DNA of 64,000 bases, taken from assembly GCF_000143415.4 (NCBI RefSeq), contig NW_003314284.1, positions 1,284,693-1,348,692 on the forward strand, in the 5' to 3' direction. How positions within the stretch are numbered: the first letter of the stretch is position 1; every line of letters begins with the position of its first letter. Shown in pieces: positions 1 through 64,000 of this stretch. The notes below the pieces were generated by a model. The model saw only the letters and a program-made list of their open reading frames with translations, was not told where the DNA came from and searched no databases. The position numbers were made by a program, and so were the translations under genes. The stretch is from Selaginella moellendorffii. Taxonomy: Eukaryota > Plantae > Lycopodiophyta.

Positions 1-24
1 AATCCTCAGATTCCTCTGCAACAT

Positions 25-135
25 CTCCTTATCTGGGTACACGCCCTTGTTGAACATAAACTAGAGCACCTTGCAAGCCTTGTTGAGTGACTTATAGATT
101 GCCAGGCACACCCCTCACGATCACTTGTAGGCTTC
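25..135 (-). pseudogene. Decayed fragment of the 3' part of the P-class PPR gene at 30454-32649
   Basis: tctgggtacacgcccttgttgaacataaactagagca... matches tccgggtacacgtccttgttgaacataaactcgagca (~30826). cccctcacgatca...cttgtaggc matches ~30943-30979 with internal deletions. Confidence 0.75.
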
Positions 136-877
136 TTGGACCAAAGGTTCATATTACTTCACATCTAGCCTCCAATTATATTGTTAGTTTCATTAGTATC
201 AGAGTCTTCTGAATTTGTGATATATTTTAGAGGGTAATTATAGAATCTTCTTGTATTTGAAGATTTGCTGGGATGAACAATTCCCAAGTGGTTGACTAAG
301 ATGTTGGCCAGGATCTCACATGAGCATAGTTCATCTGAATAAGGCTTTTTTCTCATCTGTGTGTGCATATGAAAACTTTGAAACACTTCAATAAGGAGAG
401 AAAATGAAACACCAATGCTTCATGAGAATAGTTCACCTAAATAAGGCTCTATAAGCTAAGCTTCTAGCTTCTATAAGCTCCTAGAAAAGTTCTAATACAG
501 AGACTGGAAAAACCTAGGCAAGAACAGCATTGTTGACATTGAAAAAATTGGAAAGATCATATTCACTTTGTCAGTCTAGAGCTTGCTCTTTTCCGAAAAG
601 CAACAAAAGACACACACATGGAAGAGCAACAAAAGGACAATTCTTTGGGACGGTAAAGTAGTTTGTGTCAAATGACACAATGTTCTCAAATCTCTCAAAG
701 GGGAGCTACCATACTAAGCCAAGGAAATTTGGTTAAAACCCACTTCTTAGATTACATCTGAATGAGCGTGGCTCCTTGGCAACAAACTTAGATTAGGACC
801 ATTGAGGACTGGTGATAAAAAAACTTAATATTTAATATAAGTTTAATTTAGATTGCAGTCAGTGGAAAAGAAAAATT

Positions 878-1834
878 TCATACTTTTTCAACCATTTTAT
901 GCTCCTGAAACCATTTTATAAATGAATGCATACCTTTCTCAAATGAAATATAAGATTTAAGAAGCAATAGATTTGTAGGAGGCTCATATGCAATCTCATA
1001 AGGGCCTGGATTCTCATCCTCAATTTCAACAATCCAAGCTTTAAGATTTGTAAGCGTTTCTACAACCTTAATCACTCCTTTAAATGGAATAGGGGGCCAT
1101 GGTGTCCCAATATCATATAAATTCACTTGTCCCATGCTGTGACTTGATAGAATACTATTGATCATCACAGCTACTGCATCATCAATGTATATATAGTTTT
1201 GTCGCCCTTTCCTTTGCTCCCATAATGGAACATCAGTCTTATGCAATATCTGATCAACAAACTTGTAATAGGGAAAATCTGGACGACCATAGCTCCCATA
1301 AACTGTACTAAACCTCCATTCCACAACTGGAAATGGTAGCTTTGGTGCCAAAGATTCAACTAACTTCTCCGCAGAACGGCTTGAAGGGATGTAAAAGCGA
1401 TTTGGGCTTGCAAAAAAGAAACCTTGCATGGATGGAACACTGCATGCCGCATCAAGCAGTGACTTCATAGTTCTCTCATTGTCCTCCAAATTCCAACTAT
1501 GCTCTTGCTGTGTAAAATCCACTACAATGTTTGGCTTCTTACTCCTTATCACGGCCATGGCCAACTCTGGATCTGTGGCACTTCCATAAACCACTTCAAT
1601 ACCCTTACTCTCAAGAAGAGGGGACCTCTCTGAACGCTCCACATCCAAGCCCGTCACCAGAAATCGTAGATTGGGATGCTTGTGTGCCTCCAATCCCAAA
1701 GCAAGCTGGCTACCAAGAAACCCACTTGCACCCACAATCAAAACCCGATATTCTTTTTTCTTTCTCATCTGGAAGATCAGCCAACCAAGTAAAACAAGGA
1801 CAAAGACACAAAGCAACACTGTGTTGGGAGACAT
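878..1834 (-). CDS. Membrane-anchored NAD-dependent epimerase/dehydratase, divergent UDP-glucuronate 4-epimerase (GAE)-like, intronless
   Basis: N-terminal TM helix followed by RKKK, GASGFLG Rossmann motif, RFSTVYGSYGRPD, YIDD and FEKGMHSFIKWF. ATG 1834 is preferred because it has an adjacent telo-box; ATG 1876 is an alternative. Confidence 0.75.
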   Translation of the reverse strand: MSPNTVLLCVFVLVLLGWLIFQMRKKKEYRVLIVGASGFLGSQLALGLEAHKHPNLRFLVTGLDVERSERSPLLESKGIEVVYGSATDPELAMAVIRSKKPNIVVDFTQQEHSWNLEDNERTMKSLLDAACSVPSMQGFFFASPNRFYIPSSRSAEKLVESLAPKLPFPVVEWRFSTVYGSYGRPDFPYYKFVDQILHKTDVPLWEQRKGRQNYIYIDDAVAVMINSILSSHSMGQVNLYDIGTPWPPIPFKGVIKVVETLTNLKAWIVEIEDENPGPYEIAYEPPTNLLLLKSYISFEKGMHSFIKWFQEHKMVEKV

Positions 1835-2515
1835 AATTTTAAACCCTAATGAAACAAAAAGGACTAAATAGGGCATATAAATAGTTACTAAAATGGACAA
1901 ACTTAGATTATAACTGATCACACTGAAATATTAATCCGCGGACTTTTGTCGATTGATAGCGAGTCACCCGGTTGGAGAGGAATAGAAAACATAAAAGACC
2001 TTCATTTTACTGATTTTGTGCGATTAGAATGCTGGACTTTGACCTTTTCTGATTTCTTTTCCACATATTATGATTGATGGAGGCCAGATCAATGGAAGAA
2101 AGTTTATACGATATAACTCTTACAGTGAAGGTGCATTTCCCAGGAAGCTTTCCAAGCTATCATGGTGTAGTAAAATTCTTTAATTTCACAGATGTGATAA
2201 CTTGGTAGTCTGCTAAAACAAAAATAGAATGCTCTGCTTGATGTTCCGGAACCATTCCATGGACAGATTTTTCTTTGTTATGCCCTAACTCCACACTGGG
2301 TCCTTGGACATAGTTGTCGTTGTTGTGTTGGTTTTTCAGTTCTCCGATTGATTCTGGCTGTCACCACACCGTCGGTGACATGCAATGGGAGATTTACCGC
2401 TTCTTGCGATTATAACTCCACAATTGAAATCAAAGTGTTTAAACCAATTTCGAAAGCTATTGGCGGGAATCGAAGAGCCCTAAAGTTCCGCGGTTTAGGG
2501 CTTAGGAGCAGAACG

Positions 2516-3575
2516 ATGGCCACGGGAGTCCGGGCGATGGCAACGGCAATGCGCGGATTGGAAGCGGCGATGCGAGCGATGGCGATAAATCGTCTTTCTC
2601 GCTCGTCAGCGGTCTACCCACACACTCCAAGGCAGCCAGGTATCAAGTTCATCAGGACGAGCCTCTATTGCCTGGCTGTGGTTGCGCTGCTCATAGCCAT
2701 GCTTTCGATCACACTCCAGGAGAGGGAAGAAGAAGAGAAGCCGTTTAGAGTGCTCGTAATTGGGGCGAGCGGTTTCTTGGGCTATAAATTGTCCCTCGGC
2801 TTGTTGGCCAACACTCGGCCAAAGATAGAGGTGGTGGGAATCGATGCCGAGCGCAACGAGCGAGCACAGCTGCTGGAGAGTGCTGGAATGCACATCCTGT
2901 ATGGGAATGTGACTAAGTGGGCTCTCGCCACCAGCGGTGTGAAGCTCGCACGGCCCCATGCTATCGTGGACTTCACTCAGCAGGAGCATCCTTGGTGCCT
3001 TCCACTCAACCAGCTTACTCTCGGGACCATTCTTGACGCCGCAACTGCGGACAGGTCTGTGAGGTCAGTGTTCTTCGCCAGTCCGAACCGGTTCTACATC
3101 CCTTCTTCTCTATCCGGTGAGCTACTTGCTGCAGCCAAGTCTGTCCTGTTACCGTTTTCTGTGGTGGAGTGGCGATTTAGTACAGTCTACGGAGAGTTTG
3201 GACGAACCGATTACCCGTATTACAAATTCGTGGAGGATATCACCAGTGGCCAGGAAGGCAGAACTACATTTACATCGACGATGCAGTGGCGGTTATGATC
3301 AAGATGATTCTCGACTTCACACATGTCGTTGGTGCTGTTACCGTCGTGGACATCGGCACTCCAACGCCAGCTTTATCGTTCAAGGACGTAATTCGAGTGG
3401 TGGCCAAAATCTCGGGGAAGAAGCAAAACTCGTCGAGGTTGAGGATGCAAATCCACCGCCGTGGGAGGTAGAGTATGTACCTCCTTCACACCTCTACGCA
3501 CTTGGAAAGTTCACTTCTTTCCAGTCTGGAATGGCGCGTTTCATCGACTGGTACGAGCAGAAGAAGAGTATGTAA
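2516..3575 (+). pseudogene. Second GAE-like SDR copy, head-to-head with the first, with two frameshifts
   Basis: Same motifs (GASGFLG, DFTQQEH, FASPNRFYIPSS, RFSTVYGEFGRTD). Homology continues in a new frame at ~3250-3270 (QNYIYIDDAVAVMI) and shifts again at ~3423 (AKLVEVEDANP...FIDWYEQKKSM). Confidence 0.75.
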
Positions 3576-3749
3576 GTGTCTCTTGCTTGTCCATTCACTA
3601 ATGTAATCCAGTACATTCTTGTCTGTGACAGGATCGCTAGGAACGAAGTCAATGACCATACGTAGCTGATGACTAAACAAGTAAGTTTTGTTCTTGAGCA
3701 GCTCCTGCCATTGCAGGAATAGAATCGAGCCTGAAGGCTTATTTGCCCC

Positions 3750-4160
3750 TTTGACAAGCTCTTTGTCGTCTGTGTAGTTCGTGAGCATGATGTCTGTGAA
3801 GTCTTCCAGTTGGCTTGCAAACTCGTGGCTTTGTGCTCATCAACTATTGCTTGGAAGATATTGTCCTTCTTTGCGGCCAACCTTGACTGTCCAGTCGATT
3901 GTTGTTGATAGTTGTTTTGTCATGGAGGTGGTTCTCATGATCAGCCTTTGATCAGCCTCTGGCAAGAAGTCTGCCATGTGGAAGAGAGCAACGTCAACGA
4001 TGTCGGCAACGATCTCTTTGAACTCTCTCGACTGTTTGCAATCGCCAGTCCCGAGAAACATCAAGATATGTGTGATGATGTTGAAGATACGAGCTTCCTC
4101 ACGTCCACGACGAGCTCTCGCGGGCCTGCACCGAGGAACGCGAGAGAAGCCTGGGTCTTC
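3750..4160 (-). pseudogene. Deleted, frameshifted fragment of exon 1 of the adjacent cytochrome P450
   Basis: FLGTGDCKQSREFKEIVADIVDVALFHMADF and AAKKDNIFQAIVDEHKA are near-identical to the peptide encoded at 5000-5350. Confidence 0.85.
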
Positions 4161-4290
4161 AAGAAGTGAGTATATAAGCGCAGTCGTGAATCAAGTTTTA
4201 ATTGTTATTGTCTTTCTCGTTCCAAGTCGAAGTGGTAACTTTTTATTTCTTGTAGATGGCACATATGAAGGCTCGCAAAGTCACAGGCGA

Positions 4291-5839
4291 CTAGTATGCA
4301 TCTTTGGAGAGTTTTGGAGTAGCAACAGCCTTGAGCAGTGGGGTCTCTGGCCAGAGAGGAGAGCAAAAGCCTTCATCGATCGTGAGATCCTTGACAGCTC
4401 TCGGGATTTCTGCGCTCCAGTCGAACGCATGGATCAAGCTCGAGACCGCGAGCTGAGCCGTCTTGAGACCCATCGTCATGGCCGGGCACGACCTCCGCCC
4501 AGATCCAAATGGAAGAAGCTCGAAATCCTGGCCCCGGACGTCCACGGCCGTCCCGGCGAATCTCTCCGGGAGAAACTCGAGTGGATTCTCCCAGTAGCTT
4601 GGGTCCATCCCGATTGCGTGAGCATTGACAAAGAGGGTGGTGCCTTTGGGTACGTCATAGCCACCGACTTTGCATGCCTGTGTCGACATGTGAGGGACGA
4701 GCAGCGGGACTGGAGGGTGTCGCCGGAGCGTCTCCTTGACGATGCACTGGAGGTATGGGAGCTTCTCTAGATCGGATTCCTCCACTCGCCGGTGCAAACC
4801 CACGACTGCCTCGAGTTCTTGCTGGGCCTTCTCCAATATTCTTGGGTGGCGGATCGTCTCCGTGACAGCCCACTCGATCGTCGCGGAGGTGGTGTGGGTG
4901 CCACCATTGAGCATCTCCTGCGATTGCGAGAATGGAATCGATTAGTCCAGTAGAGAGAGAAGAGGGGACTTCATGGCTTACTTGCACCATTGCTTTGATA
5001 AGCTCTTCGTCGTCTGCGTAGTTCGTGAGCATGACGTGTGTGAAGTCTTCCACCGCGTTGGCCTGCAAACGCGCGGCTTTGTGTTCGTCAACTATTCTCT
5101 GGAAGAACTTGTCCTTCTTCGCGGCCAGCCTCTTGAGCTGTGGGACTGTCCAGTCGATCCATCGCAGTCTCTCCGGCACAAAGTCCGCGACGTGGAACTG
5201 TAGAGCAACGTCAACGATGCCGGCAACGATCTCTTTGAACTCTCTCGACTCTTCGCAATCGCCGGTCCCGAGAAACCTCTTGCTCATCACTATCTGTGTG
5301 ATGATGTTGAAGATGAAGATGGAGACGAGCTTCCTCACGTCCACGACGCCGTTCTCCGAGCTCTCGCGAGCCACTGCGGACAGCAAAAGCGAGACCTCAG
5401 CGGCCCTCACGCTCGCAAACGAATCCATGCGCTTGCTTGTGAAGAGCTGGAGCGTGCACAGCTTCCTCATGTTCTTCCAGTGCTCGCCGTATGGGGCGAT
5501 CCCCATGATCCGGAAGTTGTAGCCCAGATGCTCTCCAGCAACCATGTAGGGCCTGGAAGCAAACGCCACGTCTTGCGTGTGGAGAACCTCCCTCGCCATC
5601 TCCGCGCTCGACACGACGATCGCACGGGTCCATCCCAGCCTCAAGAAGAGGATCGGTCCCAGCTTGTTGGAGAGCCTCTGGAGAGTGATGTGGGCGTCCT
5701 TCCCAGCGAGATGAGCCAAGTGTCCGATGAGCGGAATCCCCAATGGAGACGGGGGCAGCCGAAGCTTTGGGCGAACGCTCAACTTCCAGAGAAAGATCGC
5801 GATGGCAATGGCGATGGTACTCAAGACGTAAACCCCCAT
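4291..5839 (-). CDS. Cytochrome P450, CYP71 clan (A-type); exons 5839-4982 and 4917-4291
   Basis: Signal anchor plus LPPSP, ETLR (ExxR), PERF and heme motif PFGSGRRSCPA. A single phase-0 GT-AG intron (4918-4981) precedes the I-helix. Confidence 0.92.
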
Positions 5840-5969
5840 TTGCGCGGGAGGGAGCTCTAGAATTCGAGAGGCTGGCTCTGGCCTTTCGAGCGGAGCTGTG
5901 GGGTATAAGTATGGAACCCAAGCAACGTCTCCCTTGCCGGCACAGAAGTTATCAACTTGAAACACTCCT

Positions 5970-6735
5970 CATGAAGTTGACATTCCAAAACTGTAGGATA
6001 TCCTTAAAAAAAATTGTGGCGAAGTTTCAACTAGATTCTCACCCATTGCATGTCACCGACAGTGTGGTGACAGCCAGAATCAATCAGAGAACTGAAAAAC
6101 CAACACAACAACAACAACTATTTCCGAGTTAGGGCATAACAAAGAAAAATAAGCAGCGCATTCTATTTTTGTTTTAGTAGACTATCAAGTTATCACATCT
6201 GTGAAATTAAAGAATTTTACACTACACCATGAAGCTTCCTGGGAAATGCAGCTTCAATGTAAGAGTTATGTCGTATAAAACCCGGTGCCGCCAATAGATG
6301 CTGGCGGCCTCCACGAGACAGAGCCAAGAAGGTGGCGCCAACGATGGCCACTCCCATCATCTCCAGCTCTGCGAGGGCCAGTGAGATTGGAACCGTCTGG
6401 AAGATTGTGCGTCCACCATGGCCGCTGGAGAGAGAAAAAATGCTACCTTTAGCTAGCTGTCTGCCAAGAACAAAAAACAAGAGACAAGAGCGATGAGGGC
6501 GGCCTGATGTTTCACTTGAGTGATCAATTAGACCACGACTGCCAGAGCAAGCAACCCCGCTTGGAACACCACAGCATACAATGCACGAAAGATTCAAACA
6601 AGCGTTTTGCAAAATCAAGAGCACCCCGAGTTTCTCGACGTCCTGCTGAGCGAAGAGAGAGGGCCGAGCGAATCGTAAAGCTTACCTTGCCGCATCAGAA
6701 AAGAAGGACAGCGTCTTCCATGAGCCAGAGCCTTT
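5970..6735 (-). pseudogene. Decayed copy of the 3' half of the IREG3/ferroportin gene
   Basis: IFQTVPISLALAELEMMGVAIVGA corresponds to VFQTAVPIS...[14 protein letters not shown]. ttgtggcgaagtttcaactagatt (~6015) matches ~11986; gcctgatgtttcacttgagtg (~6503) matches ~12394. Confidence 0.8.
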
Positions 6736-6820
6736 AGATCTCTCCAAAATGAAATTGAACATTGGAACCAGCGAGAAACTTGGCCAAGTGATAGAGCTGG
6801 ACCGACTCATTGGTGGCATT
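6720..6820 (-). pseudogene. Short fragment of the MPC1 last exon
   Basis: ggaaccagcgagaaact...gccaagtgatagagctggaccgactc matches 18791-18870. Confidence 0.75.
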
Positions 6821-7049
6821 CCATCAAAAAATCCACTCAAACATGTAAATCAATAGAACTCATACATACAATTAGTTTTAAAACCTACTTAAAAGGTAAG
6901 ACAAGTAAAAAAACAAGTTGGTTTATTCAAGAAGTTCTTGAGCATTCACCAAAGTTTCCTCGAGCAGCAGTGAGAAAAGAGCAAAGGACGAGACCTTTGT
7001 CGTGGATCACTTAAGCACGGCAGTGTGGAGGGCGCCCGTGCCGCCTTCA

Positions 7050-8600
7050 ATTCAATCGTCTAGGATGGCTTCTCGTGGAATCTGCTGCTGGGAGCGTATG
7101 CCCGCAACGGGCATTCTACCATACAATTAGGCAATCTTGAATTGGCGTGAAATCTCTTCGATTGCTTCCTGGACAGGAATGTGATTTCCTGGACAACGAT
7201 ATGATCTATAAGACTATATACAACTCTTTGAGCTGCATGTACAAAGGAGAGAGCTCAATCCTTTGATCCCTTCTCTGGTGAAGTGACCTGTGGTTTTGTC
7301 TTTTGGAAAATACGCAAGTCAAATTCATCAATAGTATGGAAAATGCGTCAGCCCGAGTAAGTCCTCGACTCAAGCTCGTCCAGAGATGTAGTGTCGTGGA
7401 ATGCAATGATCACAGGATATGCCCAGAATGCATCACAAAGATGCTAGATCTCTACCGAGCGATGCTGCTCGAAGGATACAAGCCTATGGAGGCCACTTTC
7501 CTTCCACTCCCTGACACCTGCTACTGCCTCCGTGATGCCAAGTCCGAGCACTGTGGCAAAGGCTGTTACATATTTGGCTCGCTGGCTTCAATGGCTCCCC
7601 ACTGCTCAACTCGACACTTGTCAACATGTATGGGAAGGTCGGAAACCTCAAGTCTGCCAAGGTCGTGTTTATGCAAATGTGAGAGCAAGCCTTCCATGTA
7701 GAATGCAGTACCCTTTTTTATTTAGGGTGGGCCCATTTGCTTATTTGGATTTGCATTCCACTTCATTATTATAAATTAAAGATTGTTCTAGTATATTATT
7801 AGTTCTCTCAATAAGATCAGAAAAAGTAAGAATACTTTTTGAGGGTGTTGTGTCAGTTAGTGTTACATTAAGGCAACACAGTTGTCCTGTTGCATGATTT
7901 ATATGTTCCAATTTAGCCATAATACTAAAGATAATGATAAAAATAAGAAAGAAAATATAAAAAGGAACACTGAGAAAAACCTAAGCCAAGCTATGCTTAT
8001 AAATTATAGTTCATTCATTGTCTGATTACAAAATTATAATTTAACGTTACTAATTTAAATTTAGTCGTTAAACATTTAGGGTTGGGTGTGATTAAGCGTG
8101 ACGCAATGTGAGGAGTGGGTAACCATGTAAGAGAGGGTGTTGCATTATGCATTTCTCCTGACTCCATCACCTGACGATCTCCTCATATGCCCAGCATGGG
8201 ATAGCACTCACTCTTTAGTTTCATGCAGTTGAACGGCATCGCCACCGATGCTGTGACGCTTGCCTGGTGAAGCACGGTGGGATTACTCCGTGTCTAGTGA
8301 CGAGCAGCCAACTTTCAAGCACTATGTGGTGATCTTGGATATGCTCAGCGCTGGAAGGCTCAAGTATGCCATTCCAGCCGGACTTGGTGTCGTGGAGGAC
8401 GCTGCTCAGTGCGTGGTCGAATCACAACAATCCCCACGTTAGAAAACGAGCCGCCGATCGCATCCTAGAGCTCAGCCCAGCGATCCTATTAGTTTTCCTG
8501 TCCCACATCTACTCGGCCCCGGGGAGGCCGAGAAGTTGAGGCGGGATTCATAGAGACAACTTGGGATTTGTCTTATGCGCGTTTGCGAGCAGGAGATATG
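7050..8600 (+). pseudogene. PLS-class PPR pseudogene, interrupted by AT-rich sequence at ~7710-8200
   Basis: Motifs spread across frames: SWNLLLGAYARNGH, DRNVISWTT, RDVVSWNAMITGYAQN, LVNMYGK, SSYAQHG, HYVVILDML..GRL, SWRTLLSAC. Many stops and frameshifts. Confidence 0.8.
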
Positions 8601-8968
8601 GTTAAACTCCCGGGGGATCGCAAGGGAGCTTCGTGATCTTGTCGCTAGCTTTGAAGTTCACGCGGGTATAGAACCCCAGGAAACGATGTCTCTTTCTGGC
8701 ATGGAATCACGTAGCGATAGAGCGGGAACAGGATTGATTGATCCATGAGATCTTGTTATTTGGAGTATGAAAAAATTAATTTGACTGGATTTATTTATGG
8801 ATTTTGGCCTGCAAATTCGACTCGTCCATTCCACCCACAGCGTTCATTCCTCTGATATGGTTGGTGCTTCCTCTGTATCATGTGGCATTCCTTCGTGTAT
8901 CACACAAGCACCAATCCTCTTCTCGTCTATGTGGCATTCCTTCGTTTACCACATCATTCCTCTTCTCC

Positions 8969-10523
8969 TCAGCTCTTTAAGCTGTATGTACTTTGAGCTT
9001 TCTTTTATCTGCCCGTGCAGAATTCCGTATGTTGGAAATGAACTTTTCCCTGCTCAAAGTGAGCCACTGTAACATCGTTTTAGTTTCTCAATCAGGACAT
9101 GCAAAAAAAATCACCTGTGGCATCCCATCAGTGTAGATCAGTGTAGTCTTCATATGCGAAGTTGAGTACTTTAGCCTTGCCAAAGAATCTAATAACTGCT
9201 CAGTCGTAGGTCCTGTCGAAACGAAGTTAGATTCTGGTAGTAAAATAGTAACTAGCGAGAGGTTTACCTTGCTGCCTCCTCTTGTGTCCCATATGCCCCT
9301 GGAAATGCAAAACAAACAATAAAAAACCAAATATTATAGTTCAGCTCCTGAAAAGACTCACCCAGTCGAATCGCACGAGAGTCCAGCCTGCACCAAAGAT
9401 GAAAACAGTGTTAGAATGGTGATGGTCAAAAGCTTGGGTGCTGGCTGTGATCTCTTCAAGTTGATCATGGCAATACATCCAGGTAGCTAGATGGTATCTC
9501 AAGAGGTTTAGAGGGATGAGCTCTACTCACGTTATGGAGGCCGCCCATTCTTGACATTTTGACTTTTTGAGACGATATACTCCGCGATAGTTTGATGCTC
9601 GAGGCCGAGTCTCCCTCGTGCGTGGAAAGCCAGCGTCACCTCCAAGAAGGTCGGGTGTAAACCAGATCAACGACTTGCCGCGACTCATTTGACGTAGCAT
9701 GGTGATGAATTCCTTGTCGGGCAGATTGATCCACTGCAGAGAAAATCCAAGTGTTTAGATCTTGCCAAAGTAGAAACGTTGATATGATCATACCTGGGGG
9801 ATCTCGTGCACGTAATCCGAGTAGGGAAAGTTTGGGCAGTTTTGGCCGCGGAACTTGATGTAAGCTCGGTCATAAATCCTGCGAGTGAACATCTTTAAGA
9901 AGAAGGAGAAAAACAAATTAACCTGGCTCCGGCTTCCTCATTGCTGCATGAACCAACGTATATTTGCTTGCCTTTATTCGTACCCCTGATCATCACGATA
10001 AATTAAAAATCAGCGTGAATGTTGAAGATCTTTCATTTGAAAAAAAAAACTGTAAGGAAGAACATACTCACCAAATATGCGTCTCCCAACGCTCGATTCA
10101 CTTGTAGTACGAGACTCCAACGTAGCGGGACGACTTTTTAGCGTATCTCCTCGCGCGCGTCGGCGTCTTCCTCTTCTTTCTCGTTTCTTCTTTCTTGGAT
10201 GGTCGAGCAGCGATCTTCGCACAACTAGACCTTTTGATCTTTGAGCTCGAGCTGCAAGACGAAGTCTTGATCGTAGAAGCTGCGGCCCGAGTGACCATGG
10301 AGGTGGCTTCCTTCTTTTTCTCGGCGATCATCGGATGATGATCTTGACCACCCCCCATCGCTGGTGATGGCGGTGCTAGACGACGTCGCTTTGTTCTTGG
10401 CGCCAACGACCCTGCTGAAGCTACCGGGGGCAATGTGAATGCGGCCGCAGGATCATCACAATCATCAAGGGAAGGAGCTGTTGGATAATGGGCAGCTGGA
10501 GAGAATATAGAGGTGACGGCCAT
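8969..10523 (-). pseudogene. Multi-exon transcription factor with two AP2 domains, disabled
   Basis: Spliced reading: SSRYVGVSYYK*IERWETHIW-GTNKGKQIYVGSCSNEEAGARIYDRAYIKFRG, then SNYRGVYR...WAASIT...LGAYGTQEEAARTYD*AVIRFFG. Stops at 10098-10100 and 9200-9202; 10-nt duplication at 9127-9146. Confidence 0.8.
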
Positions 10524-10869
10524 GGAGATCTACGTACCCTTGCGCGCTGAACGCCTGCGCCGTGCGTCCTTGATGTTGGTATCTTCATCTGGGGCCGTGA
10601 AATCTCCTGGAGCAAGCTGGAATCCCCTCGCAAGTACCTCCACGGCGAGTAACTCATTCGACGAGGACTCGGTACGAAGTATATGGGCCGGCGGGCGGCG
10701 GCGATTGGTTGCGGTGGCGCCGCAATGCCAGTTGCCCGTGCTGCCCTGGACGATCGAACAGGATTGGAGCGAGGCATGACCGAGCAAAGCAAATCGAAAG
10801 AGCAAGAACCATAGAAACCAAAGGAAGCGGTTCTCTTCTTATACTCGATATTTTCGTTCTTTGAGCTCT

Positions 10870-11880
10870 CGTTTCACTGTGCTAGCCGGCTACCGTGACC
10901 GCCTTTGACATGAGGCCACGCAGGCGCCGCGCCCATTAAAACATACGCACCATGGCTTTCAGGGCCGCTGGATTCCCGTCCATACATATGCGAATATAGG
11001 GAGCAGTCCATACGCGTGCCGCATACGTATAACTCTCCGCGCTGACCACAGTAATTGTCTCCTGGTAAGCAAACGAGAAAAGATTTAATTCCCCGCCCCA
11101 AATGGTCATGCCATTGAGAAATCTGGGCCTTGAGAATGTGACCATGCCCAACAAATGCGCAGCATGCATGAAAGAGCTCAATCAAAATCCACCACCTACG
11201 TCTGGGAGTTATTGTGCTTGGATGAATGGAGCGGAGTTAATGGATACGAATGCCACATCTGAAAAGTCTCCAAACAGCTGTACAAACCTTGGATAGTCAC
11301 AGTTGGGCTTGGGGACAAAACCGACAGCCACCTCACTAGAGAAGGAACGAAAGGAGAGAGCTCAATCAGAGATGGCCACCATGAACACAAGTTCTCTCCA
11401 TCCATGGTTTGATGTAGATCAGTGATAACTCTATGAAGATTTTGGTTGTATTGTTGGACCGCAAAGAGCCAGAGCGCGCGACTAATTCCGTACGCGTTTT
11501 TGTGTACGAAATTAGACAACAGTGTACCATGGAGTTACAGAACACTGGAAGTTCTATCAATTTTTGGACATGATAACCATGTAGAATGTCGAGTGGAGTG
11601 TAAATATGAATCAGCCTTGAAAATAGATAATGATTTACGTTGGTTATTGTCTTGTGGCTCCACCGCTAGGATGGCAACCACAAGCCCCACATCCCGATCA
11701 AATTGCGCCACTTGCACAGTTAAGCCCTTCCATCGCATGGATTTGGAGAATCTTCTTAAAACATATCTAATATATCTAGGCTGAAGAAATGTATCCAAAC
11801 AAGCTTCAAGAGCAGCAAAGCTTGAAAGCTCCACCCCAGCATTCTCTCCCTCCCTGCCAGAATGGTGCACATCCCTCCTG
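10870..11880 (-). other. Exon-like unassigned sequence (possible orphan gene or pseudogene)
   Basis: Overlapping 60-130 aa ORFs, with a ttattccag acceptor-like site (~11880) and a gtaaat donor-like site. No family recognised. Confidence 0.25.
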
Positions 11881-11945
11881 GAATAACAAAAGCTCGTTCT
11901 TTTCGGCTTATATGAGAGAAAAGAAAAGAAAAGCAAAAAAAGAAT

Positions 11946-14639
11946 TTAAGCTTCATAAGCTTCAATGGTCACTTCGTCGCAAACTTGTGGCGAAGTTTCA
12001 ACTAGATTTTGGTCCCTGCTACCCGGAAACAATCGAGCCTGTTCTGGGCTTGGATTTGCGAGCCATCTCCAGTAGATGGCAGCAGCCCCTACGACCGCCA
12101 CCATCGACAGCGCCGAGAGGCCACCAAAATGATTCACCTCGCTCGCAACGATGGCCACTCCCATCATAACCAGCTCTGCGAGGCTCGCTAGCGATACCTC
12201 CGTGGTTCCTACCAGGTTGGCCTGCGAGATTGGCACCGCTGTCTGAAAGACTTGCGCGTCCACCATATCGTAGACCCAGAAGCCCAGCCTTGAAACTACC
12301 TGCAAACACCGAGAAGAAATCTTTAGTAGAGCGAAAAAAAAAAACACGAAAAAAGGAGAGCTTACTATCAAAACCAAGAATGTGATGAGGGCAGCCTGAT
12401 GTTTCACTTGAGTGCTCCAGTAGACAGCAACAGCCAGAGCAAGCAGCCCCGCTTGGAATACCAAAGCAGTCAATCCCGCCTGCGAGGTGGAAACATCTAA
12501 GCAATGTTTGCAAAACTCAATCGAGTTTACTTACTTTGAGCACCCCGAGCTTTCCTATCACTGCAGAAGAGACGAATGTGGCGACGAAACCCATCAGTGC
12601 ACACATCCCGCGAAAGCTTCCAATGATCGACGGGTTCAGTCCTAGGCAAAACAATTTTTTAAGAGAGCGAGAGAGCTCTGTGTAAAGCTTTACCTTGCTG
12701 CGTTAGGAAAGACGTCATGAGGCTTCCAGGTCCAAGGACGGCATTGAAGTATAAGAGAACGTAAGCGACACTTGCTGGAAGAATTGGTTGTGACAAGTAT
12801 TGAATCCATCCACGCTTGATGGCACGAAAGCCTTCCTCGGCTGGACAATATGGAAAAAAAGAAGACAACAGTTAGTTATCTAGACGGCAGTAGAAATTCA
12901 AGGCAGCCTTACATGATTGATCTTGATATCCTTTGGACTCGGTCCAGTTACGCGTTTTGGGGCGATCTAGTACCCCTTTCGAAAGCTTATATGTACAATG
13001 AACAAGATATATCTGTAATAACAACATTGATAAGAACCAAAAGTTTAAAGATTTTACCTTACCAGGAGAGGAAGAGATGTAACCATTGCTACCGCGGCAA
13101 TGCAAATGCATTTGACAGGAGTATACCTCGACAACAATATTCCAAACAGAAGCGGACCAGCTATCTGAAAATCAAGAAAGCTTCAGCATTGAAAAGTCAC
13201 GAAAGAGAACATTATTATACCTCGCAGACTAGATCAACTCTTCTCAGTATCGCATTTGCATTTGCTAAAGCCAGAGACCGATTTGATCCTGCGAGCTGCA
13301 AAACCGAGCAAAATCGTGATTGAGATATCGAGCAGTTTTCTTGAATGAGACTGGAAATTACCTGAACGACCCAGTCCCTTTCGAAAGCAACGCCGCACGC
13401 AAGGCCAGCCAGCCGCTCCAACGCACCGAAGGTCATCAAAATGATGAACCAAGGTTTCAGGAGAAGTCCAGACGTTGTGGACGCTGTTGCTGCTCCACCA
13501 CGAAGGGCGAAAACTACCACGGCAGCAGAGACGACCATGGAGAAAGTCTGCAAATACGAAGGTTTCATACGACTAAATCCACAATACGCGTGCATACCTG
13601 AACAATGCTTAGAAAGTTAAACGATGCAGGCCTTGGCATGGAATCCATGAACGCTCCTACGCAAGGGCCACCGACGAAGATGACCAGCTGCAAGCAGTGT
13701 CCAAAGTAGCGTTAGTGAAGTGACGAAAACTTGCGGGCTTTAAACACACAATGCTTGTACGTAAAAGAAAAGAAAACACAGGATCAAACTTATAAAAACT
13801 ACCTGGCTTACGAAATTCTCCGCAGCCACGGGGAGGAAGCTGCGGTGCAGAATTGCGATAACCGCAGGAAGAGCAAAGTGCCAAGCGTGCTCCAGTAGGC
13901 AGGAAAGAAAGTGTATCCCATACAGAGCTGGTATGCAAACAATCAACGAGCCAAAAAAACACTATGAGCATTGGGATTACCTGGCCAACAAAGCTGAGCA
14001 TTGCCACAGGTAACAACGTATCGGATAGGAGAGAAATCACAGCAGGCAGTCCAAATCGCCATACTCGCTCCATGAAGCACGCAGCAACATAAGTTGCATA
14101 CATGGCTGGGGGCCAACAAGAGGAGGCACCCAGGTCCAGAGTTAAAGCGAGAGGAAAAGCCACAAGCCAAACCAGGAACAAGAAACTCCAAAATTTTGGA
14201 GGAGTTGCTTACCAAACAAGCTCTCTGGATGAGCAGGAGTTGCAGAGATTCGCGCCTGTTCTTCTAGTGTTTGTACCTGCATTCCAAAGCATTAGATTTG
14301 TCTCGCAGCCTATAGTATAATTCACCTGAAGCTCTGATAGCAAACCATCTGACAGTGATTCATCCGGCTGCGGGGATTCGCCTTCCACGACTTGGACATG
14401 GTTCTGTCCAAACTCGTGCGTAAAATGCGTTACATGAGAAGCTTGGCGCCTACAGGAAATGTATAAGGAGAAACCAAGGAAAAGAAAGGAAAAAAACCAA
14501 ACCTTTGGAGACATGGAAATCCACACTTTGGAACTTGGAGAGCACCACCGACCAATCTAATCGGACTCACAGTCGGCGCTCTCAACCTCAGATTGGAGTC
14601 ACCGACACAACGCGTAAGGGCTCCCCTTGCGAGAGCCAT
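11946..14639 (-). CDS. IREG3: Ferroportin/SLC40 transporter of the IREG3 (FPN3/MAR1) type with transit-peptide-like N-terminus. 5' exons: 14639-14503, 14449-14326, 14276-14213, [14105-13981 or 13927-13803], 13687-13598; further exons to 11946
   Basis: [89 protein letters not shown] and [16 protein letters not shown]...[14 protein letters not shown]. Splice phases are consistent across the 5' exons. Confidence 0.9.
13803..13927 (-). other. IREG3: IREG3 alternative exon 4B (125 nt, phase 1 to 0): (A)[41 protein letters not shown]
   Basis: tacCAG|CTCTG acceptor and CAG|GTAGTT donor; open frame; 19/42 aa identical to exon 4A with no gaps. Confidence 0.85.
13981..14105 (-). other. IREG3: IREG3 alternative exon 4A (125 nt, phase 1 to 0): (A)[41 protein letters not shown]
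   Basis: cccCAG|CCATG acceptor and CAG|GTAATC donor; open frame. Confidence 0.85.
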
Positions 14640-14989
14640 ACTTTGCTCACTGCATCAAACCCTGAATGAGTTCCTCCTTTGTTCTAGGAGATATAATCAC
14701 AAAACCATATCTTTGGTACTTAGCTTGGCCATCTAAAAGACGAGTGCTCGTGAGAGAAAGACGTGGGTGTCTCCTGTCCCATTATCAGACACACGAGTGA
14801 CGTGGACAGTGATAAGGCGAATCTCCATTACTGGCGCGAGCAAACCATTAGTTGGATAAACATCCTTACTTGACCTTCAAGAGATCCAGAAAACAAAAAA
14901 GAGTTTGCAAAGTAGATCCGATGAAGATGATAGGCTAGCATTCAAGAGTGAAAGATCGAAGAATCTACAAGACCAAACTTTAGAATGAT

Positions 14990-15200
14990 AAGTACATGAA
15001 ACTTTCATCTCAGCCAGAGCCTCAGATGGAACCAGCGAGAAACTTAACTGGTGGCTCGCCAAGTGATAGAGCTCGTTTGCGGCATGGCACGAGAAGAGCA
15101 GATAAATCCGAGGCGGGACCATCCATGCGAATCTCATAAACAAGAGCGAGTACTGTAAGGAGAAGAAAATAAAAGGACCACATTTCAACGAGGAAATCAA
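14990..15200 (-). pseudogene. Fragment of the MPC1 last exon
   Basis: [32 protein letters not shown] versus [35 protein letters not shown] at 18846-18950. Confidence 0.85.
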
Positions 15201-15204
15201 TTTC

Positions 15205-16830
15205 ACGCGCCAGCGAGGTAACCAGCAACGTTACGGTGGCCCGAAAGTACTGTTTTTCGTGCTCCCATGCTACTAGGTTGTACACAAGCTTGAAGAGGTG
15301 ACTTGTCGAGATTTCTTGTGGCAAAGCGGTAAAAGAGCGTTTATTTTTTGGTTGCAGCTCAAGGAGAGAGATATTCCGACGCCAGCCACTGAAGCGATGT
15401 ATTCGGCGGAAGGAATTACATGTATGGCTTGTCTCTTTTCCTTTTCACTTCTAACTCTTGTGTCGCTCATGTCTAGAGTTCCTTGTACTTTCTCTTCTGG
15501 ATGCCCTTCTCCTGTTTGATGTGAGCGAGCAACTCTGTGTGCTCTTCTTCGCGTGGCTGCAGCTCCAGGTCCAGGCAAACAAGCATCCGCGCGAATGGCT
15601 CGACGCTTTCGTAGCTCAAGCCAAAGCTGGCGGCGGGGGCGACCTGATCTGCTTCATAGACACCGTGCACGCATACAGGTTTCAGAAATTCTTTCTGCCA
15701 ACCAGGGAGAACATCGACAACGTCTATAACGTTTGGTTCAAGGAACTCCCGATGGTAGAGTGGCAATCGATCGACCTCACCCCCGGCGTCCGCCAGGTGT
15801 TGGAGGTAAAGTCCTTAGCTCGATTTGCAAAACAGAAACAGGCTTTGTTTGTTCTTTTTTTTTTTTTCTGGCAGGAGGTGGTGGCAGCAGTGACTCACAC
15901 ATTCGAATGGGACCAAAGCCTTCTTGTACCTCTGGAGTGCTGGGTTCCAAGAAGCTCGCTTGTTTACCAGTACAGCCCTCGCGAGGTTTCATACTTTATG
16001 GACTTTACGGGCCGTCTGATGTACACTTGGACACTAACGAAGAAGGGGCAGCGGGACCATGCCGAGCTCCAGAAACTGTGCTCGACGGGCAAGTAGCACG
16101 CACAGTCGGTGACAGTGGGAAGCAGCGACGAGCGCCAGCTCTACCGTGCTGCCGCTGCCGTTTTCGGCAAGGATTTTAGCTGCCATTTCGTGCAGCTGTG
16201 CAGGAACGCGCAGTGGGAGCCGGATGGGGTCCCTTGCTCGCAATCCGAGCTGGGAGAAATAAGGGAGCTGGCATGGAGGGGGCTGATTTTAGTCTTCAAC
16301 TTCCAGCACAGAGTTCCGGAGCATTACTTTGACGACGGGCATAAACAAATGAGAAGTGAGGTGCCGTTCGGCGCCCTGATAGTCTACATTGTTCACGTAC
16401 GCACACTCTCTTTGTTTTTTTCGTTGGAATGTGTTTCTGATTTGTTTCCTTTTCTCTTGTGTGTTGTTTTGCGCAGCTGATATTTGAGGATCACTTGGCT
16501 CTAGACATTGATCGCAAAACGTCACAAGAATGTGAGTGACATGAATTATCTTTGCTTGGTGGAAGTATTTACTAAAGCTGTTTCTGTAGGCACGGTGGCT
16601 CTAAATAGTCACCCAAATCTTGATACAATCTGGATCAAGAGAGGCATTTTTATTGCATCAGATGCGACTAAGAAGAGATGTCTAGCTCTTGAGAAGTAGC
16701 CAGCGCTGATGAAATAGGCGATGCTATGGGTACATATTATGATCAGGAACACAAAGAGTTATGGTTTAAAATGGCCAAAATATTTAGATGGAGTTATGAG
16801 AGGCTCGCTGCATATATTGTAGCATACGCA
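15205..16830 (+). pseudogene. 5'-truncated inverted paralog of the unknown multi-exon gene at 35703-37771
   Basis: Near-identical peptides (WLQLQVQANK, KKGQRDHAELQ, SDERQLYRAAAAVFGKD, KRGIFIASD). Premature stops at 16094-16096 and 16697-16699, plus deletions. Confidence 0.8.
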
Positions 16831-17369
16831 ATTTCCAAAAGAACAATTTAAGAATATATGGGTTATAGGTCTTCCCAACTATAGGTGATAGCATGGATTT
16901 GTCGTGCCAGCATGCCAAGAGTATGCACTTACTAGACAGCTTTTTGACTTGAGTTGCAACGAATGAGTGCCACCGCCTGGCCTCCAAAATACCTTGTCCA
17001 GTAAGTGCTCAACGTTCATCATTGCGTTCAATGGGAAGAGCATCTTCAAATCCAGCATGAGCGGTATCATTTTGGACAGGGGATAGGACGGCAGGAACTC
17101 AAGAATCCATAGCTTAAGGCCGTATTCCACTATGATCAACAAGAGAATAGCAAGACTTTGTTCTCAATCGATTGCTGGAAAATATGCCGAAGAACAATTT
17201 CGTGGAGAGGTCAAGTATGATCTTTAGAACAAGTATAAAATTTTGAAATTGATATAGGAATCCAAGCTGCGAAGGACGACGGTATCCATAGAAACGTTTT
17301 GGATTTCTTAAGCTTGATTGCCTTTTTGATGGCCAAGATAAAGCTCTAGCAGCCTCAAGTAAATTTTTG

Positions 17370-17645
17370 GAAGTTCAGCGAGCGAGGCATGGTCAAGGCG
17401 GCCATGCTCTACGTCAGCGACCTCAAGGCTTTACGTGCTGAAGAGCGCTCTCAAGAAATCGGCGGATGGGAGCCCCGGCGAGGTGATGTGTTAGGCCAGC
17501 CAAGGACTCGAAAGTGAAGAAGGCTCGCTCGCCCGGCAAGAAGCAGCCAGTGGCGCCAGCGGGAAGAGGAGCAAGAATGGAAAACGAGGCAGAGACTGCC
17601 GAAAGATGCGTTTTTTCCAATGCAGTGTAGCGGCTCGGACAAAAT
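17370..17645 (+). pseudogene. Inverted, internally deleted fragment of the PPR gene 3' end
   Basis: Encodes pieces KAAMLY.SDL, ALKKSADGSPGEVM and PAKDSKVKKARSPGKKQPVAPAG.GARMENE, as in 31090-30570 (minus strand). Confidence 0.85.
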
Positions 17646-17919
17646 GACTAGGATGGGGTGGTGGAAATGGAACAGGTGGGACTTCCTAACGGATGATGAC
17701 TTCGCCTATTGGACACTGGTTGCAAAACAAGATAGTCAGTTGGTGAACTTGGATTTCGTGGGTGTGCACTTTGGATCTGCATGGTGCGAAGGACATTGGC
17801 AACTTACTGGTGTGGAGCACATCGGCTCCAAGTTGAGCAATGGCATCACCATTGTCCACAAATTATATGGCATGGGTCAAGTTAAATGTATTTCATGTCT
17901 CTAACAATCAACATCTTTT

Positions 17920-18300
17920 TAAGTTACCATGATCCCAACATGTTAACTTGACCATGTTGGGAAAACTATTTTGCTTTTTCCAACTTATCAAGAAGTCCTT
18001 AATTGTTGGTAATATGTACTTGATCTTCTTTTGTGTATTTGTTCAGCAATTGATAATTTATGTACATGCATATCTACTTGTCTTCTTTACGAACACCAAA
18101 GCCTCATGATATACCCCTTATTGACTAACTCATCAAACTGCCACTTGAATTCCTGTAATTCCCTTTTGTCCAACCAATATGCTACTACTTTCACTCCCTC
18201 CATATACTCAATTTCATGTTCTATAGCAAGTGGTAATTTTGTCAGAAGTTCCACATACATGGTATCTCAGAAACAGTGTAACACCCATTTTGCCTCTCAC
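17920..18300 (-). mobile_element. Decayed Ty3/gypsy pol fragment (start of RT)
   Basis: Minus-strand LPLAIEHEIE..., LDKRELQEFKWQFDELVNKGYI and LLDKLEKAK.FS resemble the gypsy RT N-terminus. Confidence 0.55.
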
Positions 18301-18736
18301 AAACATGTTCCTTTAATGAGTTGGTCTACCAGATTTAAATAAGACCTAATTAGTTAGATCTTGGGATAACATTCCAAAGATCACATTAAATCTACATAAA
18401 TAAAAAGGTGAAATCACTTGAATGCTAGCTTAATTTGTACTTTTAACTACTTTGAACAAACTTCTTAGATGTTTGAGCCTTCACTACTGTATGTTTCAAG
18501 AGATCTTGAATGCCTGAAAGTTTCAAGTAAGTTTAACCTGAATTTTATCCATCTAATCGATTGCCTTCCATGTCACTTTTGTATTTAATATTGGGACAGA
18601 AGGAAAACTTGAAAGAATGCTTCTAATAATTTGTTAATGTAATAGTTAGGAAAAAGAGATGGCAATAGCAGTAGATCCAAAACTTCCCACGAAGATGAGA
18701 GTATAGTATAGTATATGAAAACTTCCATCTCTTCCA

Positions 18737-19276
18737 TCAGCTCTTCGCAGCAGAGCCTTTCGATCTGCCCAAGAACGAAGATCGTACGTTGGAACCAGCG
18801 AGAAAACTAAGCGAGAAACTTAACTGGTGGTGATTGTAGATCCTCGCCAAGTGATAGAGCTGGACCGACTCGTTGGCGGCATGGCACGAGAAGAGCAAAT
18901 AGTTCCGAGGCTGGACCATCCACGCAAATCTCATAAACAAGAGCGAGTAGATACACATCACTGTAAGAAAAAAGATAAAACGATTCAAAGAGGAAAATCG
19001 ATAGGAAGAAGAAGAGAATTCATACACTAGAAAAATGCGCTTAGTTTCAAATGATTTCCCAAGAGAATGTACCACTCGTCATGTTGCTCGACATCATGTC
19101 TGGCGGCTTGTTGAGATCCACAAGCCCCTGCGAGCAAGAAATTCACAATTAGAGCTAAAATTTCGCAAAAGAATCGATCTCACAGCAACGACGAATCCCC
19201 AATTGGCAACGGGGCCCCAAAAATGCGTCGTCTTGGGACCGACTGGGCTGTTCAAGAAGTTCTTGAATGCCGACAT
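18737..19276 (-). CDS. MPC1: Mitochondrial pyruvate carrier 1 (3 or more exons)
   Basis: [31 protein letters not shown]|[17 protein letters not shown]|[27 protein letters not shown]. The C-terminal end is uncertain. Confidence 0.92.
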
Positions 19277-19402
19277 TCTCGAGTTGACAAGAAGCCCTAA
19301 ATGGAAAACCCTAACGCTATGGTTTCGGTTATAAAAGGGTTATAAAGGTTTTAGTTTGAATCTTATAGTTTTAGTTTTTTCGTTTTGATAGGTTACATTG
19401 TT

Positions 19403-22681
<3,279 letters not shown>

Positions 22682-22736
22682 GGCGTAGCTATCGCGCCAT
22701 GCCCCAGCTCAAAAACCCTAAACCTAGGGACTCAAA

Positions 22737-22750
22737 TTTTGGCGGGAAAA
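22737..22750. promoter_or_regulatory. Overlapping double E2F site TTTTGGCGGGAAAA upstream of MCM3
   Basis: Matches the E2F consensus on both strands (TTTGGCGG and TTTCCCGC), 55 nt upstream of the MCM3 ATG. MCM genes are established E2F targets. Confidence 0.75.
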
Positions 22751-22791
22751 CCCAAAAACTTATTTGACAAAGGAAAAAAGGATCACAACGT

Positions 22792-24702
22792 CTAGTATTG
22801 GATCATTCTTAGCTCGTACTCGCCCGCTGTTGTGATGTAACGCACCCATGGCAATGCTTGGTAGCCGCTCTTCTCTATGATCTTCAAATAGCGAACCTGG
22901 AAGCAAGCGAAACAAACGCAAACTCAAACGAAAACCTTGGAGCTTTTAGCTCGAAGAACTCACCTGGATTCCTGAAACAGTGAAGTAAGGTATCTCAAAC
23001 TTTACTCGAATTGGCGCACGCTTCTCTGGCACACTCTCCTCACTCACAATGCTTGGCAGGCCAAATTGAGCTCTCAACATGTACTCCTGAGCGAAAAAGT
23101 CGTGAGAGTTTGAAAGAAGAAAGGAGAGCGATTGAAGTACCTTGCCGCCGGGGAATGACTTGATCTTCCATACCAAGGCTTCTTTCTCGGGAGCATAGAC
23201 TGATGAGCCCATGGATGTTCTCACGTTGGGTGTGGTGGCATCTGCAGGAAGCGGCAGCTCAATTTCGACATTGGTTGCCGTGCTGCAAAGAGTAGAGAAA
23301 ACATATGAGACTGAAAATGCGAACTATTCAAATACCTGCGTTCTTTGAACTGACTGCGGGCTTTCACTGCGTACTCCACGCGACTCCGAGAATGTCTCTC
23401 GACCTGAGCTTCTACCCATATCAAAGGTCTCACCTGATCAAAGGAATGGTCAGAAAATTAACTCAAACATCGAGGGCGTGTAACAACCTGTGTACTTAGC
23501 CTATATGTCATGAGATCAAAAGCACCATCCGGAGGAATGAAGGATATTGTCCTGTCGTTCTCGAAGCGAGCCAGCCGAACACACCTATCCCCAAAACGTG
23601 GTGACTACAATGTAGCACAATAGGTGTAATGACTTACTGGTGAAATTTGATATCATCCAGGTCGATGGCTTTGCCCTTGGTCGAGCGCCCTTGTGCCTCT
23701 AGAAGAACCCTGTCGTTGAGACCGAGCTTGCATTCCGGCATACCCCTGACAAACAAAAGATTATCCGCTTAGAACTGCAAGAATCAAAGGCAAAAAAAAA
23801 AAAAAAACATACGTCAAGTATGTTCGCATTTTCAAAGCACCGACAACGTCTGAGCGAACCAGCTGACCGTTGCTATTAACAAGAATGTTGACGCTTTCGA
23901 CAACATCGAGAAAAACCTGCAATCCACGATAAAAGCGAGACAATTTAAAACGTAGTTTTTGTACCTCGTTCTTTTTGTAGCGAATGCCTTCACTACGCCA
24001 GGATACTGCATTTGTCACTGCCATGGGAGGACGTTGAGTGATTTCAATCTTGTAAGCATCTGTTTTGATGAACTCGCTCAAAATATTTGCTTCCGTGAAC
24101 TGAGGATATCCGAAGTCCATCATCTCGTCCAAAAGTTCGTACTGCAAATGCAATTAGAAAAATATGAGAAAACAGAACAAACACCGGAGAGTCACGGAGA
24201 AAAAACAAAATTACCACTACAACAAAATTATCTCTCAACGACTCTTCTTCCAGCTCTTCAAAGTAATGCTTAAAAACCTGAAACAGAAACAAAGAACACA
24301 GGTTAATATCGATTTCAACCAGCACTCGTAACTTAAGAGCTCCAAAGAGTATGAGGATACTTTACATCGATAACTCGATGCAGAAACAAAAGGAGACTCG
24401 CAGCATTGCAATTTTGTCTGGATGCCGTCATTACGTACACGTTGTTGTGCTGGACGAAAAGATAAGTCACTCCATCGTCGAAAACAACAGGATCTTGGGA
24501 GCTTGAATCACTCTAGAAAAAAAAAAGAGTACATCCTAGAGCAACCAAACAACAAAATAGAATCTGGACGTACCTCTCCTTCTTGTATCTTGGCAAAAAA
24601 GCGTTCAGCCTGCGCTGCTGATACATCTCCGCGATAGTCTCTCCATACTAAAACCCGACCCTTCATATCTAAAAGAAAGAGTGCTGAGGCAGCACCCGCC
24701 AT
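22792..24702 (-). CDS. AP1M: AP-1 adaptor complex subunit mu (multi-exon)
   Basis: MAGAASALFLLDMKGRVLVWRDYRGDV, YELLDEMMDFGYPQ, VSWRSEGIRYKKNEVFLDV, LVWKIKSFPGGKE, FEIPYFTVSGIQV, WVRYITTAGEYELR. Confidence 0.95.
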
Positions 24703-24764
24703 CGCCTCCTGTTTAATCTCTTTCTCTCTTCCCCCTACGACTAAGTCCCTATGATTTTCCTCTA

Positions 24765-25218
24765 TCAGTTCCTGCTCCTACTTGCCTCGGAGTTTGTGGA
24801 TCCATCGAGCCCGCTACCAGTGCCAACCAATTCCTTGAGAAGCTGGAGTATCAACACAGGTGACGCTTCTAGCTGCATTAGCTCCCACAGCTGCATTCCA
24901 ATCTATAAGCTTCCATACCCTAAAAAAATCGCAATGCTCGAGACAGTACCGTGAGAAAGACGTCCTCTCGGATTTCCAGGCCCGCGAGCTGCGTCAGTTC
25001 CAATACCTTCTGTTCTTCTGCACGAGATCATCCCACAAGAATGTGTGTGAGAGAGGAGACTTCGCCAGATCCAGCGAGAAAACGCGAAGCGAGGCAAGAT
25101 CACTCGCATTGGCGGCCTTTCGGCCCCAATTGCTGGGAGATCCACGCAGCGCGAGGAAATTCCACAGTGCCCGGATCGAGCGCGTACCTGGAGATAGCGC
25201 TCGTGACGCCGCTGCCAT
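24765..25218 (-). CDS. MZT2: MZT2/MOZART2-like protein, 74 aa; exons 25218-25188, 25017-24950, 24890-24765
   Basis: Canonical GT-AG splicing with matched phases gives MAAASRALSPEEQKVLELTQLAGLEIREDVFLTLWELMQLEASPVLILQLLKELVGTGSGLDGSTNSEASRSRN. This aligns without gaps to the recalled MZT2 core (LS.EE....EL.Q.AG..I..DVF..L..L..L...P....Q.LK). Confidence 0.75.
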
Positions 25219-25359
25219 AACCTAGAAATTCCACACAGAGCAAAGGCCATTTCTTCGCCTTTGGCTACCGCGAGCAAATCTCAGCCGTCCAGGTCTCTTG
25301 TACACATCGCAGCCGTTGAGATTCAAAGCTCGAAATATTTTCCGAGGGTTTTGGGAGAG

Positions 25360-27595
25360 ATGGCCGTCGCGGCGCCATGGCGCGCATTCCCATTCTCTTG
25401 GCCGCGCCCTCGAATGCGCGAAATCTCGCATTCTTGTGCTTGCTCGTCGGCGACGCTGCTCCAGATAGAGGATTCATCCGAGGCAAATCGGGCAGCAGTA
25501 GCAGCGGAATCTGAGGAACAGCCGGCTAAGAAGGTACCGTTCTTCCCCAAGCGAGGCCAGGAGCTGGAGCTCGTCTGCGAGAGCCTGGCATTCAAGGGAC
25601 AGGGCGTGTGCAAAGTTTTGGAAACCGGGTATGTGGTCATGTGTGATAGGGCATTGCCGGGAGAACGCTTGATAGCGCGCATCACCAAACGAAAGGGAAG
25701 CTATGCAGAGGTATAAGAGAAAGAAGAAAAATTCTCTGACAGTGTGGGATCGTCTTACGCTGGATGGTTTTGTTTTCTAGGCTCTAAAATTGCGGACGAT
25801 CGTCACACACGACAATGCAGTAACTCCACCGTGCAAATACGCTGAAAGCTGCGGTGGCTGTAGAACACAAAACTTATCTTATGAGGCCCAGCTTGCTGCA
25901 AAGGAAGACCAAGTCCATCAGCTCATTTCACGAGTCGGGAGGTTTGGGAGGAGTGAGGAGTCCGGCAGTGGCAGCTACTTGAAACCGATTTTCCCTTGTG
26001 CAAATCAGTACCACTACAGGAACAAGGTGAAATTCTCCTCTAGCATAGAGGCTTAAAACGCTGAACGTTTTCCTGACACAGGTACGCAGTCCCGGTTGTT
26101 TCCATTCAGGCGTTCTGACGTGCACTTCCCTTAGATGGAGTTCTCATTTGGAACTCGATGGCTGCCACCCAACGAGTTTGTGAAGAACCAGTCACCAGAT
26201 ATTAAGGAGGACTTTGCGCTTGGGCTCCACGTACCTGGGAGCTACGACAAAATCCTGGACATTAGAGAATGCCTTCTGCAACATGACGTTGCGAACCAGG
26301 TGAGCGGGACTGCCAAGATGCTGTTCTACTTTCTTATGGCTTTTTCCTTTTTTTTCTTCTCAAGATACTCTTAGACGTGCATACGTTTTGCGAAACTCAT
26401 CGGAATGATCTTTCAGCATATGATACAAAGACGCATAGCGGGTTTCTTCGTCATCTCACACTGAGATCCGGCCAGTAAGTCTGTGAGTGATACCTCTCGG
26501 TCTTGCCTAATACGTTTTCACCTAGTGACGAACACACAGGGAAGCTGCAAGTGATGGTTAATATCGTAACTTCGGTGCACCATCCCCGTATGATAAAACC
26601 ATTGATAGAGAAGCTTGTAACTTACTCTGAAGTGGTAGGTACATTTCTTTTACATGCTTTTGTATTTTGTTCCTGATGTCCAACTTGCAGACTAGCATTG
26701 TTAATAATGTGACATCCTCAATGGCCAACACAGGGGTTGGTGAAAAACAGTATCTTCTGTATGGAGCTCCAGCCATTACGGAACGTTTGCGTGGCCTCGT
26801 TTTTGAGATTTCTGCCAACTCTTTTTTTCAGACGAACACATCACAGGTAAAATCTAGTCTTAGATTTTGTTGCGCAATCTAACTCAATATTCTTCTGTAG
26901 GCAGAAGTTCTATATGAAGTTGTGGAAAAAGCATGCAACTTGACGGAGGCCTCTAGCGAAATGAATATGCTGGACTTGTTTTGCGGCACGGGCACTATTG
27001 GCCTCTCAATGGCAAATAAGTAAGATATAAACTGTGGCTGTTTTTTGTTGAATCAACCTCCATGTGTAGGGTCAACCATGTTTATGGCTACGAACTTGTC
27101 CAGGAGGCTGTTGCGAACGCCCGGCGCAATGCGAACAGAAACAACATTTTAAACGCGACATTTATTCAGGGAGACCTGAACAAACTTACTTCCGGATTCG
27201 GAGGAAATTTTCCTCGGCCTGATATCATTATTACTGGTTGGGTTTTTTCTCAATGTAGTGCTGTTTGGAATGTTCCTGATGAAAAGAGTTACATTTCTCC
27301 GCAGATCCGAATCGACCTGGCATGCATCCGAAGTTACTACAATTCATCCTGAAGTCCGGCGCTGCAAGGGTAGTGTATGTTTCCTGCAATCCGGCAACAT
27401 GTGCTCGGGACCTTGACGTGCTATGTCACTCCAAGGTAAGAGATGCCGTGAGAACTATCTCCGCTTATTGTTCCGCTTCTGCAGGATGGCTCCGATTTAG
27501 CTGGTGGCTACCGGCTTCTAAGCGTCCAGCCTATAGATATGTTTCCCCATACGCCACACGTCGAGTGTGTCTGCGCGTTGGAACTGAGCAATTGA
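25360..27595 (+). CDS. TrmA/RlmD(RumA)-family RNA (uracil-5)-methyltransferase with TRAM domain, probably organelle-targeted (multi-exon)
   Basis: TRAM-like ELELVCESLAFKGQGV...ALPGE, CKYAESCGGC Fe-S motif, YRNKMEFSF, SANSFFQTN, LDLFCGTGTIG, DPNRPG, YVSCNPAT and DMFPHTPHVECV. Confidence 0.92.
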
Positions 27596-27987
27596 CTCGC
27601 TCCTTTGAGGGGAGACTGCTTGGTATTCTCTCGTGATGCATCTCCCCTGGCAGTGTCCGAGGACGGACGGACAACTCCCGAGATGCCCGGCGGAGAGAAT
27701 GCGAGTATTTTTCAGCTGCTGGCTCCATCAGGATACTGTTGCCCGTGCGCCTCGGGGATTGTTATTGGTTTTCTGGAGAATCTGCCGCGGCCAACTCCCT
27801 CTCAGCCACGTTAAGTACCGAATTATTTTTTACATTAGCAGGCTGTCAACAGGATATTCTCGAGTTTTATAAATTCCGGGGATGTATCAAGTGACAGCAG
27901 TGTGAAGTCAACTTTTGCAGCCGGGACAGTGGCATATGTATAGCCGACCTCGACATATATTGTAGATGCATACAGAGCGCAAGTACA

Positions 27988-29497
27988 ATGGATAGTCCAA
28001 AGTTGTTCCAGGACGAGCTATGGTCGCTGATGCAGGAAAGTGATATGGGACCTCAGTTTCGGTTGGAGGAAATGGAAGACTCCGACATTAATGATGATGG
28101 TCTTCTAGATTTCTCGGAAGAAGCTTCATCCAGCAGCACTGAATTCGCCGACAGCAAACTTTGGTCTGGTCCCCAAGTGGGCAACACACTTAAAGCCATC
28201 GATGTAAGCTGCTCGGCTTTTCCATTGATCGATCTAATAGTTCTTTCTTTTACAGACCTCAAATATCAAGGACGAACGCAGACATCTTACTCCAGTATGC
28301 TCTCCGAATTGGAGCTCGTTGGGCAAGCGAGACCGCAGTCAAGAACTCAAAGTTCCAGGGAAGCTGTCATCTAAGGACAAAGCGCCCGCGAAAGAGTCCA
28401 AGTGGGCTTTGCAGCTGCTCAACAATTGTGTTCAGGCAATTGCAACCAACAACGTACAACGGACACAGCATTTGATGTGGGTGCTCAACGATCTGGGATG
28501 TCTCACCGGTGACGCGAACCAGAGGCTGGCAGCTTACGGTCTCAAGGCTCTGTTCGGGAAAGTCGCAGGGACGCCAACCGCCGCTCAAGCATATCATCAC
28601 AACTTGGACGCAAGTGCCACTGCCAAGAACTTCCACAACGCCCTGCTCAAGTTCCACGATCTAAGTCCGTGGCACCAGGTGGTCTACACGGCGACAAGTG
28701 GAGTGCTACTGGATGCATTCGAAGGGAAGGACGCGATACATGTCATCGACATCGGACACTCTCAGGGGACTCAGTGGCCTACATTGATAGAAGCTCTTGC
28801 GACAAGACAGTCGGGGCCTCCGAGCGTTTTCAAGCTCACCGTCGTCGAAGATCCTTGCTCGGGGCTCGGCTCTGGCTCCGAGGTGAAAAGCAGGCTGGAA
28901 AGGTTCGCGAAGGTGATGGGACTCAACATGGAGCTGCGGATGCTCGTTACACCGCTGCATTCTCTCACTCGGGACGCGTTCGCGATCGCCAAGCCCGACG
29001 CCCTGGCGGTTTGTGCTCACTTCCGGCTCAACCACATCGACAGCAGTCAGAGACAAGAGTTTCTAAACTTTGTCCGCGTGGAGCTGGAGCCCGACCTGGT
29101 GATCGTTGGCGAGAACGACTCGGACAACACGTCCGCCGACTTCTCCACTGTTGCTGTCGAGGTGATTGGGCACTTTTGGAGCTTCCTCGACTCGATGAGC
29201 GGGGCTTTCAAAGGACACGAGTGCGAGGAGCGGCAGATCATGGAGCACTTGTTCTCCACGTCCGTGGTGGCGAGGCTGGCCAGCGGCATGGAGCTGAGCG
29301 AGAGCCGCGAGAGCTGGAACGCGAGGATGAGGAGTGCCGGATTCGAGGCCGAGGCTCCGCACGACGAGATCGTCGAGACCGCCCGGATGCTGGTGAAGAA
29401 GAACGACGTGAACTGGGAGCTTCGGAACGAGGATAATTGCTTGGTTTTGCTGTGGAAGCACCGGCCGGTTACCTTCTGCTCGGTGTGGAAATCGTAG
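27988..29497 (+). CDS. NSP1: GRAS transcription factor, NSP1 type; exons 27988-28203 and 28256-29497
   Basis: WALQLLNNC...GDANQRLAAYGL, LLKFHDLSPW, HVIDIGHSQGTQWPTLIEAL...GPP and LLWKHRPVTFCSVWK match the NSP1 subfamily. One 52-nt phase-0 intron. Confidence 0.85.
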
Positions 29498-29679
29498 AGT
29501 TTGTTCTTTATCATAAGAAAAACAAAAGAGAGAGTGACGCTACAAAGTTGATAAGATCAGCCTTGCCAAGATTTGGATCTAGAATATTATATTAGCAAAG
29601 ACAAGCACTGAGGAGCTAAGAAGCATCATAAAACGATGGGCTTGTGTCATGAACCACTTTCATATACATTAGTTTTAGA

Positions 29680-30330
29680 TGCGATGGACTTATCCAGCGA
29701 ATATCCTCACCGCCTGCCCAAAATCGGCATCTCCCGGGCCTTTGCTTGGATGTTTGTTGTTTTCTGTGTGTCATCCTTGTCTTTGGCAATGTCTCTGGCA
29801 ATTAAATCTTTGCTTTCCCATGATGGTTTAACGCCCACTCATTACTAGCTTGAGCTCACAAAGTTTTACTTCATTCATTTCCAAACTCAATTCCATGAAA
29901 ACAAATGAAGCTTTAGATATACATTTGTTTGCAATGGAATTTTACCTTTTCTCCAATATCCTCACTTGCATATTCATCTCCCAGGTCTTTGCTTGGATGT
30001 TAGTTGCTTTCTGGGCAAATAAATATTTGAAAATGGCTCAACGCCACACAGATCCCAACTCATTACTGGCTTGAGCTCACAGACTTTTTCTTTCATTTCT
30101 AAACTCAATTCCATGAAAAACAAATGGTTTGAGATAAGATGGAATCTTTTACCTTCTCTCCAATATCCTCACCCACCGCATTAGAGCATATGCCCAAGTT
30201 GGGCATCTCTCAGAACGTTTGTTGCTTTGTACAAGCACTGTCTGTGTCGTCTTTGTCTTTGGCGGCTAATATCTCGGTCAAACAAATCTTTCTTGTCTTG
30301 GGAGATTGTGATGGTTTAACGCAACTGCTG
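29680..30330. repeat. About three imperfect tandem copies of a ~210-250 bp unit
   Basis: aatatcctcac occurs at ~29700, ~29955 and ~30162. cactcattact.gcttgagctcaca and aaactcaattccatgaaaa occur in copies 1 and 2; gatggtttaacgc occurs in copies 1 and 3. Confidence 0.75.
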
Positions 30331-30453
30331 ATCTTCCCATGAACAAGAGAGTGTAGAGAGTGTAAGTCGGTAGGTCTACCCCCTTGGTCCCTGTGATCCA
30401 GACATGTATTACAAGGAACGCACTGATCCAAATGGGCGAGACGAGCAAAAAAC

Positions 30454-32649
30454 TCAGTCGCTCTCGTCCCCGGACGAGCTCTCTGGGTCCGAGTCGCTAA
30501 ACCTCATTGGAAAGCGCACCACCTTCACCGGTGTATCGTCCGGAGGAGGCACCACGTCCACCACTTCGGCAGCCTCGGTCTCGTTCTCCATCCTTGCTCC
30601 TCCTCCCGCTGGCGCCACTGGCTGCTTCTTGCCGGGCGAGCGAGCCTTCTTCACCTTGGAGTCCTTGGCCGGCCTCACGCATCCTCGAAGCTTGAACACG
30701 GCCTTAAACATCACCTCGCCCGGGCTCCCATCCGCCGACTCCTTGAGAGCGTTTTTCAGCACGTCGAAAGCCTGTCCATTGCCCGTCCTCTCCAGCCCCT
30801 CCAGCACCGTCCTGTACAGCTCCTCGTCCGGGTACACGTCCTTGTTGAACATAAACTCGAGCAGCTTGCACGCGTCGTCCAGCTTGTCCCCGCGGCAGAA
30901 GGACGTGATGAGCGCCTTGTAGATCGTCAGGCTCGGGTCGCACCCCCTCACGATCATGTGCCGAAAGAGCTTGTAGGCCACCGGCAGCTTCCCGATTCGA
31001 CAAAACGCCAGGACCAGGGGCTCGTACGACTTCACGTCCGGGACGCTCCTCCGGTTGAGGTCGCTGAAGTAGAGCATGGCCGCCTTGATCATGTCTCGCT
31101 CGCACAGCATCTCGATCACCACGTCGTACATGGCCAAGTCCGGGGTGAAGTTCACTTCCTGGAGCTTCTTGAGGGCGCTGACGCACGTCTTCATCGGCTT
31201 GAGCCGGAGGAAGCCGTAGACTGTGTTGGAGGTGGCCTGGAACTCCACCCGAGTGTGAAACTCCCTGTGCATCCTTAGTACCAAGTCGAGAGCGTCGGTC
31301 ACCCGGTCGGCCCTGGCCAGAGCCGAGACGAGCGCGCTGCCAGTGATGGAGCCCGGCATACAGCCGCTCCGCAGCATCTCGTCGAGGAGGATCATGGCCT
31401 GGTCCACCCGGTTGCCATTCGAGAGCGCCTGCAAGAGGATGGAGTACGTCACCGTGTTGGGAGCCACGCCCATCCTCTTCATGCACTGGAACAGGTTCCA
31501 CGATTTCTCGGCCGCGTCCCGGTCGCCTTTGTTGCAAAGCAGCTCCAGCACCGCGTTGAAGCTCAGCACCGACGGGATCCTTCCCCGGTCCATGAAGTCG
31601 TGCAGCAGGACATGAGCATGGCTCAGTTCCTTCCTCCGGCAAAACTCGGCGATGAGCAAGTGGTAAGTCACGTCGTCCGTGGGAAACCCCTTGCCAACCT
31701 CCATCGAGACAATGAGATCGTAGGCCTCGTAGACATATTGCTCCTTGGACATGGTCCTCACCAAGAGCTGGTAAGTCTCATCACCGGGGCTCTTCATCCT
31801 GTGAAAGTACCTGAGCGACAGTGGCAGCCTTCCTTGCATCTTGCAAAGGCAAACTATCACCGCGTGGAGAAGATCATCGCCAACTTCCATCCTCCCGTCC
31901 AGAGCCTCGTTCACGAGCGAGAGAGCCGTCTCGAAGTTCGACCGGCAAAGGGGCCGGACGAGCAGCGCCAGCGTCTCTCCATCCGGTGCACACCCCCCTC
32001 TCGCAAACTCGGGCCTCTTCATCTTCTCGTAGAGCCGCAGAGCTTGATCCAAGTAGCCCCTCTTGACGAGCATTTCCACGAGACCATTGTAGAGCACGGT
32101 GTCCACCTCCAGTCCCGGCTGCTGGAGAGCCCACTGGAAGAAATGCAGCCCGGCCGAGCAGTTCCGGACAGCCCCCATCACCCTGAGCACGATCTTCTGC
32201 TTGAGCGGCCGCTCCAGCGGCTTCCAGGCTCGATCCAGCTCCCTCACCACGGCCGCCGGATCAACCTGGCGATTGACGATGCTCACCTTCTTCCCGGCGA
32301 CTGTGAGCACCGGCGACGCCGCCTCGGTCGCCTCGAGCAGCCTCCTCACCACGCCCTTGGCCTGGTTCCTGGCACGAGTGATGTAGTAGGACTCCGCCCT
32401 GGTGCCCTGCTGGACCACGAATCCTTCCTCCACCGGCAGGGCTCCATCGGGGCAGCGCTTTACCGCGAGGCGGAGATTGACGACCGGGAAGAGCTGATTG
32501 ACGACGCGGCCCTGGTGCCGCGACATCTTGGCGCCCGGCGGGACCAATGCCGCCCACGGCGGCATCTTGTTGTGGGCGAGCTGCCAGCATGATACCGTGC
32601 CGCGCGGATGGAGCAGCAGGAGCTCCAGCGCCCGGCGGCGTCGCAGCAT
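30454..32649 (-). CDS. P-class pentatricopeptide repeat protein, intronless, ~731 aa
   Basis: Tandem 35-aa PPR motifs (DTVLYNGLVEML, PNTVTYSILLQAL, PDVKSYEPLVLAFCR, PSLTIYKALITSFCR) and FFQWALQQ. Confidence 0.92.
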   Translation of the reverse strand: MLRRRRALELLLLHPRGTVSCWQLAHNKMPPWAALVPPGAKMSRHQGRVVNQLFPVVNLRLAVKRCPDGALPVEEGFVVQQGTRAESYYITRARNQAKGVVRRLLEATEAASPVLTVAGKKVSIVNRQVDPAAVVRELDRAWKPLERPLKQKIVLRVMGAVRNCSAGLHFFQWALQQPGLEVDTVLYNGLVEMLVKRGYLDQALRLYEKMKRPEFARGGCAPDGETLALLVRPLCRSNFETALSLVNEALDGRMEVGDDLLHAVIVCLCKMQGRLPLSLRYFHRMKSPGDETYQLLVRTMSKEQYVYEAYDLIVSMEVGKGFPTDDVTYHLLIAEFCRRKELSHAHVLLHDFMDRGRIPSVLSFNAVLELLCNKGDRDAAEKSWNLFQCMKRMGVAPNTVTYSILLQALSNGNRVDQAMILLDEMLRSGCMPGSITGSALVSALARADRVTDALDLVLRMHREFHTRVEFQATSNTVYGFLRLKPMKTCVSALKKLQEVNFTPDLAMYDVVIEMLCERDMIKAAMLYFSDLNRRSVPDVKSYEPLVLAFCRIGKLPVAYKLFRHMIVRGCDPSLTIYKALITSFCRGDKLDDACKLLEFMFNKDVYPDEELYRTVLEGLERTGNGQAFDVLKNALKESADGSPGEVMFKAVFKLRGCVRPAKDSKVKKARSPGKKQPVAPAGGGARMENETEAAEVVDVVPPPDDTPVKVVRFPMRFSDSDPESSSGDESD

Positions 32650-32737
32650 TCGCTCCTCCTCGCGGCGCCCTGCCAAGACCTATCATAAGAACCCTAAACC
32701 CTCGCATTGTCTTACACGAACTTACTCTTCTTCGTTA

Positions 32738-34107
32738 CTAGAACTTGAGCCATTCTTGGTAGTACGCGCACGTCTTTGGAGAAATGATTCCATTGGGCGA
32801 GCACTCGTGGATCACCTGTGACAAAATCACGAGCATTGAGAGAATGAAAACAATGGAAACAAAGAGAGAGAAAAAAGAGTTTCCGCAAGAACTTACGGGA
32901 CAAACACCGCAAGGCACATTTGTCATCGCAGACGAGTCGGAAATTCTAGATTGTGAGGCACGGTAGACCTGCGTGAAAAGAAAAAGTAGCAAGAAATGAA
33001 TCCAGATCCTACTACGTTTTGTAAGACTTACTCCAGTTCCAACTTCATCGACTTCTCCATCGAGCACCAACATATCCAAAATCTACCAGTCACAATGAGC
33101 GACAGCGTCGAAAGCTTGGAATTTGTTTCACCTGTTTGATATCTTTAAGGCTCAGATCGTTCGAAAGCCCCGACTTCCTTGTGAAGTTTGCTACTTGATC
33201 TACATTGGCACCGCCAGCCTTGGAAGAACATTCGTGTAAGAAGAAAGAAATCGAAAGAAATTCATAGCTTACTTGCTTGGCGATGAACTGGTGGCACTGC
33301 TGCTTGAGAAGATTGACGAACTCCGCATCAAACTCTTGGTTTTTGTAAAAGCTTCCACCAGTCAGCTTTGCCGAGGGCTCCAATTCGGCGAGAATGTAAA
33401 CCTTCTTGCCTTTCTACTCAAGGGAGAACTTCAATTCAGCTAGCAAGATTTCTTGAAAACGAAGCTGCCGCGACTTACTTGCGTAGTAGGCACAGGTTTG
33501 ATGAGCTTTCGAACTTCCAGATTTTTTATGGCTTTTGTCACTTGAGGCTGCTGCAAGTTCGTCGAGAGCTTTATCTCTTTCGTCCATATTCCTGGCCATC
33601 ACAAGAGCAACCAAGCTTTAGGAATCCACAATTTTTCCATCGATACCGTCGTTCTTCGCAGCTTGGATCGCCTGATACACCAGCAAATCTTCCGTTTGTA
33701 AGCCTTTCAGCCTGTATCACACTCAAAAGTTTAGACGCCTCAAAGGAAAAGAGATCATACTTGGTGGCCTCTTCGCGAGATTGTTCCCTGTAGAAAAGCT
33801 GCCCATCCTTATTCAACAATTGCCACTGGCCCTGCGGATGAGAGGCGAATAAATCCGAGAAAAATCATCGCTTCAAGAAAAAAATCCTCACTTTTTGGAG
33901 AAGAATGTTGATTGCTTTGACGCGAATGTCCACCGATACATCGCTCATTTTACTCTCAATCACATTCGCTCCCACGCCCTGATCCACGATCCATGCTCCA
34001 GCATAAGCAAAGGAAAACATTCATAGACGAAGTACCTCTTGCGAGCCGCGGCATATTTCCAGCAATCGATTGAGCGCCGCGGCGATGGCCGCGCGCTCGT
34101 CCGCCAT
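32738..34107 (-). CDS. RPC6: RNA polymerase III subunit RPC6 (C34/RPC39), multi-exon
   Basis: EPSAKLTGGSFYKNQEFDAEFV. C-terminal PCGVCP|VIHECSPNGIISPKTCAYYQEWL Fe-S motif. Confidence 0.9.
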
Positions 34108-34224
34108 GGAGAGGACAAAACAGAGTCCCTGCCAAAACCCTAACCCTTGGCTTTAGTTTAAAGGCCTCTTAACGCTTCGAACGATTCTCTTGTTATTACC
34201 TCAACAACCAGCCAATTCAAAGGT

Positions 34225-35475
34225 ATGGATTCCGGAGTTCCTGCAGTCCAATCCCTCGTCGAAAATGGCACCGCTCATGTGCCACAGCGTTTCGTGCGGC
34301 CGATTCACGATCGCCCATCCAAGTTTTCCTCGCCAGATCTCGATGACATCCCAGTGATCAACGCCTCGCAGCTGAGTGACAAGATCGAGCTCCAGAAGCT
34401 GGATAACGCTTGCCGAGAATGGGGGTTCTTCCAGGTAATCTTTGATTAGCATTCCTCCCGCTTTGTTCTCGAATCTTTCGTTCTTGGATCGATCTCTCTC
34501 TCTTTTCTCGGTTTTGACTTGAGAGTTGAGACTAAAAGTTTGAGATGCCCTTGTAGCTCACTGACCATGGAATTCCACGGGCGCTGATGCAAAGCGCCAG
34601 GGGCGTAATTCGCGAGTTTTTCAGGCTGCCACAAGAGGAGAAGGAGTCGTACACGGCATCATCCACAAAGCTGCGGAGAGAAGGATATGGACGGTATTTC
34701 TTACCTTCCAAAGACACCGTGCTCGACTGGGGCGATGTTTTCTTCCATGCTCTCCCGCCTGTAGCACTCCCATGGCCTGTTCATCCAGCAGAGTACAAGT
34801 AAGATAAACAAACTCTCTCTAGAAAAAAAATATTCACCTGTGTGTTCTTCCAAATTCGTTTCCAGAGAAACCATCCAAGCTTATGGAGCTCAAGTCCGCT
34901 CTCTCGCATTGAAGCTCCTCGCTGCACTGTCGAGAGCCCTCGGCCAGCCCCCGGAGCTTTTCGGTGACGCCTTCGGGCCAGACGCTCATTCATCGCTGAG
35001 GATGAATTACTATCCACCTTGTCCGGAGCCGGATCTTGTGCTGGGATTAAGTCCTCACTCGGATGGCGTGGGAATCACCATACTGCTCCAGGACGAGGTA
35101 GAGGGTCTCCAGATAAGAAAGAATGGCGAGTGGAAGCCTGTGAAATCCATGCCGGATGCATTCGTCGTCAACATTGGAGATATACTAGAGGTAACTTAGA
35201 GAGTAACTTGCCTTTCCATCTTTGAAGTTGCCGTGGTGTCGCAGGTGATGAGCAATGGAATATATAAGAGTGTGGAACACCGAGCCACTGTAAGCTCCGG
35301 AAATGCACGAATGTCGGCGGCTTTCTTCTTTTCACCCGGCTTTGAAGCGGTTCTCAAGCCCTTGGTGCCGGACGAAAAGCCTCTCTTCAGGGAGCTTACT
35401 TTCCGGGAGTTTATCACCGCGTATATGGGCAATGCGCTCAACGGGAAGCAACACCTGGAATATGCAAAGCTGTAA
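34225..35475 (+). CDS. 2-oxoglutarate/Fe(II) dioxygenase, DOXC class (4 exons)
   Basis: ACREWGFFQ, LRMNYYPPCPEPDLVLGLSPHSD (HxD), DAFVVNIGD and YKSVEHRA...RMS. Confidence 0.93.
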
Positions 35476-35702
35476 GCCAGAAGAACTATGAAAACCAGGA
35501 AAGATAATAAGTAATATCATGCCGCCTAACTAATGTTTGATCACTGGAAGTATCCAACCATACTCAAAAGTCAAAGAAAGTCAATGAAAAATCAACGTAA
35601 CCAATCCAAAGTCAACAAAGCTCAGACAAAAACTGTTGTGACTTCCATTGAGCTCAACTCTTGAACGCTCCCTCACATTTGAGATGAGATATCTATACTT
35701 GT

Positions 35703-37771
35703 TTAAATTAATCCTTTGAAAATTGCATATGCTATAATATGTGCTGAGAGCCTCTCATAATCCCCTCTGAATATTGTGCCCATTTTAAACCATAAATCTC
35801 TGTGTTCCTGATCATAATATATACCACCTGCTGCAATCGCCTTGACCACAGCATCGCCTATTTCATCAGCGCTGGCTCCCAAGGCCCTCTGTACGTTGGG
35901 AGAGTTTATCAGCTTCTCAAGAGCTAGACATCTCTTCCTCGTCCCATCTGATGCAATAAAAATGCCTCTCTTGTTCCGATATGTATCACGATTTCCGTGA
36001 CTATTTAGAGCTAAGGTGCCTGCAAAAACAGCTTTAGTAAATACTTCCAGCAAGCAAATATAATTCATGTCACTCACATTCTTGTGACGTTTTGCGATCA
36101 ATGTCTAGAGCCAAGTGATCCTCAAATATCAGCTGCGCAAAACAACACACAAGAGAAAAGGAAACAAATCAGAAACACATTCCAACGAAAAAACCAAAGA
36201 GAGTGTGCGTACGTGAACAATGTAGACGATCATGGCACCGAACGGCACCTCGTTTCTCAGTTGTTTCGGGCCGCCGTCAAAGTAATGCTCCGGAACTCTG
36301 TACTCGAAGTTGAAGATTAAAATCAGCCCTCTCCATGCCAGCTCCCTTATTTCTCCCAGCTCGGACTGCGAGCAAGGGACCCCATCCGGCTCCCACTGCG
36401 CGTTCCTGCACACCTGCACGAAATGGCCGCTACAATCCTTGCCGAAAACGGCAGCGGCGGCACGGTAGAGCTGGCGCTCGTCGCTGCTTCCCACTGCCAC
36501 CGACTGTGCGTGCTCCACGATCGACTTGCCCGTCGAGCACAGCGTCTGGAGCTCGGCATGGTCGCGCTGCCCCTTCTTCGTCAGTGTCCAAGTGTAGATC
36601 AGACGGCCAACTTGCAAGCTTGCATCCGTGAAGTCCATAACGTATGGAACCTCGCGAGGCCTGTGCTGGTAAACGAGCGACCTCCTTTGAACCCAGCGCT
36701 CCAGAGTTACAAGAAGGCTTTTGTCCCACTCGAATGTGGGAGTCACCTCCTGCCAGAAAAACAGAAAAAAGAAAAGAATAAGAAGCCTGTTGAGTCTCAT
36801 CTGTGTTTTGCAAGTCGAGCTAAGGATCTTACCTCCAACACCTGACGGACGCCGGCGGTGAGGTCGATCGACTGCCACTCTACCATCGGAAGTTCCTTCA
36901 AGCAAACGTTATAGACCCTGTCGATGGGTGGCAGATAGAATCCTTAAACCTGTATGCGTGCACTGTGTCTAGGAAGAAGAGCAAGAGGTTGCCAAGGTGC
37001 CCCCCGCCGCCGGCTTTGGCTTGAGCTTCGAAAGCGTCGAGCCATTCGAACGGCTGCTTGTTTGCTTGGATCTGGAGCTGCAGCCACGCCAAGAAGAGCA
37101 CGCAAAGTTCCTGGCTCACTTCAAACAGGCGCATGGCATCCAGAAGACATGTTCGCGTCGAGAAAGTACAGGGAACTCTAGACATGAGCGACACAAGATC
37201 TGCACAGACGACTGGTTAGAAGTGAAATGGAAAAGAGAGAAGCCATACATGTAATTCCTTCCGCTGAAGACATCGCTTCCGTGGCTGGCGTCTGAATGTC
37301 TCTCGCCTTGAGCTGCGAACAAAAGACAAAAAAGAAACAAGCTCTTTTACCGATTTACCACAAGAAATCTCGAGAACTCACCTCTTCAAGCTTCTGTACA
37401 GCGTAGTGGCAAGGGAGCACGAAGGACAGTAGTTCCCGGCCACCGTAACGTTGCTGGTTGGAGCAACCTCGCTGGCGATAGTCGGCCGCGATGAAGAGGT
37501 GCAAGAAAACCTCCGGGACGGGAACCCGGAGGACGTGGGCGACTGCCACAGTCCAGATCTTCCACTTGAGCTCCGACACAGTCGACTCATCCATATCGTA
37601 GAACCACGACGCCCCTGGTGAATAATCCAGCTCCAGCGCTAAGCGCTGGAATGCCCCTGCCACCACTCCCAGCAATCTAGTGCCTATGCTGCTTTGGAAC
37701 CAATCGGTCACGATCGACCCACGCGCGGATCCCATCCCACCGCTGGAGTCATTTCCTCTGCCTGAGTCCAT
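35703..37771 (-). CDS. Unknown lineage-specific multi-exon protein, possibly pseudogenised
   Basis: Long coding-like blocks with GT-AG introns (for example GAAT|GTGAGT...TTTGCAG|GCACC) that are conserved in the copy at 15.2-16.8 kb. No domain recognised. Confidence 0.5.
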
Positions 37772-38580
37772 CCCGCATCCATGACAAACTAATTCAAAGG
37801 TTTATTTTATAGATAACAAGGGTGCTTGAATATTACATGAATAGATTATAGTAAGTATATTCTGATTTTATTCTTTTAAACTAAAATTTATTACAGAAAA
37901 TTATGATTTGAAAATTTTACTAGCTATTTAAAACTTTATCATTAGATAAAGAATGGGTGGCTTAAATTATTCAAATCACCAAGTTCATTATCTATTTACA
38001 TTTTCAATGTTTTAGTTTTAAAGTATGAATTGCAAAAGTAAATTTCAACTTATAAATTTTAAAATAAAAAAGGTAAATATTATCATTAAAGTTTTTATAA
38101 ATATCAAGTAGTTTATTTAAGTTTATAAATGTTATAGAAAATTTTGATTTGGTTTATAAACTCTATAGGTGTAAAGAATATACCTTGAATATCTAAATAT
38201 ATTCTAGGAGGCATGATAACTAAAACATAAATAAGAAATATGATAAGCCACAGTCAAGATGCTATGGTTTCGATTAAACATTGGTTATAAGATTGCTCTA
38301 GGGTTAAATGATTAATCTCAAAAGAGTGGTTAAGCATCAAATAGTAGGGTGGGCCAAATTTTTTAACAACTCTATGTGCTTTGTAATGGAAATTTATTTC
38401 TTTCAACTTTTCTTATAACTCCAATGTTTAGAAAAATCACCATCAAATCAGAGTGTTTAAGAATAGTTATAACATTTCTTATATAATGGTGGTTTCTTAT
38501 ATAATTGTGGTTTTTCCATGTGTTTATCTGTACAGATTGATTTAAATGGTTGCCACAAACTCCCCAGGCTCTTTTTGTCT

Positions 38581-40104
38581 CTATCCCATTAAAACATTTC
38601 TCACTCGCTCGCCAATGAGTTCGTGCATTCGCTGGGAGAAGTCACCCGAGTCAATGAGCAAGACACGGTAGATCTCCCATTGCATGTCACCGATGGCGTG
38701 GCGACCAATGTCAGCCTGAATCAATCGCAGAACTTAAACAAGCTTACACCATGAAACTTTTGGAAGATTTACCTGGAAAATACAGACGTCGAGCATTTTC
38801 AATGCCAGAGTTACGTCGTATAGAACCCGAGGACGGCCTTTTCCGCTGAGCTCGATCGGTGTGGCTACGAAGAGCTCCGAGTCTGGTCCTCGAGGCAATA
38901 CCGTCACCCAGAGGGGATTAGCAACGTCTCTTACAACCCGCTCACACAAAGCTTTTTGCTTCTCCGGATCCACGAGCTTTCTTCCATCAGCTTGAGTTAT
39001 GAAAAGATCGATCTCGCCTCTCCCTTTGTCGATAGTAGACATCGACAAACGACCGTAAGCAACCTGTGGAACAGAGAGTTGCTAGTTTAGAACCGACGAA
39101 GTTTTTGCCTTGCCTGATAGTTGAAGTCCTTAAGAACTCTTAAGCAGTCGTAAAGCAAGCCCTTTCTGTCTCTGCAAGATATCTGTAGGAGAGTGTGCGC
39201 CGGACTTAGAAGGTCGTCGATAGTGACTCTGGGAGTGTCACCGTTTTGCTGGGAATTCACACCGGAGGACAGTAGCTCCGACACCGAAGGCGGCAGATTT
39301 AATGCAGGAGTGCACATCAAACCTCCATATTCCGGCCCCGCTTCCTTCAGTTCACATTTCGAATGCAAGCCTCCCATCAAGTTCTTTATGCGTTCACAAA
39401 CTTCTAGTGTCCGTTCCCTCGATGGAAGTAGCAGCCTGGGCAAACAAGAAAGGTATAAGAAAAAGAGGGTCACCATGTTTCAAATAATTGCTCACTCACT
39501 TATTGTCAGAGATTATAAAGAAGTCGATGACCTTTCCATCTGGACACGTAGAAGCCTTGACCTTGTGAACAGTGAGCTCCAGTTCCCACAAGATCCTGGA
39601 CATGTCTGCGGGTAGGAGCAAAAAAAAAAGAATAAATTGACAATCCTGGCAGCTTTACGACTGAATCGTACCATGAAGAAGTCCCGCTCGATCTGCCGAG
39701 TAAACTTGGAGAAGAAATAGCTTGAGAGGACTCGTCACGAAATCCGGATCAACCGGCACGAAAACCTGGTTCTCGGGCGGGCACGCTGCTATCATTCGTT
39801 TTCTTAGCAGTCCCCATTGGATGGGCTTCGCGGTGGTGATTCTTGGCACCGCCCAGAACACCAGCAAGCACCACCGTCCATCGGTTTGGACATCTGTGCA
39901 AGGTAGAATGTCAACAAAAGAAGTAAGAACACTGAAAGAAGAAGGACGCTCTTCCCCACCTCCACGGACGAGACTCAGGCCAAATTCAAAGATAATCCTC
40001 GTTAGATCGCAGCCGAGGCCTCTCTTGTCGGGGCAATTCACTGTTATCACAGTCGGATCTGCAGGATGGATCACTACAAGTTCCTCGCTCGGAAGAACAC
40101 CCAT
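38581..40104 (-). CDS. ACT domain repeat protein, ACR9/ACR10 group (multi-exon)
   Basis: TVITVNCPDKRGLGCDL, DVQTDGRWC, DRAGLLH, LSPAHTLLQISCRDRKGLLYD and PIELSGKGRPRVLYDVTLALK. Confidence 0.92.
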
Positions 40105-40769
40105 AATATCGCTCTAGATCTTCACTGGAGCGGAAATTCCACAGAAATGAGTCACATTGCGATAGAACAAGCTACTCCGCCGGCCTACCTCGCGGGAATC
40201 GCCGATTCAACCAGCCAGGATGTGGAATTCACGCCACAGCAGCCACCAGAGCGCACGATCTTGCTGCTGCCTCGAGGATCTAACCAGCGCCTTGGCCAGC
40301 GCTGCCGCCGGATCCTCCCCTGCCCATGCTGCTCTACCTTCCATTACCAGCAAAGGCGCTAAAGCCCTAGCGCGCTCGTAAGAAAAAGAGGAGGCGTGGC
40401 ACGAGGATGGCCGTCGGATGCCGCGCACGAGACTTGTACGGAAATGATCGAGACCGTCCGTACTTTTAACTTGTGCACGATATTGATGGGCTCCAAAAGG
40501 GACTTTAGAAATGTGAGGCGCTCAAGCGCGCGCGAGCTCGTTAAAATCTCCGCGAGGACTTTTTTCTTCGCAATCTATCTATCAACTTAGAGATTGCATT
40601 TCCTTGGTGCAAAGTGTTCTATATCTAGAGCTTTGATTTACAATATGGATCACTTGCTGCGTTTCCTTGGCGCGAATAGCTCCTTTTGGAGGATCTCCTA
40701 GTACACTTTTGAGCTAGTATTTTTAAGAAATCAGCTTTGATTTGGCTCTAGTAAGAACCTAGAGAAACC

Positions 40770-41600
40770 CACAAATTTATTAAGGGATAACAGAATATGC
40801 GTCAAAAGTCTTATTCTTTTTGAAAATTGCATATGCCATTTTGAATAGTTTACCAATTTTTTTGAGTTCCTCATCATAATGTGTACCACCTGCTGCAATC
40901 GCCTAGGCCATAACATCGCGTATTCGCCTTGGCCTTTGTAGTCCGTTCCAATTTGTATCAAGATTTGGGTGACTATTTAGAGCCATCTTGCCTACAGAAA
41001 CACCAAGCAAAGATAATTCAAGTCGTCTATCAATGTCTAGAGCCAAGAGATCCTCAAATATCAGCTGTGCAAAACAACACAAAAGACAAAAGGGGGAAAA
41101 AAATGAGAACGAAGAAAACCAAAGAGAACGTACTTACGTGAACAATGTACACGATCATGGGACCCAGCGGGACATTGACACCATATAATTTTCTGGCAAA
41201 ATCTTAGGAATGTTCGGCCATCTCTCGGCATGCTCCAGCTCGTACAGATTGCACAAAATTTGCTTGACGAGTTTGAGAAAGCTTAGCATCCTCCACCGAT
41301 TCATTGTCTCTCAGTTGTTTAGCGCCGCCGTCAAACTAATGCTCCGGAACTGTGTACTGGAAGTTGAAGATAAAAAATTGACCTCCCTTATTTCTCCCAA
41401 GGGACGGCCCCATCCTGCCACTGCGCGTTGTTGAGTCTCATCTGTGTTTGCAAATCGGATTTTACCTCCAGCACCTGGCGGACGCGGGCAGTGAGGTCAA
41501 TCGACTATGGGGAGTTCCTTGAACCAAACGTTATAGATCGTCTCGATGGTCACCTTGAATGGCAGAATGAGGCCCTAGAACCTGCGTGGACGGTGTGAGT
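40770..41600 (-). pseudogene. Third, heavily deleted copy of the unknown family at 35703-37771
   Basis: tgtctagagccaag.gatcctcaaatatcagctg and gccgccgtcaaa.taatgctccggaact match 36100-36310. Confidence 0.75.
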
Positions 41601-42510
41601 TAGTTGTTGCAGACTTTATTCTCAGAGTTGCTTGCCACAACATCTTCTAGTGGACTAGTTCCTAGGCAAATGTCGTGGCGTGCTAGAAAGCTCCAAATGA
41701 TCAATGATTTTGTCCTGAGTCCAAAAGAGCCTCTCAAGCTTGCTGTCAGGAAACACCTTTGCTGTATATGCACTGGGATCCAGAGAAGATTAGATGTCTA
41801 CAAGTTGGATTGGCTCTGTGGAAGAGGAATTATCTTGAGACGTGGAAAAAAGTTTTAAATGTTAACCAAAATCAAGTAACTCCTCTAGAGGAGAAAATTG
41901 TGGCATGAGAAAAATCATTGCACACTGACTTTTTAAGTCACTTTTTTCTTGTAAGGGACCAACCAACTTTCTGGAAATATTGTTGGCTAAAGTTGTTGGC
42001 TAGAGGCTGCTGTAGGACTTTCTCCTGTAACACTTGCTGTTGCGGGTGCGCTGGCTGCTGCTCAGGGTGGAGAATCCAGCACCTCATCTGATTGAGTGCA
42101 AAATATGTGGTGACAGGATGGCTTAGCATCTTGTGAGTGTAAGGCTTTTAGCTCCTTGAGGTGCATCTGCGGCTGGACAAGCTCTCAATACTACACTAAC
42201 TCCGTCATTGTCTAGCACCAAAGGCAAACTTATCCTCTGTCTTTGGCGCTTACACTCTATTCATAGGCAATCCAGAATGATGGTTGGACTAGTCATGCCA
42301 AGCTCTGGTAACATGTCCCGCTCAACCTACTCAAAAAGAGGTTAGCAAATAACATATTTCCACTTTGCCACCTTCCGCTGGAAAACTGGCTTCAAACCTT
42401 GGATGATAGCTGCGGTGATACGCTTCTCATTCATGGTAAAACCTTTGGCTTCCAGTTCTTCAAATAATCTCCTAAGGATGCTGCTGAATGCAAAAAGCTC
42501 AAAATAGAGT
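41600..42510 (-). mobile_element. Possible decayed retrotransposon gag-like fragment
   Basis: YFELFAFSSILRRLFEELEAKGFTMNEKRITAAIIQGL resembles the copia gag UBN2-type region. Weak evidence. Confidence 0.3.
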
Positions 42511-43010
42511 TGATGGTCTTCTTCCCCACCTCCACATACGAGAATTCGAAGATAATCCTCGTTAGATCGCAGCCCAGGCCGGGACAATTCACTGTTACCA
42601 CAGCCAGATGGATCACTACAAGCTCCTCGCTGGGAAGAACACCATAATGATCTTCACTGGAGCGGGAATTCCACAAATGCGTCACATTGCAATAGACCGC
42701 CGGCCGATTCAACCAGCCAGGATTTAGAATTCACGCCACAGCCAAGAGAGCGCGATCTTGCTGCTGCCTCGAGGAGCCTCTTGCTCTACCTTCCATTCGG
42801 CTCAAAGTAACACGCTCACGCGCACGAGACTTGTACGGGATGATCCGGGCCGTTCTTACCTTTAACGCTTGTGCACGAGATGTGAAATGACTTGGAAATG
42901 TGAGGCGCTCGAGCGAGAGCTCCGCGACCACTTTCTTCTTCGCGATCTATCTAGAGCTATGATTACAATGGGACGAACGTGTTTCCTTGGCGCGTAAGGA
43001 TCTAGTACAC
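42510..43010 (-). pseudogene. Deleted duplicate of the ACR gene 5' end, leader and promoter
   Basis: GVLPSEELVVIH...VTVNCP.GLGCDLTRIIFEF. Upstream DNA matches 39950-40700 with deletions. Confidence 0.85.
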
Positions 43011-43028
43011 TCCGATTTTGTGCTACTT

Positions 43029-44468
43029 TTACACTGATCTCTTGAAAGATCGGCCTTGAGCGGTCTTCTTATCCTTCTCTAAGTCGGGCTTGGCTCTGTT
43101 GAGAACCTGGCGTGGACGTAAAAGAGAGAACTCCACAAAGTTAGGAGCAATGGTGAAAAGGAAAAAAGAGAGCTTCACCTGAATAAGGCTCTCCACTCGT
43201 CTTCTCATCCGCGTGTGCATGAAAGCCTTGGAACACTGCAAGGAGTAAACAGCAAAAGATTGAGAAAGTGAGAGAGAGAGAGAGAGAGAGAGAAGAGAAA
43301 AAATGGAAAACAAAACACGGACCTTGACATGGTAGCTCACGTAGGCATGGAACGTCGACAGGTTCCACACTGTTCGTTCTAATTTGTCGCCCTCGACATG
43401 CCTCGCAAAGATAACTGGTTGTACACGGGGTGGAATTTAATCACCAGGAAAGCTCGAGTTACATACCAATTGAAACAAAGCCGCAGTTCGCATCGAGGGC
43501 GAGACCGGAAACTCCCTGAAGTTCTGCTGGAGGATTTGAAGACCACAGGCATGGAGGAGCTGTGTTTAAACCCCCAGTTCGTCTAGCTTCCATAAACTCC
43601 TGTAACACACCGAGACTAGATTTAACCCAGTATTGTCAGAATGGAGAAACCTGGAGAAAAGACGTGGCGAGAACAGCGTCGTTGGCATCCTTGAAACGCA
43701 TAGGAAAAATCACGGTCACTTTGTCAGCCTGGAGTTCGGACTTGTAATTCTCCGGAGAGCAAAAGAAGAAGGAAGTGCAAAACCTGTGGAACGAGGAAGC
43801 AGGATTCTCTGGGACGGTGCATTAGAGCAGTCAAGCGGTCGGCGTCAGGCGACACGGTGTTCATCGCTAGGTGCTTCAAAATCTCTCGAAGTGGAGCTCC
43901 AAGCACGACCGAGCGAACCGAAGCAAACTTCGTCAAAACCTGCAAGCAATCCTCTAGCACTTGATCACAGTGAGTTTCTTCAAAAAGCTGGAGAAAGATA
44001 AGCAATACCCTCGTCTGCTGGAAGCTGCGAAAGATCGATCCGGAGAGTTAAGTTGTAGCCCATCTCCGGTGGTTCCTTGACTTGTGCGAGAGATCCATAA
44101 GCGCCCCGCACAGCTTCCACGGCACCTAGTGGAAGATCACCAGAGAAAACAGTCTCGGGAGCTGGAAGTGGAAGTCCGAGCGAGAGCGTCATGTAATGTG
44201 GCTCCTTGGCAACGGACTAAGAAGAAAGAAACCAAACTAGACTGAGAAGTCCTTCTACAGCTTCTTTCTCACCAGGATGTGGTAGCGGACATCGTTGAAC
44301 TCCACCAGATGGAAATCAATCTCCAGAGGCTTCTCCTGCTTGCTAGAAATCCTGAAAGAAATGCCGAAAAGATAAGGACAGAAAAGGGAGAGTCATATCA
44401 TCTTACACTCGGGATCGATTGACAAGAATCTGGAGCACTGCCCGCGCCTGAGGCTGCATCAGGATCAT
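43029..44468 (-). CDS. ARPC2: ARP2/3 complex subunit 2 (p34), multi-exon
   Basis: MILMQPQARAVLQIL, VEFNDVRYHI, LSLGLPLPAPE, VRSVVLGAPLREIL, VTVIFPMRFKD, HAYVSYHVK and KAFMHTRMRRRVESLIQ. Confidence 0.92.
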
Positions 44469-44709
44469 CTTCCCCAGTTCTTAGGGCTGCATTAAGAATT
44501 TCTATTTAACATATTTTTATCTAGTAGATTATAGATTTTAAATTTAATTTAAATCAAGGATAATTTATTTCTTCATTTATTTATTAATTCTTTATAAAAA
44601 TTTAAAATTCAAACCTTTTCTTGTACTTTATTATTGATAATAAAGTTAATTTTACGTATTTTATTATAAAATTTGGGGTATCTCTCCTTTGTACAATTTG
44701 ACATTGGAA

Positions 44710-44713
<4 letters not shown>

Positions 44714-44747
<34 letters not shown>
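44714..44747. repeat. (TA)n microsatellite
   Basis: Perfect TA run. Confidence 0.95.
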
Positions 44748-44751
<4 letters not shown>

Positions 44752-46879
44752 ATTTGTTATTATGTAACCACAAAATAATATAAATTTCAACTTCACGTCA
44801 GAATTTTGACACATTAGTAAAGTTTAGATTTCAAGCTTGTGGATGTAATATTTTCCAATACACAAATTAGATTTAAACATATTTTAGATACTATAGATTA
44901 TATTCACTATCACTGTGTGCTCAGGGTTGTTTTCTTAGTGAGGGTAATGGAAATCACTTTGCACAAATCACATGATTAACATTAAATTTGTGATGATACC
45001 ATTTTCTTTAAGATGATGCAGCATCAGTCTTATGTGACAATATAAAATGTCATGACCCATGCATACATGGCATACTCTATGACAAAAATATTATACACAC
45101 AATGAAGTTTAAATTGTTTATATAGCAATTTAAAAGTGATTATGTGCATAATATTTTTGCATACAACCCAAAAATTAAAATCCACACATATGTAAATATA
45201 TAATGCTCCCATATGCAATCATATATTTGTGGCCATAATTTAACTAAATAATAACTATTTATATCATACTTATGTCAATTAACTAGTTCAAAAAAGTTTT
45301 TAAACTATTTTCTAAAAGTCAAATAATAATTGATTGGGATGCATTTTCTAGATAAACCATTTTATGATTAATATTAACATATCTAAAAATTATACTAAAA
45401 TTGAAAATAAAATAATGCTATCCAAGCTCTGCACATTATCCCATGGCAACCACAAGTAATAGCTACTCCAACAGCACCACCAGCATTCCCTTGCCCATCT
45501 TCGTCTGGCTGGAGCAATGTGAACACGATGCTTAAAGAAGAGTAAATATAGAGGGCAGATTAAACAAGATAAAGAGCAATCTAGTTGGCAGAAGAAGCAA
45601 GCAATTCTACCTTGGGTTGTGAAAGCCTCTAACATGGCATGCTAAGATCTGAAAATTTCACAATCTCTACCACCTATTATTTACAATGCCCTAAAATGAA
45701 GTTCTTTCCATACCTAAAATCCGATGAGAGAAAACCTTGGCCATCTAGGACACTCATCCTTGCTCTGCAAGACTTTGCCTCTTGCTATCTCAGCATATGG
45801 CAGAGGCCTTTGCTCTGAAAATATTGCATTGTGGAGGCCTTGTGTGAGTGTTGTGTTTATTTCTCTCTGTGGTGTTGTTTTATAAAAGAAAGAGAAAAGG
45901 ATCATACCTTTTGCATGCTGCTTTGATCTTTGTCATTTCTGTAGACATAAACAAGCCAGTGATTTTCATGTTCCAGGTTACCTTTTCATCCTGTGATCTG
46001 TCACTGCTCGTAAGTCATCCACACTGCCGGGCTTTTTATAAAAGTTTTCCCAACACGTCTTGCGTGAGACCACTCTTATCATATTCTCTGCTGCAAGAAA
46101 CTATAGGTTGCAGTTGTTAGAAATCTCACAAGTCAAGACTTACTTTGCTTACCCCGGAAGAGTTAGCACTTGCTTGCTATACATGGCATATGTCACGATC
46201 ATTGCGTTCCAGAGAAACACTAGTTGAGATGTACGACTGGATTGGAAGTGTTTTCAAGGTAGCTAAGATCTTCAAGTGATTCAATCTGAAAGGCATGACA
46301 ATATTCAAGCACCTGAGTAAGAAAAAACGGGAAAAAAAAAAAAAAATCATGTAAGAGGAAAATGATGTATCCTGACCAGTGGCTAATTGGTTCTTCAATA
46401 TCCAAAAGCTCTTACTTGAGCCTGCATCACAACCTCACCCGCAAATATCAATGAGAACAAAATAAAAAAGTAAAATAAAAATTAGATACCTTTCACATTT
46501 CAGTAGTGATCTCTATTTTGAAATTTGCTTAGAAATGGTGACGAAGCAATCACTTGTGATAATGGAGCACCTTGCCCATAGAAGAGTGCCATAGATTAAG
46601 CTGTAACACACTCGCCCAGCCCTAATGTTCAGATGAACAGACTAAACCGAATATCCTTAAAATAGAACATTTGCTCAGGGTCAGCGTTGGAAAAACATAA
46701 AATCTTAAGGTTGCATGTCCCTTAAAAGTGCTATTTTTTAGCCCCCATTGCCTTAGCCCTAGGATTGAGGGTCCGAAAGAAAAGATGGTTCTGCGTGAAG
46801 CGCGAAGAAAAGAAGATGGTCTCAGCAAAGTGCAATTTTGGGCAGGATCTTCTCATGTCACTGGTCCCACGAGATCCTC

Positions 46880-47970
46880 TAGAGGTATGCTAGGATGGTT
46901 TCGGCTTCTACTTCTTGCCCCAATTTTCTTTCTAGTGGTTGATGTGCTCCTGTTCGATCCTGTTTGCCCTTTGGCTGTGGTTAATTCTGTGGCCATCGCT
47001 GATGACGTTTGTGCTGAAATTTGGGAATGGGTAAAGGGCCTTCACCCGTTCCCATATTTCATCACAAACGCCATCACGGAACGTCTGCAATATTTGAGGA
47101 CGTTTGTGCGGAAATTTGGGAACGGGTGAAGGAATGTCTTCCTTCCCTGCCGGCGGAGCAACATTTTAAGGTGTGTGCGGGAGTTCAAATGTTTGTGTTG
47201 TGCAGGTATACTTTCCACTTCAACTATCCATATGGTGGCAAGAATACTCGGTCTGATCCGCAATTCATCCGACATTCAAGCAGCAAGCACCATCTTTTCT
47301 GACATGCTCCTTGAGCTGAAAGGACTGGTAGACTGGGACGGTGTTGGGGTAGACGAATGTCAGGAACTATCACGTATACTGGAGAACAGGTGTAGAAGCG
47401 AGACTGTGAATGAGGTCGATGCTAGACAAGCTCGTCTTTGCTCTACATGAAATGGGGTTCGAAAAGACCATAATATCTGGGACAGGCGGACATTTAGTAC
47501 AGATGCTGGATTCGCTTTCAGGCTCTGTGAAGGACAAACTCAGCTATTATGTGTACTCACTTTGGGGATTTTTCTAGCGCCGAATCTATCAAGGAGTACA
47601 CACTGAAGTTTGTGAAAGACGTGGATGATTCGACTTCAGCACCATCTTTGGTGTTTACAGAGGCAGAGACAGGTTTTACGTCAGATGTTCTTACGGGATT
47701 CAGAGGGGTCGCTACAGACTTCTTCTTGAAGAAGGCAGATGATTTGTGTAGGCGACCAAAGCATGACCTCTTTGTCAACAGGTCTGTGTGGGACGATGTT
47801 CTGAGGTTCTTTGCAGTACCATCATTCCATCCCAGGTGTTGGGAGGGGTCATAAATTTATTGATGCTGCGGGTGTATATGGGAGTTCTTGTAAGTGTTCC
47901 TGTCTTCTCACTATATCAACACAAAGTTATTTTGAATACAAACTTTGACAGAGTTCTTTGGACACATTGG
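46880..47970 (+). pseudogene. Decayed coding sequence of unknown family
   Basis: Coding-like ORF pieces in shifting frames, with an internal duplication DDVCAEIWEWVK / EDVCAEIWERVK. Confidence 0.35.
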
Positions 47971-48394
47971 ACATAGACAATTTTTTTTGGCATTAGAAGG
48001 GCTGTAGGAAGAAATTACAAATTGAAGAGGATTTTGAAGTGGATTGTTTGCCTTACCACAGACATTACATTAATGCTTCTCATAAAAATTGTGTTTTTGC
48101 TTCTCCATCCGGTTCAGAAGGAAAAACATATGTATGAAAAGTTAAAGTCTTGTTAGAATAATTGATAAAAATATGCAGGTGATATAGAAGAAAATGCATG
48201 GTTTATTAATGTTGTATAATATTTGAAATACACAATAAAATTTAGTTATTACTTTGCTAGTTTTAATAATCTATTGTGTATTACATATATACTAAGTGTA
48301 GCTATTATTCCAATTCATCTAGAATTTGATATTTGAAATTTTTTTTAAATAAAGTAGTAGGACTATAAATTATAAAATAATTAGTAGGTCCAAG

Positions 48395-51300
48395 TGTATG
48401 GCTGCAATGACATATACTAATATTAACTTAATAGAATTTTGATAACTATTGGATTGGTTTCAATCTAGACCACTTGCTCCTTTATAAAAATTAAGGGTTT
48501 CATTTCTGTATTCTATTTCTATATTCCATGCACTCACATTGGTGGCGATAAAAAAACAATTTTGACTATCCTTAAGGAGTGTTTAGATTTTGGATTTTAG
48601 TTTATATATAACTTTTACATTGTTTAAATCTCCTTTTCCCTATAGCTTTTTTGATTTCTTCTTTTTTGCATCTTCCTTTTCATTCATCTTCATGATAGAG
48701 CAATAGCTTCATCCTCTTTTGACTTTAGAGCAGGAGTTAGTGCAATGGCTTGATGTTATACAATTATAGTTGAACAATCAGACTCAATTGATGGCGGCTT
48801 TCACGGCATATGGTACAATTCCTCTTGCTTTTGGTGCCAATCCTTGTGACTAGTAGGAGTTCTTTTGTGGGAGTCATAAAGATGATATGTATCATTAGTT
48901 CAATCACTTTATAGTGATTGCTACATATCATTTTTGAGATAATGCTTGGCATTTGTGTGAATTTCCTATATGTCTCCAAGGGATATAACTGCAATAGTAC
49001 AATAGTTTGAGCATAGGCACTCGTGAGAATTGAAGCATTCTTTTGGACGTTTTTAAATGTGCATTTAGACATGCCAATGATTGTGATGATACTTTTCAAC
49101 AATTGTATTATCTTTATCAATGGCCATATAAATTTATGATGCAATTTAGTGTTCGTTTCCAAAGCCTTTTGCTTTGTGCAGAGCCAAATATATCAAAGCA
49201 TATCAAGTTAGGAATGTTATGGCTAACCTTTTGTTAAGATCTTATAGGACTTATGCATACACTTGTTCCCGCCACCTTTGACGATGTTCTTCGTTTGACA
49301 CAATATTATGAAATGTTGCCTCTTCCACTTCTCACTACACATCTTTAAAATCCACTTTCTATAAGAGATAGTCTTGTTCTATTGGAAGTTGATACTATTG
49401 CTACTTAAATTCAAGGACAAGGGCGAGAACTTAGTTATGGCCGTGATGTCTATTATTGGGTGTGTGATGAAGTTGGTCACATTTATCATTATTATCGGCA
49501 TTTTCCAAATTGGCAACCTCTATTTCTTCGGTGGAGACCTTGGTGTTACTGTCGGTATTGCTGTAGTGGAAAGTCTAAACACCAATATGTTTCTAGGAAA
49601 CAAAGAATCATACAAGTAATAAAAAGACCTTGCATGAATAAATTAATGACCCCCTTCTCTTTTTAGTGGGAATATCATCAAGGGGTTCACTTGGCATTAA
49701 TTTATTCAGTATTTACTTTCTAAATTTATTTTTATAACAAAAGGTTTCTTATTCCTCTTTCCATGTTGGTTGATATAAATTTGAGTTTATCTTCTATTGC
49801 TCGATCTGTTACCACATTTTACTATCTACATTTGTGTCATGTAGTAAAGTCAATTTTCATTCTTTATGGCAACGAGTATACACATGCATGTGCACAAGAT
49901 AAAGCGGACATAATTGTGCATGTGGGTGATTTCAAACTGAAGTTACAATCATTGCATGTGGTGCCAAATTAAACTTTTGACTTGATCTTTGGTGTGGATT
50001 GGTTGTGGTGCAATTATGCTAAATATGACTTTGAGGATTCTCCCTTTTATTTCATGCTTCTTTATATTTTTTTCATTCCTCTCACTGATGTTCCTTTTCA
50101 TCTCTTCGCTTTTACTATTGCTTCCATCATTTTTATTTTCCCATTATTTCATCCTTTGTTTCCATGTTGTTCTTTTATTCCCTTTTCTAATCCCTTTGAT
50201 GGTCTTTGTGTTGCAACAATTGATTAGCTCATAAAGGAGTATACTAATCTTTTTAAATTTGACATGCTGTTTAGGGCTAAGATTGCAACATGTCATCCTA
50301 TACCAATTGGGATGCTCGTTTAATCAAAGTTTTTATTCATTGTTGATCATCAAAAGAGATCAAGATTTCATATGTAACTATTAAAGAGATGTTGAAAAAA
50401 GGGTGTTATTCTAAAGTAACAGAGTCTTTAGGCATGTGAATCTCATCTTGTGATAAAAATTAATGGGATTATTTGTTTCTGCATTGATTATCTTCCATTA
50501 AATAAGTAACAATCCCGAACGTGTATATAATGTTTGTAATGTGTTAGATTGGTTGCAAGAAGTTATTTTAAAGCTGAAGTGATTAAAGTGCATGTTTGGA
50601 TCCAAAGACACCACTTATTTTAGATATCATATTTCTCATGAAGGTTTGTAAATTGATCATAACAAACTTGTGGTTGTTTTCAAAATTCCAAGATATGTGA
50701 ATGATATGCAACACTTTTTAGGTGAAATGCAAAAGTGAAATTGGTGATATATGGTTTTGATATTGTTCATTGCCTAGGGAATTCCTATAACCTTTTGGAT
50801 TTAAAAGTTTTGGGAGGTTATGTAACTTAGTATTATTCAAACTCAAAGTTGCTTAAACCCAAATATTTCAAGGCCCTTAATTAATTAAAAAAAGGTGCAC
50901 TCTTGTTTATAAGTTCTTTCCTTTTGCATTTGATCCCCTATGGATCATCTTTCAAATATTTCTCTTTAGTTGCTTATAGTTGTATAGTTGATGTTAATGT
51001 CTTTTTTCGAGCTTCTCGTCCTTCTTCATTTTCTTCTTATATTTTTACAAGCCTATTATTCCAACATCTGTGGATTTTTTGGACAAGGATTCCATGCCGA
51101 CATTTATTATACTTGATGTTTAGTGTTCATAAGGTGTAGAACAAGATTTACATTTTCTTAATAAAGTTTGTGTAGCTCAAAAGGTTAAGCCATGGATTTA
51201 AAATCTTTGCAATGGGTTTGAGAATATTACATCACTTGTTGATAATTTATTATTTCGGCATTTACATTCTCAATATCGTTTTGAGGATGATTTTATTTTA

Positions 51301-52575
51301 TTTTATGGGGACAAATCCTGATGATCATTTACAACTGGTGGTGCCTTTGATCATTATTCCATGTTTTCTCCACACCTACCATGATTTTGCTATTTTAGGC
51401 GAGCATATAAGATATCGTTATGTGACTGGAAAGTTGTGTAGGTCTTTTTATTAGCCAAAGATGCAATGTAATGTTATCTGGTATGTGCATTTAGTGCCAA
51501 GCTCGTAATACTCCCCCTCATGCTACAGAATTACAATTGGAGTTAATTGCAATTTCTTATCTATTTGAGTTAGTGGCATTTCAATATGACAGAGTTTTTT
51601 CAATAGTATATTGCTATTACTTCTAACTACTTGACTCAATAGGTGGAAGTTGGAGGTTTTGCTAATGCATTTGTAACTACTGTTGGATATTTCCTTCTCA
51701 ATTGAGTGTTTAAGGAATCCTGTCCAAAATGAATGGTCATGCATTTATAACTAAGGCATTTCACATCTTAATGTCTCAATTGGGGACATGCTAAACTTTC
51801 ATAAGTGTTTATCATCCATTTTCAGTATTCGGACTAAGATGGTTATTTGCCATCTCTTTGGTATATATATATCATAGGGGTGCAGAGTTCTATTAATGAT
51901 TCTTTGTATAAACTCCTATATTGTCATAATTTGATACTACCAATAAAATTGAGTTTACCTTTAAGATTGCTACGATCTACTGATAATAATCTGTGGGATC
52001 AATATTTAAGAAACATTCTTCCACTAATCCCAGTAGAGTCTACTGAACACTTAGGCTACATACAAGTGGGACAACAACAGCATTATAACTTCTATAAAAT
52101 ACACCTATAAAATACAAAATGGATGACTTGGTGTTAGTTTATTTTCTCAATATTATGGTATGATGGAATGGACTATATTAGGTGTAACAGCAAAGTGTAT
52201 AGCAAATTTATGTGATTTGGCACAATATTTAACAAGTTGATCTTCTAGAAATTGTGCATGTGCAATGGCTAAAACACTATATAAAGGGATCAAGAACAAT
52301 TAACACCACCTATATATCCATTAATGCCTCCTCCTGATATTTCTTTGGATTTTAGTCTGTCCACTAAAGAATCTTGATTGTCTTTCATTATTTCAAGAAG
52401 AGGGGATGAAGAGTGTATGGCTATGATGTTGTATATTAATATTAATATCATAGAATTTTGATAGCCGTCGGATTAGTTTTAATCCAGACCACTCTCTCTT
52501 GTATATAAGTTAGGATTTTTAGGCTAATCAATATGCATATTTCTATATTCTATTTCCATATTCCATGCATTTATA
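48395..52575 (+). mobile_element. Old full-length Ty3/gypsy LTR retrotransposon (LTRs ~48395-48538 and ~52414-52575)
   Basis: Diverged direct repeats begin tgtatggct. PBS-like ttggtggcg at 48539; PPT aagaagaggggatgaagag at 52395-52413. Relics occur in gypsy order: CDEVGH knuckle, FDLIFGVDWL protease, FCIDY RT and LVVP...LHTYHD integrase. Confidence 0.8.
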
Positions 52576-55500
52576 AAGCCATATAATAAATCTTTTAAAA
52601 GTTTATTTTTTAAAAAAAATATAATATCTATTGTCTCAAATAATAGTTAAAGCTAAAACTTTAAAATGATATAAACTATATGGAATATAAAATTCAATTA
52701 GCTTCAAATCCCTAAATTATATCTCAGAGGAAACCAATTTAATGGCTACTAAAATCCCACTCTACTAATAATTATATATAATTGTATAAGTTATATATTT
52801 GGAGCTCACATTACAAAATTATTATTAAATCATTTAAGTGAATCTTTGCATAAAACTGTAGAAATTTCCATTAAAAAAAATTTTCTCCTAAATTTTTAAA
52901 TTTATTAAATCAAAGTCTAATTTTAAGCTAATTTTACTAGAATTTTATCCATAAATAAACTAGCCATATGTTTATAAAAAAATTGTTATGTGTTACATGT
53001 AGCAACGTTCGGTTTGCTTAATAGTAGTTTTGTGACCATTTTGTGATCTCTTGTTGCGCATGAGGAGGTTCATTGAAAAGAAAAAATAAAAATGGATAAG
53101 TCATTTGCATGATGGTGCACTGACTTTTTTTCTATACAGAGTGGGGCCTAATGAACATTATAAAGAGTCTGTAATGTAATATATACATGAGCCACATTGC
53201 TCTTTGGTGTTACAATAGATCCCCTCACTAGGCATTTCAAGGGCTTGTAAAGGCAGTTAACCCACAACTCATTTCATTCCTTTTCTTTCTGATCCTTCAA
53301 GCTGGATCTCCTCAAAAACTAGTAGTAAGTGATAAAAGAAAACTACATTCTTACTATGCCTCCTGTTTCATTCCTCTTCAAGTGGACCTTGCAACTATGG
53401 AAACCCTCTATGTCAGCATGCCCCTCTTCGCATTTGTAACACTTGCAATGAGGTTTGCTGTGCGGGCAATAGATAATCCCTTCACCTGTGACTAGGCCTG
53501 GAGCCTTTTGTTTAGGGTCACCAGCAGTGATGGGCACAAGGTCACCTCATGCACCACCATAGCCATAAAACAAATCGAAATAAAGATCCAAGGCACAAGG
53601 TTATTAGGGATGGGGAAGACAACCAATTCAGTACCAACGGCCATAGCAAGCACCTCAAACATAGAGCTAGATCTAGGCATGACCATGCCAGACACCCACA
53701 ACATGTCAAAGGAACATAGAAAACTATAACCCGACTACAGAACCACACAAGTAGACCAAAAGAATGAGGGTAAACATGAAATTAACTATTCATTTAGTGA
53801 TGAGAAGTACGGGAAAGTAGACCAACACTCACTGTGTCTAAGGTATGCCATATGCTCATACCTTCTACTTAAGCTGCACTCGATTGAGGAACATAGACGA
53901 GGTGATCTTCAGCAAACATTGTGTTGTCATCAATGACAGAAACCTCATCCACTTCAAGGGCACCATGAAGCCCATACCTCTCCAACTGCTTGTAAATCTT
54001 CTCTGCCAGCAGCCATGCTGGAGGAATTCACACCTTGATCACCTCCATGCCATCATTGGCTCGCACAATTGTTACTGTTGTTGCCATACACACATCTGTA
54101 TCCTATAAAGTGAACCCCATAATGGTGCTTCTAATAATGTTAATTATTATTATGATTCAGTTTTTATGATTCACTGCTACTCTATCTTTTGCATTCCCGC
54201 ATTTATTGATACCATCATCAAATCATTCTATTGTTGTATCATAACGTTGTTATAAGGAAATAGTGAAATGTAAATCTATAGTTTATTTTAGAGTTACAAA
54301 TTTATCCCTACTAATAATAGAATAAGTTATTGTTCATTTTATTTTGGATTTTGTCGCCTATAGAAGCTTTGAAACTTTGATGGAGTTTTTTAGGGTACAA
54401 TACAGTTAAAATTCTCAATTTCATTTTTTGAAGCATAATACAATACTTCCAGACTTGAAGTTCAAGTTAATAATCACTTAGAAGACTATAGCAGCTTAAA
54501 GTGTGTTAGCAAAGCAGGCCTCTCATTGAAAATTGAAAACATTAGAGTTTTCTATAGGCACTGTGTGTGTGTATATTACACTCTTCAAAGTTAAGAAGAT
54601 GAATGGTGTCTAGGGTTGGAGGCTGCCTCTTAGTGTAATTCAAAAGTGTAGCCTTCTGGCATCTCTGCTGTTGCATTGATCTTGTGATGTTGTGTTTGCT
54701 TCAGCCTTCTTGACAAATAATGACCAAGCTTTAAATGTTGTAGGGAAAGTCAACATTGTTTCAGCAGGAGCTCCATCATAGGATCCAACTAAAAAAGGTT
54801 GGGAAGGCTATCTCCCACCAGGCCAATCTCCATGGCCTACACAAGTTGTTCGCAACTTTTAGTACCAACTTTCCCACCTCAAAAGATATTCCCCTTGCGG
54901 ATCCTTATGCAGCATTTTACACACCTTTGCTGGCTGACACCCATTTGCACCTGTAGTTCATTTCTTGTAGCATCTCATGCTTTCTATGGTTGAATTTTCC
55001 CTAAATTTCTTATTAATCCAGTTGATCCAATAAAGTTATATCAACTGAATAAAAAAGAATATACTAGAAAGGGTTTAAGAAAGTTTATAAATTATAAACA
55101 TGTTTATAAATTATAAATACAAAATTAATCTAAATGAATAACAACCATTAGATAGTAGAATATCCTAGAATATCCAAGTATATTCTAGGTATATCCACTA
55201 TGATCTTAGTCCCCTTACAAGTTTGCTTAAGCAAACCAAAAAAACAATAACAAAAGCAAAATTGAGATTTATAATTTTATTAGTATAACCATCTCTTTGA
55301 AAACGTGGTGAGCCTTGTCAACCCTGCCTGTCCTACACAACCCTTTATAAGAGCTGTGTGACTGATGACGCTGGGTGTGTTAAAAGTACCTTACAAATTT
55401 TATTATAAAACAAATTACATCTTTAGTTTCATTAAATTAGTGAAAAGAACAGAATTCTTCTTCAATTAAAAGTGTTATGAGAATCAGGTCCCCCTTGATC

Positions 55501-56049
55501 TTCATCATTCCCCTTCATGGAGGCAGCAGCAGCATCTCCAGCAGCTCCAGTGGTGGGCTTTGATCGCTTATTGGAGCTTCCCACCTCCTTGGCCTTCTTG
55601 GAGCAGTATATAGACCTCTGCTTCTTGGTTGATGCTGGTAAAACAAGTACACTCTATGAAATCTCTTGTCAGAGAGACTCCTTTTACTTGATGGGTGTTA
55701 CGGATAGCAGAGCAGGGGATGAAGGTTCTCTAGATTAATCACGTTGCAACAGAATTAAGACGCTCGTATCCTGAGAGAGCTGTTTTTAAAATCCAGGTTT
55801 TCATGGAATCGCATGGTGGGTATATTCGGGCATTATCACGAAACTTTATATTTTAACTTTTTGTCCACCATATCTTAAGCTGAAATGGATTTAGTTTTGC
55901 CTATATATGAAAAAGGGTAATTAGATGAACAACCTTTAGTTATACTATTCGAGGAAATGACTCAATAAGGAAGTGTTATACACAAGGGGTGCTTGCCTGG
56001 GGACTACACTTCCAAGGAATGAAGCAAAACTTATTCGTTACCTCTCCTG

Positions 56050-58394
56050 TTAGTAGATGCTGGCGCGGCCAACTCTCTGGACTTCCTCCAAGTCTCTCAA
56101 GAAACTGGAACCAAACAGGAGTAAGTTCTTAATTCGCTCGGCAAGCCTGGGTCTACCTTTTTGAGTTGTGCACCACGGTGCCCCCAAGGAGGACGCGAGT
56201 CCCTGGATTGGCAGCGTTTTGGAGAGCGACAACTCGAGACTCGGCGTACGTAGTACCGCCGATGATGAAAATCACCACGTCCTGTGGCTTGCCTTGCTGA
56301 GCGTGGTTACCGACGAACGGGTAATCTGCGTCCTTGAGTCGCCCCTTGACGATGCTCTCAATCAAATGGAAAACTAAAGGTTGGTGCTGCGTATATACAT
56401 TCTCGACTCCCTGCAAGCCACAACACTTTAGCGTTCCTTCAGTTGCTCAAATGATTTGCTACCTTCAATCCACGAGCCATTGTCCGAGCTCTATTGAAGA
56501 GATCCCGGTTGCTGAATAGATCTCCTGTGCGTTTTTCTTCACCCGCTTGCTTTAAGAGGGAATATAGCAGCTGCATCCAATCGTTTGATGTTACTATCCA
56601 GAAACTGTAAAAGAGAGCGTCCTTACGTTGGAGTTGTATTTGCTACGTCCCGCATTCAGCCTGTCCACCAGTTCTTGCAGCTGCTGTGGGTTCTCTCTCT
56701 CGTACCGCAAGGCGTAGAGCATAGCCAGCCGCAGCTTTTCGTCATCGGTCACGCCTGGTAGCTCCCATTGGGCATTTAGCTCCTACAAATCGTTTAAAAA
56801 AATTAGCGAAGCAGACAAAAACAAAAACGAGAGTGTAAGGTGGAGGGCACTTACATCCCATGCTGCAGCCTGGCTTGAATGACAAGCTAACTCTTGCTCA
56901 GCTTGAGAAACTGACATCAACTTCCGCTCATCCACAAGTCTGCTCATTTCAGTCATAAGAGCTACGTGCTTTGAAACATTGCCTTGCATTTTCCGAAACT
57001 CGGGATAATTTTCAACGAATCTCGCCATATCCTCTGTAGTATTCTAGAATTAGCCCAAGACAGAAAGCGCAAAAACAGAGAGAAAACGAACCTAGAGACT
57101 GTATATTTTGATTGCTTTTATGCTGCGATTGGAAAGTGTCCACCATCTTCTTCACGTTCATCCCGAGATCACCAAAGTTTTCGAACATATTGCTCCTAAA
57201 AAATGGATCTTGCTCAGAAGATAGTACCACCTCCTGCGTAGGAAATTTAAAAACATGAACCAAAGTGAGCTCCTTACTTGCTGGTCCTTGGGAACTCGTG
57301 AGTATTCTCTCAAATCCACTTTGTTATCCTGTATTCCAATCAGCTCGTGCACCATGGCCTGGAAAAAAAAAATGAGCGAAAAAGAAATGATAAAAGAATA
57401 TTAAAACCTGGTAAGTCCATTGATTTAGAAGAGGCGTCACAGGGTCGTCCCTTCTGTCGATTATCAAAAGTAGTGGCAGAACCTCCGTTCGTCTAAAATC
57501 AAATAATGCGGCTTCTTGTTCATACATTAGCCTCTGCAAAACAGCGTAGGCTCGATCATCTGGTCAGAAAAAACAAATATCTATTCTTACGGCTGCGTCT
57601 TGAGCAATCCGTCTGGCAATCTCAGAGTTGCGAGAATAGCGAATAACAGGGCGTTTCTTTAAAGCTAGAAACACAGACGAGACGCCTTCTATTATTCTCT
57701 CGCAGAGCGGCTGAATTTTGGTAGGATCAAATAGCAGAGGGACCATGTAGAGATGATTAGAAGGTGTGTTGAGAGTAAAATGGTATGGATCGAGGGCAAT
57801 AAAATCGGCATAGAACTCCTGCAAAGTTTATCGCTCCTGTGAGAATGCATTCGTAAGAACTACTAAAAGAGCGCGTGAGTAAAATCTCACCTGGACCTGC
57901 TGCACTGCCTCATGCTGGTCAAAATCCGCGAGGTTTTGGACGAAATTTGTCTTGAGGATGTTTGAGAAAACTAAATCAAGAATCATCATAAGACGCTCAA
58001 AGAGAAAGAGAGAAGAACTTACATAGATGGTATTCTCCAAAGCGTGGTTGGCCGAGGATCTCCTTCAAGTTTTGCATATTTTCTGCTGTTGGCCGTAGAA
58101 AGCATACTGCTTTCAAGTGAGTCATGGGCTCCGAAGACGTGCTTTCAGCCTTTTCCACGAGGAAAACTTCTTTCTGGAGCAATTCAGACTGGCTTGTAGC
58201 AACGCTCACAATTGCTAGCTGCAGGAAGGGAACAACGAAATAAAAGGAACACTAAAAAGAAGAAAGAAAAAACAAAACAGCAAAACAAAATCCGCAAGCC
58301 ATACCGTTTGCGCGTCGAGGACAAACACCTTCATCCCCGCAATGTCGCTCAGCATCTTGCTCACATAATCCCGCACCGCCGCCACCAAAACCAT
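56050..58394 (-). CDS. VPS45: Vacuolar protein sorting 45 (Sec1/Munc18 family), multi-exon
   Basis: [72 protein letters not shown] and [11 protein letters not shown]. Confidence 0.95.
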
Positions 58395-58504
58395 CTTTAC
58401 CTCGATCCGAAGGCGCCGACGAGAGATCTCGGGAGCGCGACGCCGGCGGATTCAGCTCAGCGCCTCAGATCTGCGCGGCAGCGCCACGCATTGTCTTCTC
58501 GCCA

Positions 58505-58624
58505 AAACCCTAAAAAATGGCTCTCCTGGGAGCATATTCTATTTGGAAGAATTTATTTTGTTCAAGGCACGTAGGCAGTGACGTGGCCTCTTTCTCTTTC
58601 TTCCAGGGTCAGGAATTAGGGTTT
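58505..58624. promoter_or_regulatory. Compact bidirectional promoter between VPS45 and DGK1, with two outward-facing telo-boxes and ACGT-core elements
   Basis: AAACCCTA at 58505-58512, TAGGGTTT at 58617-58624, CACGTA at 58568 and TGACGTGGC at 58579. The two ATGs are 244 bp apart. Confidence 0.55.
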
Positions 58625-58638
58625 GCGGGCATTGCGCG

Positions 58639-61485
58639 ATGGAGGAGGACGATGGCGCCGCGCCGATCTACTTCCTCCCTCGCCTCGCTCTCCCATCGCT
58701 CGCGCGGCCCGGCGAGTCGATCCTCCCCGCGGTTTCTTGGCTCGTCGCCACGCTCCTCCTGGCGGGCTTTTTCGTCTATGTTGCGATCCAGTGGCAGCGC
58801 AAGCTGGCTATCCAGTGGATGAAGGCCGCAGCTCACGCCAAGCGGCGATCCAGGGGCAGGGTCAGGGCGCCAAGCACCGCGCACATCTGGAGCCAGGAAT
58901 CCAGCAGCTCGCGGCCGCGGCCATCGACGTGCTTCGTCTGCCTCGATACCATCACTCCCTCGCAATCCCTCTCCTCGGTCTCCTCCGGCGCGGTCTACTC
59001 GCTCCACCGCTGCCTCGTCTGCGGCGTGGCATCGCATCTGGGCTGCTCCAAGAGCGCGGCCAAGGATTGCAAGAGCGTCGCCATGGCCGGGTCCTCTTCT
59101 AGTTTGCTCCACCAGTGGGTCGAGAGGTGGATGGACGTGGATGATATCCCAGAGGACAGGGCCTACTGCATGCACTGTGACGAGCCTTGCAACGCGTCGT
59201 TCTTGGGTGGAAGCGCGATCTGGCGGTGTATGTGGTGTCAGCGCCTAGTTCATGTGGATTGCCACTCCATCCACTCGAAAAACTCGAGTGAGCTCTGTGA
59301 TCTTGGGATGCACAAGAGGTTGATCGTCTCGCCGCTGTGGGTGAAAGATGCCGGGAAGAGGATGGTCGGGCTTATCAGCTCCATAACTCAGGGAGCCAAC
59401 GAGCTGGCCTCGTCCGTGCGTGGACAGATCAGGAAACGAAGGAAAAAGGGGAAGAGGTCGAGTGAAAATGTAAACGCTTTGGCTTCGAGCTCCTCCGAGG
59501 CTTCGAGGATCTCCACCGACGGAGTGATTTCTGATGGAGATAGTATGCGAACCAGCTCGGCAGAACTTAAGGAAGTTGACGAGGTGACGAATGGAAAGCT
59601 CAACAACGAGCTGGAGGTGGTACACGGTCCCTCGGCGAAGCAAAAGTATCAGCTGGTGGAAGTTCCGGGGGATGCGAGGCCTTTGCTCGTGTTTATCAAT
59701 CGCAAGAGTGGAGCTCAGCATGGGACGGCTCTTCGACGGCACTTAAACATGCTGCTCAATCCCGTCCAGGTACGCGACGTCTTCTTGAGTTTGCCTGCTG
59801 GTGTGGTGTTTGCGTTGCGCGGCCGGCTTTTAGAAGTGCAGAGCTTATTGCATTGTTAACGTAGGAACACTGACTCGGTACTGCTATAAACAGGGTGAGT
59901 CTGGGCGTCGGGTTACAGTCAGGATGCTTGAGTCTGGTTTTTCGTACGCGGCAGAACGTTCAGCTGGCACGAACAGGTTGTATGGCTCGTTCTTTACTTC
60001 TTTCAGGGTCATTATGCATGCGTTTCAGCTAGATAGTGAGTTTTTCCTTTTGCATTGGACGGTGCCTTACGGACGTGTTCTTGCTCGTGGTTGATGCAGG
60101 TGTTTGAGCTTAGTAAGGCTCAGGGACCGGATGCGGGATTGGAGTTCTTCAAAGGCTTCGCGCACTTTCGGATTCTGGTTTGCGGCGGGGATGGCTCGGT
60201 TGGCTGGGTTTTGGACGAGATTGAGAAACGTAACTACGAGTCTCCTCCTCCCGTAGCCATTTTGCCGATAGGAACTGGGAACGACTTAGCCAGAGTTCTT
60301 TCGTGGGGGGGAGGATATGCTGCCGTTGGAAGGCAAGGTGGACTTTACAACATGCTACACGAGGTTGATCATGGAGCGGCTTCGATGCTTGATCGATGGC
60401 TTGTTCGCATCTCTGACAATTACTCTAAGCCGGGAGAGGAGATTGTGGCTGAGAAGTACCTGAATAACTACCTCGGTACGTTCTCTTCACTGCATTTCGT
60501 TTGTATTGCTAATACGATGGTGGTTGCCATGTAGGGATCGGGTGCGACGCAAAAGTGGCTCTAGATATCCACATGCTTCGTGAAGGGAATCCAGAAAAGT
60601 TTTACAATCAGGTACTCTCTCCTGGCAGTTTATGATATCAAGTCTAAAGCTGTGTTCTTACGTACAGTTCCTCAACAAAATGCTGTATGCTAAGGAGGGT
60701 GCGAAAGACATCGTGGACAGAACTTGCTCTGATCTCCCCTGGCACCTCCGTGTCGAGGTCGACGGCTCGGAAATCATCATACCAGAGGTTTGTTTGAGCG
60801 TTTCTTTCGCAAGTCGAAGCTCCTCGTCTCTTAACGTGACAGGACACGGAAGGCGTTTTGTTCACAAACATTGGCAGCTACATGGGCGGCGTGGACTTGT
60901 GGCAGAACGAAGAGGAGCACGAAGACGAGTTTGGGCCGCAGTTCATGCACGACAAGATAATTGAAGTGGTCGGGATTTGTGGGACTTGGCATCTGGGAAA
61001 GCTGCAGGTACGAGGGAGAGATAGAGAGTTCGTGCCTTGTCTGACACACAGCTTGCTTGTTTTCTCCCTTTGACAGGTTGGTTTGTCCCGTGCTCGGAGG
61101 CTTGGACAAGGACGTCATATCAAGATATGGATGTCCGCTAGCTATCCTGTACAGATCGATGGCGAGCCTTGGATCCAGCACTCGTGCACGTTTGAGATAT
61201 CACACCACGGACAGGTACAAGGGCAGAGAATTGTTTTCGATTTTTTCTCCGCCTTTCTCTTTTCTCTTTTCTCTTTTCTCGATCTAGCCGAGGGACTGAT
61301 TCCTTCCTTTCCCGTTTTGGTTTTTCTCTAAGGCTTTCATGCTCAAGCGCACGCAAGAAGATGCTAGAGACCACGCCGCTGCGATCATGACAGAGATTCT
61401 CGAGAACGCCGAGTGTGGTGGAGTTATAAATGCTTCCCAAAAGCGAGCGCTTCTCCAGGAGATGGCAGTACGCTTGTCCTCCTGA
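58639..61485 (+). CDS. DGK1: Diacylglycerol kinase, cluster I (DGK1-like): TM segment, two C1 domains, catalytic domain
   Basis: C1 Cys/His motifs, [49 protein letters not shown] and [10 protein letters not shown]. Confidence 0.92.
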
Positions 61486-61933
61486 GAGAGTCTCTTTTGC
61501 GGCGTTTGTACATAGCTATAGAGAGGTATCGTTAGTCCATCTTTCTTCTTTTAACGATGTTTTCCTTTTAGTAGGTGTTCGTATGTGAACCGTCGGATCT
61601 TCGTCCACAGGTAGCGGCTGAGATGCGTAGTAAAAGAGAGAGAACGAGAAACCACGCACTGTGCGTGAAGCTTTGGATTCGTTTAGAAATAAAAGTTATT
61701 TTGTAACATAATTTAGGGCTCTTTTTCTCTCTCCTCTCCGGCGACGGCAGGCAAGCGAGCAGCCGTGACAAGGGAGCAGCGCTCCGCCATAGCTCCCTCT
61801 GTAAGTCTTCTCCGCGCGATTCTATCTCCAGGGCCGCATTCCTCGTCATCGATGGCATCCGTAGCAACAGAGTAGAGGTTTTGGTCGAGATTTCGGTGGT
61901 GATGGTTTTGGGAGATTCTCGGCGCTCTCAGCC

Positions 61934-64000
61934 ATGTTGAAGCGGAGGCAGGGCACTCCTCCAGAGGCTTCCGCCCCGACGAAGCGGCCAAACACGCGAT
62001 CCAGGTCCCCCATTCCCGTGGGGGCGAATGGGCAGCCACTGGAGGTGATCCCTGGCAAGGGCGAGACGGTGTCCAAGGTTCCTAGCGTTACCAAGCAGAA
62101 GATTGGGCAGCCCCATCCGGCCGTCGCCGCTACCGTCCAGGCCGAGCAGGCCGTCAATAATCCGGACAGGGAGCTCGATTCGTCTCGAGCTCCTGGAGCT
62201 GACGCTGTCGTTCAGATTGAGAACATCTCACACGGCCAGCTCGTCGTGCCGGATGAGGCGCCCAGTGATGATACCAGCACAGTTTCTTCTTCTACTCCGG
62301 TTGTTCTTCCCAAGGCTCCATCGCTAGCTCAGCACAAGCAGCTCAAGCAGCAAGCACACATCGTTCCAACTCACGCAGGTAAGAAATCCTATCGTCTCGC
62401 GACGTCTTACTTAATACTTTGGATTGTTTTCTAGGATGGTTTTCGTGGACTGGCATTCACACTCTCGAGAAGCGTGGCCTGCCCGAGTTTTTCAACGGGA
62501 AGACCAAAATGAACACGCCGGAGCTCTACATGGAGTACAGGAACTTTCTCATACAGAAATACCGGGAGAATCCAGAGAAGGTTTTGGCGATCTCGGACAT
62601 CCAGGACTTGGTGGTCGGCGATCTCAATTCTGTCCGACGCATCATTGAGTTTCTTGACCACTGGGGGCTCATCAACTATCACGTAACAACAAGGCCGGGA
62701 CAGTCTTATCCTGCTTGGCAGGGAACGCCTCCAAAGGTGGAAGAAAACAATGCCGGGGAGCTACATGCTGTCCCGCATTCCGTGAGCCCTCTTGGAAGTC
62801 TGTACCAGTTTGAGACTCCTACAAAGTCTACGTTCCAGACTCACTTGGATCCTGTCGCTGCGCTTGCCGAAACTTTTGTTTCGGAAGCCTTGGCATCGAC
62901 ACCAGGTCCGGCAGTCGAGTACCATTGCAATGCTTGCTCTGCCGACTGCTCCAAGCGGCGTTATCACTGCCAAAAACAGGTGCTTTTCCTATAGCTAGCG
63001 AGTGATCATTTTTTCTTCTTCCACCACCTATACTAATTCTATCCTCATTTTGGCAGGCAGACTTTGATTTGTGTCCGGATTGCTACAATGATGGAAAGTT
63101 TGGCCCGGGCATGTCGACATCCGATTTCATCCGATTGGACGCTTTGTCGGATGCTAATTCCGATGATGGTGGCTGGACGGACCAAGAAACTCTACTGCTG
63201 CTCGAGGCGTTGGAGATGTTCGGCGACAACTGGAACGAGATTGCCGAGCATGTAGCGACCAAGTCAAAGGCTCAGTGCATACTTCACTTCATAAAAATGC
63301 CTATTGAAGACTCCTTTCTGGACGATGTCGAGGCTTCCGCAAGCATCACTGCGGCCTCAAAGCACACCGAGGAAGACGGAAAGCTGGCAGCAAGAGAGGA
63401 TACGGTCTTCAAGGCCATAATGGAGGCGTCAGCATCTAAGGACTCTTTATCGGGTCCCGACGGCTTGATAGCTTTCGCTGACGCTGGCAATCCGGTAATG
63501 GCGCAGGTATGTGTCTTCATCCATTTTTGGCATCAAGAGAAGTAATTTGTGATTTTACAGGTCGCCTTTCTCGCTGCAATGGTCGGTCCTCGAGTCGCAG
63601 CTGCTGCTGCACAATCTGCATTGGCGGCGCTGTCCGAAGGCGATCCTGCCACGCAACTGGCCGCCAGAGCTACTTTTATCTTGGATGATCCTGCCACAAT
63701 TCCTCTTCCACCTTCATTGGACAGGTTGTCATCTTTATTCCGTAAATGGGATTGGTCATAAAAGGTTTTTTGGCTCAGGTCAAATGGTCCAACAAAGGAT
63801 GAGAACGAGGCACCAAAGGATGAGTCGAAACACATAGAGGATGGTGGCGGTAAGACTGCATTTGGTCCTTGGCGTTTCTCATAATCGCCTGCTTTGGATT
63901 TTCTAGCAGATCAAACAGACAACGACAAAGAAGCCAAGCCAGAGAAGAAGAAGGCAGACGAGTCTGGTCATCAGAACGCTCCTTCCGCAGAGCGCATCCG
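61934..64000 (+). CDS. SWI3D: SWI/SNF subunit SWI3D (SWIRM, ZZ, SANT), truncated by the window end
   Basis: [63 protein letters not shown] and FADAGNPVM. Confidence 0.92.

What the first reader, a model, noticed from the sequence alone, without database searches (positions are those of the whole stretch)
13803..14105. Mutually exclusive exon pair swapping the metal-site helix of a plant ferroportin (IREG3/FPN3)
Seen: two tandem exons (14105-13981 and 13927-13803) are both exactly 125 nt, both phase 1 to 0, both have AG/GT sites and both are open. They are paralogous but only 19/42 aa identical. Either exon alone joins [10 protein letters not shown] to LVIFVGGP in frame. Including both hits a TAA at 13808-13810, and skipping both frameshifts, so exactly one must be used. 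Established (recalled): the TM1 motif D-R-M-W-H of human ferroportin supplies the site-1 metal ligands D39 and H43, and mutually exclusive splicing is rare in plants. Here 4A reads E-R-V-W-R and 4B reads E-H-A-W-H. Inference: two gapless open exons at this divergence imply both are under selection, giving a splicing switch between transporter isoforms with different metal selectivity or coupling.
Basis: partly seen in the sequence, partly recalled or inferred. Interest (0 to 1): 0.9.

Follow-up and report, generated by a model that had tools for sequence, protein, structure and literature searches.

The report
Ancient alternative exon pair in ferroportin
A Selaginella organellar iron-transporter gene carries two alternative versions of the exon that builds its first membrane helix; mosses have the same pair, so it is over 400 million years old, but a Selaginella mRNA using only the second version was not seen.

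Summary
The window is Selaginella moellendorffii. A 14-exon minus-strand ferroportin gene (SLC40 member 3 / FPN3-IREG3 type) has two tandem 125-nt exons, phase 1 to 0. They are 19/42 aa identical. Either one alone gives a 574-aa ORF; both together, or neither, break the frame.

The main new result is that the pair is ancient. Sphagnum, Ceratodon and Physcomitrium have the same A-then-B arrangement, also 125 nt each with a short intron between. Selaginella 4B groups with the moss B exons, not with 4A. Both exon types are under purifying selection. Physcomitrium RNA-seq assemblies contain full-length A-only and B-only mRNAs.

Exon 4 encodes TM1, the TM1-TM2 loop and the start of TM2. E121 aligns with human ferroportin D39. 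Position 43 is R in 4A and H in 4B.

The Selaginella RNA evidence is weaker. Four contig sets show E3>4A, 4A>4B, 4B>E5 and E3>E5; 4A>E5 appears in two. E3>4B is not among the listed joints, so splicing is not strictly exclusive and a 4B-only mRNA is unproven.

RefSeq already lists both isoforms. I found no paper describing the pair. The proposed difference in metal selectivity is untested.

The parts
11946..14639 (-). Ferroportin gene (SLC40 member 3 / FPN3-IREG3 type) of Selaginella moellendorffii. It has 14 exons, of which 13 are used in each productive mRNA.
   Evidence: Splice model from GT-AG sites and ORF continuity. All constitutive junctions were confirmed by RNA contigs. The products equal RefSeq XP_024534749.1 and XP_002974104.1. 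Pfam FPN1 E = 1.6e-107.
14213..14276 (-). Exon 3. It ends in phase 1 and encodes ...[10 protein letters not shown].
   Evidence: In RNA contigs its donor joins to 4A and to exon 5.
13981..14105 (-). Exon 4A (type A; motif M-E-R-V-W-R-F ... F-V-G-Q), 125 nt.
   Evidence: E3>4A joints occur in 4 of 4 runs and 4A>E5 in 2 of 4. It is closest to the moss, fern and Marchantia A-type exons.
13928..13980 (-). 53-nt intron between 4A and 4B. It is spliced out in 3 runs and retained in a contig of the fourth. Its 3' end resembles the same intron in mosses.
   Evidence: joint 13927>13981; X2 contig runs straight through 13803-14010. (alignment with Sphagnum, Ceratodon and Physcomitrium).
13803..13927 (-). 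Exon 4B (type B; motif L-E-H-A-W-H-F ... F-V-S-Q), 125 nt.
   Evidence: 4B>E5 joints occur in 4 of 4 runs, but upstream it is joined only to 4A or to the retained intron. It groups with the moss B exons.
13808..13810 (-). TAA reached when 4A and 4B are both included.
13598..13687 (-). Exon 5 (LVIFVGGP...; the rest of TM2). Its acceptor is used by 4B, by 4A and by exon 3.

Best explanation
Exons 4A and 4B are an ancient tandem-duplicated pair of alternative exons in the organellar ferroportin lineage (FPN3/IREG3/MAR1 type). Each encodes residues 109-150: almost all of TM1, the TM1-TM2 loop and the first 11 residues of TM2. This stretch includes the positions that form metal site S1 in animal ferroportin.

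The pair arose before mosses and vascular plants separated. Mosses (Sphagnum, Ceratodon, Physcomitrium gene 1) and Selaginella kept it in the same order, at the same length and phase. Other lineages kept only one version. Liverworts, a Diphasiastrum gene and one fern gene have type A. Physcomitrium paralogues have type B. The fern and seed-plant E-Q-x-W-N gene appears to derive from B.

Because 125 is not a multiple of three, only mRNAs with exactly one of the two exons encode the transporter. Exclusivity is therefore enforced by the reading frame (presumably with nonsense-mediated decay), not by splice-site pairing.

Shown: the anatomy, the conservation and selection, both single-exon mRNAs in moss, and 4A-only plus the out-of-frame forms in Selaginella.

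Inferred: that Selaginella makes a 4B-only mRNA and protein in some tissue or condition, and that the A and B helices give the transporter different metal binding, coupling or gating.
For: Anatomy.

Gene identity:
- The window's products equal S. moellendorffii RefSeq isoforms X1 (4A) and X2 (4B).
- Pfam FPN1 E = 1.6e-107.
- The AF2 model has pLDDT above 90 over TM1-TM2, with helices at 104-135 and 140-166.
- The best PDB fold matches are ferroportins, with target-normalised TM-score about 0.85.

Same architecture in mosses:
- Ceratodon A 4696-4820 and B 4890-5014.
- Sphagnum A 3668-3792 and B 3889-4013.
- Physcomitrium A 5173-5297 and B 5366-5490.
- All exons are 125 nt with AG/GT sites. The introns between them are 69, 96 and 68 nt.

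Equal-length isoform pairs that differ only in this exon: P0143/P0270, P0141/P0305, P0304/P0306 and P0258/P0259.

Moss transcripts assembled independently of annotation: the A-only ORF lies on Logan contigs from SRR10235461 and SRR1798076, and the B-only ORF on 23 contigs.

Orthology of the exon types:
- SmB joins the moss B exons in the exon tree with support 84/88.
- tblastn bit scores are reciprocal.
- Ten positions separate all A from all B exons in four species. Four are fixed in both classes: M/L at 2, V/F at 7, R/H at 14, G/S at 41.
- The 3' end of the intervening intron is shared.

Selection:
- Among mosses, dN/dS is 0.13-0.23 for A and 0-0.11 for B.
- SmB to moss B dN is 0.22-0.26, against 0.43-0.52 to any A exon.
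- Third codon positions are saturated.

Metal site: E121/H125 align to D39/H43, which are the S1 ligands in PMC7655804.
Against: In four Selaginella RNA contig sets from four studies, 4B is joined upstream only to 4A or to the retained intron. E3>4B is not among the 15 listed joints, though one joint was not displayed. Both-in and both-out forms are present in most runs, and 4A>E5 appears in only 2 of 4. Contigs drop rare variants, so absence is not proven; still, a 4B-only mRNA is unshown.

The RefSeq 4B-only model may derive from the older JGI protein model rather than from reads.

SmB has the longer terminal branch (0.37 against 0.21). It also carries a Glu-Asn where every other exon is hydrophobic at the start of TM2, which could mean relaxed constraint.

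The AU test does not reject a Selaginella-only duplication (lnL difference 15.2, p = 0.126, 42 columns).

No transport data exist for either isoform.
Confidence: 0.7

Rival explanations
1. In present-day Selaginella only 4A makes the transporter. 4B is a former coding exon that now acts mainly as a frame-breaking 'poison' exon when spliced in after 4A. Together with double skipping, it lowers the output of productive mRNA, either as regulated unproductive splicing or as tolerated noise.
For:: 4B is seen only downstream of 4A; both-in and both-out forms are found in 3-4 of 4 runs; no E3>4B joint is listed. SmB has a longer branch and unusual Glu-Asn residues at the start of TM2.
Against: 4B keeps its frame, length, both splice sites and the B-class diagnostic residues, and its peptide is identical in both haplotypes. 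Its dN to moss B exons is as low as that of 4A to moss A exons. That would not be expected if it had stopped coding long ago. Contig data cannot show absence.
Confidence: 0.22
2. The Selaginella pair and the moss pair arose by independent tandem duplications, and their resemblance is convergent.
For: The AU test does not reject SmA+SmB as sisters (p = 0.126). The alignment has only 42 columns.
Against: The order, the 125-nt length and the phase are the same in both lineages, and the intervening intron is short with a shared 3' end. Ten class-diagnostic positions are shared, including R/H at position 14 and G/S at position 41. SmB joins the moss B exons with support 84/88. dN is half as large within a class as between classes.
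Confidence: 0.05
3. 4B is a chance open, neutrally decaying pseudo-exon or an annotation artefact.
For: 29% of shuffled 4B sequences remain open.
Against: Codon-position identity is 27/29/15 of 42 (p = 0.0012). The exon is spliced into RNA in all four runs. It is orthologous to conserved moss exons.
Confidence: 0.02

Closest known systems
Animal ferroportin SLC40A1 (human, tarsier); S1 metal site on TM1 (PDB 6wbv, 8dl8, 6vyh)
   Same: It belongs to the same Pfam family and has the same 12-TM fold. The TM1 motif aligns residue for residue, with an acidic residue at D39 and the invariant W42.
   Different: The plant protein has an N-terminal extension of about 100 residues, which is disordered in the model. 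The S2 ligands are not kept: C326 aligns to S374 and H507 to M502. Position 43 is R in 4A and H in 4B. The animal gene is not known to me to have alternative TM1 exons (own knowledge).
Arabidopsis FPN3 / IREG3 / MAR1 (dual-targeted mitochondrial/chloroplast iron exporter; bioRxiv 10.1101/2020.07.15.203646)
   Same: It is in the same clade: the best named hits are 'solute carrier family 40 member 3, chloroplastic'. It has Glu at the Asp39 position.
   Different: Seed plants have a single exon of the E-Q-x-W-N type, which groups with the B exons at 85/83. No A-type exon was seen in the seed-plant proteins sampled.
Moss orthologues: Physcomitrium XP_024365668 (B) / XP_024365669 (A); Ceratodon M758_5G099300; Sphagnum
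   Same: They have the same two 125-nt exons in the same order and phase, and isoforms that differ only there.
   Different: In Physcomitrium, both single-exon mRNAs are assembled from RNA-seq. In Selaginella only 4A-only was seen. Ceratodon and Physcomitrium B exons read E-H-T-W-R, not E-H-A-W-H.
Mutually exclusive exons from tandem exon duplication in animals (e.g. ATE1 7a/7b, PMC7797038; tandem-duplication-derived substitutions, PMC8373072)
   Same: These are also homologous adjacent exons of equal length and phase that substitute one protein segment and are conserved over long times.
   Different: I found no competing RNA structures, only weak 10-16-nt inverted repeats. The intervening intron is spliceable, so exclusivity rests on the reading frame. 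Double inclusion and double skipping are readily seen.

Membership tests
Ferroportin / SLC40 (Pfam PF06963) | Profile match above the curated cut-off | tested here: met
   360 bits against a cut-off of 24.6; residues 106-526 cover profile positions 3-430.
Ferroportin / SLC40 (Pfam PF06963) | 12-TM MFS fold closest to solved ferroportins | tested here: met
   AF2 pTM 0.75. The top 12 PDB matches are all ferroportin or its bacterial homologue, with target-normalised TM-scores of 0.77-0.86.
Ferroportin / SLC40 (Pfam PF06963) | Acidic residue at the Asp39 position of TM1 (S1 site) | tested here: met
   E121 aligns to D39. It is invariant in 49 FPN3-like sequences.
Ferroportin / SLC40 (Pfam PF06963) | S2 ligands Cys326 and His507/508 | tested here: not met
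   They align to S374 and M502. M502 is invariant in the plant clade. This is a clade difference and does not exclude family membership.
Plant FPN3/IREG3/MAR1 clade | Orthology to 'SLC40 member 3, chloroplastic' proteins | tested here: met
   This is its RefSeq name and that of the best hits. The gene tree with exon 4 masked follows plant phylogeny.
Plant FPN3/IREG3/MAR1 clade | Targeting to chloroplast or mitochondria; iron export | not testable with these tools
   Only a disordered N-terminal extension (residues 1-88) is seen.
Mutually exclusive exons (tandem-duplication type) | Adjacent homologous exons of equal length and phase, each alone keeping the frame | tested here: met
Mutually exclusive exons (tandem-duplication type) | Both exons conserved and under purifying selection in other species | tested here: met
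Mutually exclusive exons (tandem-duplication type) | mRNAs with only the first and mRNAs with only the second exon | tested here: inconclusive
   In Selaginella, 4A-only was seen in 2 of 4 runs and 4B-only is not among the listed joints. In Physcomitrium both were seen.
Mutually exclusive exons (tandem-duplication type) | Exclusivity at the splicing level (double inclusion or skipping absent or rare) | tested here: not met
   4A>4B joints occur in 3 of 4 runs and E3>E5 in 4 of 4. Exclusivity holds only for the reading frame, as in NMD-policed pairs.

The most novel reading that the evidence does not exclude
The A/B exon pair is a land-plant-wide (possibly older) switch between two working modes of the organellar iron exporter, differing in the residues around the TM1 metal site. 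Mosses and Selaginella still run it by splicing. Ferns resolved it into two genes, and seed plants kept only the B-derived form. In Selaginella, the abundant out-of-frame double-inclusion and double-skipping products are a regulated valve on transporter dosage rather than noise.
Probability: 0.25. Interest if true: 0.8.

Novelty: new member of a known kind. Interest (0 to 1): 0.62.

Why it matters
Homologous alternative exons that swap a protein segment are common in animal channels and transporters. In plants they are rare, and deeply conserved ones rarer still. This pair has been kept for roughly the age of land plants, in a gene that controls iron in chloroplasts and mitochondria, and it replaces the helix carrying a metal-binding site.

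It gives a natural pair of transporter variants to compare. It also gives a tractable test system: Physcomitrium allows precise exon knock-outs. Finally, it is a clear example of splicing-based and gene-duplication-based solutions replacing each other during plant evolution.

For Selaginella itself, the practical lesson is a caution. Both isoforms are in RefSeq, but the reads I could lay support only one of them.

Tried and rejected
- Chance ORF: openness alone is weak (29% of shuffles stay open), but the codon-position pattern and the orthology reject chance.
- Steric hindrance from a too-short intron: rejected for Selaginella, because the 53-nt intron is spliced and other introns of the gene are 50-72 nt.
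- Docking-site or selector RNA structures: only weak inverted repeats of 10-16 nt at 75-90% complementarity. Not pursued.
- Region-restricted homologue search with the 4B segment: returned only the gene's own cluster, so it was uninformative.
- AU test for independent duplication: not significant. The case for a single origin therefore rests on structure plus diagnostic residues.
- Remnants of the missing exon in Marchantia, Diphasiastrum, the Adiantum genes and Physcomitrium gene 2: none at 30 bits or more (25 or more for Diphasiastrum).
- Quantifying isoforms from contig depth: the tool warns that contig depth cannot rank parts of a gene, so I report presence only. Rough depth bookkeeping leaves little room for E3>4B.
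- Bacterial promoter/terminator scan and Pfam on neighbouring ORFs: irrelevant or empty.
- Literature searches found no description of this exon pair.

Full report
**1. What is in the window**

On the minus strand, 14639-11946, lies a 14-exon gene whose GT-AG introns are 50-115 nt long. Exons 4A (14105-13981) and 4B (13927-13803) are each 125 nt. Both are entered in phase 1 and left in phase 0, and a 53-nt intron separates them.

Splicing in either exon alone yields a 574-aa ORF. With both, the frame runs into TAA at 13810-13808. With neither, it shifts into an early stop. The two peptides are 19/42 identical without gaps, and the nucleotides are 56% identical.

**2. Organism, gene and existing annotation**

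A search with the last exon against 1.84 billion representative proteins, followed by a full-length search, identified the gene. It is 'solute carrier family 40 member 3, chloroplastic' of Selaginella moellendorffii.

My two spliced products equal RefSeq XP_024534749.1 (isoform X1, 4A) and XP_002974104.1 (isoform X2, 4B; also the original JGI model EFJ25059.1). The other assembled haplotype carries the same pair. It also has models for a retained-intron form and for an ORF that starts inside 4A.

Both isoforms are therefore already in the databases. Five literature searches found no paper that describes the exon pair.

**3. What the exon encodes**

- Pfam FPN1 matches residues 106-526 at E = 1.6e-107.
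- An AlphaFold2 model built on 49 homologues has pLDDT above 90 in this region. It places helices at 104-135 and 140-166.
- The best PDB fold matches are human and tarsier ferroportin and the bacterial homologue.

Exon 4 (residues 109-150) is thus nearly all of TM1, the loop, and the first 11 residues of TM2.

HMMER aligns E121-H122-A123-W124-H125 of the 4B isoform to D39-R40-M41-W42-H43 of human ferroportin. Asp39 and His43 coordinate the S1 metal in the tarsier structure, and mutating them changes Co2+ binding and transport (PMC7655804). In 4A the same positions read E-R-V-W-R.

The S2 ligands are not conserved in this clade: C326 aligns to S374 and H507 to M502, and M502 is invariant. If the plant protein binds metal as the animal one does, TM1 may carry more of the load. 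That is inference.

**4. RNA evidence in Selaginella**

Twenty listed runs hold about half of the sampled words of the gene, as expected for spliced RNA. I laid the Logan contigs of four runs from four studies on 11900-14700. All constitutive junctions of my model are confirmed.

Around the pair, the listed joints are:

| Joint | Runs |
|---|---|
| E3>4A | 4 of 4 |
| 4A>4B | 3 of 4 (the fourth has a contig running unspliced from 4B into 4A) |
| 4B>E5 | 4 of 4 |
| 4A>E5 | 2 of 4 |
| E3>E5 | 4 of 4 |

In run X3, one contig spans E3-4A-4B-E5. An E3>4B joint is not among the 15 listed joints; the tool hid one less-supported joint.

Contigs show presence, not absence, and their depths cannot rank isoforms. 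The conclusions are limited accordingly:

- 4B is transcribed and spliced.
- 4A-only mRNA exists.
- Out-of-frame both-in and both-out mRNAs are easily assembled.
- A 4B-only mRNA is unproven.
- Splicing is not exclusive at the level of splice-site pairing.

**5. The pair is ancient**

Sorting the TM1 segment of about 150 homologues revealed two classes.

Genomic loci fetched for the moss proteins show the same architecture:

| Species | Exon A | Exon B | Intron between |
|---|---|---|---|
| Ceratodon | 4696-4820 | 4890-5014 | 69 nt |
| Sphagnum jensenii | 3668-3792 | 3889-4013 | 96 nt |
| Physcomitrium gene 1 | 5173-5297 | 5366-5490 | 68 nt |

All of these exons are 125 nt with AG/GT sites, and A comes first.

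Annotated isoform pairs of equal length differ only inside this exon. In Physcomitrium the complete B-only ORF sits on 23 Logan transcript contigs. The complete A-only ORF sits on contigs from SRR10235461 and SRR1798076.

Single-exon genes also occur:
- B only in Physcomitrium gene 2.
- A only in Marchantia, in a Diphasiastrum gene and in a fern gene.
- An E-Q-x-W-N exon in a second fern gene and in seed plants.

**6. Orthology and selection**

- In a maximum-likelihood tree of the 42-residue exons, Selaginella 4B joins the moss B exons (84/88). That group joins the euphyllophyte E-Q type and Mesotaenium (85/83). The A exons form an unresolved grade next to algal E-R-T-W-R sequences.
- Forcing 4A and 4B together costs 15.2 log-likelihood units. 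With 42 columns the AU test gives p = 0.126, so the tree alone does not exclude a Selaginella-specific duplication.
- Ten positions separate every A from every B exon in the four species that have both. Four are fixed in both classes: M/L at 2, V/F at 7, R/H at 14 and G/S at 41.
- The 3' end of the intervening intron is shared between Sphagnum and Selaginella.
- Among mosses, dN/dS is 0.13-0.23 for A and 0-0.11 for B.
- Selaginella 4B lies at dN 0.22-0.26 from moss B exons but at 0.43-0.52 from any A exon. 4A lies at 0.22-0.29 from moss A exons.
- Third codon positions between 4A and 4B are at random-level identity, while first and second positions are 64-69% identical (p = 0.0012).

A neutrally drifting 4B is therefore excluded for most of its history.

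A gene tree with the exon masked follows plant phylogeny and puts all vascular-plant genes in one clade. This fits an ancestor with both exons, followed by lineage-specific loss of one or the other.

**7. Mechanism and rivals**

The best reading is an ancient alternative exon pair whose exclusivity is set by the reading frame: 125 nt leaves a remainder of 2, so two exons or none shift the frame. Nonsense-mediated decay would presumably police the products.

Steric exclusion is unlikely in Selaginella, because the 53-nt intron is removed and is typical for this gene. I saw no convincing competing RNA structures.

The universal chemical difference between the classes is Arg versus His at the residue after the conserved Glu. 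The His at the H43 position occurs in Selaginella, Sphagnum and one other moss, but not in Ceratodon or Physcomitrium. Any effect on selectivity or coupling is untested.

The main rival, at about 0.2, is that in today's Selaginella 4B serves mostly as a frame-breaking exon. Its support is the read pattern, the longer 4B branch and an odd Glu-Asn at the start of TM2.

**8. Verdict**

The 'switch' is shown in moss but not yet in Selaginella. It is a new, deeply conserved example of a known kind of splicing arrangement, already implicit in RefSeq models but apparently undescribed.

Noticed in passing
window 13928-13980 (other haplotype; protein P0261): The second assembled haplotype has two extra A's behind 13952 and A>G at 13959. 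Its 4A/4B intron is therefore 55 nt, and retaining it stays in frame. RefSeq models this as a 634-aa isoform with both TM1 copies. A contig with the retained intron and these variants is present in run X1.
   Followed up: partly
window 14060-14062 (minus strand ATG inside exon 4A): RefSeq isoform X3 (P0264, 493 aa) starts at an ATG inside 4A in another frame and reads into 4B in the correct frame. This is the only way the both-included mRNA could give a B-type protein, and that protein would lack the N-terminal extension. Translation from so far downstream seems unlikely.
   Followed up: no
L007:3870-3888, L001:4871-4889, L008:5347-5365 and window 13928-13945: The last ~15 nt of the intron before exon B (TTGTTTGC[G/A]TA..CAG) are conserved among three mosses and partly in Selaginella. 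This may be a branch-point or regulatory element.
   Followed up: partly
L005 (Adiantum nelumboides) and L006 (Adiantum capillus-veneris): Ferns carry two separate genes, one with an A-type exon and one with an E-Q-x-W-N exon that groups with B. The seed-plant proteins sampled have only the latter. This looks like a splicing pair resolved into paralogues.
   Followed up: partly
protein P0258 residues 374, 499, 502: The animal S2 metal ligands are replaced (C326 by Ser, H507 by Met). Met502 and Glu499 are invariant across 49 plant and algal FPN3-like proteins.
   Followed up: partly
protein P0316 (Physcomitrium third paralogue): One RefSeq isoform begins with an out-of-frame reading of an A-type exon and then the in-frame end of it. 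The third paralogue may therefore keep a damaged or alternatively spliced A exon.
   Followed up: no
window ~9540-10140, minus strand: Downstream of the ferroportin gene, the sequence reads like an AP2-domain gene (motifs such as RWETHIW and YDRAYIKFRG, seen by eye in several short exons). It was not tested with any tool.
   Followed up: no

What the first reader, a model, noticed from the sequence alone, without database searches (positions are those of the whole stretch)
24765..25218. Hidden MZT2/MOZART2-like microprotein gene in a land plant
Seen: a 3-exon gene whose spliced product is absent from the ORF track (introns 25187-25018 and 24949-24891, both GT-AG, phases 1 and 0) encodes 74 aa. 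Its core ALSPEEQKVLELTQLAGLEIREDVFLTLWELMQLEASPVLILQLLKEL aligns without gaps to human MZT2 as I recall it (VLSTEEMELYELAQAAGGAIDPDVFKILVDLLKLNVAPLAVFQMLKSM), with 20/48 identities. The match runs across both junctions, which supports the splice model. Established: MZT2 binds the GCP2 N-terminus of the gamma-tubulin ring complex and is usually described as animal-restricted, while angiosperms are known for MZT1/GIP. Inference: seed-free plants may retain an MZT2 module, perhaps tied to centrioles and flagellated sperm, that annotation missed because it is small.
Basis: partly seen in the sequence, partly recalled or inferred. Interest (0 to 1): 0.85.

Follow-up and report, generated by a model that had tools for sequence, protein, structure and literature searches.

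The report
Hidden plant MZT2 gene before AP1M
Selaginella really does carry an expressed, unannotated gene for MZT2, a small subunit of the microtubule-nucleating gamma-tubulin ring complex that papers say plants lack; in mosses, liverworts, a probable hornwort and Selaginella it always sits 32-79 bases upstream of the AP-1 mu adaptin gene, apparently on the same mRNA.

Summary
The minus-strand exons 25218-25188, 25017-24950 and 24890-24765 splice (GT-AG, phases 1 and 0) into a 74-aa ORF. Both junctions appear in public RNA-type assemblies.

The product is a MOZART2/MZT2 family member:
- Pfam PF12926 scores 34.7 bits against a cut-off of 23.3.
- The best matches among solved structures are MZT2A/B only.
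- The AlphaFold2 three-helix model superposes on MZT2 in the GCP2-NHD:MZT2 module (Z 6.6, rmsd 1.5 Å).

Homologues of 66-78 aa, with identical intron positions and dN/dS of 0-0.15, occur in mosses, liverworts, a probable hornwort and lycophytes. Databases list them as hypothetical proteins. The papers I read say plants have no MZT2.

The stop codon lies 62 nt upstream of the AP-1 mu (AP1M) start codon, and one 1,638-nt spliced contig carries both complete ORFs. The same tandem, with a 32-79 nt spacer, is present in every bryophyte locus examined. This suggests an ancient bicistronic gene like CDC26-TTM3, and it explains why annotation missed MZT2.

Diphasiastrum has a stand-alone copy. Fern AP1M leaders and the region upstream of Klebsormidium AP1M lack the gene.

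The proposed link to flagellated sperm is not supported. GCP2 binding, single-molecule bicistrony and translation of both ORFs remain untested.

The parts
25188..25218 (-). MZT2-like exon 1 (coding part): ATG at 25218-25216, 31 nt, ends in phase 1
   Evidence: Joint 25017>25188 in runs X1 and X12. The same exon/intron position occurs in Ceratodon, Marchantia and Sphagnum.
25018..25187 (-). Intron 1, 170 nt, GT..AG; retained in one run's contig
   Evidence: spliced in X1 and X12; X5 record 13 runs through it.
24950..25017 (-). MZT2-like exon 2, 68 nt (helix 1 and part of helix 2)
   Evidence: Exon 2 is 68 nt in all four genomes compared.
24891..24949 (-). Intron 2, 59 nt, GT..AG, phase 0
   Evidence: Joint 24890>24950 in all four runs.
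24765..24890 (-). MZT2-like exon 3 coding part (rest of helix 2, helix 3, disordered tail), stop codon at 24767-24765
24703..24764 (-). 62-nt purine-rich spacer between the MZT2 stop and the AP1M ATG; contains no ATG
   Evidence: RNA-type contigs run uninterrupted across 24574-24890 in 4 of 4 runs.
22792..24702 (-). AP-1 complex mu subunit (AP1M) coding region, 11 exons, 430 aa. It translates exactly to the annotated Selaginella moellendorffii AP-1 mu-2 protein P0071.
   Evidence: Assignment to AP-1 mu rather than AP-2/3/4 mu rests on the moss orthologue.
22737..25221 (-). Extent of one fully spliced 1,638-nt contig (run X12, record 5) that carries both complete ORFs: 3 nt + 225 + 62 + 1293 + 55 nt
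   Evidence: tables 5 and 8. The arithmetic was checked against the exon model.

Best explanation
The locus encodes a genuine land-plant orthologue of MZT2 (MOZART2/GCP8). [quoted passage not shown]

In Selaginella the gene is not a free-standing transcription unit. Its three small exons form the upstream cistron of the AP1M (AP-1 clathrin adaptor mu subunit) transcript, and its stop codon lies 62 nt before the AP1M start. This MZT2-AP1M tandem predates the split of bryophytes and vascular plants and has been kept under strong purifying selection.

My proposed mechanism has three steps:
1. One promoter makes one spliced mRNA.
2. Ribosomes translate the 74-codon MZT2 ORF.
3. A fraction of ribosomes then reach the AP1M ATG, more likely by post-termination reinitiation than by pure leaky scanning, because ORF1 keeps 2-4 internal ATGs and its start context is not consistently weak.

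The MZT2 peptide then acts in trans as a gamma-TuRC subunit.

Shown: gene structure, splicing, family membership, fold, conservation, conserved adjacency, and co-assembly of both ORFs on single RNA-type contigs in several species.

Inferred: a single mRNA molecule, translation of both ORFs, the route of downstream initiation, GCP2 binding, and loss of the cistron in ferns and seed plants.
For: Family membership:
- Pfam MOZART2 scores 34.7 bits against a cut-off of 23.3.
- All 14 plant homologues hit PF12926 and none hits MOZART1.
- Single-sequence and profile searches of PDB return only MZT2A/B chains, E 1.5e-7 and 8.5e-10.
- The AF2 model has helices at 10-21, 28-39 and 44-55, pLDDT 73.6.
- Its top two Foldseek hits are MZT2 in 7fad and 9h9p: TM 0.82-0.83, rmsd 1.4. 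VIA-align gives Z 6.6 and 5.8.

Expression: both splice joints are seen.

Conservation:
- Homologues occur in Ceratodon (2 loci), Physcomitrium, Sphagnum, Marchantia, Riccia (2 species), Calypogeia and Diphasiastrum.
- Intron positions and phases are identical in four genomes.
- dN/dS is 0-0.15; for Ceratodon versus Physcomitrium dN is 0 and dS is 0.85.

Tandem with AP1M:
- Selaginella spacer 62 nt, Ceratodon 72, Marchantia 56, Sphagnum 39.
- Spliced RNA contigs carry both ORFs: L003 (moss metatranscriptome), L012 (P. patens), L014 (probable hornwort) and L004-L009.
- Six of six further moss metagenome loci show the same order.
- Selaginella run X12 has one 1,638-nt contig with both complete ORFs, and contig depths over the two parts are similar in X4, X5 and X12.
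- The downstream gene is AP-1 mu: 574 bits to AP-1 mu1 against 309 to AP-2 mu. In the window it equals the annotated S. moellendorffii protein.

Precedent: CDC26-TTM3 is a bicistronic locus conserved in plants and green algae.
Against: - All RNA evidence is from assembled contigs whose RNA nature is only guessed by the tool. Contigs can merge overlapping transcripts: X1 record 3 even merges into the divergent + strand gene. No long read, cap site or poly(A) site was seen.
- Genome annotators of Marchantia, Ceratodon, Sphagnum and Physcomitrium list MZT2 and AP1M as two separate genes.
- A 66-78 codon upstream ORF with internal ATGs should strongly depress translation of an essential housekeeping gene. 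An internal AP1M start site inside the MZT2 gene therefore remains plausible.
- Diphasiastrum has a stand-alone MZT2 with no AP1M within 8 kb, so linkage is not obligatory for function.
- No plant GCP2 was examined, and nothing shows that the protein is made or joins gamma-TuRC.
Confidence: 0.7

Rival explanations
1. There are two independent but tightly packed transcription units. MZT2 has its own short mRNA that ends in or just after the spacer or in AP1M intron 1. AP1M has its own start site inside or just after the MZT2 gene. The shared contigs are assembly merges of overlapping same-strand transcripts.
For: De Bruijn contigs do merge neighbours: X1 record 3 joins MZT2 exon 1 to the opposite-strand gene. 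Annotators call two genes in four bryophyte genomes. L004-L009 and P0021 read into intron 1, and X5 retains intron 1, so transcript heterogeneity exists. Diphasiastrum MZT2 works, or at least persists, alone.
Against: A 32-79 nt spacer is too short to hold a poly(A) signal, a promoter and a 5' UTR. The adjacency is kept in every bryophyte locus and in both moss paralogue lineages, which simple neighbourhood would not preserve for more than 400 My. Fully spliced contigs with both ORFs recur in independent species and samples. Contig depths are similar over both parts.
Confidence: 0.2
2. The ORF is chiefly a conserved-peptide upstream ORF that tunes AP1M translation in cis. Its resemblance to MZT2 reflects ancestry but no longer a gamma-TuRC function.
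For: It occupies the 5' leader of an essential gene, with a constrained short spacer. Peptide-level conservation is also typical of regulatory uORFs. No plant gamma-TuRC proteomics cited in the papers read lists MZT2.
Against: Conservation covers exactly the three helices that form the MZT2:GCP2 module, and the fold is retained. In Diphasiastrum the unlinked copy keeps the conserved sequence, while the stretch in front of AP1M looks decayed (5.2 bits; 4 of 1000 shuffles reach that score). That pattern is expected for a trans-acting protein. The published plant gamma-TuRC work cited is from Arabidopsis, which appears to lack the gene.
Confidence: 0.07
3. It is a divergent MOZART1/GIP paralogue that binds GCP3/5/6 N-termini, not an MZT2 orthologue.
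For: UniRef names the moss proteins 'Mitotic-spindle organizing protein 1'. The nearest ESM-Atlas clusters by language-model features are plant MOZART1 clusters, scores 0.87-0.89, which the tool rates as leads only. MZT1 and MZT2 modules are structural mimics.
Against: No MOZART1 Pfam hit at E <= 1-10 in any of 14 plant sequences, while 14 of 14 hit MOZART2. PDB searches return MZT2 chains only. The structural match to MZT2 has rmsd 1.4-1.5 Å at 38-43% identity. The 9i8m small chain, which I take to be MZT1 (chain identity not verified), matches at rmsd 3.5 Å and 14% identity.
Confidence: 0.03

Closest known systems
Vertebrate MZT2A/MZT2B (GCP8), Pfam PF12926 MOZART2
   Same: The homologous core of about 50 residues is 38-43% identical, passes the family cut-off, and has a three-helix fold superposable on MZT2 in the GCP2-NHD:MZT2 module.
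   Different: The plant proteins are 66-78 aa against about 158 aa in human. They lack the long N-terminal lead and most of the disordered C-terminal tail. They are encoded in front of AP1M rather than as a separate gene. The partner (GCP2 NHD) and presence in the complex are untested in plants. The literature describes the family as absent from plants.
CDC26-TTM3 bicistronic locus of plants and green algae
   Same: A roughly 65-75 aa subunit of a large cell-division machine is encoded as the upstream ORF of an mRNA whose main ORF is an unrelated housekeeping protein. The arrangement is conserved over deep time. The upstream stop should expose the mRNA to NMD (described).
   Different: The partners differ (gamma-TuRC subunit and AP-1 adaptor). 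The arrangement is seen here in bryophytes and Selaginella, not in a fern or in Klebsormidium, whereas CDC26-TTM3 extends to angiosperms and chlorophytes. Translation of both ORFs is shown for CDC26-TTM3 and not here.
Polycistronic loci of green algae (translated by leaky scanning)
   Same: Two protein-coding ORFs lie on one nuclear mRNA with a short inter-ORF spacer.
   Different: Algal ORF1s have weak start contexts and are depleted of other ATGs. Here ORF1 keeps 2-4 internal ATGs, including conserved in-frame Met codons, and often has a purine at -3 and G at +4. Leaky scanning alone therefore fits poorly.
MZT1 / GIP1-GIP2 of plants (PF12554)
   Same: A small three-helix gamma-TuRC microprotein of similar size, known in all plants.
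   Different: No sequence match to the MOZART1 profile. MZT1 pairs with GCP3/5/6 N-termini and MZT2 with GCP2.

Membership tests
MOZART2 / MZT2 (PF12926) | Sequence passes the curated family profile threshold | tested here: met
   34.7 bits against gathering score 23.3, E 1.6e-8, profile positions 25-80 of 91. All 14 plant homologues match.
MOZART2 / MZT2 (PF12926) | Closest characterised relatives are MZT2, not MZT1 or other helical proteins | tested here: met
   PDB phmmer and profile searches give MZT2A/B chains at E 1.5e-7 to 8.5e-10. The next hits are designed helical repeats; there are no MZT1 chains.
MOZART2 / MZT2 (PF12926) | Compact three-helix fold as seen in the MZT2:GCP2-NHD module | tested here: met
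   The AF2 model has helices at 10-21, 28-39 and 44-55. 7fad_B gives TM 0.82, rmsd 1.4-1.5 Å, Z 6.6; 9h9p_C gives Z 5.8. Caveat: Z under 8 is common for small helical models, and the Foldseek E-value is only 0.044.
MOZART2 / MZT2 (PF12926) | Binds the N-terminal helical domain of GCP2 and co-purifies with gamma-TuRC | not testable with these tools
Needs co-IP or multimer modelling.
Conserved protein-coding bicistronic mRNA (CDC26-TTM3 type) | Two conserved protein-coding ORFs, same strand, short spacer, arrangement conserved across lineages | tested here: met
   The spacer is 32-79 nt in Selaginella, three moss lineages, Marchantia, a probable hornwort and 12 environmental moss contigs.
Conserved protein-coding bicistronic mRNA (CDC26-TTM3 type) | Both ORFs reside on one mature mRNA molecule | tested here: inconclusive
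   Fully spliced single contigs hold both ORFs (X12 record 5; L003, L012, L014). However, contigs can merge transcripts, and the RNA nature of the Selaginella runs is a guess by the tool.
Conserved protein-coding bicistronic mRNA (CDC26-TTM3 type) | Both ORFs are translated | not testable with these tools
   No Ribo-seq or proteomics access. dN/dS of 0-0.15 shows selection on the peptide.
MOZART1 / GIP (PF12554) | Match to the MOZART1 profile | tested here: not met
   No PF12554 hit at E <= 10 for the Selaginella protein or E <= 1 for 14 plant homologues. Only a language-model feature similarity below 0.9 was found.
Algal leaky-scanning bicistrons | Weak ORF1 start context and depletion of ATGs before ORF2 | tested here: not met
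   There are 2-4 further ATGs inside ORF1 in every species, including conserved in-frame Met codons. Selaginella and Marchantia have G at -3 and G at +4.

The most novel reading that the evidence does not exclude
MZT2-AP1M is an obligately bicistronic gene more than 450 million years old, the second deeply conserved protein-coding bicistron of land plants after CDC26-TTM3. In bryophytes and Selaginella, the only source of the gamma-TuRC subunit MZT2 is the 5' cistron of the AP-1 adaptor mRNA. AP1M is translated by reinitiation, so output of a microtubule-nucleation factor and of a post-Golgi trafficking factor is coupled; both are needed to build the cell plate. The cistron decayed in the euphyllophyte lineage, with Diphasiastrum caught midway: a stand-alone copy plus a relic in front of AP1M. 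On this reading plants had a complete MZT1+MZT2 gamma-TuRC and later simplified it.
Probability: 0.3. Interest if true: 0.85.

Novelty: new variant of a known kind. Interest (0 to 1): 0.72.

Why it matters
- **It corrects the record.** Reviews and primary papers on gamma-TuRC state that MZT2 is missing from plants and confined to deuterostomes. Here it is shown in bryophytes and lycophytes, and molluscs also have it. This changes the inferred ancestral make-up of the plant microtubule nucleator.
- **It is testable.** Physcomitrium and Marchantia are genetically tractable, so the question of what MZT2 does outside centrosomal animal cells becomes directly addressable.
- **It adds a bicistron candidate.** The conserved MZT2-AP1M tandem is a new candidate for a deeply conserved protein-coding bicistronic mRNA in land plants.
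- **It has a practical lesson for annotation.** Conserved microprotein genes can hide in the 5' leaders of housekeeping genes.

Tried and rejected
- **Single-sequence word-indexed search.** It found nothing, although close moss homologues are in that collection. This was a tool sensitivity limit, not absence. The exhaustive phmmer search and a profile search found the homologues.
- **Long proteins P0003 and P0006 (1145 and 1210 aa).** Against the plant profile P0003 scores only E 0.015 and P0006 does not appear. I treat both as chance helical similarity.
- **Fused MZT2 domains in over-long AP1M annotations (Adiantum 549 aa, Closterium 665 aa and others).** None has an MZT2 domain.
- **36-codon uORF in the fern AP1M leader (L017).** It looked vaguely like helix 3, but it scores -0.6 bits and 246 of 1000 shuffles do as well. 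Rejected.
- **Readthrough or frameshift fusion of MZT2 to AP1M.** Rejected because the relative frame differs between species (0, 1 or 2).
- **ESM-Atlas feature search.** It pointed to MOZART1 clusters, and a second search skipping PF12554 gave nothing. Not used as evidence.
- **Adiantum genomic DNA.** Could not be fetched.
- **Fold search library 'atlas'.** Failed three times.
- **Pfam on two exon fragments of the divergent + strand gene.** Gave nothing.
- **Literature searches.** Searches for plant MZT2/GCP8/MOZART2, for Mp1g15950 and for a bicistronic AP1M found no description.

Full report
**1. The observation**

On the minus strand, exons 25218-25188, 25017-24950 and 24890-24765 join into a 225-nt ORF of 74 codons plus stop. 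The two introns are 170 and 59 nt, both GT..AG, with phases 1 and 0. No single six-frame ORF contains the product.

I laid Logan contigs of four public runs, from four studies, on window 21500-26500 (5,001 letters, within the operators' limit). The tool could only guess that these runs are RNA. The intron-2 junction appears in all four runs and the intron-1 junction in two. One run retains intron 1.

The ungapped alignment has 20 identities in 48 positions by my count.

**2. What the protein is**

- Pfam gives one hit, MOZART2 (PF12926): 34.7 bits against a gathering score of 23.3.
- phmmer against all PDB sequences returns only MZT2A/B chains, best E 1.5e-7.
- A profile of 14 plant homologues returns the same chains at about 1e-9 and no MZT1 chain.
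- All 14 plant sequences hit MOZART2 and none hits MOZART1.
- An AlphaFold2 model built on the plant alignment has three helices (10-21, 28-39, 44-55; mean pLDDT 73.6) and a disordered tail.
- Its two best Foldseek matches are MZT2 in the Xenopus GCP2-NTD:Mzt2 crystal structure (7fad_B) and in the human gamma-TuRC (9h9p_C): TM by target 0.82-0.83, rmsd 1.4 Å, 40-42% identity.
- VIA-align gives Z 6.6 and 5.8 for those two. A small chain of 9i8m, probably MZT1, gives Z 5.1 with rmsd 3.5 Å and 14% identity.

For so small a helical domain the structural scores alone would be weak. Together with the sequence statistics, they secure membership in the MZT2 family.

The UniRef auto-name 'Mitotic-spindle organizing protein 1' and an ESM-Atlas feature similarity to MOZART1 clusters are not borne out by any alignment-based test.

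**3. Relatives**

An exhaustive phmmer search of 1.84 billion representatives found 7 proteins at E <= 0.001. A profile search found 48. The plant members are 66-78 aa:

- Mosses: Ceratodon purpureus (two loci), Physcomitrium patens, Sphagnum fallax.
- Liverworts: Marchantia polymorpha (Mp_1g15950), Riccia (two species), Calypogeia fissa.
- Lycophyte: Diphasiastrum complanatum.
- Environmental moss transcripts.

All are labelled hypothetical or uncharacterised.

Intron positions and phases are the same in Selaginella, Ceratodon, Marchantia and Sphagnum: exon 1 is 28-31 nt, exon 2 is 68 nt, and the phases are 1 then 0.

Over the 43-codon helical core, dN/dS is 0-0.15 wherever dS can be estimated. 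Ceratodon versus Physcomitrium has dN = 0 at dS = 0.85.

The remaining hits are animal MZT2s, many from molluscs, so the family is not confined to deuterostomes either.

No fern, seed-plant or algal MZT2 appeared. The searches are limited, however: one uses 50% cluster representatives and the other a word index. The Selaginella protein itself did not surface as its own entry.

**4. The surroundings: a conserved tandem with AP1M**

Sixty-two nucleotides after the stop codon, on the same strand, begins an 11-exon gene (24702-22792). It translates exactly to the annotated S. moellendorffii AP-1 complex subunit mu-2, P0071. This also identifies the genome, in agreement with an earlier scan note. 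The moss orthologue scores 574 bits to AP-1 mu1 against 309 to AP-2 mu.

RNA-type contigs of all four runs cross from MZT2 exon 3 through the spacer into AP1M exon 1. In run X12 one 1,638-nt contig, spliced at all twelve introns, runs from 3 nt before the MZT2 ATG to 55 nt past the AP1M stop.

The same order recurs wherever flanking sequence could be read:

| Locus | Type | Spacer (nt) |
|---|---|---|
| Selaginella (window) | genome | 62 |
| Ceratodon L001 | genome | 72 |
| Marchantia L010/L011 | genome | 56 |
| Sphagnum L013 | genome | 39 |
| L003 (moss metatranscriptome) | spliced transcript contig | 58 |
| L012 (P. patens) | spliced transcript contig | 69 |
| L014 | spliced transcript contig | 79 |
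| L004-L009 (Sphagnum-like) | partly spliced environmental contigs | 32 |
| L021-L026 | moss metagenome contigs | not measured |

The AP1M of L014 is 97.6% identical to the EukProt AP1M of the hornwort Nothoceros, so L014 is probably a hornwort. Both moss paralogue lineages (P0001-type and P0015/P0002-type) keep the arrangement.

The exception is Diphasiastrum. Its conserved MZT2 (L002) has no AP1M within 8 kb downstream. Its AP1M locus on another chromosome (L015) carries only a weak exon-3-like stretch, directly after a splice acceptor and 25 nt before the ATG. That stretch scores 5.2 bits, and 4 of 1000 shuffles reach this score. The pattern looks like duplication followed by decay of the linked copy.

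Two further loci lack the gene:

- Fern AP1M transcripts (L017-L020; their 90% cluster holds Adiantum and Psilotum proteins) have a leader of at least 158 nt with no MZT2 similarity.
- The 6 kb upstream of Klebsormidium AP1M has none.

**5. How it probably works**

A spacer of 32-79 nt cannot hold a terminator, a promoter and a leader. Fully spliced contigs with both ORFs recur in independent species. The simplest reading is therefore one bicistronic mRNA, as for CDC26-TTM3.

Unlike algal bicistrons, which use leaky scanning and show weak ORF1 contexts and ATG depletion, ORF1 here retains 2-4 further ATGs. These include conserved in-frame Met codons. The start context is G at -3 and G at +4 in Selaginella and Marchantia, and C at -3 in mosses. 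I therefore favour post-termination reinitiation, or a mixture with internal start sites. This step is inferred, not shown.

The relative frame of the two ORFs varies between species, which excludes a fusion protein. The MZT2 stop lies upstream of ten exon junctions, so the mRNA should be exposed to NMD, as reported for CDC26-TTM3.

The peptide itself most likely acts in trans on gamma-TuRC through the GCP2 N-terminus, by homology to the vertebrate module. I could not fetch a plant GCP2 to test the partner.

**6. Rivals**

I considered three alternatives:

- Two overlapping transcription units merged by assembly, about 0.2. One Selaginella contig even merges into the divergent + strand gene.
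- A purely cis-acting conserved-peptide uORF, about 0.07.
- A MOZART1 paralogue, about 0.03, which the sequence tests reject.

**7. Comparison with what is known, and novelty**

The papers I read state that MZT2/GCP8 is absent from plants:

- Teixidó-Travesa et al. 2010 (PMC2982109).
- Wieczorek et al. 2020 (PMC7416306).
- Table 1 of Yamada & Goshima 2017, which leaves both the P. patens and the A. thaliana columns blank (PMC5371999).

Later plant papers list only GIP1/MZT1. I found no paper on a plant MZT2, on Mp1g15950 or on an MZT2-AP1M bicistron.

On the other hand, public databases already hold the bryophyte proteins with a precomputed PF12926 hit. The bare existence of the family in land plants is therefore implicit in databases, though not recognised in the literature.

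What is new here:

- The Selaginella gene itself.
- The demonstration that the family spans bryophytes and lycophytes with conserved gene structure.
- The conserved placement as the upstream cistron of AP1M.

I class it as a new variant of a known kind.

**8.

The idea that seed-free plants keep MZT2 for centrioles and flagellated sperm is not supported by what could be tested. The ORF is co-assembled with a housekeeping transcript in several Selaginella runs, and it was not seen in a fern AP1M leader or next to Klebsormidium AP1M. Unlinked copies in ferns, Ginkgo, cycads or algae were not excluded.

**9. Verdict**

This is a real, expressed, conserved plant MZT2 gene, hidden in Selaginella because it lies in the AP1M leader. 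It is probably the first cistron of an ancient bicistronic mRNA. Interest is 0.72. Confidence in the combined explanation is 0.7: about 0.9 or more for family membership and expression, about 0.75 for bicistrony, and about 0.6-0.7 for GCP2 binding.

Noticed in passing
window 25261-26363 (+ strand): A divergently transcribed, spliced gene lies head-to-head with MZT2, with GT..AG joints at 25708/25779, 26024/26133 and 26297/26363. One contig of run X1 runs without a break from MZT2 exon 1 (25188) to 25708, so the 5' ends overlap or share a bidirectional promoter. The first exons look like a TRAM/radical-SAM-type RNA methyltransferase to my eye, but Pfam on two exon fragments found nothing.
   Followed up: partly
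L015 9805-9972 (Diphasiastrum complanatum AP1M locus): Directly after a splice acceptor and 25 nt before the AP1M ATG lies an ORF piece that aligns weakly to MZT2 helix 2-3 (5.2 bits; 4 of 1000 shuffles reach this score). The conserved MZT2 of this species sits alone on another chromosome (L002). This looks like a decaying linked copy after duplication.
   Followed up: partly
L001 5994, L003 49, L012 128 (mosses); L010 5993 (Marchantia): An out-of-frame ATG lies 7 nt (mosses) or 8 nt (Marchantia) upstream of the MZT2 ATG (motif ATGGCGCATGG). It opens a short overlapping ORF and might modulate initiation on the MZT2 ORF.
   Followed up: no
window 24703-24764; L001 7166-7237; L012 354-422: The spacers of Selaginella, Ceratodon and Physcomitrium are purine-rich and share a GAAAGGAGG-like run. 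The Marchantia and Sphagnum spacers do not. The significance is unknown.
   Followed up: no
proteins P0007, P0028-P0047: PF12926 MZT2 proteins are present in many molluscs (bivalves and gastropods). The statement that MZT2 is confined to deuterostomes is therefore outdated for animals as well.
   Followed up: partly
L014 (Logan SRR33208242): This spliced contig carries a 67-aa MZT2 ORF followed by AP1M. Its AP1M is 97.6% identical to the EukProt Nothoceros aenigmaticus (hornwort) protein, so hornworts probably share the arrangement. The sample's species could not be looked up.
   Followed up: partly
L004-L009; protein P0021; window 25018-25187 in run X5: Several contigs read through intron 1 of MZT2 while intron 2 is spliced. 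Such molecules lack the normal MZT2 start and could be pre-mRNA, intron-retention isoforms or products of an internal start site.
   Followed up: no
protein P0179 (EukProt Psilotum nudum AP1M): The source record gives orf=326-1612, i.e. a 325-nt leader in front of fern AP1M. That is long enough to hold an MZT2 ORF, but the transcript could not be read here.
   Followed up: no
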